Origin: Thelocarpon superellum
Lineage: Eukaryota
NCBI GenBank assembly: GCA_026025795.1
Contig: JAPEUG010000047.1
Coordinates: 1-64,000 of the forward strand
DNA length: 64,000 nucleotides
Direction: 5' to 3'
Shown here: positions 1 to 64,000 of the stretch, piece by piece
How positions within the stretch are numbered: the first letter of the stretch is position 1
Layout: each line of letters begins with the position of its first letter
Translations under genes and position numbers: made by a program
The notes under the pieces: generated by a model
What the model was told of the DNA's origin: nothing
Database searches by the model: none
What the model saw: the letters and a program-made list of their open reading frames with translations, nothing else

Positions 1-645
1 GAGATGCAGCAATGACACGAATTCTCCGTCGAGCACTGAGAGGTACGACCAGAGAAGGTCTCCTTGGCTCGCAAACCTCCACCTTGGAATTGAGGTGTTT
101 TGAGGTGGATTGGCCGACCGGGCGTCCCGAATACCGTCCGATCGCTTGTGAGGAACCTCTTATTCGCTCTACGTCATTAGATCAAGCAATGGCTGAGCAA
201 GACCGGCCGCCCATCCAGCACCTCGACCCCCCCGTAAGATCAATCGGACGCAAATGCAACGTGCAATGTTAACTACAGAGCCATCACCTTACACATTGAA
301 CAATTGAGCCAAACCTTGCTCAGTGCAGTTCGCGCAGCAAGGTCGAGCGGCGAGCGTCTAAGACAGTGCGGCAGCTTCTCTGCAGCACCATCGCACAGAG
401 GGCATGACTCACCCTCCGGCCCCCGCCCCCGCCCCCGGCCCCAAGTCTCATCAATGCAACGGAACCGACATCGCGCGTACTTCGTCGGTCGGGTAACATA
501 GTGATAGGTGTTCCCTGCAATCGCCTCTACTGGCCCTCGTACATTGAATATTCACCCCAATTCCTTGCGGACGCCCCGTCGCCGCGCCACAGCTCGGCCA
601 ATCACAAGATTGCCATCCGAGCTGGTCGTCGGCTCTTTGACGCCC

Positions 646-2319
646 ATGGCAGATCCATCTGGGCTCTCCGGCCCCGTGGAACAGGTGCACCTTACGAGCG
701 CAGCGGCCACAGACGCGGCGCCCGCGCCCGCGCCCGCGCCCGCGTCCGCCGATGCCGCCAAGGAACCCACAAAGACCGCGCTGAAGAAAGCGGCCAAGGC
801 CAAGGAACAAGCCGAGCGTAAGGCCGCCAAAGAGAAGGAGTTGGCCGCGCAGAAAGCCAAAGAGGACGAGCTGCGTCACGCGGCGCTGGAGGAGGCCAAG
901 AGAGTCGTCCTGGTCGAAGAAACCTCTCTACCCCCCGCCGTCAAGATCATCACGGGCGAGAAGGACCCGGCCATCGTGAAGCTGAGGAAGATCGACGCGC
1001 AAACGGATGGGCATCGTACTGAGGGCCGTGGCACGAGAGTGGAGGTGTCGGGCTGGGTGCATCGGCTGCGGTCCCAAAAGGAGTTCATGTTCATTACCCT
1101 CCAGGATGGCTACGGCGAGCTTCAGTGCGTGCTGTCGGGCCAGTTGACCAAAACCTACGATGCCATGACCCTCACCCGCGAGACCACCATGACCGTGTAT
1201 GGCGAGATGTGGGAGGTGCCCGCCAAGCAGCATGCCCCCGACGCTCGCGAGCTGCACGTCGACTTCTATCGCATCCTGGGCAAGGCCCCTGGCGACAAGC
1301 GCGCCTTGAGCACCGTCCTGGCGCCCGACGCCGACCCCCAAACCCTCTACAACCACCGTCACCTCGCCCTTCGTGGGGACACCCTCTCGTCGGTGATGAA
1401 GGTACGGGCGGCGGTGCTGGACGCCTTCCGCCAGACCTACCGCGACGTCCGTCCGCGGCGACTGACCGAGGTCGACCCGCCCGCCCTGGTGCAGACCTCG
1501 GTCGAGGGCGGCAGCACCCTGTTCGAGCTGAACTACTTTGGCGAGAAGTCCTATCTGACGCAGTCCTCCCAGCTCTACCTCGAGACGCTCCTGTCGCGCA
1601 ACGGGGATGTCTTTTGCGTGCAAAAGTCCTTTCGCGCCGAAAAGTCCTTGACCCGCCGACACTTGTCCGAGTACACGCACATCGAGGCGGAGCTCGCCTT
1701 CCTAACCTTCGATGACCTCTTGAGCCACCTGGAGTTCGTCATGACGCGCGTGCTGGAGCTCGCGCTCGCCGATCCCTCCATCGCCCCGCTGGTCCGCACG
1801 CTCAACCCGGACTTCAAGGCCCCGACGCGGCCCTTTCTCCGCATGCGATATGCCGACGCCATCGGCTGGCTCAACGAGCATGACATCGTCAACGAGGAGG
1901 GGAAGCCGCATGCCTTTGGCGACGACATTGCCGAAGCGGCCGAGCGCAAGATGACCGACATCATCAACCGGCCCATCTTCCTGACCCACTTCCCCGTCAC
2001 GCTCAAGGCCTTCTACATGGCCAAAGATCGGCAGGATCCGCGCACGACGGAGAGCGTAGACTGCCTGATGCCCGGCGTCGGCGAGATTGTGGGCGGGAGC
2101 ATGAGAATCACCGATTACGACGAGCTCATGGCCGCCTTTGCCCGCGAGAAGCTCGACCCAGCCCCCTACTACTGGTACACGGACCAGCGAGAGTATGGCA
2201 CCTGTCCGCACGGTGGCTATGGTCTCGGGCTCGAGCGCTTCCTGGCCTGGCTCTGCGGTCGATACACGGTGCGTGAGTGCATTGCCTACCCGCGCTGGAC
2301 CGGCCGGTGCAAGCCGTAG
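646..2319 (+). CDS. DED81: Cytosolic asparaginyl-tRNA synthetase (class IIb), intronless
   Basis: First in-frame ATG at 646. OB-fold anticodon domain (GWVHRLRSQ, LQDGYG), motif 2 (FRAEKSLTRRHLSEYTHIEAE), GVGEIVGGSMR and motif 3 (PHGGYGLGLERF); C-terminus RWTGRCKP is typical of eukaryotic AsnRS. Confidence 0.95.
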   Translation: MADPSGLSGPVEQVHLTSAAATDAAPAPAPAPASADAAKEPTKTALKKAAKAKEQAERKAAKEKELAAQKAKEDELRHAALEEAKRVVLVEETSLPPAVKIITGEKDPAIVKLRKIDAQTDGHRTEGRGTRVEVSGWVHRLRSQKEFMFITLQDGYGELQCVLSGQLTKTYDAMTLTRETTMTVYGEMWEVPAKQHAPDARELHVDFYRILGKAPGDKRALSTVLAPDADPQTLYNHRHLALRGDTLSSVMKVRAAVLDAFRQTYRDVRPRRLTEVDPPALVQTSVEGGSTLFELNYFGEKSYLTQSSQLYLETLLSRNGDVFCVQKSFRAEKSLTRRHLSEYTHIEAELAFLTFDDLLSHLEFVMTRVLELALADPSIAPLVRTLNPDFKAPTRPFLRMRYADAIGWLNEHDIVNEEGKPHAFGDDIAEAAERKMTDIINRPIFLTHFPVTLKAFYMAKDRQDPRTTESVDCLMPGVGEIVGGSMRITDYDELMAAFAREKLDPAPYYWYTDQREYGTCPHGGYGLGLERFLAWLCGRYTVRECIAYPRWTGRCKP

Positions 2320-2925
2320 ATACGCCGATCGTCCATTGTTCGTCGTCCGTGGCCCGTTGGCCGCTGCTCGTGATACCACCTCATCCGCTTCCTCGTATTT
2401 CATCTCCAGACCCACGATTTGCCTACGATAGAGAATTGAGCCGGCCTGAGTCACAGATGCTCCATGCCCCAGGTCCTCGCAGAAAACCCGCCCTCGGCCA
2501 CGGACCGGGGGATGACGTTGTACTTCGTCCTTCGGACAATGCGATTGTGCTCGAGGTGCGAGTAAAGAGCGCTAAGCCGAATACGGTGGCTCTCTACGCG
2601 TGGCATCGCGTCGGCGAATGTTCGCCCAAAGGCGGAGGAACGTCAACATCAGGCAAGCGTAGGAGACGTGAGGGCTGCTCGTCGCTCTCGCCGCCGTGAC
2701 TGCTTGAGCTTCGGAAAAGTGGCTTCTCTTCGGAAAGCCCCATTTGCTTCGGTTTGGAGCCGCCTTCCTGTGCCGTCGTTCGCTCGCATCCGACGTTGGC
2801 CGGAGTCCAAATCCACGCAGCATCTCCCTGTTTTCCCACGCTGTCGGCGGTCAAGCGTCGGTGCGGGACGACCTCGACCATCCCATGCCCCATCATCTCC
2901 CCTTTGCCATTCGACGCGACCCACC

Positions 2926-5857
2926 ATGCCGTCGAAACAAGCCACACTGGGGTACGTACAGCCTGCGCAGAGAAGCCTAACGTGCGTCTGATCTCGACTC
3001 GGTCTCTGGTGGGGCCCTGATACCTCGGGTGCTGACCGGCCTTCTCTAGCAAATTCTTTGGCCAACCCAATGGCGCCAGTCATGCTCCACGGCAGTCCAA
3101 GCTCGCCTTTTCGACTAAGAGTCCCTCCACCGAGACCAATGGCGCTGGTGCGGTGACAGAGTCGGCTACCACCGACGCACGTGAGGCGGACACTGCCATG
3201 ACCGATGTCCAGCAAGAAGAGGGGGCACATGAGGATGCCGCTCAATCCGCCGAGCCTGCTCCGCAGCCGCAAGCCGTGAAGACCGAGTCGGACGTTGACG
3301 GATCAGCTACCGAGAGCAAGTCGAAGCGCTCTCGATCAACCGCGGCTGCGCCAGCTCCGGTGGCGACCGACGAATCGGACGATGCCGATGAGCAGCCGCT
3401 CACCAAACGGCGAAGACGTGACGGTGCCAGCAGCAATCAGGTCGCCAAGGCGGACTCACTCGGCGAGGCCAGTCCTGGACCGACCATCCAGACGGAATTG
3501 GCGGCGTCAACAAATGATGAGACCCAGGAGGGTGCCGGTCGTTGGGACGTAGAGCACCTCAAGGCCGAAGACGCCGAAACCGAGACTGATGAGGCGTTGG
3601 AGTCGGACGAAGATGAGAAGCCAGAGCTTGCGGCCAAGGCACGAGAAAAGGTCCAGACGACGCTCAAGGACAGCGCGAACGACCCTTATCCCGACTGGAA
3701 CCCCGGTGCACCCGTGCCGTACGCAGCGTTATGCACCACCTTTTCCCTCATCGAGATGACGACGAAACGTCTCATCATCATGGCGCACTGCTCGCTCTTC
3801 CTACGCCAGGTGCTCCGGCTCACGCCAGCTGACCTGCTCCCCACGGTCCAGCTGATGGTCAACAAGCTGGCCGCGGACTACGCCGGGATCGAGTTGGGCA
3901 TCGGCGAATCGCTGATCATGAAGGCCATTGGCGAGACGACCGGCCGGAGTCTGGCGACGATCAAAGCCGACCAGAATGAGATCGGTGACCTCGGCTTGGT
4001 CGCGGCCAAGAGTCGGTCGAACCAGCCCACCATGTTCAAGCCGAAGCCGCTCACCGTGCGAGGGGTACACGAGGGCTTGATGGCCATCGCCACCGTGTCC
4101 GGAAACGGGGCGCAGAGTCGAAAGGTGGCCGGCATCAAGAAGCTGCTCGCCGCCGCTGACGCTCAGTTGGCGGGCAAGGGGAAGGGGGTCGACATCACCG
4201 AGAACAAGGGTGGTCCCAGCGAGGCGAAATTCATCATCCGCTTCTTGGAGGGGAAACTACGACTGGGGCTCGCGGAAAAGACGGTTTTGATCGCCCTGGC
4301 CCAAGCGATGGTGGCACACGACGTCGGCGGGGATGGCAACGGCAAAGTCCCCAGCACGGAGCAATTGGCCCAAGGCGAAGCCACGCTCAAACGCGTCTAC
4401 AGGTCGGTGACGGGCGCGCGAGGACGATGGCGGGGCTAACGCGCTCCCTAGTGAACTCCCCAACTACGAAGTCATCATCCCCGCCATGGTCGAGCATGGG
4501 ATCGTCCATCTCGGGGACCACTGCAAGCTGCAGCCGGGCGTGCCGCTGAAACCCATGCTGGCCAACCCGACCAAGTCCATCACCGAGGTGCTGAACCGAT
4601 TCGAGAATAAGCACTTCACCTGCGAGTACAAGTATGACGGTGAGCGGGCGCAGATCCACTTCGTCTCACCCGAGTCCCCTCTCCAGTACCCGTGCACGCT
4701 CCCGTCAGCCAAGGGGCAGAAGGGGCTGTCGGCCATCTTCTCGCGCAACTCGGAAGACCTCTCGAAGAAGTACCCAGACGTGCTCTCGAAGCTTCGCACG
4801 TGGGTCAAGGAAGACACCCGGAGCTTCGTGCTCGATTGTGAGACAGTGGCGTGGGACGTGGAGACGAAGAAGGTGCTCCCATTTCAGCAGCTCATGACGC
4901 GGAAGAAGAAGGACGTCAAGATCGAAGATGTCAAAGTCAAGGTCTGCGTCTTTGCCTTTGACATCCTCTTTGTGAATGGCGAGGTGGGTTCACATTTCAT
5001 TGCCTCAAGGTGTCCGCCGGAGGGACTAACTTTTCCAGTCGGTGGTCCGGAAGTCATTCCGAGAGCGACGGAAGCTGCTCTACGATGCCTTCGAGGAGGT
5101 CGAAGGCGAATTTGCCTTTGCCAAACAGATGAACACCAGCGAGCTCGAGGAGATCCAAACCTTTTTGGAGGAGAGCGTCAAGGCGTCGTGCGAAGGGCTG
5201 ATGGTGAAGATGCTGGACGGCGAGGAGAGCGGGTACGAGCCCAGCAAGCGAAGTCGGAATTGGTTGAAGGTGAGAGGGTCCGATTGAGTCGACGGGCACC
5301 GGGCTTACTCACTCGTTGGGCAGATCAAAAAGGACTACCTCGCCGGACTCGGAGACTCACTGGATCTCGTGGTGCTAGGCGCATACTACGGCAAGGGCAA
5401 GCGGACGTCGGTGTACGGGGCGTTCCTGCTAGCGTGCTACAACTCCAGCACGCAGGAGTACGAGACGGTGTGCAACATTGGCACGGGCTTCTCCGAGGCG
5501 GTGCTGGAAGAGCTCCACACGGCCTTGTCGGAGCATGTCATCGACCGACCGAAGCCCTTCTACGCCCACTCCAACGTGGCCAAAGACCAGCCCGATGTCT
5601 GGTTCGAGGCCAAGTTCGTGTGGGAGGTCAAGACGGCGGATCTGACGCTGAGCCCACGATACAGGGCCGCGGCCGACGCAGGCATTGACGGGACCGGGCG
5701 TGGAGTCAGTCTGCGCTTCCCGCGCTTCATGCAGCGACGCGATGACAAGAAGGCCGACGAAGCAACGAGCAGCCGGATGGTGGCGGAGATGTATCGGAAG
5801 CAAGAGAGCGTGTCCAAGGTGACGGGACCTGCCGTGGACGACGATTTTGAATACTAG
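2926..5857 (+). CDS. CDC9: ATP-dependent DNA ligase I; introns 2952-3049 (alternative donor 2982), 4403-4451, 4984-5038, 5270-5323
   Basis: N-terminal PIP box QATLG|KFF, adenylation motif EYKYDGERAQIH, EGLMVK, WLK|IKKDY and SLRFPRF. The GT-AG introns have branch points and join the listed ORF pieces in frame. Confidence 0.95.
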
Positions 5858-6302
5858 AGGCATGTCACATCGGCTGGCGTTTCCGGAGTGACGGAGAACG
5901 GGTTCCTTCTTCCTTGATGGCATCCATGTCATCAGACGCCGAATGAAAGCAGACCCCCGCTCGACGAGGCTATTAGATCCTGGGAAGTGAATGGAGCATT
6001 CCAGATCAAGAGGGTGGGGAGGAGGGGATGCGCAGACGAGCTTCTGTCCGTGGTTACCTGCAGAGGGCTAGTAAAGTCTGATTGGCGACTGTAGTGGTCC
6101 CTCTGGCGTCCGCCCTGCGCGTCGGTTATGCAGGTCCAAGGATGATTCGCTTCCCCCAGGCTAAAATCACCTGACTGGCGTGGCAGCTCATTCGGCAGCT
6201 CGCTCGGCAGAGTATCTTCCATTGTTTCTAGTCACAGTATGACTACCACGGTCGCTGATTCGACAGCGTCTTCCGTCATCTCCGGAGTCCTCCAGATCGT
6301 CA

Positions 6303-7763
6303 ATGGCACCTGGAAATCAGATGGACCCGGGGAACCCCCGGCCCCAGGATGATCCGAAGGCACCCGAGAGTGCAGCGGCCCCGGATGATCCCACGCCCCA
6401 GGATACGCGAGGGACCGCCGAGGATACGCGCACGCTGGACCAAGTGCTTCCGCTGGTGGCCCGAGGCAAGGTCCGCGATATCTATGAGATTGACTCCAAG
6501 ACGCTGCTCTTGGTAGCAACGGACCGCATCTCGGCGTTTGATGTGGTGCTGGAGAATGTTCGCCGCGCCGCACCGTGCCTATCCATTCCCGGACCAGATT
6601 GCTAATTCCGCTAGGACATCCCGCACAAGGGGGACATCCTCAACGTGATCGCGGCACGCTGGTTCTGGTGGCTCCAGGGAAAAGTGCCGTCGCTTCGCAC
6701 CCACTTTGTCTGCGTCGACCTTCCCGACGGCATTCCCGAGCATCTGCGACCGCCCTTGCGTCATCGCAGCATGGTGGTCAAAAGGATGAAGGTCTTCCCG
6801 ATCGAGGCTATTGTCCGCGGATATCTCGCCGGCAGCGCGTGGCAGGAATACAAGGTGCACGGCACCGTGAATGGGCTGGAGATGCCCGCGGGGATGGTCG
6901 AGAGCCAGGCTTTGCCCGGCGGGCCAATATATACCCCCAGTACCAAGGGGGCCGTGGGAGAGAAAGGTGAGGCTGACTAGACGGAGGCAGCGAGCCCGTC
7001 CGCTGACGATGCCTCAGATGTCAATCTCCATCCATCGCAAGGTATGCCACGGTGTCACCGCGCCGGCGCACGCGATGCGACTAACGGATCACGCAGTGCG
7101 TGACATCATCGATCAGAAGTACGCCGAGCAGATTGAACGTATTGCATTAAATCTCTATTCGACGGTACGTGGCGAGCGGCGCCCTGGACGCTGGGCCGTT
7201 GTCGCTCGTGCTCGTGCTCATGCTCATGCGCCGAACAGGGCAGTGACGAAGCATTGAAAAAGAAGGTCATCCTGGCCGACACCAAGTTTGAGTTTGGACT
7301 GGATGAAGAGACCGACGAGGTGGTGCTGATTGACGAAATCTTTACTCCTGGTGGGTTGCCTTGCCACGTGCGATGACTGGCCCGCGCCGTGCTGATTTCT
7401 CCAGACTCGTCACGATTTTGGCCGGTGGAGACGTACAAGGCAGGAAAGCCCATGCCGAGCTTTGACAAGCAGTATGTGCGGGATTGGTTGATCAAGAACA
7501 AGCTGAAGGGCGTCAAGGGGGTGACGTTGCCCGAGGACGTGGTGAAGAAGACCCAAGAGAAATACGCCCAGGCCTTTCAATTCATGCTCTCCATGACCCC
7601 AGAGGAGTATTTCGCCTCGGACCTGTGGGAATACTCTCTCGGGAAGTCGGTGCCGGTGGATTTCAACTTCCCTGAGGATCTACGGGGATCCCTGGCCCAG
7701 CCGGGGGCCAAGAATCCGCCCCTCCCCAGAGGACATCCAGCCGCCAATACGCGTGAAGAGTAG
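6303..7763 (+). CDS. ADE1: SAICAR synthetase (phosphoribosylaminoimidazole-succinocarboxamide synthase); introns 6558-6614, 6967-7017, 7042-7096, 7165-7238, 7351-7404
   Basis: Motifs [50 protein letters not shown] and [10 protein letters not shown] are assembled across five canonical introns. Confidence 0.92.
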
Positions 7764-7840
7764 GAACGTTGGGTCACGGAGCATCGTGGGTGGGGTTGAG
7801 AATAGAATGGCGAACGATGAGCGATCATCTCAGAAAGGAG

Positions 7841-7873
7841 AAAGGGGAAAGGGAAAGGGGAAAGGGCAAAGGG
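7841..7873. repeat. (AAAGGG)n purine microsatellite downstream of ADE1
   Basis: aaaggggaaagggaaaggggaaagggcaaaggg. Confidence 0.75.
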
Positions 7874-10341
7874 CGCAGGTCTCGGTGCAAAGAGGCTACC
7901 ATTATACTACCGTGTTGATTTGCGATGATCCGTGTGGATACCTATGCCGGTACTACCAGTACTACCACTCCTGGTAGCCGTTCCTACAGTCCCTACCAAC
8001 GGCCCAGTAGGTAGGGCGCGGATTTCCGCGCCGACGACGTTATTGACGCCTTCAAGTCAAAGTTCGATCTTCGCTGTCGTGCATAAATTGCTGTAGAAAT
8101 GGCAGCTGTTTGACGGGAGAAGTTGATTCGAGCCATCGGAAAGTGGGCAAGTTGGATGTCGCAGCGACCGGCGACGCCTCGTGTGCGAGGGTGGGTGGGG
8201 TGCGCGACCCCTGCCAAGAGCAGGTACAAGTTTGAGTCCGCCGTGGCCAGACTGCAGGCCAGCCGTCAGGTGCACACGCGAGCCACGGGCGATCCTGCAC
8301 GACGAGTCAGGTAGCTTCTAGCTGCCTCGTAGTGTTGACAGCGCGCTCGTCCAGCTGCCGACCTGAACATCCGACACCGCTGGTCGCAGGGAGATGCAGG
8401 TGTCATGTATCAGGCTTCTCCACCGTTGCATGATGGAGGCAGCAGGGCAGACGGACACCCGGACAAACGGACCTGTGTTCCGACATTTGCACCTGTCGGG
8501 GTGTGCTCAGAAGAGACAGATCCCTCGTTCGGGCCGGCCATCGGACGGGTCGGCGTTCGGCGGTCGCCTAGAAGATCACGCTGTGACGCGCCCGACGACG
8601 TGCATCTCTCCTTACTACTATCCTTCCCCTTCCTCGCTTGTGCACATCCTTGCACTGGGGGTGCGGGTGCTGGCGGGAGATTTATGTCCTTCGTTCCTGA
8701 CTCCATGCTGATCGACCACGACCGCGTCGGTTCTAATGGACGACCGGGCGCTGACGAGCTGCCACGATTCTTATTTTATCTTGCGAGCTCGTCACGCCTG
8801 TCCGCCGTCGTACCCACTCGAGAGTAGCGCGTGCGGCCGGAACTCAACTCGACACTCGGATGATTCTGCACGGCAACTCACTCGACACAGCTCCTAGATA
8901 CCCGACGCGACCCCTGCCTCGACCCCAGCCTCGCTGATTGGTCGACGCGCCCCGTCACCGCACCCCCTTGCTGCGGCGCACCGCCGCCATGGCGTTTCTC
9001 TTCCTAATCTCCAGCGCTGCTAGTGCTCCCCTACGGCTGCTCGCCTCCGCCGTTCTCGAACGTAGAGGGTCTCGCGGACGGCCGGGACGGGCTCTCCCCT
9101 GCCTGGCCGGTCATCCATTCCTTTGTGCGCGATCTGCCGCGACGATGATGGCGGCGTTCGACCTGCGCTGAACGGAGCTGCAGGTGGCGGACGCCGTCGA
9201 CGCAGCGCAGCGTAAGGCCTCCAGCGGTACGGCTCCCCGCTAGCCCGGGAACGCGCACCCGTACTCGCCCCGTTAGGGGGGCGAAAGAGGGAAAGAGGGC
9301 CAAGCACCACGAACCCGGTTCGACGTTCCTGCGCTCCAGCGGGGAGCGGGCACACTACGACGAGTACGGAGTCGCCAGGACCTAAATCGAGATAGATTCG
9401 GCAGTGCAGCGAATGATGAATTATTGATTTGGATCGGACCGCGGGCCCCATACCTGCAGCGGGCACCTAAATCAAGTCGCTCACTCCACTACGACGGGGG
9501 CCGACTCCTAACCAGACGGATGGTTAGCAGGGTATGGTCTGCTCCTGGGCCCCGGCAATCCCACCGCCGTCGCTCGTACGAGTACCAGGACCTGGGGTCA
9601 GATCCCCAGTAGTGGCCGTGTAGGAGGCCCTGAAAGGTCTCGGAGTAGCGATTTTCGTTCCCCGGCAAGCCCGCGCTACCGCCAGGTAGTGTACCGACTC
9701 TGTCTGATGTGCTCGATAATTCATTTCTTTGCTGCACCATCCGCGCTCCTGGTGCCTGGCACACCACTCCCACCTCGACCACGGCCATTTTCCTCTTGAC
9801 CTCCACGCTCCTTTCTTCTCTTCACTTCTCCAATTCCCCTCCCTCTTTACCCACCTTTCTTCTCCGCCATCCGTGTCGGTTGCCTTCGCCATCCTCCTTC
9901 TCGCCAAGCCCTTTGACCCCCTTGGTCACCCACGTCGTCCCTTCGCCCTTTTGACTCTTTGTCGACACTCTTTGGACGGAACCCACCTCTACCACCCGCA
10001 TCACCGGACGTGCAATCTTTTGTCGATACTTTGGCACCGTGCCACCCCATTCCCTCTTCCTCCTTCCTTCTTGTCCGGGTCAAGCGTCTCGAACGTTGAA
10101 GCCCGCCCATTGACGCGTGCTGTCCTCACGGCGTATCATTGCAGCGACCACGGAACCTTTCCCCCAACCCACCGAGGGCCGCACTTCGTCAGGAAGCCTC
10201 TCCACCGGTGCCACTCCGGTTTCGACCATTCTACGAGTCGTCCACACCAGCGAGTCCCGACCGGACACACGGTCCTTCACCACGGCGGTCTTATCATCCT
10301 CCCTTCCGGAGGCTTGGGCGTTGCCTCCTCATCGGCTCGGG

Positions 10342-13038
10342 ATGAATCAAAGGGACGGGCCGACCGCTGCTGCCCCTGCCGCGCCCGCCGCCGCTCGTTT
10401 CCCCCACACTCCCTCCAAGCTGTCCCTGAGCAACGGAAACCACACCGGCTTCTCTCATGGCGCCTACAACTCCAACCAAACCGCCAGCGGGTATGGGGAT
10501 CGCCACCCCCGCCGAGCCAACATCGCCTCCATCAATACCAGCTCTGCCCAGAACAATGGCGGGGATCTGACCACGCCCGGCACAGCCTTTGACATGCAAT
10601 TCACCCCGCTGCTGCCCTCCCAACTTCTCCTCGGCAGCCCCTTCCAGCCCGGCAGTCCCACCACGTTTGCCTCTCCACAATTCTCCAGCTTTGGTGGCTT
10701 TGCCCAGCCGCAGCTGGGGAACCAGCATCAGAATCAACAGGGTCACATGAACAACGGCCTCCAGGCCCAGCAGATGCCGCTGTCGCCCCAACTCTACCAA
10801 AATTCGTCCGGCTACGCGGTCCCGCAGCTTTTCTCGCCGCAGTCACCTACTTTTGGCTACTCCAATGCCGGCCACCAGGGCATGGCGACGACGGCGTCGG
10901 CACAGATGTCCCTCGGCCCTGGGGCGCTGTCCGGCACCAGCCGCACCGTCTACCTGGGCAACATCCCGCCCGAGACGTCAGCCGAGGAGATCCTGGGCCA
11001 CGTGCGCAGCGGACAGATCGAGTCGGTTCGCCTGCTTCCGGACAAGAACTGCGCCTTCATCTCCTTCTTGGATGGGAGCTCGGCCACGCACTTCCACTCG
11101 GACGCCATCTTGAAGAAGCTGACCATTCGTGGCCAAGACATCAAGGTGGGCTGGGGCAAGCCCTCGCAGGTGCCCACTTCCGTCGCCCTGGCCGTGCAGC
11201 AGTCGGGGGCGTCGCGCAACGTCTATTTGGGCAATCTGTCGGAGGACGTGACGGAAGAGGAACTCCGCGAGGATCTGGGTAAATTTGGTGCCATCGACAC
11301 GGTCAAGATCGTCAAGGAGAAGGCCATTGCCTTTGTCCACTTTCTCTCCATCGGCAATGCCATCAAGGCCGTCTCGCAACTGCCCCAAGAGCCCAAGTGG
11401 CAGTCGCCGCGTCGCGTGTACTACGGCAAGGATCGGTGCGCCTACGTGTCCAAGACGCAGCAGCAGAACGCGGCCCAGTATCTGGGCATCGCGCCCGGCT
11501 ATGCACACGTCCTCAACGGGGCCGATCGTGATCTGATCTCCAACGCGTTGGCGCAGCAGTCCGTCGCTGCCGCCGCCGTGGCGACGTCGGCCGGCGGCGT
11601 GAGCAATCTCGGGAACCGGACGGTGTACCTCGGGAACATCCATCCGGAGACGACCATCGAGGAGGTGTGTAACGTGGTGCGCGGTGGCTTGTTACACCAC
11701 ATACGGTACATCCCCGACAAGCACATCTGCTTTGTGACCTTCATCGATCCCACCTCGGCGGCCTCCTTCTACGCCCTGAGCAATCTGCAGGGCTTGATGA
11801 TCCACAATCGACGCTTGAAGATCGGGTGGGGCAAGCACTCGGGTGCCCTGCCACCGGCCATCGCGCTCGCCGTCAGTGGCGGCGCCTCGCGGAACGTGTA
11901 TGTCGGGAACCTTGACGAATCGTGGAGCGAGGAGCGTCTGCGACAGGACTTTCAAGAGTATGGGGAGATTGAGCTGGTCAACACCTTGCGCGAGAAGAGC
12001 TGTGCCTTTGTCAACTTCACCAACATTGCGAATGCCATCAAGGCCATCGAGGCCGTGCGCGGTCGCGAGGACTATCGACGATTTAAGATCAACTTTGGCA
12101 AGGATCGATGTGGCAATCCGCCTCGGCAGACGGCCCAGAATCATCAACAACACCACAACCAGCCGCAGTCACAACAACAGCAACAGCAACAGCAACCGCA
12201 GCAGCAACCGCAGCAGCAGCACAGCGCGGGATCGAATGGCAACCTGGGAGGCGCGGAGAGCTACCCGTCACCTCGTTCCATTTCCGCCGGACCGCCGCCG
12301 GGTCAAAGCCACTCTGGATCTGGCAACAGCCCTGCCCTGTCTCCTGCGCCCGGTTCGATCGGAGCGGCGTCGAGCAATGGCCACCACGCTCCGCCACACG
12401 CACCCACGCCGTCGGCCATCCTCAACGCCGGCAGCAACAACCCGTTGACCATATACCTGAACCAGGTTTCGAGCCAGCAACATGAGCAACAGCAGCAGCA
12501 GCAGCAGCAGCAGGCTGAGCAGTACCACGCCGATCCTTACTCGGTGGCGTCGCTGCAACAGCAGCAACAACAAGTGCTGGCCACGCAGCAAGCCGCCTTG
12601 TACAATGGGACAGGCGTGGATCTGATCGGTGCTGCCTTGTCGGAGTCGATCACGCCGCAGCACCACTTTAGCCACCATCATGGGCTGAATGGTGTGAGCA
12701 CCGCCGCGAGCACGATGGGGGGCTTGTTGGCGCCGTCGGCGGCGAACATGAACTTGGCCCGCGGTCAACACGCGCGTGCGCTCAGCATGCCCATCTTCTC
12801 GCAGGGACCGACGCAGAATTCCTTCAACGCGCAAGCCCCGCCCTCGCAGAACCATTCGCACCACCAACACCAGCACAGCGGACTCGTTGGGATGCACTCG
12901 GGCTTTGGGGGATTTAGCAACGGCGGGTTTGGTGGCAATGCCTTCGGGAACGGTGGTTTTGGTGCCGGCGGATACGGTCTGGCGATCCAAGGTGACGGCG
13001 GTCTCAATGGCTGGGCTGAAGAAGAAGCGGGAGCTTAA
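10342..13038 (+). CDS. nrd1: Four-RRM RNA-binding protein, S. pombe Nrd1 / yeast Mrn1 type (differentiation regulator), with Q/H-rich low-complexity tail
   Basis: Four RRMs ([28 protein letters not shown]), with each pair ending YGKDRC/FGKDRC. First in-frame ATG at 10342; coding region is intronless. Confidence 0.88.
12172..12219 (+). repeat. CAA/CAG poly-glutamine coding repeat in nrd1 (second tract near 12487-12513)
   Basis: Encodes [16 protein letters not shown]. Confidence 0.85.
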
Positions 13039-13856
13039 TGATGCTGATGCATTCATTACCCTTGACACCCTCGACACCCTTGACACTCTTTGACTTTCAT
13101 TCCACGTTCTTTGTCTCTTTTCGTGCTTGCTTGGTTTGACGTGCGCATGTCTCCAATTTCCTTTCTTTCTCTCCCGTCTCCGATTCCGCCTCCGTCTCTC
13201 AGCTTGGACCTGCTATTACTTATTCTCTCTTTCTCCATTCCGTTTCTCTTTCTCTTGCTGCCGCATTATCCACAAGCTCTTCGAGTCTGGATCGCTTTGT
13301 TCATTCATTGGCCCCTAGGGCGGGAGGAGGTAAGGCGGAGGGAGGGGAGAGGAGAGCGAAGCAAGTACAACGTTGTAACTATAATATCTGGGCATCTCTC
13401 GTCGGTTGCGGTTGCAATTGATCGACCGACCGACTGACGCATGGATGGAAGGATGGCTGGAGTGACAGATGGACGGGACGGGGCCAGGAGGACTTGTGGC
13501 CTAACTTCTAATTGGTTGTGAGAGGGATTTTGAGTGGGTGAGTTTGTACGAGGACGGGGAGAAGATATGTGTGGAAGTGAGATTGAGAGATTAAGATTGA
13601 GACTGAGACCGAGATGAGAAGAGAAAGAGAGGGGAGGAGCAGGAGAAGAAGGAGAATCTGGTTTACGTACGTGTGTGCTATGTATTGCATTTGATCTTGG
13701 TATATAGTGCATGGTTATCGATTGTTCGACTATTAGAAATACGTACCTTGAGCAGGTCAGTGAATGGGAGTATACACTCGACGAATGTCAAGGTCTTGAT
13801 ACTCCTACTCACCCTCGTACTTGTACTCGCACTCGTACCCTGGATATTTATTCAAA

Positions 13857-13878
13857 CCGATCCGATCCGATCCGATCC
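13857..13878. repeat. (CCGAT)4 microsatellite in the nrd1/fasciclin convergent intergenic region
   Basis: ccgatccgatccgatccgatcc. Confidence 0.8.
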
Positions 13879-14276
13879 TATTTGTTTGTTGGTATGAGGG
13901 TCTATCCGCTTGCTTACGTCCCCTCCTTGTCGGTCTTATACATTCTCAGAGAGTCCGAGAGAGTGAATGAAGAATTATAGATTAACCTATGTATCAATCA
14001 ATCAATCCTCGTCCCCGTATAGCTCCGGTGTGTGGTGCTCGCCTTATATGGGTAGGATGAGATCATGGCATGGCATGGTCTGGTAGCAAAGAATGGTATG
14101 AAACGCGATCCCAGCCTCGCTCCTCTCCGCTCGGCTCCTTTCTACTCCACGCCAGGACACGACAGACGACAAATGACAAACGACAAACGACAAACGACGA
14201 AGCGCGAAGCGTAATGAGCCACGGTACGATGGTACGGCGTGATTCGACGCATCACAGTCGCATCGTCACCATCACA

Positions 14277-15609
14277 TCACAACATAGCAGCCATAAAGGC
14301 CGCACCGCCAAACAGCGCAGCGACCATGCCAGAGTCCGAAGCCAGAGTGGGCGCCGCGCCACCCTTGCTGGTCTTGGTGGCCCCCGTAGCCGACGTAGCC
14401 GCGGCGCCGGACGTGGCGGCCGCAGTGGCCGCCGCGTTGCTGCCGCTGGAGCTGGTGGCGGAGTTGGACGGGCTCGAGGATACCGTCGTCGGGAAGTCGC
14501 TCGTGAATGGCGTGTCCGCGACCGACGTCCCCGGGATGATCGGCGGCTGCGTCGGAATCGCCGGGTTGGGCGTCACGTCCGTTGCGTTGTAGTCCAGTAC
14601 GCTGATAGGTCGGGAGTGTGTTAGTCGGCCGTCATGGGATAAGGAGATGGGAGGGAGAGGGGGCTCACTTGTCGATGATGTGCATGACGCCATTGGACAG
14701 GATAATGTCCTTCTGGAGCAGCTGGGCGTTGTTGACATATTGCGAATTACTGCCGCTGTAGATGGTCAAGTTCAGGCCGGTGCTCGAGACCAGCACGGTG
14801 TTGTTGTTCAGCATGGTGGAGAAATTGACCGTGCCGTTGATGACGTGGTATCCCAGCACCTTGGTCAGCTCCTCGACCGTCATGTTCTCCAGCCCGCTGC
14901 CGACCCGCGCAAAGGCGTCGTTATTGGGCGCGAAGATGGTCACGTTCTCCTCCGTGTCCAGCGTATCGTTCAGCCCGGCCTTGGACGCTGCTCCTCCCAT
15001 CGCCGTCAGGTTGAACTGCCGCGTCGTGTTCATGAAGTCTTGCGGCGGCACCAGGAAGGTGTCGATGACTTGGATCGTGCCGCCGTCAAAGGCAATGTCC
15101 TGGAGATGCTCTTAGCATGGGGCCCATCAGCTGTTCGGGAGACGTACCGGCTGCGTCAGGGTCGAGCGAGAGCCCAGACCCGACACAAAAACAATCACAT
15201 CGCCCGCTTGTCGCACCGCCTGCACGGGTGCACCACCGGTGAAGTTGACGTAGCTGTCGTTGGTCAAGTAAGTCGGGAGGAAGAGCGGGGTGGTTTGGAT
15301 TGTGGTCGACTCGAGCGTGCCATTGAGGATGTGGTACTCCAGCACGGCGCGGATGGTGTCGGTGTCATTGGCGGCAAAGGCCGGGCCCAGATCCGAGTAG
15401 GCAATCTTGTTGAAGGCGTCGTTGCTCGGCGCGAGGATGGAGAGATGCTGGAGGGAGGAGAAGGGGGCGGTGATGTCGCCAAAGCTCCCGAGGAGCGCGT
15501 TGAATTGCGTCAGGTTGGAGTTGCCGGCCAGCACCGTCTGGAGGTCCGGGCCCGCGCACGCCGAGACGGCAAGGGAGGCCAGGACGAGCCCATGGCGTCC
15601 GGAGAGCAT
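14277..15609 (-). CDS. Secreted, probably GPI-anchored tandem fasciclin (FAS1) domain protein; introns 15147-15100, 14668-14602
   Basis: Signal peptide MLSGRHGLVLASLAVSACAG. Two FAS1 domains (ILAPSNDAF...LEYHI; TIFAPNNDAF...LGYHVI; NGVMHIID), a Ser/Thr/Ala stalk and a hydrophobic C-terminal GPI-type signal. Confidence 0.88.
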
Positions 15610-16726
15610 GATGACAGGCAGTGGGGTGTCAACGGCCACGGGGGCTTCTGAAGATGAAGTTTCGACGGAGGTTCGCGATGAACCTTCTCACATCGACGGG
15701 CGGAAAGCACAATTGCAGCAGAAGGGAACACAAAAAGATCGATTGCTACACAAACAAATTACAACGAGTATGGTTACAAGAGCAGATTTAAAGGGTGGCG
15801 GCGACGACGAAGACGTCGACGGCCGGGTGCATCTTGGCCCACCGCATTATCCTGTGGGCCGGAGTGCTCAGGCCGGGCGTGTCTGCGCGGGTGGCCGCTC
15901 GTCCAGGGGACCGGGCGGATAGGGTGGATGGACAGTTGTGGCGTCGTTAATTCCAAAATAGCCGTGCAGAGCCGTGCAGGTGCTGGTGCAAGTCAAACAA
16001 TAGTCTCGACTTACCTCACCAGGTCGTCGTCGCTCGGCCCGGCCGGGCGTGCCCACTGCGCAACAAGCACCGTGCGCTACCCAGTTCCGTCACTCCCAAG
16101 CATGGTCCTCCGTGTCAGAGCCTGCAAGGCGGCTGCAGGTCTCAGTTACGGGTGACTGGTAGTTACATCGCTGGGTGCAGCGACCATCCCACGACCATCG
16201 CACGGCCTCCCACCACCTCTTCCACGCGCAGGCACGCTGAACCTACCCTGGATGAGTCCTGGTAGCTTGTTGGGACGCGCATTGGGATGCAGCACCTGCG
16301 CTGGATGCACAGGATGCAACAGGACCCGCTTGGGTGCAGCAGTGGAGCCTGGCGGCGTTGCAGGGACATTACAAGGTGCACTCCCACAACGCTGGGACGT
16401 GATTGCCCGAGCACCTGTGCTGGCGGACGGGGACTATCTCGCGGCTCAATTGGCTGCCCCGGAGCCAGCGAGCGAGCGAGCGCTCCAAAGCTGGTGTGTC
16501 GATCGTGGATCGACAGGGGTTGCCCGGTTGCCCGCTTCGCCAAGCAGCAGCAGTTGTTCGTCACGGTAATACTTGGTCATATTGGTCATAAACGAGCGCG
16601 CGTCGTGACGCTCGAGGGCGATCGCCTGTCGGCTTCGACCTTGTCCGCCAATCGCTGCCACCTATGAACACTTCCACACCTTTCCACACCTCACTCACAC
16701 CTACGCACGCCCACTTACACTGTCGG

Positions 16727-16791
16727 CGCCCACTCGGCGCCCACTCGCCCGCTCGCCCACTCGCCCACTCGCCCTCTCGCCTACTCGCACT
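16727..16791. repeat. Degenerate 8-bp tandem repeat (CGCCCACT)n, about 7-8 copies
   Basis: cgcccact-cgg-cgcccact-cgcccgct-cgcccact-cgcccact-cgccctct-cgcctact-cgcact, read directly in the fasciclin/GT69 intergenic region. Confidence 0.8.
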
Positions 16792-17248
16792 GCTGGTGCA
16801 AGCTCATTCTGTGACCTAGCTCGGAAGACGCATGCGTCCCACCTGCAGTTGGGCACGTCTGTGCTCAACGTGAGCGCGTCTGTCCTTTCGTCCTCCCTGG
16901 CTTCTTTAGCTTCTTGGCGCCCTCTGTCGCAGCTCACCTCGCCAACTTTTTCTTTGACATTATTATTGAGAGGACGTCCTTCGGCACGCCAGCTTGGCTC
17001 GGCCGACGCTAGCACCTCGCTTCTTCTAGCGCGATCCGTCGGGTGGGGATTGCGCGGCGCGCTGGGGTCTTGGTGGTGTCCCGTTGCAACGACGAGATTC
17101 ACAGCCAATCACATGTGCTGATGCCGGCAGATCTTCAGCCTCCTGTCTTGTTCAAGCCGTGGAAGAGCTCACGTCGTTTGCCAGAGCTGGGCTGATTCAG
17201 ATTGAGACCGAGGAGGAGAAGAGAGCGTGCTGCGCATCATGACTCACC

Positions 17249-18966
17249 ATGCCTACACGTGGCTTTCACCCGGAGGAACATGAGCTTACGCGCCGACTGT
17301 CGCGCGATTCCGAATCGGATTCCGATGGCTTCAATCTCGATGACGTCGATCCCACCTCGGAGTCTCAGGCATTCATCAAGCCATCTCTTCCGCCTGGATC
17401 GCCTTGGCTCCATCATTGGCGATCCGTCCTCTGTCCAGGACAAGGTCATGGTCGGCCCAGTGCGCGACGCTCCCCGCGAACATGTTTCCCTCGCCGGAAA
17501 GTTCGCCATCTTTCCTGTGCGCTCGTCGCCGTCCTTGCGGGCTTGTTGCTGTTGCTCGTCGTTGCCTCGCTGCTTGATCCGTCGTACAGCACTCCTCCAG
17601 CTCATTATCAAGCGTTGCGGGAGCAGGCGTGGGCATCGGGATATGCCAATCCCCGCAATGAGTCGGTCTTCATCGCGGCCAATATCGTCGATGAGGCCTT
17701 GATCCGTGGCGCGTGGGGCCAGGCCGTGTTGGACCTCGTCAGCCTGCTCGGTCCGGCCCATGTTTTCCTGAGTATCTACGAGAATGACTCGGGACCGGGC
17801 ACGGCTCAGGCGCTGCAAGAATTGAAGCTGCGGGTCCCTTGTAAGCAGACCCCCTTTTCTTTTTCGGCTCAGTTGACGCTGACCGGCTAGGTGATGCGTC
17901 CATCGTCTCCGACCATCTACCGCTCGCGGACATTGCAACCGTGACGTTGCCCACGGGAGAACGGCGAATCAAGCGCGTCGCCTATCTGGCCGAAGTACGC
18001 AATCGAGCGCTGAGTCCGCTCGAGGCCCATGGCACCCGCTTCGACAAGCTGTTGTTCCTGAATGACGTTATCTTCGCGCCTCTCGACGCCGCCCAGTTGC
18101 TCTTCTCCACTAATCTTGACCTTGACGGCCGAACCAAGTATCGAGCCGCTTGTGCCGTGGATTTCATCAACCCCTTCAAATTCTACGACACCTTTGCCTC
18201 GCGGGATCTGGAAGGATATAGCATGGGCGTTCCCTTCTTCCCATGGTTCTCCAACGCCGGTGCCGGAGAGAGTCGACGTGACGTCCTGGCTGGCAAGGAT
18301 GCGGTCCGCGTGAGAAGCTGCTGGGGTGGCATGGTCGCCTTCGAGGCCAAGTGGTTCCAACCACCACTGTTGACGGAAGGCTCGCCAACTGGGAAGCCGC
18401 ACGCCGTCGAGATTGCCAAAGAGGCCAAGGAGATCCCTCGCCGCTCCACGCCCGGTGCCGACAACGCTCCCGTGCGCTTCCGGAGCGAGACGGACACGTT
18501 CTGGGATGCCTCGGAATGCTGTCTGATCCATGCCGACCTTCAGCCGGCCCGCACTCCCGGCCAGATTGCGGCGGACACGGAGATCTTCGTGAATCCTTTC
18601 GTCCGTGTCGCGTACGGGACGTGGACCTTTGGATGGCTCGGCACGACCCGCCGCTGGGAGAAGCTCTACACCATCCCGCACGATCTGGTCAATCGATTGG
18701 CCGGCCTACCCTCGTTCAATCCGCGACGCACTGAGATCGAAGGGGAGGAGGTGCTGGAGAAAGTCTGGGTCAACGAAGATGGCATGCCACGGGATGAGCG
18801 CAGAGATGTTGCTCTCGGTCCAAGGGCTGGTTCGTACCAGAGCACCCGCCGAACGGCGGGACGAGGGGGCTTCTGTGGCACGCGGAAGCTGCTGGTGCTC
18901 AAGACCGACCCCAGACCGGGCGAGAAGATGTGGGAGAGTTTGCCCGTCCCAGCCGTGTCCGTGTGA
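17249..18966 (+). CDS. Glycosyltransferase family 69 (CAP59/CMT1-like alpha-1,3-mannosyltransferase); intron 17841-17890
   Basis: Type II transmembrane anchor, VFLSIYENDS, RVAYLAEVRNRAL, LLFLNDV, FYDTFASRD, VRSCWGGM and ASECCLIHADL motifs. Confidence 0.88.
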
Positions 18967-19442
18967 CGGTATCGATGAGAGGTGGGATCATTCCCTGGGC
19001 ATAGCGATGGCGTTCCAATGTGTTTCGAGCAGCATGGTGGCCCTTTTCTCCCTCCTATCTCACACGTCGATGATCTTGGCCGTGTGAATGATTACCCTGG
19101 GTCCATCATGATGATGCGATCCAGGATGTCATCGACGACTTGACGCACGACCTCTGGCCAATCATGTCCCATTCACACCCGATTGTAATTCCACGTCGCC
19201 ATCTCGTTCACAGAGATTAACAATCGCGTGTGCATGCCGCCCAATTCGGCTTGGCCGGCGAATTAAATGTGGCGCGCCCCCGTCGCTCATTAATCTATTT
19301 TGACGCCTGCGGTGCCAGGTCGCTCCGGTCGCTTTCCATCTTCCTCGCCTTCTCCCCCGTGGTTCGCTCGTCCACTGCCCACGCCGGCTCCATCATCACC
19401 ACCGAAAGCCACCCGGCACCCTGCCCCCCGAACACCGCCACG

Positions 19443-21662
19443 ATGGCGGCATCGGACAACCCAGAGCGCGCTCTCAGCATCTTTGAGCAAATCATGCGAA
19501 AGAACATCGATGCCTTTTCCCTCTCTGCGTCGAAGCCCACCACGGCTGCCGCCAACCCCACGGCCGTGGAGGGAGCGACCCATCTGACACCCGTCCCCGC
19601 CGACGGGGAAAATGTCCACCCCGCCGGATCATCTGCCGATCGTACCCGGGCTCCGATCCCGGACCCCTCGCTGCCCGCCCCCCTGCAGCCTCCGGTGGAA
19701 GGCGTGGAGATCCGCACGTTTCAACATCCATCGGATATCCTGGCTCCCCCCCCGGCTCCTCGTGATCCTGGTGCCACTGGAGGCCCATCCTTATTGGATT
19801 CGCCGGTAGGGAAAGGTCAGATGCGTACGGCCCGCCCTAGTGTTCGTGATGATCTGCCCACATCGTCACACCGTCCGCAGGATGCCACGGGGCGTGACGG
19901 GTCGGCAGTGGGCGCGTCCGCTCTCGAGCCTGCGGGTCCCGACGTGGGCCAAGCGTCCGGCCAAAAGATCGAGGGCCCAGGGAAGGTCCCTGCCAATCCT
20001 CCCTCGCGGGAAGCAGGTGGGTTGGAGCAAGCGGCCGGAGGTGCTGTTCTGCAGCGCCCTGCCACCCTCAAGAGCAGCCGGTGGGCCCCGCCGAGCGTCT
20101 TTGTCAAGGTCAAGGAGGCCCCACCGGAGGCCACCGCTGCTCATCTCTCATCTCACCTCCAGATTATCCCACGCTCGGCGTCGCATCTGCCGACCGAGGC
20201 GCTCGACCCGCTCTTCGCCCCGGGAGCCGCGAGTGCGGCCGACAATTATCCCTCTCGTGTCCCGGACTGGGCCGCGGCCGTGCTGGCCCAGCCGCAGGGC
20301 CCTGCCGCAGGTTGTCGCGATGAGGTGTATGCTCGATTTCGCGAGCTAAAGCACTCCATCGAGGATCACCGCTGGGACAAGGACGACGATTACCCCTGTC
20401 TCAACACCTTGATGTTGAAAGCCCTCGCTCGCAGCGACATGAATCTTCTGGAGAACGCCTTCTTCGCATTCATGTCGCGAGAGAAGACGGACGCGGCGCC
20501 CTTGGAGGCGCTCCCACCTCCGGATCAAGTCACGAAGTATGCCTCCGCTGCCACCTGGGTTCAAGCGGCGCGCTCGGCGTCCGGGAGCAAGCTGCAGCCT
20601 ACAGCTAGCCTCTACATTCCAGCTCAGAAGGACACGGCGGTCGAGTCGTCGCCGCAGGGGACGGGGAAGGAAAAGGGAGCGGCTCGCGGCAGTTTCTTGC
20701 CAACGGTCGGCAAGACGTCACGACCTACGCTCCTTGCCGTCCCGCCCGAGATCGTTCCAACTGATACGCAGCCTCCGGTCGAAACGCCGCCGTCGGAGCA
20801 AACGAGGAAGGGCAAGGGACGCGCCAGTAGTACGGTGGAAGCCAAGAAGACCGTGACGGGGGTGCCTTCGGGCTTGGCCGCGCGGGGCCCTACGAAGAAG
20901 GGTCCGTGATGTTCTCTCCACGCGTCCATAACACGTACTGACGAGGGTGGGATGACAGCGGCTCTTGTCCGTCGCGTGGCTCTGAGCAACCTGTTCCCAG
21001 ATTCGACCGCGACTTCCATCCTGTCCTTGGTAAGCCACGGAGCATTGGAGAAGATCACCGTGGGCATGTCACACACGTCGGCTTTGGTCTTCTTCCTCCA
21101 CGCCGAAGAATGCCACAAATATGTCGAGGCTACATCGGGATCCTTCACCACGAACACGGGAACCGTCTTCGTGTCCCTGGGCGATGTCGTCGACCCTGTG
21201 GACGAGGTGCTTCAAGCCCTGATTGACAGCGGCGCGACGCGTTGCATCAAGGTCATGATGATCAAGGGAGAGAAAGGACAGCAGCATCTCGCGGGCCTCA
21301 CGAAGAAGCAAGGGAACAAGGTTGAAAATTTCGAGCTCATCACGACCGACATGGCGGTGAGTGCCCTGCACTTTTCCTACAGCGGGCGCCACGATCATGC
21401 TCACGTGGAGCGCCTTAGAACCAACAAGCCATCATCCGCTTCTGCAACATCCGCGACGCGGTGCGCTTCAAGGGCGAGTTGGTCCGCGATCATGGTTGCG
21501 AGCAGAACAACGTCATATTTGATCCTGATCCGTAAGCGTCCATGTCGAGTCGAGTTTGAGAGAGGAGATGGACTGACGGTAGCTTGATCTAGCTGTGCCA
21601 CCCCGAGACTCTTCAATGTGTCCATTGACGAACTGGGATATGGATGGGAGGAGTTGGTGTAG
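19443..21662 (+). CDS. Uncharacterised protein with a long disordered N-terminus and C-terminal degenerate tandem RRM-like domains; introns 20902-20958, 21357-21418, 21532-21592
   Basis: The 19230-20909 ORF is joined in frame by GT-AG introns to RRVALSNL...ALVFF, GATRCI, IIRFCNIRDA and FDPDPC; stop TAG at 21660-21662. Confidence 0.65.
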
Positions 21663-21925
21663 GGAAGACGAGCGATGGGCCAAGAGGATGAGGGCGATGA
21701 AGAAGCGTTGAAGCGAAGATGAATAGCAGTCAGGAGAGGACTCAAGCATGAAGAAAGACCGGACAAAAAAAGCTAGAAAAGGTAGACCCAAGACGGACAC
21801 AAAAATATAAAAAGTGAAGTTTACTCTGATGACTTGGTTCGTCTCGGTTCCTTTCCTACTCTAGTGATGTGGTGGTGCGTACGGGACGTAATTAGATAAG
21901 ATGATGAGAATGGTGACTGGTCGAA

Positions 21926-23605
21926 TCATCCCGTTTCCTCATCTTCATGGTCATCTCCACCATCCTCATCACCTTCCTCATTCTCATCCTCGTCCTCGTC
22001 CTCGTTCCCGTCTTCCTCGTCAGATTCGTCATCATCATCATCATCTTCTTCATCTGGGTAGTCGTTCCCATGATAATCTTCGGCTATGGATACATCACGT
22101 CAGGTCACATTCATCATCAGCTACGCTAGGAGGAGAGACAATTGGACTTGCCATTCTCATCTTCGTCGTCAACTTCATAGTCGCTGTCGTTCAGCCCGTC
22201 ATCGATCGTGTCGCCGTATGCTTCCCATTCTGCGATCGTCTCGGGTGGGACGATTAGGATGCCGATGTTGGGGGGGTGGAGATTGACGTCTGATTTGAGC
22301 TTGTGGTGGTGCTCGTGGTCGTAGTCCTGGAGAGTCGAGGGCACCATGCTCACGTGTCGCACGTACGTGTCGTACACGTAATCCCCGTCGTCGTCGCCGT
22401 CGCCATCGTGTTGCTCTGCGTCTTTCATCTCGTGGTCGGGATTCATGCTCGCTTGCTTCGCATGCTCATCAACTTCCCCTTCGAGGCCTGCGGCGTACGC
22501 CTTCAGGTCTGGGTATTGCACGGGGACGGCCCCCTTTGAATCTGGCTTTATCTCCGGTGCTGCGCTGGGCGCTGAGTCTGGTGTCGCGCGATCACCCCCC
22601 CCTTTTCTCAGCTCTTCTAGCGTGATCTGCTCCAGTAGTGCTGCCAGCTCTGGAGAATTGTAATCCCACTGCTTCACGGACGAGGATGTTGACGACGTCG
22701 ACGGGCCATCCGTACTCGTGCTCTGCTCTTTGGATTTCTCGGCGGTCGGTGCCGTACCGGTCTCCTTCTGGGGAGCACCCGCCGATGAGGAGACTTTCCC
22801 TTTCCCTTTCGCCCATTGCTGGGCGCGCCATGCCAGCTCCTGCGGCGTGGCACCCGGCCTCTTCCTGGGCAAAGGCTTCGGAAAGCCGGTGGTGTCTGCC
22901 TCTGACTCTGCAGCGCCGTCTACTGAATCGAATGCAGGGCGCCGAGGATTCAGAGTCCCGGTGTGGTCCTGACTCTTTGTCGGAGCATCCGTCGGGTCGC
23001 TCTTCTCCACAAAGGTCGCAATTTTCGGCCTGGCTGCTTTCTTGCGCTTGGTGACCCCACCACTGCGCGCCGTATACGTGTGTGCATGGTTCAGGAGCGT
23101 GGTCGACGCCGACTTGGTCAGGTGAAACCGACGCGGTGTAGACGCGATAGCGGGGAGGGGAATCGAAAGTCCGGACCCTTCCACACTCTCGGCATCCGAT
23201 GGCCGCCTGCTTGTAGAAGCCGGTCCAGCGCCTGCCGAGACATACTCCGGCGCTGCTACAGCTTGCGGGGCATCTCCCGCGTGGTCGGTCCCGACAGTAG
23301 GGACCAGGTTCCTGGGTACAGGCTCCGACTCTGGCCCATGGGCGGAGTCATCTCGTCGTCTTGAATCTAAGCGGCGGAAGAAGAATTCAGTGAAGCGACG
23401 CTTGCGTTGGTGGTGGGGACTTTGGTGGGGGGGATGTTGTTCGATGTCTGGGGGCGCAAACCAACCGAGTTAGTTCAGTCTCACGAGGAACAGCTCGCGG
23501 GGAGCGGAAGCGGAGCGGAGCAAAGGTAGCAAACATACAAAGCGCGTCGACAGGCTCTTCGTCCTTTTTGCGCTTGATTCGTACCGTCTGGGGCGGGAGC
23601 GACAT
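21926..23605 (-). CDS. IWR1: RNA polymerase II nuclear import factor Iwr1; introns 23538-23448 (GT-AG) and 22151-22084 (GC-AG)
   Basis: N-terminus PPQTVRIKRKKDEEPVDALYI, DYVYDTY and the Iwr1 signature DEDENAEDYHGNDYPDEE (formed only after splicing), followed by an acidic tail. Confidence 0.85.
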
Positions 23606-24025
23606 TCTTGCTGCTCGGAATGTTTTGAGAAGGGTGTCTGCACGATATAGTCCCTGCGTTTCCCTAGCAGCTTAGCAGCCAAGGAGCGAAGAATGCGTGG
23701 TGGCGAAGGTGATTGGTCGGAGTCAATGCCAAACCCAAAATCTCCCCATCCTCACTACGGCGTCATGCTATTCCCCTTTGCGGCCTTTGTTGCACAGACC
23801 CGCCATGTCGCGAAATGCTGCATCGGCGTCTACGGTACTCATCCCGGAGCATCGAGACTTTTGTCAAGTTACCGGTGGATACGGCTTTTCATTGCATAGC
23901 CATCTCGGCCCATTTCTCGATCGGGTCAGGGATATGGGAGCAACTCGGCAGCTAATGTAGGCTACTGGCGCTCCGTACCAGTTGATGGTAGGTGTCGTGG
24001 CTAGGCGCTCGTCTCAACGCACAAT

Positions 24026-24785
24026 CTAGTAATTATTGTCGTTGTTGCCACCAGCCTGGTCACGTCGGGCCGACCCCTGCTGTTGCAGTTTGTCGCTGCC
24101 AATGAAGCCACCAACCTTCTCCAGCAGCTTTCCACTGGTGGAGTCTCCTGGCAAACGTTTTAGTCAACGCTCCGCATCAAGAGAGGAGAGATCCAACCTT
24201 GGTTGCCGGACTGGCCGCCAGACTGGCCGCCGGATGAGCCGTAGTTGTCGCCTTGCCCAGAGGATCCATAAGAGTCGTTGCCGCCCTGTCCCGACGATCC
24301 ATAGCTTCCACCGCTCTGGCCCGTGCTGTCCGATCCGAAGCCACCGGTCTGACCGGATCCATAGTTGTCACCGCCGCTACCACCGCCGAGACCACCCTGC
24401 CCTGACGATCCGTAGCTGTCGGTATTGCCGCCGCCGATGCCGCCCTGTCCCGACGAGCCGTAGTTGTCACTGCTGCCGCCGCCGCTGCCGCCGCCGAAGC
24501 CACCTTGTCCCGAAGAGCCGTAGCTGTCGGTGTTGCCGCCGCCTAGGCCGGAGCCGGAGTTGTCGTTGCCGTAGCCGCCGCCGGTATTACCAGACTGCTT
24601 GAAGACGATCAGGATACAGGACTCTCGACCTGGTCGGACACACGGTGAGACCTACGCCGTAGCCTCCCTGGTTGCCTGAATCCCCTCCGTACCCACCGCC
24701 GCTGCTCTGACGTCATGGTCAGCGTTGGGTGAGGTGCATGCTCCATGCGCGGCCGAGCACTCACCGAGTTGTCGTAGTTGGACAT
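24026..24785 (-). CDS. Gly/Ser/Tyr/Asn-rich repetitive hydrophilin-like protein with a C-terminal CsbD-like helix; introns 24764-24707, 24655-24598 (or 24595), 24197-24148
   Basis: Not in the ORF track. Reconstructed as MSNYDNS|SSGGGYGGDSGNQGGYG|(Q)SGNTGGGYG...(D-S/N-YGSSGQGG)n...|GDSTSGKLLEKVGGFIGSDKLQQQGSARRDQAGGNNDNNY*; all junctions are in phase. Confidence 0.78.
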
Positions 24786-26028
24786 GATGTGAGATTAGAG
24801 CGAGCTGTTGATGAGGGATGGTTGGGATGAGTGGAGTCGATGGGTGGCTTCAAGGATTGAGGATCGATGATGCAGTCACAAAGCTACGAGGAGAGGGGCA
24901 GGGGCCTTTATGTGTCTTGCAGCCTCGTATTCAATTGTTAGGTACGGTAGCAGAGGACCAGCCCGATCGATTCCCACGAGTAGTGTCCAAGCTCCATGAA
25001 GACGAATTATGGCGCAACGACGACTACACCAGGCCTAAGGGCGTTGGTGCGAGACGTAAAGGTGGCCGTACTTGGGACAAACCTGCACCCTGGCGGGGTC
25101 ATCTCCAGGAACGGGCTTCCTTGTTTTGGGACAAGATCAAACCGCAGGACGCGGTACTCGTACCAAAAACAACGCCGGATGTCTTAATTCAGCTCCGGCA
25201 GAGTGCCTCGCCACGAGCGGGCGTGCATCGTGTCCTTGGCTGGAGGTCCGTGGCGCAAGCACCGCCATGGACGATGGTGGCAAGCAGATGGCAGCCTTGG
25301 CCAGAACGCAGGGCTGGGGTTGGCTCGGCGTCACTCGAAGGCGGGAACGGAAGCGACAAGCACCACGCGGGGGATCTAGACGGCCTCGTAACGCATACCG
25401 CTCTGCATGCTCACCCCGCTAGTTGGCCCCCCGAACCTGCCCCGGCTGACCCCGCTTTCGTTGCTCCTCCGATGCCATCATACCGCATCCACTGCACCCA
25501 CCACGCCACCTGAACCCTCGTGCAGGAAGCTTCCAATACACCCATTACACAGGGTGGGGCCCTCGCCGTTTGCAGCTTAGCTACCCCTCCACTCCTCTAC
25601 GATTGGACCAGGACCAGGTCGATGCTGCACTGCTCCCTGCGGGTCATCGTAGCGTTGACGTCGGCGACGGCGACAGGCCCTCACGACAGCGATTGCGTCG
25701 ACAGGCTGTCCCAAGAGGGTAGGGGTCGCCTTTTTGAGCGCAGCAGGGTTCTCTGGACCGAGAGACATGGAGACACATGCACCGTGGCCGACCATGTCTC
25801 CAGCCCTCGAACCACGTGGTACGATTGGGCAAGGGCAAATGGTCGAGAGCAATGCGGCTCTACATGAATTGTGCAAGCTATGGCGCCATCATGGCACCCG
25901 CAAGGAGTATGAAGGCCTGTCTAGTACACCATCACCCTGCCACATCAGCACGCGCTCAATTGACTCAAAACCCGGCCCGTCGGACCACACAATATCGCGC
26001 ACGACTCCAACAGCGCCCATCGAGCTGC

Positions 26029-27172
26029 TCATCGGACGTATTTGTTCTGTGAACGGCTAAGTGCTTGTCACCGGAGTGGCGGAGACTGAACTAACCATGA
26101 ATCGTTTGTGGAAATCCGATCGTAGCAGGTCCTAGAGCGTTGTCAGTGACCGCATCAACAGCATTGCTGGTGTTAACCGCCATGAGGCATACGTTGACAA
26201 ACTCCTTCTTCGTCTTGTTCTCTGTCCCACGAGCCTGGTTCTTGAAGATCACGTCGTCGTCCCACCTACACGGCCATTAGAATCGGTGCTGGATGTGCAG
26301 ATAATGGGGTCTCACCGCCGCTTGACGGCGAAATCCGTAGGGTTGAGCAAAGGGTTGCCTCGTGCCACGTCAAATTCTCGTGCTTCTTCCTCTTTGGCCG
26401 CTTTCTCTCGTTCCTATCCACAATCAGCTCTGCCCACGGTGCCGGGGTCTCCCCGTCACGAAGGAATGCACACCTCTCGTTCTCGCTGCTCGGCTCGTTC
26501 CCGTTTGATCTTGGCCAGCTCTCTCATCAGCTCGGCCGTTTCATCTTCCTCATCATCACTGGCCACACCCGTCAGCCCATGGATACGCGAGGTGATCACG
26601 GAACGGCGACGACCCACCTCTCTTCGCTGGAGCTATCGTCATCGGACCCATCTGAGTCGGCATCGATGTCTCTTGTCTCCTCCAGTATCCGTCGACGTTT
26701 GGCGGCAGGGTCTTCGTTGTCCCCATCCACCTCCGTCGTACCCTGCTCCAGCTGTCGCTTGGGGTTCGATGGAGAACTGATGGCATCGCCCTCCGCTTCC
26801 TCGGTAATGCCTTTGGTCTTTGCAATGTGGGCAGCTTCAGCCTTGAGAAGCTCCGCACGGAGGTCTCGAACTTCGTGGTCAGCGTCTGCGCCCTGTCCTG
26901 GTTGTCTGTAATCCCCATTAGCATGAGGTTTGGTCACGCACGTAGTCTTTCTCGTACCGGAACTTGAGCTGGGTATACGCTGGGAGAAGGCGCTGGTGGT
27001 ACGCGACGCCTCGGGCGGCTTCTTTGCCCCGGGCCTATACATCGGTCAGCGGCCTCCAGGGGTTAGCGGCGTTAGAGGGCGTTCTGACCGGGTCAAACGT
27101 GGGTCTATGCGCTACATTCTTGTCAGCCAAGCCGTATGGCGGTCACCAAAATAAGGACTTACCTGTTGTCAT
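26029..27172 (-). CDS. CWC15: Pre-mRNA splicing factor Cwc15; 9 exons, introns 27162-27112, 27088-27035, 26957-26906, 26617-26559, 26473-26414, 26315-26266, 26192-26132, 26095-26047
   Basis: Spliced product reads MTTAHRPTFDPARGKE...HQRLLPAYTQLKFRQ...GNPLLN...KRRWDDDVIFKNQAR...FVNDLLRSDFHKRFMNKYVR. Confidence 0.95.
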
Positions 27173-27409
27173 GGCTGCAGCATGCGTTGAAGTTGCCTGT
27201 TCCTCTCCCGCCGTTTATTTCGAGACCTCTACAACTCCCTCAGAGCGTGGATACTTGAGGCTTTGATTAGTCATCTCCGGGCGAGAAGTAATTCTTGACT
27301 AACCCGAAGAAGTTTGCCCAGTTCACACCACCAAGAATGGGTATAAGATGGATCGTAAAGGTTCGAGAGAAAACTCCCTGATTCCACAGCAATCGTCCAC
27401 TTTCTCAAG
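27173..27409. promoter_or_regulatory. Probable bidirectional promoter, CWC15 / RRP45
   Basis: Only 237 bp separate the two divergent start codons. Confidence 0.6.
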
Positions 27410-28406
27410 ATGCCTCGAGAGGCAGAACTTTCTGTCAACGAGAAGTCGTTCGTCTTGAACGCATTACGGGAGAAAGTCCGCCTCGACGGCCGAGGCTTTG
27501 ATGATTTTCGCAAGCTACGTCTGACCTTTGGCGAGGAGTTTGGTGTGGCAGATGTCAGCCTGGGGAAAACAAGGTGAGTGGAAGCTGAGTGAGGCCTTGT
27601 CGGAAGGACAGGCACATATGCTAAGATCTGGTAGAGTCATTGCCCGCATCTCTGCCGAGGTCACTAAGCCTTTCGTTGACCGCCCATTCGATGGCGTCTT
27701 CACCATCTCGACGGAACTAAGTCCAATGGCATCACCTGCGTTCGAAGTGGGCAGGTCAGCACCGTTCCGTACTGTACGTTCTCGACACTTCGGGCCTGAC
27801 TGAACATCCAGACAGACTGAGCAGGAAGTCATACTGTCCCGCATTTTAGAAAAAGCCATTCGACGCGCGAATGCGTTAGATACGGAATCGCTGTGCATCG
27901 TCGCCGGCCAGCAATGTTGGAACGTGCGAGCGGACGTCCACGTGCTCGACTACGATGGCGGGCTGACGGATGCCACCTGCATCGCAGTCATGGCAGCGCT
28001 GCGCCACTTCCGGCGCCCCGACGTCAGCGTCGAGGGCGAAGAGGTGACAATCCACACCTTGGCCGAGAGGGTGCCAGTACCTCTTTCCTTGTTACACCAT
28101 CCGGTCTGCGTCACCTTCTCCTTCTTCCTGGGAGGTGACGTGGTCTTGATCGACAGCACGCTGCAGGAAGAGCAGCTACGCGAAGGCGAGCTCGTCATAA
28201 CCCTGAATCAGCATGGCGAGGTGTGCCAGATCGCGAAGCTAGGCGGGGCTCCGGTGGACGCCTTGCTGCTGTTGAAATGCACGAACGTGGCGCTGGTCAA
28301 GACGAAAGAGCTCTCACGAATCATCATGCGACGATTGGATGAGGACCATAAGGCCAAGAACGTGGACGGACTAATGGCGGAACTCAGTGCAGAGAATGCC
28401 CGATAA
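27410..28406 (+). CDS. RRP45: Exosome core subunit Rrp45 (RNase PH-like); introns 27574-27634, 27755-27811
   Basis: MPREAELSVNEKSF...RLDGR, ELSPMASPAFE, ALDTESLCIVAG, RADVHVLD, ALRHFRRP; C-terminus AELSAENAR. Confidence 0.93.
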
Positions 28407-29460
28407 GGTCATTTAGCTCTGATTTGGTCCTCCCGCTCATCGGTGCGCTCCTCGTGTGCATCGGTGCTGTGCCGCAGACGGGCGTCACTAGACGCTATCT
28501 CCTGTCCAGTAACGATTCGTGACATACGCGTCGGTCAGGCGGTAGTCCGGGGGTAGGGTTGAGAGTGTATCGACTCGCTGGTGAGGTCATTGTTGATTAA
28601 TCCTCCCATGCCCCTGACGGTAGATGAACGACTCTCAATTGCGACCCGGGGCCACGGGTCGATGATGCCTGCCGGACTGAATGTACGCCGGAGTGGACGT
28701 CTACTTGTACCTGCGCGAAGTCGGCGGTAGTATTGCCTGGCAATGTAAATAGACAAGGCGGCGACAAAAAGCTAAGAGTGGTGAAGAGAGACTAATGCGG
28801 CCGAGGTCACGTCGCTTAACTTCCTAATTGAGCTATTTAAGGGCCTATGCTATCTCGTATCTGAGGATAAATAAAGTGGGAACGTGCAGAAAGGCTAATC
28901 GGAGAGCTTGCAGGAGCTGAGTGACGATTCCGCCCCCAGGGCAAGTTTCGGCCAATCTGCTTTCACGATTTACCGCCCAACCACTCGTGCCATCAACGCC
29001 ACCACGCTGCATGACCCAATCAGCAACAAGTGGCGTCACCGCTTAGTCGTTCCCCTATTGCCTGCATCCGGCAATTCGGGATCAAGATAGCATCAATAAT
29101 TTGGTCACATTGTGATGAGAGTAAAACTTCCCGAAATGGCTAAAGTGAGGGGCTATTGACAGCAAATTGCTGTGCCGTCGACCAGCGCGACCGCCACGAG
29201 GACGTCGATTGGATTTCCACGCGGGCGCCTCATACCGCCACCGTGGGTATGGGGAACGGAGTGTTCTATTTTCTATTGTTGTGATCTGGATCTGCAGAAG
29301 GATAAAGACGGCCATCATCCTCCCATGATGGCTGTATTGTTTCTTCACCCCTCGAGTCTCTGGACTTTGGACTCCATCCATACCATACCAACTACTCTCT
29401 CGCGGAGTATCCCCACAATCCTCTTCCCTCACTCCGACCCTGCCTTGACCACCCGTCAAG

Positions 29461-30471
29461 ATGGTCCACCTCAACACCTCTCATCGGGCATGCTCCAAGC
29501 GAATAATCTCGGCGCCCAAGGCCTGTTCATCATACTTCACGCCAGCGCATCAAGCGATCAACTCCCCCGAACTCTCCAAGGCGCTCCGCTACGTCTCGCA
29601 CAAGCTCGAGGCCAAGCACACCCACACGACCTTTATCGTCAACACGGTCAACGCCGGATCATCCCGCAAGGTGCAGGGCCAAGGTCCCTCCGTCACCATG
29701 ATACCCGCCTCGATCGTGACGGCTGAAACCCACCAAGTCCTGGTCGAGAGCATCTCGAAGGCGGAGCGACGCTACCGGGTTTCGGGCAACGCCTTCCTCC
29801 AAGCCCTGTGCCGACCAAGTGCCGTGGCCGAAGCCTCCAACTACCTCGTCGGGCAGTCGTTGGTGCAGCACGAAGTGCTCTTCATGAGCGAAGGCCTGAC
29901 GCTTCTGGACATCGACTACATCTACCTTCTCAAGACACGACTGCAGCAATACACACGACTCTTCCGACCCTCGGCCCGCGCCGCCTGCGTCGAAGCCCTC
30001 CACCTCGTCTGCAAAGCCAGCGACACCCGGCCCCTGTACATGAGCGACCTCATTCGCGCCTACGACCACCTGGCCGTCAGCGAGACCGCGATCCGCGAGA
30101 TCCACGACCTCTATGTCGCTCGCTTCCAGCACGCAGCCATCTCCTTCCCCGAAGACGAAGAACTGCTCGAGTCCGAATCCGAGTCCGAATCCGAAGACAC
30201 GTACTCCTATCCCGCCCTGAAAGCGGCCTCCACATACCCTGTCGCACCCAAACACACGCGCAATCTCAGCTTCATCGCCTCTCCCACCCCGCTACGGCTC
30301 CACATCGGGAGCAGCGCGTGCAGCAGCGCGAGCAGCAGCGCAACCACTTCACCTGTCGACATCAACGACGACAACAACAAAACCGAGCGCCTTCAAAACG
30401 GCCCGGAGTTCGACGAGATTCGTGCTTCCGCACGCTGGGAGTGGTCCTTGTTCTTGTCGGGCGAGAGTTGA
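29461..30471 (+). CDS. Hypothetical protein, single exon
   Basis: 336-aa ATG-initiated ORF with strong C/G third-position codon bias like the neighbouring genes, followed by a pyrimidine-rich 3' region. No family recognised. Confidence 0.7.
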   Translation: MVHLNTSHRACSKRIISAPKACSSYFTPAHQAINSPELSKALRYVSHKLEAKHTHTTFIVNTVNAGSSRKVQGQGPSVTMIPASIVTAETHQVLVESISKAERRYRVSGNAFLQALCRPSAVAEASNYLVGQSLVQHEVLFMSEGLTLLDIDYIYLLKTRLQQYTRLFRPSARAACVEALHLVCKASDTRPLYMSDLIRAYDHLAVSETAIREIHDLYVARFQHAAISFPEDEELLESESESESEDTYSYPALKAASTYPVAPKHTRNLSFIASPTPLRLHIGSSACSSASSSATTSPVDINDDNNKTERLQNGPEFDEIRASARWEWSLFLSGES

Positions 30472-31346
30472 GCACTGTCAGACATTGCTCGTATTGCTCA
30501 CTCGCTCTGTTCCTCTTCCCACTTACACGACTTGCATGATGGAACGCGGCAGATTCGCTTCGCTGTCTGAATCATTGCAAAACAACTTGGGACATCCCAC
30601 ATGTACATATACACTCTTATACCCTCGTCATATTTTCTTCCCCTATATTTTTTACATGCCTTTCTCTCTCCCTTCCTCGCTCTTCTTAGATACCTAGATC
30701 TTCTCTCTTCTCTTCTCTTCTCTTCTTTTCCTACACTCTTCTGCTATGGTCTTCTGGCTCTACATAGAATGCATGACTCACGACATGACGAATTGAAGAT
30801 ACCATGACTCGCTCAATCACTCACCTATTCACTTACCTGCTCCTTCACTCATAAGATAAAAGAGCCAGACACAGATCCCCGCAAGCTCATCATCGTCATC
30901 ATAATCTACATTCACTATAGGGCTCATTCCAATGGACGTTAGGTCTCATTGAGAGATGCAAGGTTACATACATCCTATCCTGCTCGGCCCTACCCTACCC
31001 TACCATACCCTGCCCAGCCAAGCCATATCACGTAGCAAAATCCCCTGGCGGTTGCTATACAGCTACCTGAGCTATACGCGCGCCATCCGTGTTCGCATAA
31101 GACATTTTTCGAAGAAGGTGAGGCAAGGGGAGGAAGAGGAAGGGAAGATGAGCGAGACAGCAGAAGGCCCAAGATGGCTGGGAGAACGGTATCGTTGTCG
31201 CATCCGACGGAGCGTGAGAAGATGAAATCGCTGCACAAGGGGGAAATGCAGTAAATGCAAGAGCAGCAGAGCGAGAGAGACTCATGTAAATATGAAATCG
31301 TTGCTTGCCGGAGTAAACGCGCAAGGATCGTAGAATCGCAAGAGGC

Positions 31347-34300
31347 CTACGCCGAGACGGACTGCGGCTTGGGTCCCAGCGCCGGCGAGTGAGGAAGTGA
31401 GTCCTTGTCTAGCCGGCCGCGACTCGTCGATCGCGCGTCTTGTCGTGAATCGAAGGACTTAGCGTCATGGATACTCATGTCGCCGTCATCGTGGTCGGGG
31501 ATGGCCATGAGGGCCGATCGTGAGTTCCTTCGGCTGTTCATGCTAGACGTCTCGCCTGCGTCCGGGGAGAGGAGTCGATCGCGATCTAGGCGCGCATTGG
31601 AGCTCGTGAAAGACAGTCGATGCGGGTCTGGCGCTCCGGACGAGTCGCCCTCGTCGTCGGCCGCATTGGTGACGACGACGCGGGCGCCTTCGCTTTGCGA
31701 TTGTTTGCGCATCCTGAGGCGGTCCTCCGGTGACATGGCATGCCATTCGGACCCGAAGGTGATGACGGACGCCTTCTTGCCGTGGACCGTGAAGCTTCCG
31801 GCACCACGTGCCAGCCCCTCATTCTCCGTCGTGGATTGGCCATCGTCCGTGATGGCGGTGCTGGTCGACGAATCTTTGCCTTTCTTGCCGCGATGGTGCG
31901 TCGGAGTGTGTGGGTCGCGAAGAGAGCGATGCAACGTTCGGCGGAGTCGGGCTTTGTCGCCTGCTTCCGTGTCGATCGATTTTCCTGGACTAAGCTCCGT
32001 CATTTCCTCCGCCTCGCTCGCTGCATCTGCGAGCTGGCGTCCCGATGAGCCGTCTGACCGGACGAGACCGGCGTCGCGGAGCACTTCGATCTCGCCATTG
32101 TCGACGCTGGGCTGGCGCGTCGCGATCTGGACGACATCTGCCAGCGTCGCTCCCCTTCCATCTACCGTGGCGGTATCCGGTCGGTCGGCTGTATCCACAT
32201 TGACACCCGCCATGCTGGCCACGGAGGGGACGGGGCCAGCGGATGGCGTGAACGAGAGCGGCGGCAGCTCCCACGAGCCCTTGGCGCGATGGTAGCTGGA
32301 CTGCCGCGCGAGTTCGGGATGCGTTTGGAAGATGTCGTCCAGACCATGGTGACTCGGGGGTGGTTCGGTTGCGTCGTTGGTCCCCGTCGGGACCCGACGA
32401 CCACTGTCGACGGAGGTTCGTTTCGAGTCTCCCCGTCCCACGCCCGTCCGTGAAGACTCCCGCACAGGGATGACTGGGGCCGAGGTGATCGACGCGCCAT
32501 TACTGGCGTCGGCCTTGTAGTCGGCCTCGAGGTCCAGAGCTAAAACCTCCTTGTGGCATCGGAGGCGCCACATCTCGATCCGGGTCCACTTGATGGTCGC
32601 TGCCAGACGGCCCGCGGCGAGCAAGACCTGTTCGTGAGTCTTGGCCTGGATGGGCGCCAGGATTTGCAGATGACGTGCGCTCCGGAGCTGGTGATCCAGA
32701 CTCTTCTGGAGCGCAGCCAGCTTGTCCTCGCCGTCGTCGATCTTCTGAGACATGATCTGCCGCCGTGTGATCCAGACTTGCTGGGCTACCGGCGCCTCAT
32801 ATCGGCCGATAGAGGCGGGACCATCGGCCAATGACGTGTGAGTGGAGGTGCCGGAGTCGTTCGTCTCGCGTCGTCGAATGCCGCGACTCCGCTGGCCCTC
32901 ATACTGGCTTCCCACGAGACCGCGCATGCGGACCCCGGCAGTACGGAAGGAGGCGGCATAGTTGAGCTTGGCGAGCCAGTCGTTCATGTCCTTCTCATTC
33001 TCGGCCAGGAACGTCTCCTCGAACATGCCTAAGCGGACAAAGGTGAAGGCGTGCTTGTGCTTCTTGTAGCTCGTATCTAGCAGGGCGACGGCGTCGTCGG
33101 TCGTCATGAGCGCATCGGGTTTGAAGTTCTCAAGGGGCGGCTTGAAAATGACGGGCACGCCGGCATGGCCGTGTTTGTGGTGCGACTCGTACTGATGGAT
33201 CAGGTTCTTGACCCACGTGGTATTGCGGAAGAAGTAGAGTTGCGCGCCGGTCAAGATGGCGCCCCACTCTTGCCACGGGGAACGGGCCTTCTTCTTCTTG
33301 GCGTCCTTCCGCCACAAAAGGCCGACCTTGGTGATCTTGATGTCCACGACACCTGGGTGGGCCTCGTTGGGATTGGTGATGGTGGAGGGGGATTTGAAGG
33401 CGTCGGGCCGCGACCGGGCGGAGATGATCTGCAGGACGCCAGACTTGAAGAAGGTCCGTTGAAGATTCTCCAAGTCCAAGGCTGGGGCGGAGCCCAGGTA
33501 GCTGTACGGATCGTCCATGCTCATGACGTCTTTCAGGCCGGGCCGGAGACTGTCCAGGCGGTGATCGATGATCAGGGTATAGGGATCGATGGGTCCCTTG
33601 GGCTGTTTCCGCACGGTTTCGCTCGAGCGGCGGGGGAAGATGGTCTTGCTGCTGCGGGACCGGGGGGCGACGATCCGTTCGCCACTGATGTCCAGATCGT
33701 CCTCGACATGGATGAAAGGGGTGTAGGAGATGTTATCGTAGAAGCACTCGAGTACGTCGTCGGACATGCCTTCGCCCTTGGTGTTCTTAAGGTAGTCGGA
33801 CTTGAGCATCTTGTGCTTGTTGTTCTTGTTGAAGACATCGGTATGGAGGATAAGCAAGGAGAAGGCGATGAAGTACGCTTGTTCGGACGAGGTGTAGATG
33901 CCCGGGTTGCACTCGTGATAGCGATCGGCGAAGCTCTGCAGGACGCGATCAATCTGTTGCGTCTCCTTGGGGAGCTCGACCTCCATGAGCAGCTTGCGGA
34001 TGGCCATGTCCATCGGATCCTCGAAGAAGGCAAAGGAACGCATGTAACTGCGCAATACGGCGCGGGAGAAGCTGTCGTTGGATCGGGACAAGATGCTGGC
34101 GACGACGCCACGGCTGACGGCCTCTTCGAGGCGCGCCAGGTACTTGACTGGGGTGTCATCGGCTTCGCGCTCCGGGACAAAGAGATGCTCGCGGACCAGG
34201 TTGAAGGAATTGGCCTTTGAAACGCTCTCAATGGGCGTCGCGGGAGAACCGTGGCGGGGGTGGGGTGATTCGGAGTCTGGGCGTAGCCGGTGCGAGAAGC

Positions 34301-35537
34301 CGAAGAGCCCGCCAAGGCTACTTCGACCCGCGGTCGAGGTGGAGGTTCGGCCGGACGGCAGCGGTGGGGTCGGGGTCGGGGTCAGGGCTTCATCCGGGCT
34401 GTTCAGGGACCCCATGGTGGAGGATCTTCCTCTCCGGGTAAGAAGCAGCTGTGGACGTGATGGCGAGGATCGGGAGGAGCGTGCCGAGGTGGTGGAGTTT
34501 TTCCGGGGGACGGGCGTGAGCTCGTCGGCGGAGCCACGCACGGGGGAGGACACAGGTGTGGTGCGACTCGAGGGCTTATACGCGGACGAGCGGATGGGAG
34601 AATGGGCGTCGGATGGACGTGTGGTGCTCGTGGAGGTGCGACCAGCTTTGGATGGACCTAGGACAGACTCCGACGCGGGGACCTTATTCGGAAGTGGAAA
34701 GAGGGGAGCAGCGGCCTTCTTTCGCCTGGGCAGACGGAAGAAGGTGGTGGTGGTGGAGACTGTATGTGTGGTAGTAGTGGTCGCATAGGCAATGGGCTCG
34801 CTGGTGCTGCCATCGGAGCGGGACGATTCGGACAATCGCGCGGTGGGCAAGGCCAGGGATGAGCTGGAAAGGTGGTCACCATACGGCGGAGGGTCGCCGT
34901 GGCCAGCAGTGTTTAGCCGCTCGGGTTCATGAAAGGTGACGCGACTCGCCCTCATGCTCTCGGACCCCAGAGCTTTTTCGGACTTGGATTTTCGATCGAA
35001 AATGGAGCTGGTCTGGGAGGAGGACTCGGCGGTGGTGTGTTTAAGCCGGTCCGGGATCCGCAATCGCGGCCGCTTCCGACTGGACCTGAGCTGTGGCTCC
35101 ATGTTGGGAGCCGTGGTGATGATGGCAGGCGGCGGTAGCTTGGAGCGATGGGGGAGTTCGGCAGCATCCATGGCGTGTCGTCGGGCGGTAGTGGCGAGCT
35201 GCGAGTCTGAGGCATGGCGAAAATTGGTAAAGGTAAACTTGGGCCGTGGCAATTGAGTGTGACCATGGCTGGCCAGCAGGTCCAGGGATGGACGTGCGGA
35301 GCCGGACTCGCCGGAGAAGGCCGACGTCGGGGTTGGGATCAAGTCAGGAGAAGGGTTGGAGGGGACGGGGGACGCGCTGGGAAGGTAGGGCGATATATCG
35401 CCGGATGGGCGGAGGAGGCCATTGTCATTGGCATGGTCGGTGTCTCCCCTTTCGTGAGAGGGATCGATGGAGCTGCTGCGACGGTGCAGATCCGTCTCGC
35501 TCTTGCGATGACGACGAAGCAGGCCTTGGAGCGGCAT
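31347..35537 (-). CDS. SYT1: Sec7 + PH domain ARF guanine-nucleotide exchange factor (Syt1-like), intronless
   Basis: Sec7 motif LPKETQQIDR with the catalytic Glu, AYFIAFSLLILHTDVFNKNNK, and a PH domain (KVGLLWRK...WQEWGAILT...WLAKLNYAA) after a long Ser/Pro-rich N-terminus. Confidence 0.88.
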   Translation of the reverse strand: MPLQGLLRRHRKSETDLHRRSSSIDPSHERGDTDHANDNGLLRPSGDISPYLPSASPVPSNPSPDLIPTPTSAFSGESGSARPSLDLLASHGHTQLPRPKFTFTNFRHASDSQLATTARRHAMDAAELPHRSKLPPPAIITTAPNMEPQLRSSRKRPRLRIPDRLKHTTAESSSQTSSIFDRKSKSEKALGSESMRASRVTFHEPERLNTAGHGDPPPYGDHLSSSSLALPTARLSESSRSDGSTSEPIAYATTTTTHTVSTTTTFFRLPRRKKAAAPLFPLPNKVPASESVLGPSKAGRTSTSTTRPSDAHSPIRSSAYKPSSRTTPVSSPVRGSADELTPVPRKNSTTSARSSRSSPSRPQLLLTRRGRSSTMGSLNSPDEALTPTPTPPLPSGRTSTSTAGRSSLGGLFGFSHRLRPDSESPHPRHGSPATPIESVSKANSFNLVREHLFVPEREADDTPVKYLARLEEAVSRGVVASILSRSNDSFSRAVLRSYMRSFAFFEDPMDMAIRKLLMEVELPKETQQIDRVLQSFADRYHECNPGIYTSSEQAYFIAFSLLILHTDVFNKNNKHKMLKSDYLKNTKGEGMSDDVLECFYDNISYTPFIHVEDDLDISGERIVAPRSRSSKTIFPRRSSETVRKQPKGPIDPYTLIIDHRLDSLRPGLKDVMSMDDPYSYLGSAPALDLENLQRTFFKSGVLQIISARSRPDAFKSPSTITNPNEAHPGVVDIKITKVGLLWRKDAKKKKARSPWQEWGAILTGAQLYFFRNTTWVKNLIHQYESHHKHGHAGVPVIFKPPLENFKPDALMTTDDAVALLDTSYKKHKHAFTFVRLGMFEETFLAENEKDMNDWLAKLNYAASFRTAGVRMRGLVGSQYEGQRSRGIRRRETNDSGTSTHTSLADGPASIGRYEAPVAQQVWITRRQIMSQKIDDGEDKLAALQKSLDHQLRSARHLQILAPIQAKTHEQVLLAAGRLAATIKWTRIEMWRLRCHKEVLALDLEADYKADASNGASITSAPVIPVRESSRTGVGRGDSKRTSVDSGRRVPTGTNDATEPPPSHHGLDDIFQTHPELARQSSYHRAKGSWELPPLSFTPSAGPVPSVASMAGVNVDTADRPDTATVDGRGATLADVVQIATRQPSVDNGEIEVLRDAGLVRSDGSSGRQLADAASEAEEMTELSPGKSIDTEAGDKARLRRTLHRSLRDPHTPTHHRGKKGKDSSTSTAITDDGQSTTENEGLARGAGSFTVHGKKASVITFGSEWHAMSPEDRLRMRKQSQSEGARVVVTNAADDEGDSSGAPDPHRLSFTSSNARLDRDRLLSPDAGETSSMNSRRNSRSALMAIPDHDDGDMSIHDAKSFDSRQDARSTSRGRLDKDSLPHSPALGPKPQSVSA

Positions 35538-36727
35538 GACGCGGGCAGCTGGCGGAATGGAGCACTGGCAGGGAGCGGACGCATCAAGACGGATGGTGAT
35601 GATGCAGCGTTGAACCGGGCATGATGATACGAAGTAACCTGGGCTTCCACGGCACTTGGTCGAATCCTCTTGATCGGGGCGGAATTGGGGGGATTTCGGG
35701 GAGGAATTTGTGGCTGGTAAAAGCGGGCAGTGGGTCGTTGGGGGTCGGCCGTGGTCGGCCGTGGGTGTGTTTGCCGGTGCGGTGTTGCACAGACCAGTAA
35801 CTCAGACACGCGTGGTGGGACAAGACCCTTTGTCCAGGTAATCGCAGTGGGTCGGGTACGGCAAAGAGGAGGTCGTTGGAGTACGAATGTACCCGGAGGA
35901 GCACTAAGTCTCGCCGGCTCCGAGTAGTTCGGTCGCACGCCCCAGCGCAAGGGAGCTATGAGAACCTGGCGACCGGGCCGCTTGGCCGCGTGTCGGCCGT
36001 CGCCGGTCGACGCTCTAGAGCATCGACCTGGTCCGCCTCGACATGTGGTGTCTCTACCAGTGGAGCTCTTTCGACGAGTGCAGCCATTCACCAGCTAGAT
36101 TCAAAACTCGCCATGCGGAGGTTGTGGGCGTGGAACTATGGTACCAGTATCACGGCCATTGCTGCTCCACTTTTCACCGTGTGGAGTGCGAGGACAGCGT
36201 AATCTTGCCAAAGTTCTCTGGCTTTACGGTGGAGGTGGGCAGCTATCTCCACCATTCAGCGAGCCCGCCCGTCTCTGATCCGTTCCGGAATAGCTTACGA
36301 GTAAGGGCGGAACGGGGACGAACGCCGCCCCGTTGTCCCTTGCGGACGGACGCGAGTCAACTATTGGGCCCCACAAGCTTGGACCGTCTGACTGCCTGAC
36401 TCGCGGGCGTGGACTCTTTGCTACAGCGTACGAGACCATAGGTGCACAAAATCAATGAGTATCCGTGCTGATAATGCCCGCGGTAGCTACGCGGTCGCGT
36501 AGGAGCCCCCATACCAGACAGGCGCATTAAGTAATGGTGGCATGCCAGTCGGTCGCCGGTGTCGTCAGCCTTCAGCCTCCGCCCATCGCGGTCACAAGTT
36601 ATGTTACATGCCTGACGTATACAATGTACAGGTATGGTGCGGATGCCACGGATGTCACGTATGAGCTCCACATCTTACCCTCGACCTCAATGAGGCCAAA
36701 TTTCTGCGATCGCTCAAGGTCGACATT

Positions 36728-38566
36728 ATGCATCTATCCTCGCGGTTGATCGCTGTGCTGGTGGCGGCCCTCTGCTCTCTGGTGTTCCTCTCCTCATTCG
36801 CTGTTGCCTCACCCTCGGGCAGAGGCCCGACCCGCGACCGACCTTTCCCCGCACCCACCCATTTCTCCCCACTGAGAAGCGACCGCTCGTCTGACCGTCG
36901 GCCATGGGCGTATCTACGTGACAAGCTGATCCAATGCGTCTTTCGCCTCCCAACATCACCTCCGATTGGGCCGGATGGGTCCCGGACGGTGACCAAGTCC
37001 GGCGGGTCTCAACCGCCGGCGGACCTGCTGGCGCGATACGGAGGAGACGTGGTCCTGCGTTTTAACATCAGCACCGCGGGTGAGGCCAAGGCCTTGGCCG
37101 AAGCGACCAACGTGCTCTTCCTGGACGTGTGGGAGGTCCGAGATGACTGGGTCGACATTCGTCTGGCCAAGGACGTCATCCCGTCCTTGCTGGGCCTCCT
37201 CCCGCCCTCGCTCCACCACGCGCACACGCCGTTGATGCACGACCTGGCGCAGGCCATCTATGATTCGTACCCGGCTCCAGCCTTGGACGAGTTCTCACCT
37301 ACCGCTGGGCCCAACCGCCACGCCTTCTCACCGACGCTCCACAGCAGCGCGCCCTCAACGGAGAACCTCTTCTTCCGCGACTATCAGCCGCTGAGCGTCA
37401 TCGCCCCGTGGATGCGTCTGATGGCGTCGCTGTTTCCCACGCATGTGCGCATGATCAACATCGGCGTGTCCTATGAAGGCCGGGATATCCCCGCCTTGCG
37501 CATTGGCGTGCATCCGACCAATTCACAACAGGCGCGCGGTCCGCGCCGCACCATCATCATCTCGGCAGGCTCGCACGCTCGCGAGTGGATCAGCGTAAGC
37601 ACGGTCAACTATGTGGCCTACACGCTCATCACCGAGTATGGGAAGACGCCGTCGGTGACGAAGCTGCTGGAGGAATTCGACTGGGTATTGGTGCCCACCA
37701 TCAACCCCGACGGATACGTCTATTCGTGGGAGAACGACCGCTTGTGGCGCAAAAATCGCCAACAGACGAGCTTACGATTCTGCCGCGGACTGGACCTGGA
37801 TCGCTCGTGGGGGTACCAATGGGACGGTGAGGCCTCACGAGGCAACCCATGCTCCGAGAGCTACCCCGGCGAGCACCCATTTGAAGCGGTAGAGTCTCGC
37901 CGCTTTTCCGAGTGGGTGCGCAACGAAGTGGAGCAGAACAACGTCAAGATCGCCGGCTTCCTTGACCTCCACTCCTACTCGCAGCAGGTGCTCTATCCCT
38001 ACTCCTACTCATGTGGCTCCTCCCCACCGTCTCTCGAAAACCTCGAAGAGTTGGCCCTGGGCCTTGCCAAGTCGATTCGCCGATCCGCTGGCGAGCACTA
38101 CGCTGTGACGTCCGCCTGCGAAGGCAGCATCAGCGTGACGTCGAAAAGCCGCAAGACCGTCCATCCGCGGATGGAGACTGGGGGCGGCAGCGCCCTGGAT
38201 TGGTTCTACCATGAGATGCGCGCCCGATACGCCTACCAGATCAAGCTGCGCGATACGGGGAGTTATGGGTTCTTACTCCCGAAGGATAACATCCTTCCTA
38301 CAGGCCAGGAGGCCGTCGAAGCCGTCAAGTACTTTGGACGTTTCTTGATGAAAGCGGGTGGTCAAGAGATGGGCGAGGACATGGAAGCGTATGAGAATGA
38401 GCAGGACCCGGACGAGGACGAAGATGAGGAAGATGGAGAATGGGTAAAGGTGGCACGACCATCATCTTTCGCCGAGACGAGAGAGAAGGAAGACGCGCAC
38501 TGGGCAGAGGAAGACGAGGGAGGGGAGAAACCGAACTGGGAACTGAAGAGGCGAAGAAGGAGATGA
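36728..38566 (+). CDS. ECM14: M14 zinc metallocarboxypeptidase homologue Ecm14 (predicted inactive), intronless
   Basis: Signal peptide, pro-region, HAREWIS, NPDGY, WRKNRQ and [13 protein letters not shown] carries Lys at the catalytic-Glu position, as in Ecm14. Confidence 0.92.
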
Positions 38567-39329
38567 TGATCGTGGGCATTAGGAAGATGAGAAAATCAAT
38601 ACAATTGGTCACGACCAACCGGGGCTCATTTCTTGATCGGTGACCAGGCCACCACCACCACCACAACGACAGGGGATTTGCCCACCGCATCAACTCAACC
38701 AACCCCAGCCTTAGTACTAACTTTTTCTGGACGTTTCCCACGTCAAGGTTCCAGGAATTTGGGCACGAGGGCAACGACCTCAGCGGTCCCGGCTGCTCTG
38801 AGTTCCCACGGTTCTTCCAGCTCGGCGGAAGGCTTGTTGTTCGCTTTTCATTCTTCTCCCCCCCTTTCCTCTTGTGCTTCGTGTTCCTGCCACGCCCATC
38901 TCTGCTTGTTCACATCACCAGATGGTGGACAAGGAGACCAGTAGTAGTTGAAAGACACGAAGGAGGACAAGTGGGGCAATCGCATGGGAGAGGAATGGCA
39001 TACTGCCACACTACCACATAAGCATCAAGCACGGAACTCAACTCAATTCGATTGATATAGCCGTTCGCCTTTCCCGTTCTCGTCCATTCCATTCGCGCTA
39101 TCGTGCTCAGACAGACGACCTCGCAGTTCGATCACTCCACGATGCATGTGATGAACTTGGCATGAGTGAATGGAGTGGACTGCTCGAGTCACGAATCAAA
39201 GATGTCCCCCATACAAAATCCAGACAGACACCGGAGGAGAAAACGGCTGGACCAGATACGAGAAGAAACGAAATTCAAGACAGACAACCACACAACCAGA
39301 CAGCCAGACAAACGTCATGCTCATGCCTT

Positions 39330-42300
39330 TTATATTCTCCCTCCCTCCCATCCGCTGCCCATTGGTCCGACCCCGACTGCACCCGCGGGTGCAGGGCCTC
39401 GCCCGCTCCCACTCCCGCTCCCGCTCGCCCCACTGCTGTTCCATCCCCCACCTTGCATCGACTGTGACGGTGCTTGCTGCAAAGGGAGAGGACGACGAGT
39501 ATCCCCCTCCGGTCGCGAGCTGACCATCTCGCCGTACCGACCACGCTCCTTGGTGGTGTCGTACGCTTGCAGCACGCGCGTCTGACTCTCGTCTGCTTGG
39601 CTGAAGGCGTAGCCGCGCTGTTTGCGCATTCGTTGCACCTGTCGTACTTTGCGGATGGCCTTTTGGAATTGTTCCATCCTGTGTCCTTGCATCAGCGGTG
39701 CTCCGACGTCCAAGACTGCGCCGGAACGCTGTCACGTACCGCGGTCGATAGTCTTGGATGTTGTATTTTTGAATCTCTTGGATGTGGTGGTAGGTTTGCG
39801 GAAAGTACATCCGTTTCATGCTGTCATTCACGTCAGTCAATGCCATCCCCCTCGGAGAGTTGGTACCCACTATTTCCACGAAAAGTCTCGCAACAGACAG
39901 AACACCGGCAACACCAGGGCCATCAACCAGAAGATCGGGCTCTCAAACAACCGCGGCAAGACGCCTGTGTACTCGGTCGAGAAATTCAGCTTCGGCGCCA
40001 CGGTCGCATAGACCGGGAGGAAGGCCATCCAGATCAGCATGCTGCCCGGAATGGCCAAAACCGTGTACTTGGTCCAGATGTTCGTCACCAACGCCGCCTT
40101 GCCCAGCACCGTCCCCAACACGGCCGTGTATAGGCCCGGTCCCCACACCCAGTGTCCGGCCACGCGCCCATCCGATTGCGGCAAGTCGTACCGCCAGATG
40201 TATTCCGAGGCGAAGTACAGGATGAGCGAGTGGTAGAATCCATTGAGGATCCATGACAGGAACGAGTGCATCTTGAAGAAGACTCCTTTCTGCCCAAGCT
40301 GGTAGAGCTGTGGATATCGATCGAGGAGTCGCGCGCTGATGAACTGATCAAAGATGCCCATGACGATGGGAGGGAGAAAGGTGAAAAAGATGTTGTAAAA
40401 GGACAGCGTCCACGACTCGAAGATGACTTCGCCCGAGAAGCTGTTTTGGAAGGAATACTGCCCCCGTTAGCCGCATCTTCGAGATGCAATGGCCGACTCG
40501 TACTTACCCAGAATTGAGTCATGTAAAGCGCAATGTTCTTGTAGAAAGAATAGAGAATGACCTTGCTGATCCGTTGATAACTCCACGCCCCGTGCACCAG
40601 CAGCAGTTTGCGAAGAAATCGGAACTGCCCAATAGCCACGTCCGCACTCCGTGCAGCTTGCAGCCCTTCCATGCCGCTGATTCCAACCCCGACGTGCGCG
40701 GCTTGGATCATCGATACGTCGTTGGCGCCATCGCCAATCGCCAGCAAGATAGACTTGAGATGTCGCTTGACGAGCTTGACCACCAACGCCTTCTGAAGCG
40801 GCGACACTCGACTGTTACGCGTCAGTGCCTGATCCACGGTCGCCGGGACTGCATTTCACCATCACTCACCAGCAGATCACGGCCTTGCACATCACCGCCA
40901 GATCGAGGAGCATCTTTTCCATGTCCTTCTCCAAGGCAAATGTCAAGGATTTCCCGTCAATCACCAACGCCAATGCCTCCATCTCGATGCCCCCGTCCGC
41001 CTGACTCCGAATCGCGTTCAGCTTCTTCGCGAGGTTATCTCGTGTTGCCTCGGATGACTCCTCGTTGACGATCAACAAGGTCATGTCCTCACTGATGAGC
41101 TTGCAGCTCATGCCAATGTTGATGGCCGTCTCTTGTCGATCGCCCGTCAAGACCCAGATTTTGACCCCGGCCGTCTGCAGGGTGTGAATGGTATCCGGTA
41201 CCCCGTCTTGCAGCTTGTCCTCGATCGCCGTCGCGCCGAGTAGGAAGAAGTCGTGCTCGATCAACTCGGCGGCCTTGTCGAGCTCCTCCGCCCGATTACC
41301 GCTGACTGTGGTCGATGCCTTGTCGAAGACCCGGCGCCATTCCTGGTATTCTTGCTCGGGGATCTCACGCATCGCCAGACACAAGGTTCGAAGACCGTCG
41401 GAGGCATACTCTTCCAAGTGCTGCAGCGTCGGTTCCACGATCGGGTTTTCCTTGCCAAGTCGCTCCATGATGACGGTGTCGGCCCCCTTGCAATAGCATC
41501 GCACCTTCCCGTCCGGACATCGGAAGATGGCCGACATACGTTTGCGTGTCGAGTTGAACTCGCACACCGCCAACAGCTCGTACTCGAGCTCCTTGCCGGC
41601 GACGACGATCGAGACCGACCGCGGCTTGCGCGCGACGAAGCGGTAGCCGAGTATGACCGCGCCCTCGACCAGCGCGCCCTCGTCGGGTGATGCGGCCTGG
41701 TATCGAATGTCGTTGGACTTCTCGTCCCGCCGTTCGGGGATGACGGTGTGGCATGTGGCCAGCAAGGCCAGGAAATGATGGATCGCGGGCCGCGATGGGT
41801 GGGACTGGAGGTTCTCCCGCAAGCGATTGAAGTCATGGATCCCAACCTCGACCCCGTCCTGCGTCGTTGCCCGTCGGTCCTCGGGCACCTCGTCGGCGTA
41901 CTGGATGCCACCGATGGAGCATTGCTTAAACTCCATCTGGTTGCAGGTCAGGGTACCGGTCTTGTCGGAGAAGATGTACTCGATCTGGCCCAGCTCCTCC
42001 ACCAGGCTCGAGGTACGGCAGACGGCCGGGGTGTCGGTCTTGTCATAGTAGATGTCGAGGTCGGAGCTGATGAGGAAGGCGTGGTAGTATTTGACCATCT
42101 CGATGGTGACGAAGAGTGAGATTGGGATCAGATTAGAGTAGAGAACCCAGTAGGTCAGGATGTCGGAGAAGAATTGCTTCGCCGAGTTGGTGTTGCCATA
42201 GTCCAGATAGGTGAGCTTGCTGCCGGCGGTCGAGCGTACAACCAGGTCACCCACGGAGCTGATCAAGCTCAACATGAGCAGGATGATGACCAGCATGATG

Positions 42301-43802
42301 ATCTGCAAATTGAGCATCCGCTCCACCGCCGTGCGCTTGATCGGCGTCGCCGTGGCATTCCGCATCAGCTTCGTCTCGTGGCCGGTGAAGACGACGACGC
42401 CGTGGATCCAGGGCGTATTCCGGAGCGTCGCTCCACGGAGCAGGAGCTGATCCGGCTGGAGTGGTAGCTCCTTCTCTCCGCCGCCCGCCGTCATGGTCAG
42501 CGTGGCTTCGTAGGTGTACAGGCTGCTGTTGGGCTGCTCGGACCGAATGCGCCCGCCCAGCCGACTCAGTTCGCCCGGGCTGACCAGGTGCGCCGTCTCG
42601 GGGATGGCCTGCTTGATCTTGAGGTTGGTCTCACCATCGAGGTTGGCCGTTTCGATGTAGCACAGGCCCTCGGGTTCGGAGCTGGCAAGCAGAACGAGGT
42701 CGGCGGGGAAGGATTCCTCCGACGGGACGCGCACGATATCGCCGACGGCGACGTTGATCCACTTGGTGTCCTCGAAAGTCGTGCCCTTGAGCACGCGGGC
42801 ACGTGAGTGGTTTAGGGATCGATCGGACATCTTGCGCTTCCAGTCCTCGACCAGTTCCTTGCCGGCAGACACGAGCAAGACGAAGACCAGGGGCACGATG
42901 GTGGTGTATTTGTTGGTTGGGGAGACGTTAGGAATCTGCTGCAGGCCGGCAGTGAAGAGGAAGAACAGGTTGGCGTACTTGGAGAACTGCTCGAGGAGAA
43001 ATTTGGGGATGAAGGTGGCGATGTTGTACTTCGCCGTCGAGACATGATTGTCGACAAACTTGGCGGCGGAGTTGGCGGGCGGATTGTTCAGGTAGATCAG
43101 GCGCGGTCCCTGCTGCGCGTTGTGGGCCTTTCCATGTCCGAAGCCGAACTTGAACTTGCCACCCTCACGCTTGACAGATCCCTTGACCGGGTTGTGGGAG
43201 TCCGGGCTGGCGGCGTCGTCGCGCAGGCCTGGGGCCCCCGCTCCGGCATCGGTCAAGGGCAGATCCATCTCCGAGTACTCGGGGCCCATGCCCAGCATCG
43301 ACTTGGCCCGGCCCATCAGGCCGCCCCCAAGGCTAAGGATGCTATTGCGGTCCCGGGCCCGTCCACCGGCCCCGGGGACATGCGTGCCCAGGTTGCCGCC
43401 TGCGTTGTAATAGCCATGCATCGACCCCTCGTCGTCAGGGAAGTCATCGACATCGGAGTAGCGCTGGAAGTTGTTCAGGCCGGATGACTGCGAGTAGTTG
43501 CGAGTGTTAGCGCCGTCGACGTACGGGACCTGCGGTGGTCGCGACGCTGCCGGACCGGGACCGCCGGGCAGGTGGGCGTTGGAGCGGGAGCCGCCGTTGG
43601 CGACGAACTGCTCGTAGGAGATGGATGGTCGAGGATTGCCCGCATCGTCGGGGATGTCAAAGTGTTGGAGCATGTGCTCGTCGTTGACCGGCGGGGGCCG
43701 GCCCGAGCTGTATACGGGCTGCGAGACATCGTTCAGATCCAGCAGGGGCGACTCATGGCGTTGCGAAGTCGCTGGGGGACCTCGCGGCGGCCGGCCGGTC
43801 AT
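39330..43802 (-). CDS. DRS2: P4-type ATPase phospholipid flippase Drs2; introns 40869-40812, 40507-40458, 39870-39821, 39739-39679
   Basis: [39 protein letters not shown]1-2 'QQ' and the C-terminal GYAFSQ autoinhibitory motif. Confidence 0.95.
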
Positions 43803-44738
43803 GACGCGGGTGAGCCAGCGTAGACGGGCGGTGGAGGAGACTTCATGGATATCAGGTCCAGATCCAGATGACGGACGTGAGGATGTGGTGCCGCTCAGCG
43901 GGCTGGACGCGGAGATGAGGCGGCCTCGTTGTCGTCGTCGTCGCTTGTCGTCACAATCGTTGTGTCCACGGACTGTCTAAGTCATCAAGGTCATGTCCGC
44001 CCGCTCTCGATCACGGCTTCTTCTTCCGCTTGATCGTGGATTGTGGATTGTGGATCGAGTCTGGGATCTGCGGCCACGAATAGTAGCAGCTGGACCGAGG
44101 AGCGGCGCCGTCCACTCCCCAGCCGTTCTCGTAGTGCCGTAGTCGTAAAGGTCCTGGCATAGCCCCAAACGGCTAGTGGTGTCGTTGCTCTTCGCCTCTG
44201 CTGACGGGAACAACGCCGCAGCCACGGGTGTGCGCAGGCCTAAATCTCAAGCTGAAACATGGAGCACCGACCCTTTTCTGCTTACGGTACCCTCTGAGCC
44301 CGTGGTATTGCACCCCTGTGCACGCTCAGAAGATATGGTATACTTAGCACGCAACATCACAGTGGCAGGAGAGCATGGGCACGTGACACAAGATCTGAAA
44401 TCCACCGTCGGCCAACTATCTAATTACCAAGCCATGATTTCCAGATGGCTCTCGATAAAAATCTTCAACAGTTGTCAACTGAGGGACTGGTGGTACTCGT
44501 CCTTCGTATGTCGTACTCGCGAGAAGCTGGCAAGTTGCCACCTGTAACCCAGCCACGCGAACCGCGGAGCCAGCCGCGCACGGAGGACTCCCTACGCAGT
44601 TTATCTGTGGCTATCGCTACGGTACACCATAGAGTCCTACATAGAACTGCGATTGCATCTGCCCCATCCATCCGCAAGTCAGGTACAAGGAAATTTGATG
44701 CGTCTTGGCCATCCTCATATCTTCGTCACCTCGACGAC

Positions 44739-45258
44739 ATGGTATGTTCCAAGTGTCAGCGCCTGACGGCATCTACCCAGCTGGCAACTCCTGGCGTCAA
44801 GCGGAGAAACGAGCTCTACTATGGCTCCTCAGCATCAGCGAGCAGCAAGTCCGCAGACAAGTCTAAACCCTCCGCCACGCTGGGGAACAACGGCATAGGA
44901 AAGGTGAGCCGTCTCCTCGAAGGCGAACGGCGCTTGCCAACTCGAAATCGTCAAGACTAACGTGGAAGTAGAGCAAGCTCCTCAGCCAAGCGGCGAAGAA
45001 TCCGTACGCTGCCTACGCCAGTACCTGCAGCACCTGTAAAAAGAAAGTTGAACAGGGTCGGAAGTACTGCCACAGCTGCGCATACAAGGCCAATGGTGAG
45101 TTCAATATCCCCTCTATGCGGAAACATAACATGGACTGACACTGACCGCGATCGGCTCAACAATAGCATGTGCTGTGTGTGGGAAGAATGAGAAGACCAA
45201 CAAAGCCAAGGCTGGCGCAGGACCCATGGTAGAAGGCCAGAGGTTCTCCGCTAAATGA
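44739..45258 (+). CDS. CRIPT-family cysteine-rich protein; introns 44904-44971, 45096-45166
   Basis: Spliced product MVCSKCQ...GIGK|SKLLSQAAKNPYAAYASTCSTCK...YCHSCAYKAN|ACAVCGK, with four CxxC pairs. Confidence 0.87.
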
Positions 45259-45574
45259 ACGCCGATAGCTCTCAGGACCTTCCACATGGTTGCCTGGGTC
45301 GAAACATCCCTGGGCACCTCCTGGGTGATTTGAAGGAGGCTGTGATGAGAACGACCCCTGTCGAAGTATGCTCCTGTGTTCAGGGCGAGGGTCACTACTC
45401 GCCGCATCATTCTTAGGGTGCTTCAGTACTTTACATGGGCGTGGTTAGTCGGGGCGTTTTTTGTGATATGAAGGGGAGCTTCATGACGCGGAGGCTGGCG
45501 TGGTCATGGGATACGTGAGTCTAGATCGATGTACAGAGAAGGTATACAGGCGCTATGCGCGACAGGGTGGAGGG

Positions 45575-46726
45575 TCAACGCTCCGCCAGCATGTTCTTCA
45601 CGGCTCCCCAATACCGGTCCTGGACTTGTCGCTCCACCTCTTCCTTGCAGAGCCACTTGAAGTCCTTCAGTCCAAGCTTGTTTTCTGCCAGATTGGCTTG
45701 GCCCGCCATGATGCGTGCTTTCAGGAAAAAGGTCTTCTCGCCCACCTCGTCGATCCCCTTCTCGGGTATCTTGCGTGGAAGGGGATATTTGAAGCTAAAG
45801 TGCCCTATCGGTGTGCGGCCCACCAGCCAGGTGTTCATGTTGGCTCCACCGGCCTGCACTAAGATTCGTTCGGAGGCCTAGGAGCCAGACGTTAGTCCGG
45901 CTACCCAGAAACGAAGCTAGATGGAAGGGAGGAGTCAACGCACCTGGTGCAAAGTCTCCCGCATCATCAGCGGTGCGGCCGGAAATCTCCACCGGCCGTT
46001 CGGGTCTTGGACGAGCAGATAGAGGGTGCGGTCTAGTCGTCGCTCCAGACTCTGCTCGTCCCCACGAAGCGTTGCCTGTGTGACTCGTGGCGGCGGTCGC
46101 TCCACGATTTCTCTCCGAGCTTCGCCCAACTCATCGCTGCCGATGCCCGGGATCTCGGCATCCTTCAACAAGGCCTCCATCTGACGCTCCGGCTCGCTCT
46201 CCTCGGCACCCACGAGAAGCTCATCGTTCCACCCCTCGCGTGAGTAGGCATTGTACGACCCGATATCCCTGGCGGCGGTGACGCGTTGCTTCTGCTTCCG
46301 CTTCCATTCGAGGTCTGCCGGGGTGCCCTTTTTGAAATAGAAATAGCGCGTGAAGGGAAGGGCCAGGCGCTCATTCAAACGACGCTGGTAGAAGAAGAAG
46401 GCTTTCTCGAAGGCGGTCAGATCGCGCGTGATCTGCGGTGGCCGAGACAGAACCAAGCCTGCCGAGACGGCGTAGGAGCGCTGCGGCGAGGACGCCTGGG
46501 TCGCCGGCGGGTCCTGATCTAGATGCGTCGCCGGCACCTCCACGGCCACGGTTGCGGTCGAGGCATGTCGGCGTTGCTGGATGACGTTCCGGCAAGATCT
46601 GCACGGGCTCAGAGCGACGGGACCTTGGCCTGTGAGCCTCGAGGTCAGCATGTCGACCTTCGTGGGGGACCAGCAAGACGCACGTGAAATGGCCGCATGG
46701 AGTCTCCGTGATCGAGCGAAACTCAT
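45575..46726 (-). CDS. MRPL17: Mitochondrial large ribosomal subunit protein mL46 (yeast L17); introns 46683-46630, 45943-45878
   Basis: Basic presequence, LSRPPQITRDLTAFEKAFFFYQRRLNERL, SLERRLDRTLYLLV, NMNTWLVG, KTFFLKARIMAGQ and DFKWL. Confidence 0.9.
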
Positions 46727-47490
46727 CACTCACGACCGTAGCACCTCCAGGAGAAGTGCCCCAATCAGCCCCTAGCAATGCTGAGGACTCAAGACGAGCG
46801 ACGGTTGGCACGCCTTCAATGACCCGGAGCTTTTCCTTCGAGGTCGCTAAGACTCCGGCACTCGTACGGAGCAGCTGCCTGCGTACAGCCCTTCCACTCT
46901 GCTAACGGTTTCGGGCCTAGCGGCACCGCACATTCTGTCTTTCTCTCGTTCACCAGCGCCGATCTGGTCACTTATTCACCATGGCACCAGATCCTTATCA
47001 TCAATTGCTCACCATTCTTCCCCCATGGCGTATTGATCATTTAGCGGTGCCTAGAGCTATGAAGCAGTCTTTCGCTAGCGGTACCTTCGATCATCGAACA
47101 AGGTGTACGGTTAGATAGATACTGCTCACATTGCCCGACTCGGCCGAGGTCGGCTGTGATTGGGAGGAGTACGAGTGAGGTTTCAGACGGGGACGACACG
47201 AAGATGCGGTGTCTCTCATCGTGGCCTCTACATCGCGTCTGTCGTTCACGTTGCTGCATCTAATGAAGTCTTAATGTACAGAAACTGGTTGGTCCGGACG
47301 CTTTGATCTCAGCCCGCTCGTCGCTTGAATCTGACCCGAATCGCTTGTGGGGCGGCCTTGATACACTCCGACACCATCCATCTGCCTCCTATCATAAGCT
47401 CCTCCCAAGACCGAGGACTATACAACATCCCGTAGTCGCCATGCGGAATAGACGAAATGCAGCGCTGCAGCTGGAGACGAAATGGTGACG

Positions 47491-49492
47491 CTAATCGCTA
47501 GATCGTGACGTCTGCAAAGCGCGGACGGACCGCTCAACTTCCTCCTTGGCCATCTTCTGCCATCGTTCCTTGTCGGTCTCGCTGCTGCGAATTTCCACGC
47601 CAATTTCAGCATAAAGCATGCGTGACACACTGCAGTTGATGGCAGTATAGTCGACCTTCCCAATCTTGCCCAGACGATACAGCGGATTCAAGGCCGACGT
47701 GACCATGGATTGGATCTCCAGCTTGGACTCGTACGTCAACTCGGAACCATTCGGCGGGGCCGGGATGGACGGTGATGCTCCTCGTGCAGTCGGGACATCG
47801 TCAGGGCTGGCGTCATCTGTCGCTGGACCGGCGTCACCTGCATGTGAGGCTTTCCGTCGCTGATGCGAAGAGGCCGACCGCTGGGCCCGCGAAGCGCCCC
47901 GCTGGGACGATCGATGTCCGGCAGGTCGGTCGGCGCGCGACTCGCGCTCGTGGGGCGGGGAGTACTCCACGGGCCCGTAGTCAGGCTCGACGCGGGATGT
48001 ATACTGGAAGGGGGAGCCCGGTCGGGTGGTGGACTGTGGCGAGGAAATGGAGAGCGCGCGAGGACTGGAAGGATCTGACGTCGTGGGCGAGAGTCCGGGC
48101 GACCGAGAGGGGTCAAAGGGCGTCTTGAAGTGTTTCGGCGTGAAGAGGGATGGGCCGCCGCGATCGCGGGCGCTCTCCGACGCTTGCGACGCTTCGACTT
48201 CACGAAGGAGCGACTGCAGGAAGCTGGGGCTCGCGGCCGAGCTCTCGCCCGTGGCGCGGTTGACATGGATGTTGTTCGTCTGTTTGCGCGCCGTCGGGGT
48301 GGACGACTCCCCCACAGCGTCATGCGAAGACTTGGCTGGATCGAGGTTACGTCGAGTGTTGGGCCGCTTCAGCTTGCGCTCCGGCTCTGGCACGGGCGAC
48401 GGGTCGACCGGGGAACTGGTCTTGGATTTCCGCTTCCGCTTTCGTGATCCCGGCTCCTCCATCTCCTTGGCTTTTTCCATCGCTCGCCATGCCCGCTCTT
48501 CGTCCGCCGCCTCGGCCGATGACGACGACTGCGCAAGGCCGGCTGAGGTGTGTGCTTCTAGCAAGGCGGAGCGCGTGCTGCGGAACATGTTGGCTTGTCC
48601 TCCCTGTCGTTGAGCGACCTCGTAGCGGCGTTGCCAAGCTTGAAACTCTCGTCGTTGGTTGGCTCGTGTCTGCTCCGAACGGCGATACTGGGCGAGCGAT
48701 CGATTATCGTCAAAGGGCATGTCGAGGTCCAGGTTGAGGTTGTCCCAGACAGACTGCCATACGCGCGCCCAGGGTTGGTCAGTGGCTTGGTGGTGTGATC
48801 GTAACCGGCGCTGCTGACCACGCGTCCGTCGGTCAGAAGTGTGATGGGCGGTACGCGCATGTCCGGTAGGGCGATTGTAGGGGTCAAGCGCGCGTTGCAC
48901 CGCGCAGTTCTCACAGAACCACGGGCCAACAGGCACGGCGTCCAAGCCCACGCAGTACGTATGTGAGGCTACATCACAGCCATCGCACAGTAGCAAGACC
49001 TCCTCGTTGTCGTCACCTTTGCAGAATGGGCACGGCGCCACGTCGATCTCCTCTTCAAAGATCTCGTCAACGAGCACGGATGGGTCGATGTCGGCGACTT
49101 GTGTGCGATCCGCGACTTCATAGGAAGACACCGTCATACCTATCACGCATCAGTTTTGTCAATAATCATCGACCGGTTGCGCGGCTGCAGAAGACTTGGG
49201 CCCTACCTCCAGCTTTGGTGCTCAGATCGACGGAGTTGAATCGTTGCCGGCAAATGGGACAGCTATTCGCTCGCTCCACCCATGGCTTCAGACACTCATC
49301 GTGTAGGTTGTGACCACAGGGGCGCAAGTGCGCGATCATGAAGACTTCGTCTCGAGTGGATTCGACTGACGCGGCCCGCTTGAACTTCGGATGGCCGTCA
49401 TGGAGGGGGCTGGCGGCCCTCGGCAGTAACGAGGTCGGCTCCACTTGGGCATCGAGCTCGCCGAGGCAGACGATACACGTCGCCGCCGACAT
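47491..49492 (-). CDS. RING + PHD finger protein with SRI-like C-terminus (PHRF1/Asr1-like); intron 49206-49140
   Basis: RING-H2 CIVC...CGHNLHDEC..W....NSCPICR; PHD CPFC...LLCDGCD...HTYC...WFCENC; C-terminal helix 'EIQSMVTSALNPLY...YTAINCSVSR'. Confidence 0.85.
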
Positions 49493-49762
49493 GGTAGGCA
49501 CTTGATAGAGAAGTCGTGGTGAGATACGCGGGCACGGTAGATGAAGTCATATGGATTGTGGGGGGGCGAGGGTGGAGGAAAGGCAAATTCGAGATTGAAT
49601 GAAGAACAGCGACTTAGGATTCGTGGGGTGAACCGACGTTTATAGGTCCGGTAATGACGCGCTAAACTCGACTGGGATGCCCTGAGTCAGTGACTTTTGG
49701 AATCAAGACTGGCGAGGTTGTAACAAGGACGCACCGACCAGTCGTTTAGCCCCCAGCCGCGA

Positions 49763-49792
49763 GTTGCAAGTTGCCAGTTGCCAGTTGCCAGT
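49763..49792. repeat. (GTTGCCA)n 7-bp tandem repeat, about 4 copies
   Basis: gttgcaa-gttgcca-gttgcca-gttgcca-gt. Confidence 0.7.
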
Positions 49793-50459
49793 CGCGTGTA
49801 GCGAGGGCGGAGCGCTGATTGCTGAGTGGTGGTCGCCGCGCTATCTCCAGTCCGCCGTGATTCGTCCTCGAGAACACTTTAGCCATCTTATCCAGCACCT
49901 GACCGCAGCTGCCCTGCGCAGGCACACCACCTCCCACCGCCTGCAAAGTTAGTGCCTGCGCCGTCTGCACATGGCCCCTTGTGCCGCGTCCCATGTGTCC
50001 CATGTTTCGCATCATCAACACATGACGAGAGACGATTCGCGGCCTACCTACCTTGGACCAACATCGTGGACCAAGTTGCCGATCGCGCTGCAGCAACGCC
50101 GTAGTCTCACGATGTAATCATCCGGGAAAGAGTGCAGCTCAGCACCTCAACCGCTGCTCAGCGGCTCGGCGGCTCGGCGTCCAGGGTCATCCCTCGCTTT
50201 CCGCTGACGTGGGACCATGGAAAAGTACCTGCATGTAGCGGGACTGGCGCACTCCATACGGCTTGTAGTATCACAGATCATCATATTTAGACTATCGACC
50301 CCGACCGTAACTCGGGGAGGAACGGGATGGGGAGTTTGGGATCTTGAAATTCGTAGTGTTGCTTGCTACCGAACTGTAGGTCGTCTCCATCTCAGGCGAA
50401 AATGGCAGCAGAGCATCCTACTCTGTGACTCGTTGACCCGTCATTGCATCCCTTGCCAT

Positions 50460-50961
50460 TCAGACCTCCGCGATCTCTCTTAACCGTCGAATCGTTGATC
50501 GTGTGGCAGCCGCAGCCGGCGTTCTGGGATCAGGTCAGTCCTCCCATGCCGCCCGATCGAGACGCCACGCGAGACGCCCGGGGTCCAGTGATATCAAGAA
50601 CTTACGATACAACCCACGCGCCACCAGCAACCGTCTTCTTGCACCCTTTGCACGTCCAGATGCCCACCGAGTGTCGTTTGACCGTATTCTTGCCGCAAAA
50701 AGTACACGTATATCGAGCATGCTGGGTAATCTCCATCTTCTTCACCTGCTTGCGGAGCGAAGCGCCATATCTGGCATCAGGGCGATAGATCAGCGCGGTT
50801 CGTGACCAACGCGCCTTTCGTCGGGGTTGTCATGAATTCAGCCGGTGAGAGATGATCATACCTAGTACCGTATTTGCCGGTGACGCCGACCTCTGGGAAC
50901 TGTTAATATGCTTGCTCGTAAGTTGGACTTCGAATGGCTTACTCTTCGTCCGCTTCGTCAT
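50460..50961 (-). CDS. RPL43: 60S ribosomal protein eL43 (L37a); introns 50942-50893, 50861-50771, 50605-50524
   Basis: Spliced product [44 protein letters not shown]...WTCKGC...[21 protein letters not shown]. Confidence 0.97.
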
Positions 50962-51503
50962 CTTGAAGAGGTGTGAGATTCGATGATGTGACTTTAAGAC
51001 GGAAAGTGGCTGTGGCACCTCTGATCCATAAGTGCGACTTCTTCGCTTGCCGTGGGTTTCGGCCCTAAGTGCGCTCGCTTCTACGGGGGACCGTTGCGAA
51101 CATCCTTGCAGGGTCTCGAGGCGTTAGGTAAGCAATCTCTCGAGTGCCTCGGGGCCCTTCGGGCGGGCGCAAGTTCCTCCGTAGTTAACCTCGGCATCTC
51201 TGTAGACGGAACGCCGCTTCTGCGTCCAGCTCTCCCAGTGCTCCCAGAGAAGCTAGGCGACCGACGATGACGAAGTCCAACAAATGAAAAGTCCAGGTAG
51301 AACCTCTTGCCTCCGTTACTCATCCGTGTACTCTACATGTTCCTCATATGGCCGCTCAATTGCAATTGTATTCAGCTACTTGACCTTCACTTTACTCGAT
51401 CTCGAAGCTCTTCGACTTGCCTTCCCGCCCCTTGGTCCTGCTGCCCCGGGCATTTGGACCAGAGCCATCTTCTCTCTTCAGCTTCTAGGTCTCAACCAGC
51501 AAC

Positions 51504-53128
51504 ATGGTTTCGCTGAATCGTGAATATGAGCTGGTTCTATTTGGAGCGACAGGATTCACGGGCCGCGTGACCGCGGAGCACATTGCCACCTATCTTCCGT
51601 CGGATCTTGTATGGGCATTGGCTGGACGTTCAGCTAACAAGTTGAATCAACTCAACGAGAAAGTCCGGCTACTCAATCCTGACCGGCTGTCCCCGGGTAC
51701 GTACCCGCTGCGTCTCTCACACTGTGCTGGTCATCGTGGGCGTCGTTCAAGCGCTGACCTCTTCACATTGGTTCATCTGTAGGCATCGAGATAGCCGAGC
51801 TCAATAAAGAGGATCTTGATGCCTTGGCAAAGAAGACGAAACTCGTAATTGCTGCTGTGGGCCCTTATTCCTTGTATGGAACAGATCTGGTCGAAGCCTG
51901 CGCTAGAAACGGGACGCATTACTTGGACGTGTACGTGCCCCCGCTCCCGTTCAATGTAGATCTCTAACCTGTGATGATCAGCACTGGCGAGACTCCCTGG
52001 GTATATCAGATCATTCAAGATTACCATGAGCAGGCCAAGGCAACTGGTGCTATTGTGAGTATCTGAATCTGTCCCGGGCGCAAGGCGGGACGCTAATAAA
52101 AGTCTGCAGATGATCCCTCAAATCGGCATCGAAAGCGCTCCGGCCGATCTCATGACGTGGACGCTGGTCACTGCGCTCCGAGAGAAATACTCCATCACGA
52201 CGGAGGAAGTGATCTTTACCATACACCGGATCAGGTATGGCCCAGTGATCTTCCTTTAGGCCCTCCTTCTCTGACGGAAACGCAGGGGAGAATTCAGCGG
52301 CGGCACGGCAGCCACGGTTCTGTCGATTCTGGATGTCTATAGTGCTAAGCAGTTGGCGCGGTCCTTTGCACCGTGGGCCTTCTCACCTGTCCCCGGAGTT
52401 GCCTACAAGGATCCGGGCGCGATCGTTGGGGTGCGCCACGTGCCAGAGCTAGGCACGCTGACCACATCTCCTAACGGACGTACCGACCGAACGATCGTCG
52501 AGCGAAGCTGGGGCTTGATGGGACAAGGTAGCGTGTACGGGCCGAGGTTTCATTACCATGGATACATTACCGTTCGGAACACGCTTTTTGCCGTGGCCTG
52601 GCATATTCTCTTCACCACCTTCGCCGCCTTGCTCTTCCTTTCCCCCGTGAGGTAAGACTCTCAGGCAACCCGGAAGCTCAATGTTCTGTTCTAACATGAA
52701 CAGATGGTTGCTCAGGAAGCTGGTCTACCTGCCCGGCACGGGAGCATCACCTGAGTACGCAAACCCCCTCTCCTTAAGAAGATTCAAATGGGCCCGGACC
52801 AAGCTAAGAATGACCTTCCAGAGCCACGAAGAGGGAGAGCATTGAAGTACGAGCGCTGGCAATCAGCAGCCCCATTGAGAACGTCAGCACCGGCGCTGTC
52901 TCGCGGCATCGCGCTCTGGCGAAGATGCGGTACAAGGGCGGGATTTACTACCTGACGGGAGTATTCTTAGCGGAAGCCGCCTACGTGCTTCTGCGCGGCA
53001 GCGCAGATGACCAGGTTCTGGCGAAGAAGCTGGGCGGTGGCATCTTGACCCCTGCCACCCTCGGCCAGCCCTTTATCGATCGGCTCGTCAAGGCTGGGGT
53101 AGAGGTGGAGGTGGAGGTGTTGGACTAG
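51504..53128 (+). CDS. Saccharopine dehydrogenase-like oxidoreductase; introns 51697-51782, 51931-51981, 52055-52109, 52235-52285, 52652-52703, 52755-52821
   Basis: Rossmann motif LVLFGATGFTG, ALAGRS, VGPYSLYG, HYLDVTGE, GIESAPADL, SGGT and GGILTPA. Confidence 0.88.
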
Positions 53129-53286
53129 CGAATCCTCTTGGCCGTGCGCTCCATCTTTAATGAACGAGCGAGCAGTGAAGCCAGAGTCACAAGAGTAACA
53201 AGTGTCTAATGATCTAAGAACGAGTTGTAGATGAGACCCAGCTAGATAGTACCCAGAACTTCATAATCCCACACTCATCGTAATAA

Positions 53287-54731
53287 TCACAAAGTACTCT
53301 TCCCCCCTCCTTCCTCTGCAAAGCCAACCTGGGAAAGCCATTCGCCGACGAAGGCATTAACATGCTTAGCGGCCTGAACGAGCGCCCAGTGGCCAGCCTC
53401 GACCTGCTTCTTGGTCAGGTGCGGAATGAAATGGTCCATGCCCTGCGCCAAGGCCGGCGGCAGCGCTGCGTCGCGCGCTGCGGAGATGAAGAGGACTGGC
53501 TGCGAGATAGTTGAATTCGATAGCCTATAGGAGGTATGGTTGGCTCAGAGTGTCTTGATGGCTGCGAAAGGCCCGAGGGGGGAGGGGGGAGGGGGAAGGG
53601 GGGAGGAGGGTCGAGAAAAGGGGTTTGAGAAGAGAAAGGGCGGAGGGCTTACTCTAGCTCGTCTTCGTAGTTCTGCTGTCGTGTGCGGTACCAATTCACT
53701 GGTTGCCTTGTGCTCAGCGTCTGTAGGCCATGGGAGACGGTGACGGAGGCGCGGGAGACTTACGAGGGCCGTGCATTCCGTGCTTGGCGTACTCTTCGAC
53801 GTAGTGGTCAAGTTCCTGTCGAACTGTCAGGGGACAGACTTCTTTCCCATCACGGTGCTGTGAGATGCCTACCTGCTCACTTAGCAGCGGTGTCTTGCCC
53901 AGCTTAGGCAGCACATCGAGGGCGATTCCCTCGGCGGTGTTGAAGCCGACCTCGCCATTCGGGCCTCTGCCTCCAAACATGGCATTCAAAAATTGTTTGA
54001 TCTCCGTCTTGCTCTTGACATGGGCCTCAATCTCGGGACCGGCGAGATGGACTTGGTATCGCAGGCTGGGTAGTCGCTTGACGAGATCGTCTAGAGAAAC
54101 CCAGTCCTTGGTCGGCGGAAAGTAAGGCGTGCACACCGAAAAGATATGCGTGACCAGATCTGGGTGCCAGAGCGCCACGCGGAAAACGATACTGCCGCCC
54201 CAGTCGTGGCCGCCAAGGATGATCTTGGGTGCTTCTAGCTGCCGCGCGAGTTCCTTGATGTCGTCTGCCGCCCGTTTGTGCCCGTACAGGTAGAGTGATT
54301 CCGGCGGCACTTGGGGCGCATCCTAGACTCATCAGTCTCTGGCTCCCATCTGAATAGAAATCTCATGGCATACGGTGCCGCCATAGCCCATCACATCAGG
54401 TACCACGACCCGCAATTGCCTGTCCAGCAAAAAGGAGAGCTGGTTGCGCCATCCATATGAAAGATCGGGCCAGCCATGAATCTAACGCCTAGTCAACCAA
54501 GCCGTCTCCGAGAGAGTGTTGGAGACCTTGAGATGGGAATAGGTACCAGGAAGATAGTAGCTTGGTACTTCTGATCTTGGGGTACTCCGAGCAGATAATC
54601 TGTGGAAGGTCCGCCCGGGGTAAGCTATGAGGTACTCAAGCACGTCTCGAGGCTACGCCTGGGCAGTGCTCACGATATGTTCGTCCATGGACATGTGCGG
54701 TGTGGTGCGTCACCCTAGGATCGAGTGCCAT
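53287..54731 (-). CDS. Soluble epoxide hydrolase (alpha/beta hydrolase); introns 54673-54600, 54546-54482, 54373-54323, 53872-53816, 53763-53699, 53652-53525; alternative in-frame ATG at 54782
   Basis: Oxyanion motif HGWPD, GYGGT, nucleophile GGHDWGG, lid LNWYR and catalytic GHWAL. Confidence 0.88.
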
Positions 54732-54816
54732 TGCGGATGATCCGTTTCGAAGCTCGACTGATGCTAGGTGATGCGGGTACATCAACAATGTTTCTGGTCT
54801 GTTGTGTGGCCCCCGC

Positions 54817-54822
54817 TATATA
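54817..54822 (-). promoter_or_regulatory. TATA-like element of the epoxide hydrolase gene
   Basis: TATATA about 35 bp upstream of the first in-frame ATG (54782) and about 86 bp upstream of the second (54731). Confidence 0.4.
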
Positions 54823-55563
54823 CTTTTACAAGGTGGGGGGCCTCGGTAAATCGCTGGAAGCCCCGCAAGTTGGCGCTGACCCTAGAAGGGATGACCTGCG
54901 CGTAGTTTAGCTACCGTGTCAAGTGTGCACAAAGTACCTCGTACCTTCGTACTTCGTACTGACGCACCCCGGTAAATTGACTGGACATGGGTGGTTTATT
55001 CTACGGAAGCTATCCGTCGTTCTAACATACAGCTATTGTGGGTCACGTGCGGCGGCTCACTCAGAAGCCTCGAGCTCCCGTATGGAGCCTCCACAGTACA
55101 ACGCTTTCATCCTTTGGCTTTCCAAAGCCAACAACTTATTGCTCATCTTGCTCCTGGAGGATTTTCTCTTGTCCGAGAGGCACGACCAGTTTATGCTGCG
55201 TCGTGGTACGTTTTCGAGTGGATGCTACTTAGCGAGATAGGGGCAAGGTAGCTAGTGTGAGGCCCGGGCCACCGTGCTGCGCTGTGGAAATGTGAACAGT
55301 TAGAGGGTCGTCAGGCAATCAGCCGTGTAACCTCGCGTACGGTTATACGCGATGTTGCTCGCCCTGATCCCACCCTCATCCTCAGTCTCATGTAACAAGT
55401 ATTGAATTCCCCCGCCAAATACACCTACCGACTACTGATAATAGTAGCAGGCGTAGTAAAAGGTCTATACCTTGTCTTTGCCAAATGTTCGTAAGAGGTG
55501 ACGCTCACGGCACACTACACGTCTCCGCCGAGGTATCCATGAACCCTGTAAGTCGAGGCACTT

Positions 55564-56635
55564 TCAGTAGATCACAGTATCCTCCTCGGCTTCGAGCACG
55601 ATCTCTCCGCCATCCACGTCGTCGGGATGCTCCTTGATGGGCTCCGAGGTGATCTCCGTCGCCTTGTTAAAACGCGGCGGTTTTGAGGCATCGTCAGTGG
55701 GCTCGGACATGGGATGCTGCGGTGGATTGGTCTCCGAACCCACCATGTGCTTGTCTGGTGGCTCTGCCGACTTCTTCGAACTGACCCCGTTGGAGCCGTT
55801 AGCACCAGTTGCTCGAGGAACATCACCGTTGGCTTCCGTCGTGTCTTTACGTCTCCGAGTCTCGAAATCGTGGCATTCTCGCTCAATTGTCGCCTCTGCA
55901 TCCGCAATCTGCGACTTGATCCGTGCTTCATCGCTTCGGAGAAGGTCCCAAGGCTTGTAGTACTGCACGAACCGATCAGCATCTACGTCGCCACTCCAGA
56001 GGATGGTCTCCTACCAGTCGGGGCTCTGTGGTTGTCTGGAGAAAGTGTGCCATTGCTAGGGTATTGGCATGGCCGATTCGCATCTGTGCTTTCCATGAGA
56101 AGGTGCCGCGTGGGTTATGCTCGAGATCAGTGGACCAACCGATTGCTCGTCCCATTTCTTCTGTTCCTGCCGTCGCACGGCGATGAGCTGATCGAGCTCG
56201 GCCCGTTTCTTTTCGTCGTACTCTTCCGCTTGTAACTTCAGCTTAGCTTGTTGCTTCTTTTCAATGTCCACGCGTCGCCGCTGTGCTGTCGAGGAGGAGC
56301 TTTGGGAGAGGGTGCCGAGCAAGGCTCCAAAAAGTCGCCGTCCCCGCTTGCGTTCCGTGGCATCGGAGAGACCCGATGATCGACGGTTGCCCCCCGATGT
56401 GGGAGTCTCGCCGTCATCGCGCGCAACGGGCAAGCTGCTAGTATCAAGACGAGGTCGTTTGTTGCTGCTATCCGATGAACCAAATGACTGTTGGCGTTTC
56501 GAGGAATCAGGTGGACTCGGGGCTGTTGTCGGCGCCTCGGGAAGAAGCACGGCGGACGCCAGTGGCCTAATCCACGTCAATTGTAGGCTTCTTTGAGTCT
56601 CTGAATACCACGACTTACGCGGGATCCGCGGCCAT
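55564..56635 (-). CDS. Pinin/SDK/memA-domain splicing-associated protein; introns 56618-56567, 56139-56084, 56014-55963
   Basis: ERKRGRRLFGALLGTLSQ, coiled coil, AHFLQTTTEPRLYYKPW; C-terminus EAEEDTVIY. Confidence 0.85.
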
Positions 56636-57030
56636 TTTCTCCTTTCGACTTGTCGGCTGTCTCCACCTTCGAGACTTGGCCTGTCGAGTATCTCGTCATT
56701 GCAAATATCTCGTCGCACGCAGCTGTCCGGAGAGCTAGTCCATTATAGGATTAGCCCATCCACTCGCAGGGATGTCCAGCGACTGGAGCTCTCTTCCATG
56801 GAAGATTGCCGAAGGACGCTGACCAACGAAAGACGCTGACTTAAGCACAACCCTACGATCGAATATGACTTTGCCCTCAGGGTCAGGGCCGAAGTGGTAT
56901 TTTCATCTCACACTCTCCCTGAACAGAGTCAACATTTTCAAGGGGCTTTCCCAGGATCCACTTTGTATCAGACAGACAGCCCTCCGTTTCGGACATTGCT
57001 GGAGGCGAACAGCATACTTGGTCTGCCACT
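56636..57030. promoter_or_regulatory. Probable bidirectional promoter, pinin / RDS3
   Basis: 395 bp between divergent ATGs; contains the perfect palindrome TCTTCCATGGAAGA at 56792-56805. Confidence 0.5.
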
Positions 57031-57473
57031 ATGTCTCGCCACCATCCGTAAGTCTTCCCTCCCATCATTTTCTAGGCAGAGCTGACAGTGGCATTTAGGG
57101 ATCTGGTCATGTGCCGCAAGCAGTCTGGAATTGCCATCGGTCGCCTCTGTGATAAGTGTGATGGCAAATGCCCAGTCTGCGACAGCTATGTGCGGCCAAC
57201 GACGTTGGTGAGGATCTGCGATGAATGTTCCTTTGGAAATTATCAGAACAAGTGCGTGGTGTGCGGTGGCGAGGTGAGGCAGGCGCAATCCTATCCAATC
57301 TCTCAGATCTGTTACTGACTGGAATGCTTCACGGGTAGGGAATCTCTGATGCCTTCTACTGCTTCGAGTGCACGCGGTTAGAAAAGGATCGAGACGGTTG
57401 TCCGAAGATTATCAACCTGGGCAGCTCGCGGACGGACTTATTTTTCCAGCGCAAGAGCTTCAGAAATCATTGA
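57031..57473 (+). CDS. RDS3: SF3b splicing factor Rds3/Ini1 (PHF5A); introns 57048-57098, 57274-57338
   Basis: [39 protein letters not shown]...DAFYCFEC...[13 protein letters not shown]. Confidence 0.97.
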
Positions 57474-57716
57474 GGGTCGAAGAGATGCACTGCAGCAGAC
57501 TCTACGAAGCCCTGGTCCATCGCGATATCATGAGACACAATATCTGCCTTGGCGGCCTTGATGGACATGAGTAAGGATGCTCCCACGAGGATTCTGAGAC
57601 GGTGTATGCTAGAACAAGTGATAACAATGCCCTGACAGGATCGAGCGCCGATTTCATACCATGCGATACCATATCTACCCATCCCCACCATGACAATGCC
57701 AGCGCCCGAAGCCCGC

Positions 57717-59180
57717 CTAAATGTAACTGACCTTGACGCCCATGCCAATGGTTCCCTTGAGCCGGTTCCATCCCGTGCCAGTGATTCTCCGGATCCGCTC
57801 GCGGATCTCTTGCCGGCTACATGCGACCAAAACGCTGATGACGAAGAGGATCGTGCGGAGGATCGTCATGGGGTTGGCGCTCAGCGAGCGAGCCATGGAA
57901 AGGGCGGATTGCTGAAATGCCGCCAAGATGGCTGTTATCTGGTGATATGGATTCGGAGATTTCTTGGCCGCGCCAGAAGATGTGGGCGAAGAGCCAGGCC
58001 CGGTCTGGGGCAGTCGCGACGCTTTAGACCGCCGTGGGTTGGTTGTGGCCTTGGAGCTTGTGGGCGCGCTGGGATGAGCCTCGATGCCGTAGTCCGTCTC
58101 GCTGCCTGCCCTTTGGTGCAGGCTCGTCGACTCTCTCGCAGAGGACACGTTGGCTTTGGCGGCATGGATTTTGGCTGCTTGTGCCAGGGCCTCCTGCTTT
58201 TCCCGTAGCAGCTGCTCCTCCTGCTGCCGCCGTGTCTCTGCCTCGGCCCGTGCCGAGCCGTTCCTCTCCTCTCGGAGCGATTCCAGTGTATGCAGGAAGG
58301 CTTCTCTGTTTTCCTCATCCAGCACCTCGCTGATGCCAATGAATTCTTTTGCGTAGTCCCACTCCTCGTTGCGCGGTAATACGTGCAGCGTGTAGAGCTC
58401 CAGGATCTTGATCCGAGCCGTCAGGTCGCGTGGAGTGTTTGTGCCACCATTCGGCGGACTAGATCGGCGTTGGTCCTCCTGACTATGGTGTGACCCTCCA
58501 TTCGCCTCAACGTGTCCAGAGACGTCGAGAGTGGGCGTCGCAAGAGCGGACAGGTGGTTCTCTAATCGTTCTTGGTTCAAAGTCTGCGATGGGGCGTGGG
58601 AGAGAAGAAGCGTTGCTCTAAAAGTAAAGACGCGACGTCAGCAAGGCGATGAAGATAGTGGTCGCAGCTGGGGCTGGAGCACTCACAGATTGATGACAAC
58701 CTCCGCGTCAACCATTCCTTCGGCGCCCTGGTACCCATCGCGCACCACCTCTTTCCATACGCCGCCGTCGCGCACCTTCGCTGCCATCTCTCGCCACTCT
58801 CGCGAACCAAAGGCTGCTTTCCCATCTTCCGGTCCAAGATTGACGATGGCATCTAGCAGCGTGAGGTACAAGCTCCAGACCTTGATCCTGTAGGATCGTG
58901 GTGCGGACGCGACCGGAGCTAGGTTGTTGGCATCATAAACATGGTCATCGCCTTCTTTGGAGGCATCGGAAGTAAGGATCGGAATCAGAGTCAAATACGC
59001 TTCCTGCAAACGCCGGGTGAGGAACAGGGTCGAGGCCTGCTTATACGTCTTGGAAATCAAGGATGAGCCTTGTCGCGTTGACGATGAGATGGAGGAGATG
59101 GAGGACGAAAGCAGCCGGGAGGAGGTTGGTGATTCGAGATGAGTCTCATTGACCGCTGGATGAGCCGCGCCATTGGCCAT
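57717..59180 (-). CDS. PEX26: Peroxin Pex26, tail-anchored; intron 58686-58618
   Basis: KTYKQASTLFLTRRL, RIKVWSLY, ILELYTLHVLPRNEEWDYA, C-terminal transmembrane segment and tail MGVKVSYI. Confidence 0.85.
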
Positions 59181-59875
59181 ATTAAGGAACACTTAGAGAA
59201 GAGACAAGAGGTGGCTGATGGGCGGGAAGATGGGGTGGAAAGATGGAGCGATCATGTCGGTCGGGTTCATGGGTGGTCTCTTCGTTGGTCAAAAGCCTCG
59301 GGACACGGAAGCGCTAAAAGCTCCCGACATGCGTATCTGCAGGGATCACTTCCCCACCACGGGCACGACTACCGACATCCCGCCACGCTGTGCACTACCG
59401 CCACCAGCGCGTTCGCAGCCTTCGGAGCTGCCGTGCACTCGTGCACCACCGTGGTTCCATGCGAGCTCCAAGCATGCGACGGGGTGCCTAGCAGCATCGA
59501 AAAGTGTGCAAAGCAGCCATGCGTGAAAAAGCAAAGCAGGTAAATCTTGAATACGCACATACAGTGCATCTGCAAGTGCCTGAACACTTCGCGAGTCGTA
59601 AAGAGGTCGATCCACGGGGACCGCGCTCATTGCCATTCCCACTGAGAAAGGGTAGCTCGACAAGCTTCTAAGGTAACGGCACAGAACTTCACCACTGACT
59701 CTCCAAGCGAGATGTTCTGGCGGATAGACCAAGCGAGGAAAGGGGAATGTTAGACCAGTCTTCCCACTGGATTGGTTTGTTGTGACCTGGACGTGAGCTG
59801 TCGATCATCGTCGTAATTGCTCAGCTCAGCCTTCGCTCGAGCTTCCCTCTCCTGTCCACGACAGCCAATGCCACG

Positions 59876-61875
59876 ATGGACGTCGACCGCTCATCATTTC
59901 ACCTGTTGCTTCCCTCGCTCTTGGACGTCATACATCGAGCCCATTTTGTTGCCATTGACTTTGAGTTTTCTGGCATCCACCAACAGCCTCAGAGAGCCCA
60001 CCGAGCCCGCTCCGGCGGCCGGAGACGACAGACGCTTCAGCAACGCTACAGTGAGACCAAAGCGGCGGCCGAAAAGTACCAGATCCTGCAGGTTGGCTTG
60101 ACCTGCGTCGAACAGGACACCGCGAATGGTGACCGCCGCATGATACGACTCGTCCCCGACTCTTTGCTCATGTTGGCCAGATCGTTACATCACTAGGCCC
60201 TACAACTTCGACCTGAGCCCCCTCATCTCTGAGAAGCTTGACCTCGATCGGGACTTTTCTTTTCAAAGTGGAGGTAGGCGAGGCCGTGGCACCTGCGTCA
60301 CTCTATCATAGAGACTGATACGTACCAGCCGTGGAGTTCTTGCTGGCTCATGGCTTTCATCTCGAGGCTCCGTTCCTGACCGGGGTGCCGTACCTGTCCC
60401 GATCGGAAGAATGCCAGGTGCGGCAACAAACCAGCGGACCACGAGGCCAAAGTGGAATCGCAGACATTGTCCTAAAGGACCACGACCTTGACTCGCGCGA
60501 GTTCATGCGCCGGGTGCGAGGGGAAATCACGGCGTGGCTTGACATCACTACAGTAGGGGTTCGACATGACGACTCCATTCGATGATGTTGCTGATCAAAT
60601 TAGCCCTCTCAATCAGAGGAAGCCTATCTCAACATCGCGCCGCTTGGGATTGGCGGAGAGCATGAAAACCATCTCAACCTGAATAATTTCCAAAAGCGAT
60701 TGGTCCATCAGCTCGTCCGCGCCGAGTTTCCCGATCTCGTCACGGTCAGTCGGCCGGGCTTCATCCAGGTGTTGATGTATGACAAGAAACGGGAAGACGC
60801 AGTCGCTCTCAGCCGAAAGCGGCGCGTCGATGAGCAACTTTCGCGACAGATTGGCTTTCGCTGGGTGCTCGAGGCCATGTCCGGAGGTGATCTGTCGGGC
60901 ATCGACGCTGCCGGCTTTGCTAGAGACCCCCACGGCGAACCCATTTTCGTGGATCTAGACGCCATCAAGAGCCACTTCGATGGATTGCGCGGACAACTTC
61001 GGCGTCACCGATCCGTGCTCGTAGGGCACAACCTCTTTACGGATGTCGTATACCTGTACCAGGCCTTCTTTGGCGCCTTGCCCGACACCGTGGAGGACTT
61101 CCGGTATTGTTTGCATGACCTCTTCCCACTGTATGTAGACACAAGAATGACGAACCCTTCCCGCACCCAGGCTCACCCACCAGCTAGCATCATCGACACC
61201 AAGTATCTCGCCACGCACCAGACGATCGCCGCCAATCCCAAATCTTCCCTGCAGGAGATTGACGAGCAGCTGCGGTCTCAAGCCATCCCAACGATAGGTT
61301 GCTCATACTGCTCGCGACAGAGAGGTCCGCCTCGTGCTGACGGTGGTGCAGAGACTGCTCCCGATCACTCCAAGTACAATCTCCGTGAGGTGGCGCATGA
61401 GGCGGGATACGACAGCCTCTTGACGGCACAGGTGCTGATCAAGCTCTCGACAAAACTCCACGCGGCCAATCGGCCCGCCACTGAAATGGAGGCTGCAGCA
61501 CTGGAATCGGACAAGGATGACTCGGAACGTGCATCTCAGGACGGAGGAGTCCGACTGGAGCCGCCGAAAGCTAAACCTCCTCGAAAGAAGGGCATCCTCG
61601 CTCAACACAGTGGAAATGAACCAGTCACTAGCGGCTCTAGGTTCGCGGCCCTGTTGGATCTGTCCTCGGAGTCAGAGTGGGACCCATCCTCAACAGCCCA
61701 GGGACCAGTCAAGTCCCACCAGCCCAGGGGAACGCCGCGTAGGAGTGCACACGGTGCGCGATTAGATCCAAGTCACACGATGCCGCCATTCCAGGGCGAG
61801 TTTTGGAAGGTTTATGGCAACAAGCTCCGTGTCTTCGGGACGGAAGAAGAAGTCTTTGATTTGGACTCGTCATGA
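59876..61875 (+). CDS. CAF1-family DEDD ribonuclease (PARN-like deadenylase); introns 60129-60180, 60274-60328, 60553-60603, 61131-61187, 61298-61351
   Basis: FVAIDFEFSGI (Exo I), YQILQVGL, R3H-like FQKRLVHQLVR, VGHNLFTD (Exo II), IDTKYL and HEAGYDS (Exo III). Confidence 0.88.
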
Positions 61876-62211
61876 CTTCTGACCATGACGCCAAGAGAGA
61901 CTGGGAGCGTCGAAGGCGCGTGAAAGTACGAAGTAAGGACGAAGTACAATAGCGAGATCCACCCTAAACAATACAACAACGTACGCACGTAGTCCCTCCC
62001 CACCGTAAATGTATGCAAATTACGAAATGATGTTAGTGGTTTGCACGAGTACTCCATGCCTGCCTAGAGACCACGTAAAGAGTATGAAGTAGAGGGGAGC
62101 GACTGGTGGGGAGCAAGCAGGTGGGTTGACCAGCTTCGGCATCGTCAACATCGTCATCAACATTGCCATCAACTCTCGCTCGGCGATATCCCGTCCAGGC
62201 CCCATCATGCA

Positions 62212-63922
62212 ATGCGACGTGTTGTGGTCACCGGGCTCGGAGCCGTGACGCCATTGGCAGTCGGTACGACGCAAGGTTTCGTCCCGTACGAGCAGCATGG
62301 CTGATGATGGGATCTAGGTGCTCGCCGCTCATGGGCGCGCTTGATCGACGGGGCGTGTGGTGTCGTGTCCGTGAGGCATCGGAACCCGCACTTCGCCGCC
62401 GTTCCCAGTCAGGTTGCGGCCGTCGTACCTGCTGGCTCCAAGGCTGATGGAGGATGGAGGACACAAGATTGGCTAACCTCCGGGGTGAGCATCAATGGCT
62501 GGGGCGCGAACCATCGTGGAGATGACCGGAACTGAACCTTCTCCGCAGGACGAGCGAAGAATGGCAACATTCACGCAGTATGCCATGGCCGCGTCACAAC
62601 AGGCGCTGGAAGATGCAGGCTGGACGCCCAAATCCTTGCACGATCAAGAGGTCACGGTGAGAAGCTTTTGCTCTGGCCGTGGTGTCCATCAATCGCTGAT
62701 GCGATGCAGGGAGTGTGTCTTGGCTCGGGCATTGGCAGCCTCGACGACGCCTATGATACATCAGTAGCCTTTGCAGCCGGAGTCAGTGGCATGGGAATAG
62801 AAAAGTTCTGGTCTAGTCTGATTGGCCATTTTTAGGGATACAAAAAGGTGTCGCCATTGTTCGTCCCCCGGCTGCTGATCAACCTTGCCGCTGGGCACAT
62901 CTCGATGAGATATGGGCTCAAGGTGAGACCGTCCCTGATTCCTCGAGCCTTCGTGACCCACTGACATGGAGGAAGGGCCCTAACCACGCCGTGACCACCG
63001 CTTGCACTACTGGTGCTCATGCCATTGGAGATGCTGCGCGGTTCATTGCATGTGGAGACGCGGACGTCATGGTCGCTGGCGGCGCGGAAGCGTGCGTCCA
63101 TCCTCTGGCCATGGCGGGCTTTGCGAGGCTCAAGAGCCTTGCAACCGCCTTCAACGATGCACCCCATCAGGCTTCTCGGCCGTTCGACCGACGTCGACAG
63201 GGCTTCGTCATCGGCGAAGGGGCAGGCACGCTCGTCCTGGAGGTGAGCTCCTGCGTCCTCCGTTCCATCTACGATGAGGTTTGACGCAGATGCGCGATAA
63301 GGAGCTGGAACATGCCAAGGCTCGAGGGGCCCGCATCTACTGTGAGATGAAAGGCTATGGCACCTCGGCCGACGCTTTCCATATGACCGCGCCCGACGAG
63401 GACGGCAACGGCGCCTTCTTGTCCATGAAGCGGGCGCTAAAGCAAGCCGCCCTTCCACCGTCCGCCGTGGACTACGTGAATGCGCATGCGACCTCGACCA
63501 AATTGGGCGACGCGGCCGAGAATCGTGCCATCCAGCGTCTCCTCCTTGGAGAGGAAGGGAAACGGGCTGGCTCGGAGATCAACATCAGTAGCACCAAAGG
63601 CGCCACGGGGCATCTTCTTGGAGCTGCGGGTGCCGTTGAAGCCATCTTCACCGTTTTGGCTCTGCACGAGGTAAGCTCACATCATGCACATCCGCGCAGC
63701 TCGAGCGCTTAGAAATGTGTCTGATGATTGCTCGTGCTATCCGAGCAGCACACCCTCCCTCCGACCTTGAATCTCGATCACTTTGATGAGCCAACGGAGC
63801 ATTTCACTTGCAACTATGTACGCTATCGTCCACAACATCACCCCGTCGACGTTGCTCTCTCGAACAGTTTCGGATTTGGCGGTACAAACGCCAGCCTTTG
63901 CTTCACCAGACTCAGACAGTGA
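62212..63922 (+). CDS. CEM1: Mitochondrial beta-ketoacyl-ACP synthase (KAS II type); introns 62264-62317, 62485-62548, 62657-62709, 62782-62835, 62923-62975, 63243-63301, 63671-63748
   Basis: [10 protein letters not shown], catalytic [30 protein letters not shown] and [13 protein letters not shown]. Confidence 0.93.
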
Positions 63923-64000
63923 TCTCTGCCAGAGGAGGGTTCATTCGGTGTCCCCACAAGGCGACGAGGGTCTCCAGAATCATGCACTGCCGCTTTCGAT

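Follow-up and report, generated by a model that had tools for sequence, protein, structure and literature searches.

A conserved pair of candidate splice donors in the first intron of the gene for the replicative DNA ligase in filamentous ascomycetes, each following a copy of the first half of the PIP box

Ligase N-termini and alternative splice sites described so far

The closest systems described are the replicative DNA ligases of yeast and human. The PIP peptide of yeast Cdc9 that was co-crystallised with PCNA (AGKKPKQATLARFFTSMKNKPT, residues 32-53) contains KQATLARFF (PMC1865074), and an N-terminal PIP box has been described for human Lig1 (PMC9767926). The ligase gene of Thelocarpon superellum is like Cdc9/LIG1 in both the motif and its place, the short form of its protein carrying KQATLGKFF. 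However, whereas a single motif is described for yeast Cdc9 and human LIG1, in the gene analysed here the first half of the motif is found twice, each time with its own splice donor, and both copies have the second half in common, across an intron. The nuclear and the mitochondrial form of the yeast enzyme are both made from CDC9, by means of alternative start codons (PMC1865074), and in this respect several N-terminal proteoforms would likewise be obtained from one ligase gene; the difference is that start-codon choice changes targeting in CDC9, whereas donor choice would here change the PIP box and ten residues. As a separate observation, many of the ligase orthologues show a further ATG, upstream and in frame, from which an extension resembling a presequence would be read.

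As regards alternative splicing, SKI7/HBS1 has been reported as a rare case in which the event has persisted through much of the fungal kingdom (PMC3597508). In that case, which concerns a different gene, two functionally distinct proteins are produced, whereas the two ligase isoforms would differ by ten residues and carry the same motif. In animals, in-frame tandem splice sites that are 3-9 nt apart are described as selected against in coding sequence (PMC2279118). The ligase gene likewise shows two nearby in-frame donors with one acceptor, but its donors are 30 nt apart, both are conserved, and each has its own copy of the half-motif. The ligase arrangement combines known kinds of element, that is, an alternative 5' splice site and a PIP box. 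In the literature searched, no report of alternative donors in a fungal ligase I gene was found.

The ligase gene of Thelocarpon superellum and its first intron

The window (the whole stretch of 64,000 nt that was analysed) comes from a metagenome-assembled genome (MAG) of the lichen fungus Thelocarpon superellum, which is placed by the NCBI taxonomy in Pezizomycotina, leotiomyceta incertae sedis. Domains and relatives identify the gene as cdc9/LIG1, which encodes the replicative DNA ligase. The predicted protein shows, in this order, the domains DNA_ligase_A_N (E-value 2.3e-46), DNA_ligase_A_M (2.5e-38 and 7.2e-21) and DNA_ligase_A_C (5.7e-24), all of them above the Pfam cut-offs. Exon 2 matches with 100% identity a public protein of 891 aa (P0001), annotated as 'hypothetical protein' of a Thelocarpon superellum MAG, whose relatives bear the names Cdc9, Cdc17 or DNA ligase 1 in many ascomycetes. 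This public protein is the donor 1 form, and it was reproduced with a script by joining exon 1 of the short form to exons 2-5 as they are given in Table 1. Beyond K-F-F, exon 2 codes for a disordered linker of acidic and basic residues and then for the DNA_ligase_A_N domain. The remaining three introns are 49, 55 and 54 nt long, with donors GTCGGT, GTGGGT and GTGAGA, respectively. The neighbours of the gene encode asparaginyl-tRNA synthetase (upstream) and SAICAR synthase (downstream).

Table 1. Features of the first intron and of the exons of the ligase gene (positions in the window)
Feature	Position	Strand	Remarks
ATG	2926-2928	+	ligase start codon
Exon 1, short form (26 nt)	2926..2951	+	MPSKQATL, then the first two bases (GG) of a Gly codon
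Module 1, QATL	2938-2949	+	in exon 1
Donor 1, GTACGT	2952-2957	+	exon end 2951, after two codon bases
Alternative segment (30 nt)	2952..2981	+	intron via donor 1, coding via donor 2
Module 2, QRSL	2968-2979	+	in the 30-nt segment
Donor 2, GTGCGT	2982-2987	+	exon end 2981, phase same as donor 1
In-frame TGA upon intron retention	2989-2991	+	unspliced reading frame
Branch-site-like CTGAC	3032-3036	+	12 nt ahead of the acceptor AG
Shared acceptor AG	3048-3049	+	common to both donors; exon 2 from 3050
Exon 2	3050..4402	+	starts C AAA TTC TTT GGC, this C being the last base of the split codon
K-F-F, second PIP-box half common to both forms	3051-3059	+	within exon 2
Exons 3-5	4452-4983, 5039-5269, 5324-5859	+	adenylation and OB domains

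PIP boxes follow the consensus Q-x-x-[LIM]-x-x-[FY]-[FY]. The product of splicing from donor 1 reads MPSKQATLG/KFFG (a slash marks the position of a donor here and below), with the PIP box QATLGKFF, and that of donor 2 reads MPSKQATLGYVQPAQRSLT/KFFG, with the PIP box QRSLTKFF, in such a way that Q-x-x-L-x-x-F-F is read in both splice products. Read as codons in the long form, the bases of donor 1 complete a Gly codon, spell Tyr and, with their last two letters, begin a Val codon; the whole 30-nt segment is made up of that third Gly base, the codons for the residues Y V Q P A Q R S L, and AC from a split Thr codon. From donor 1 to the stop, donor 2 is the sole further GT in phase. The CTGAC ahead of the acceptor fits the fungal branch-site consensus CTRAY.

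The original prediction, made from the letters of the window, had described two same-phase donors 30 nt apart with a shared acceptor, a match of both isoforms to the PIP consensus and a stop of translation upon retention of the intron. All the elements of the donor pair were found where it had placed them, QATLGKFF and QRSLTKFF were both read from the sequence, and the TGA lies in frame. It had also mentioned that the hexamer of donor 2 is used in two introns of an MRPL17 gene of the same stretch; a motif scan found no L17-like frame. Related to the question of chance, a random four-codon context would read Q-x-x-[LIM] about 0.6% of the time, a rough estimate rather than a computed value.

Conservation and constraint in orthologous loci and gene models

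Metagenome contigs were scanned with the region of the DNA-binding domain as query (the window aligned with ten relatives), which holds no information on exon 1. The scan gave 80 orthologous loci, 76-86% identical in the DNA-binding domain, 14 of which end before exon 1, leaving 66 informative loci. The upstream modules were searched with the pattern CAR-N6-[Leu/Ile/Val/Met codon]-NN-G[TC]. In 63/66 informative loci an in-frame ATG is followed by Q-x-x-L with donor 1 and, exactly 30 nt further on, by Q-x-x-[LIV] with donor 2. As CAR, the Leu/Ile/Val/Met codon and G[TC] were fixed by the pattern for either site, their invariance within the 63 is partly built in, but the count of 63/66 is not. 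These 63 tandem loci represent 54 distinct sequences, to which the window is added, and as they are related by descent the counts do not correspond to independent events. Donor 1 is kept in 66/66 loci and donor 2 in 63/66. Among the 55 distinct sequences including the window, the hexamer of donor 1 is GTATGT (36), GTACGT (18) or GTTAGT (1), and that of donor 2 in the orthologues is more diverse (GTGCGT 12, GTGCAT 8, GTGCGG 6, GTGCGC 4, GTGTGT 4, GTGGGT 4, GTGCAC 3, and others).

According to their best named-protein matches, the loci are nearest to lichen-forming taxa, Eurotiales, Onygenales, Leotiomycetes, Dothideomycetes and Xylariales-like Sordariomycetes; the classes were looked up for example species. 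The named species with a long form span Eurotiomycetes, Leotiomycetes, Dothideomycetes and Sordariomycetes. The tandem donor arrangement holds in the sequences of most of the filamentous ascomycetes examined. The original prediction had proposed to align the 5' ends of Pezizomycotina cdc9 genes, and in this comparison a pair of donors in the same phase, some 30 nt from each other and each after Q-x-x-[LIV], proved to be conserved across leotiomyceta. It had also considered a chance placement of Q..L unlikely, and chance is now excluded by the 63/66 loci with both modules exactly 30 nt apart. Among 149 ligase I cluster representatives from all of life no doubled Q..L module was found, which is a weak negative because many of them are without a proper N-terminus.

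The 30-nt segment shows the marks of coding sequence. In the 24 nt after the donor 1 hexamer the mean entropy at codon positions 1, 2 and 3 is 0.99, 0.69 and 1.58; module 1, in exon 1, gives a similar pattern with 0.45, 0.17 and 1.53, and the values for the 30 nt that follow the donor 2 hexamer are flat (1.92, 1.92 and 1.90). The frame of the segment is open in 54/54 distinct segments, the other two frames in 11/54 and 42/54, and the frame of intron controls in 37-40/54. The Q, T and L codons vary synonymously, variants in length differ by one codon (27 instead of 30 nt, which corresponds to 9-residue inserts), and Gln and Leu/Ile are placed, with respect to donor 2, exactly as the PIP register requires. 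Such coding-type constraint, together with the PIP register, is what selection on the translated product of donor 2 predicts. The idea of the original prediction, a 'split PIP box' with a duplicated Q-x-x-L half and a shared FF half, is in this way supported by both the conservation and the coding signature.

Donor 1, for its part, is under constraint at the nucleotide level, and it is more conserved than ordinary donors. Its +1 G, which is a third codon position in the long form, is kept in 66/66 loci; the codon that ends in it is GGG, CGG (L042) or AAG (L032, L044, L045, L056), coding for Gly, Arg or Lys. In L032 the Tyr is replaced by Leu and donor 1 is still GTTAGT. The four-fold sites beside donor 1 vary freely, with an entropy of 1.7-1.9. 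This extra conservation is expected if the same bases serve both as a donor and as two codons of the long form. Taken from the patterns in these sequences, both donors are under selection and both isoforms very probably exist.

For comparison, 59 downstream donors of the same genes were obtained from 42 loci with a home-made script, whose inferences may contain errors; +5G is present in 48/59 and +6T in 37/59 of these. The corresponding values for donor 2 are 74% and 65%, and with frequencies that match those of the same genes it looks like an ordinary donor. The other introns of these genes have a median length of 52 nt, the shortest one inferred being 46 nt. Two further kinds of arrangement were considered and rejected. 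A conserved hairpin or a pairing between the donors was looked for with RNAalifold in 49 aligned segments, with 0 pairs as the result. Stwintrons have been described as introns in which an internal intron interrupts a splice signal of the outer one and is removed first (PMC6616335); for a stwintron or for recursive splicing the 30-nt stretch between the donors is too short, and it has no acceptor of its own.

The three informative loci without donor 2 (L072, its identical copy L073, and L075) keep module 1 and donor 1 and have no GT at +30. They are 86% identical to a protein of Aureobasidium sp. EXF-3400 (P0299), which is annotated as short. The segment without donor 2 has decayed to GYVDTSKSIM and GYVETLQTILI, and a PIP box is possible in these loci only through donor 1. 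The loss is recent, because Aureobasidium pullulans retains the long option. Two public proteins of this species, with 98% identity, represent the two forms: P0300 (889 aa) has precisely the 10-residue block that P0302 (879 aa) lacks.

Public gene models contain both forms. Among the 120 best relatives, 69 are short (QATLG/KFF), 33 are long and 18 are mis-started, fused or truncated; the long ones have exactly 10 extra residues in 32 cases (QATLG/YVxxxQxx[LI]x/[KR]FF) and 9 in the remaining one (P0040). Another 29 proteins came from a search directed at long N-termini; 21 of them are long, 4 are short and 1 is odd, and in 3 the model runs through the intron, translating it behind donor 2. A set rich in Dothideomycetes added 110 more (37 short, 13 long and 60 other). 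Four of these 13 have a 9-residue insert (P0316, P0322, P0326 and P0374). Gly-Tyr-Val follows module 1 in every long model, and this is donor 1 (GG/GTAYGT) read as codons. Aspergillus, Pseudogymnoascus and Monilinia each include annotations of both forms.

All the spliced long forms come from NCBI gene models, a search for long N-termini in non-splicing sources having scored 41 candidates. A total of 74 relatives are found solely in sources that apparently do not splice, to judge from models that begin inside the intron or with GTG, or that continue across the intron. Five of them show the short junction and none the long one. In another five the frame continues past donor 2 into the intron; 20 begin within the intron or where exon 2 opens, and the remaining 44 begin further downstream. 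Provided that gene calling in those sources really involves no splicing, the five proteins with the short junction represent spliced templates, and for this reason the short mRNA would be the common one. The long mRNA, with 5 short junctions against 0 long ones, may be rare, or it may be lost in assemblies.

Explanations for the two donors and their significance

The preferred reading, to which a probability of about 0.78 is given, is that the ligase gene has a conserved pair of competing donors, both of whose products carry a complete PIP box, and that both mRNAs are made and translated. Intron 1 splits the N-terminal PCNA-binding PIP box, with Q-x-x-L-x before the donor and x-F-F supplied by exon 2, and in filamentous ascomycetes the 30-nt unit formed by the Q-x-x-L-x half and its donor is present twice in tandem. 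The second unit resembles the first, which suggests that it arose by a tandem duplication. The spliceosome could then choose between two donors of ordinary strength, using the single shared acceptor. Donor 1 would lead to a short ligase with the near-invariant QATLG/KFF, and donor 2 to a ligase that is 10 residues longer, with the more variable Q-x-[TSN]-[LIV]-x/KFF. Purifying selection keeps both donors and the reading frame between them, which points to both mRNAs being made and translated. Both junctions are expected to occur in RNA, and both peptides are expected to bind PCNA.

Readings in which a single donor is used agree with part of these data. If donor 2 alone were used, GTAYGT would be nothing else than the Tyr-Val codons of one long protein and the short models would be mispredicted, and the 33, 21 and 13 long public models of the three sets, together with the more typical intron length that results (68 nt in the window; the other introns of these genes have a median of 52 nt), speak in its favour. 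It is nevertheless highly improbable, given that the codon ahead of them invariably ends in G although the residue may be Gly, Arg or Lys, that L032 has kept the GT..GT shape of the donor in spite of the change of Tyr to Leu, that QATLG is nearly invariant although it would lie outside any PIP box of a long-only protein, and that short junctions are found in five proteins from non-splicing sources. The Aureobasidium-like loci argue against it as well, their PIP box being formed only through donor 1. The opposite reading, by which donor 1 alone is used and the 30 nt are intron kept for a non-coding reason (a second U1 site, a splicing enhancer or an RNA structure), would account for the universal presence of donor 1 (66/66) and for the fact that five of five junctions from non-splicing sources are short. 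This one is hardly credible when it is confronted with the codon periodicity of the segment, its synonymous changes at Q, T and L, its frame open in 54/54 cases and its length shifting by whole codons (30 or 27 nt); Q and L stand in exact PIP register to donor 2, the segment decays once donor 2 is lost, and RNAalifold found no conserved pair in 49 sequences.

If both donors are used, the long form could still be tolerated splicing noise, the PIP box merely keeping the by-product harmless, with neither function nor regulation. Such noise is possible, if doubtful: both products are near-equivalent ligases with a PIP box, one lineage has lost donor 2 without apparent harm, and the intron-free templates of non-splicing sources are short (5 vs 0). 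However, a single base change would abolish a donor that is merely tolerated, yet GT is found at +30 in 63/66 loci from at least four classes, the spacing is exactly 30 or 27 nt, and donor 2 is as consensus-like as constitutive donors. Beyond the use of both donors, the splice choice might be a regulated switch that exchanges the first half of the PIP box (residues 2, 3 and 5) and its N-terminal flank, a suggestion that we regard as unlikely on the whole. The difference in clamp affinity or partner choice between the two forms that the original prediction had put forward is speculative.

The existence of two competing donors would matter in several ways. Conserved alternative splicing that changes the protein is rare in fungi, and here it would affect an essential replication gene, at the motif by which the enzyme is tethered to the clamp. 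A duplicated half-motif with its donor, and the other half across the intron, would be a compact way to keep the motif under either splice choice. The inconsistent gene models of this ligase (short, long, read-through or started in the intron, even within one species) can now be reconciled. Besides, the donor pair offers a clean test case of whether isoforms are regulated or merely buffered. If the regulated switch is true, it has presumably been conserved for hundreds of millions of years in filamentous ascomycetes, and it would set the tightness or the choice of the clamp, for instance between S phase and repair or between vegetative and sexual or dormant stages.

Public gene models at the 5' end of the ligase

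The 26-nt first exon of the ligase gene is often missed in public models. In many of them an ATG inside intron 1 is taken as the start, or the intron behind donor 2 (the downstream one of the two alternative 5' splice sites) is translated, as found in P0007, P0025, P0031, P0035, P0039, P0080, P0135, P0147, P0149, P0307, P0312 (Zymoseptoria tritici IPO323) and P0313. The 1339 aa public model from the closest relative, Thelocarpon impressellum (P0005), skips the PIP-box exon and joins the ligase to the asparaginyl-tRNA synthetase encoded upstream of it; this fusion is probably a mis-merged model, and both genes adjoin in the window as well. The model from Podosphaera aphanis (P0148), which reads QATLGIVKDSQTTLGKDVTK, has Ile replacing Tyr in the codons of donor 1 and contains module 2 (the Q-x-x-L half-motif before donor 2) without F-F after it; either the acceptor chosen in this model is wrong, or powdery mildews have genuinely changed here.

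Features of the window in and around the ligase gene
Feature	Coordinates	Remark
Asparaginyl-tRNA synthetase	508-2319	
Open frame, Arg-rich	2566-2925 (+)	120 codons, upstream of ATG 2926
Ligase	2926-5859 (+)	
Branch-site-like CTAAC	2977-2981	immediately 5' of donor 2; shares bases with module 2's Leu and Thr codons
Branch-site candidate CTGAC	3032-3036	

Upstream frame and possible second start

The open frame preceding the ligase ATG in the window contains no ATG. An upstream in-frame ATG followed by a presequence-like extension is found in many orthologues (P0114, P0124, P0088, P0010, all protein models), and such an ATG was also marked in many orthologous metagenome loci by a script scan. 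This extension can be likened to the mitochondrial form described for yeast CDC9 (PMC1865074). In the ligase gene of the window the upstream-started form may be absent, or it may depend on a non-AUG start or on an upstream exon.

Variation within intron 1 and apparent absence of the other introns

The CTAAC next to donor 2 lies 68 nt from the acceptor and so is unlikely to serve as the branch site; judged by position, CTGAC is the better-placed candidate. Regarding the segment between the donors, protein models from Lineolata, Septoria, Cercospora and Cladosporium (P0040, P0316, P0322, P0326, P0374) carry an insert of 9 residues, such as QAKLGYVVNQQTLGKFF, which on these models implies a donor spacing of 27 nt, one codon less. 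In the Aureobasidium-like loci L072, L073 and L075 donor 2 is gone and the second module has decayed (the site lies roughly 100 nt 5' of exon 2); the long form is still present among Aureobasidium pullulans models. In two other metagenome loci, L044 and L045, the exon 2 frame is unbroken for 859 codons, so every downstream intron seems to be absent, and intron 1 is still present with both donors.
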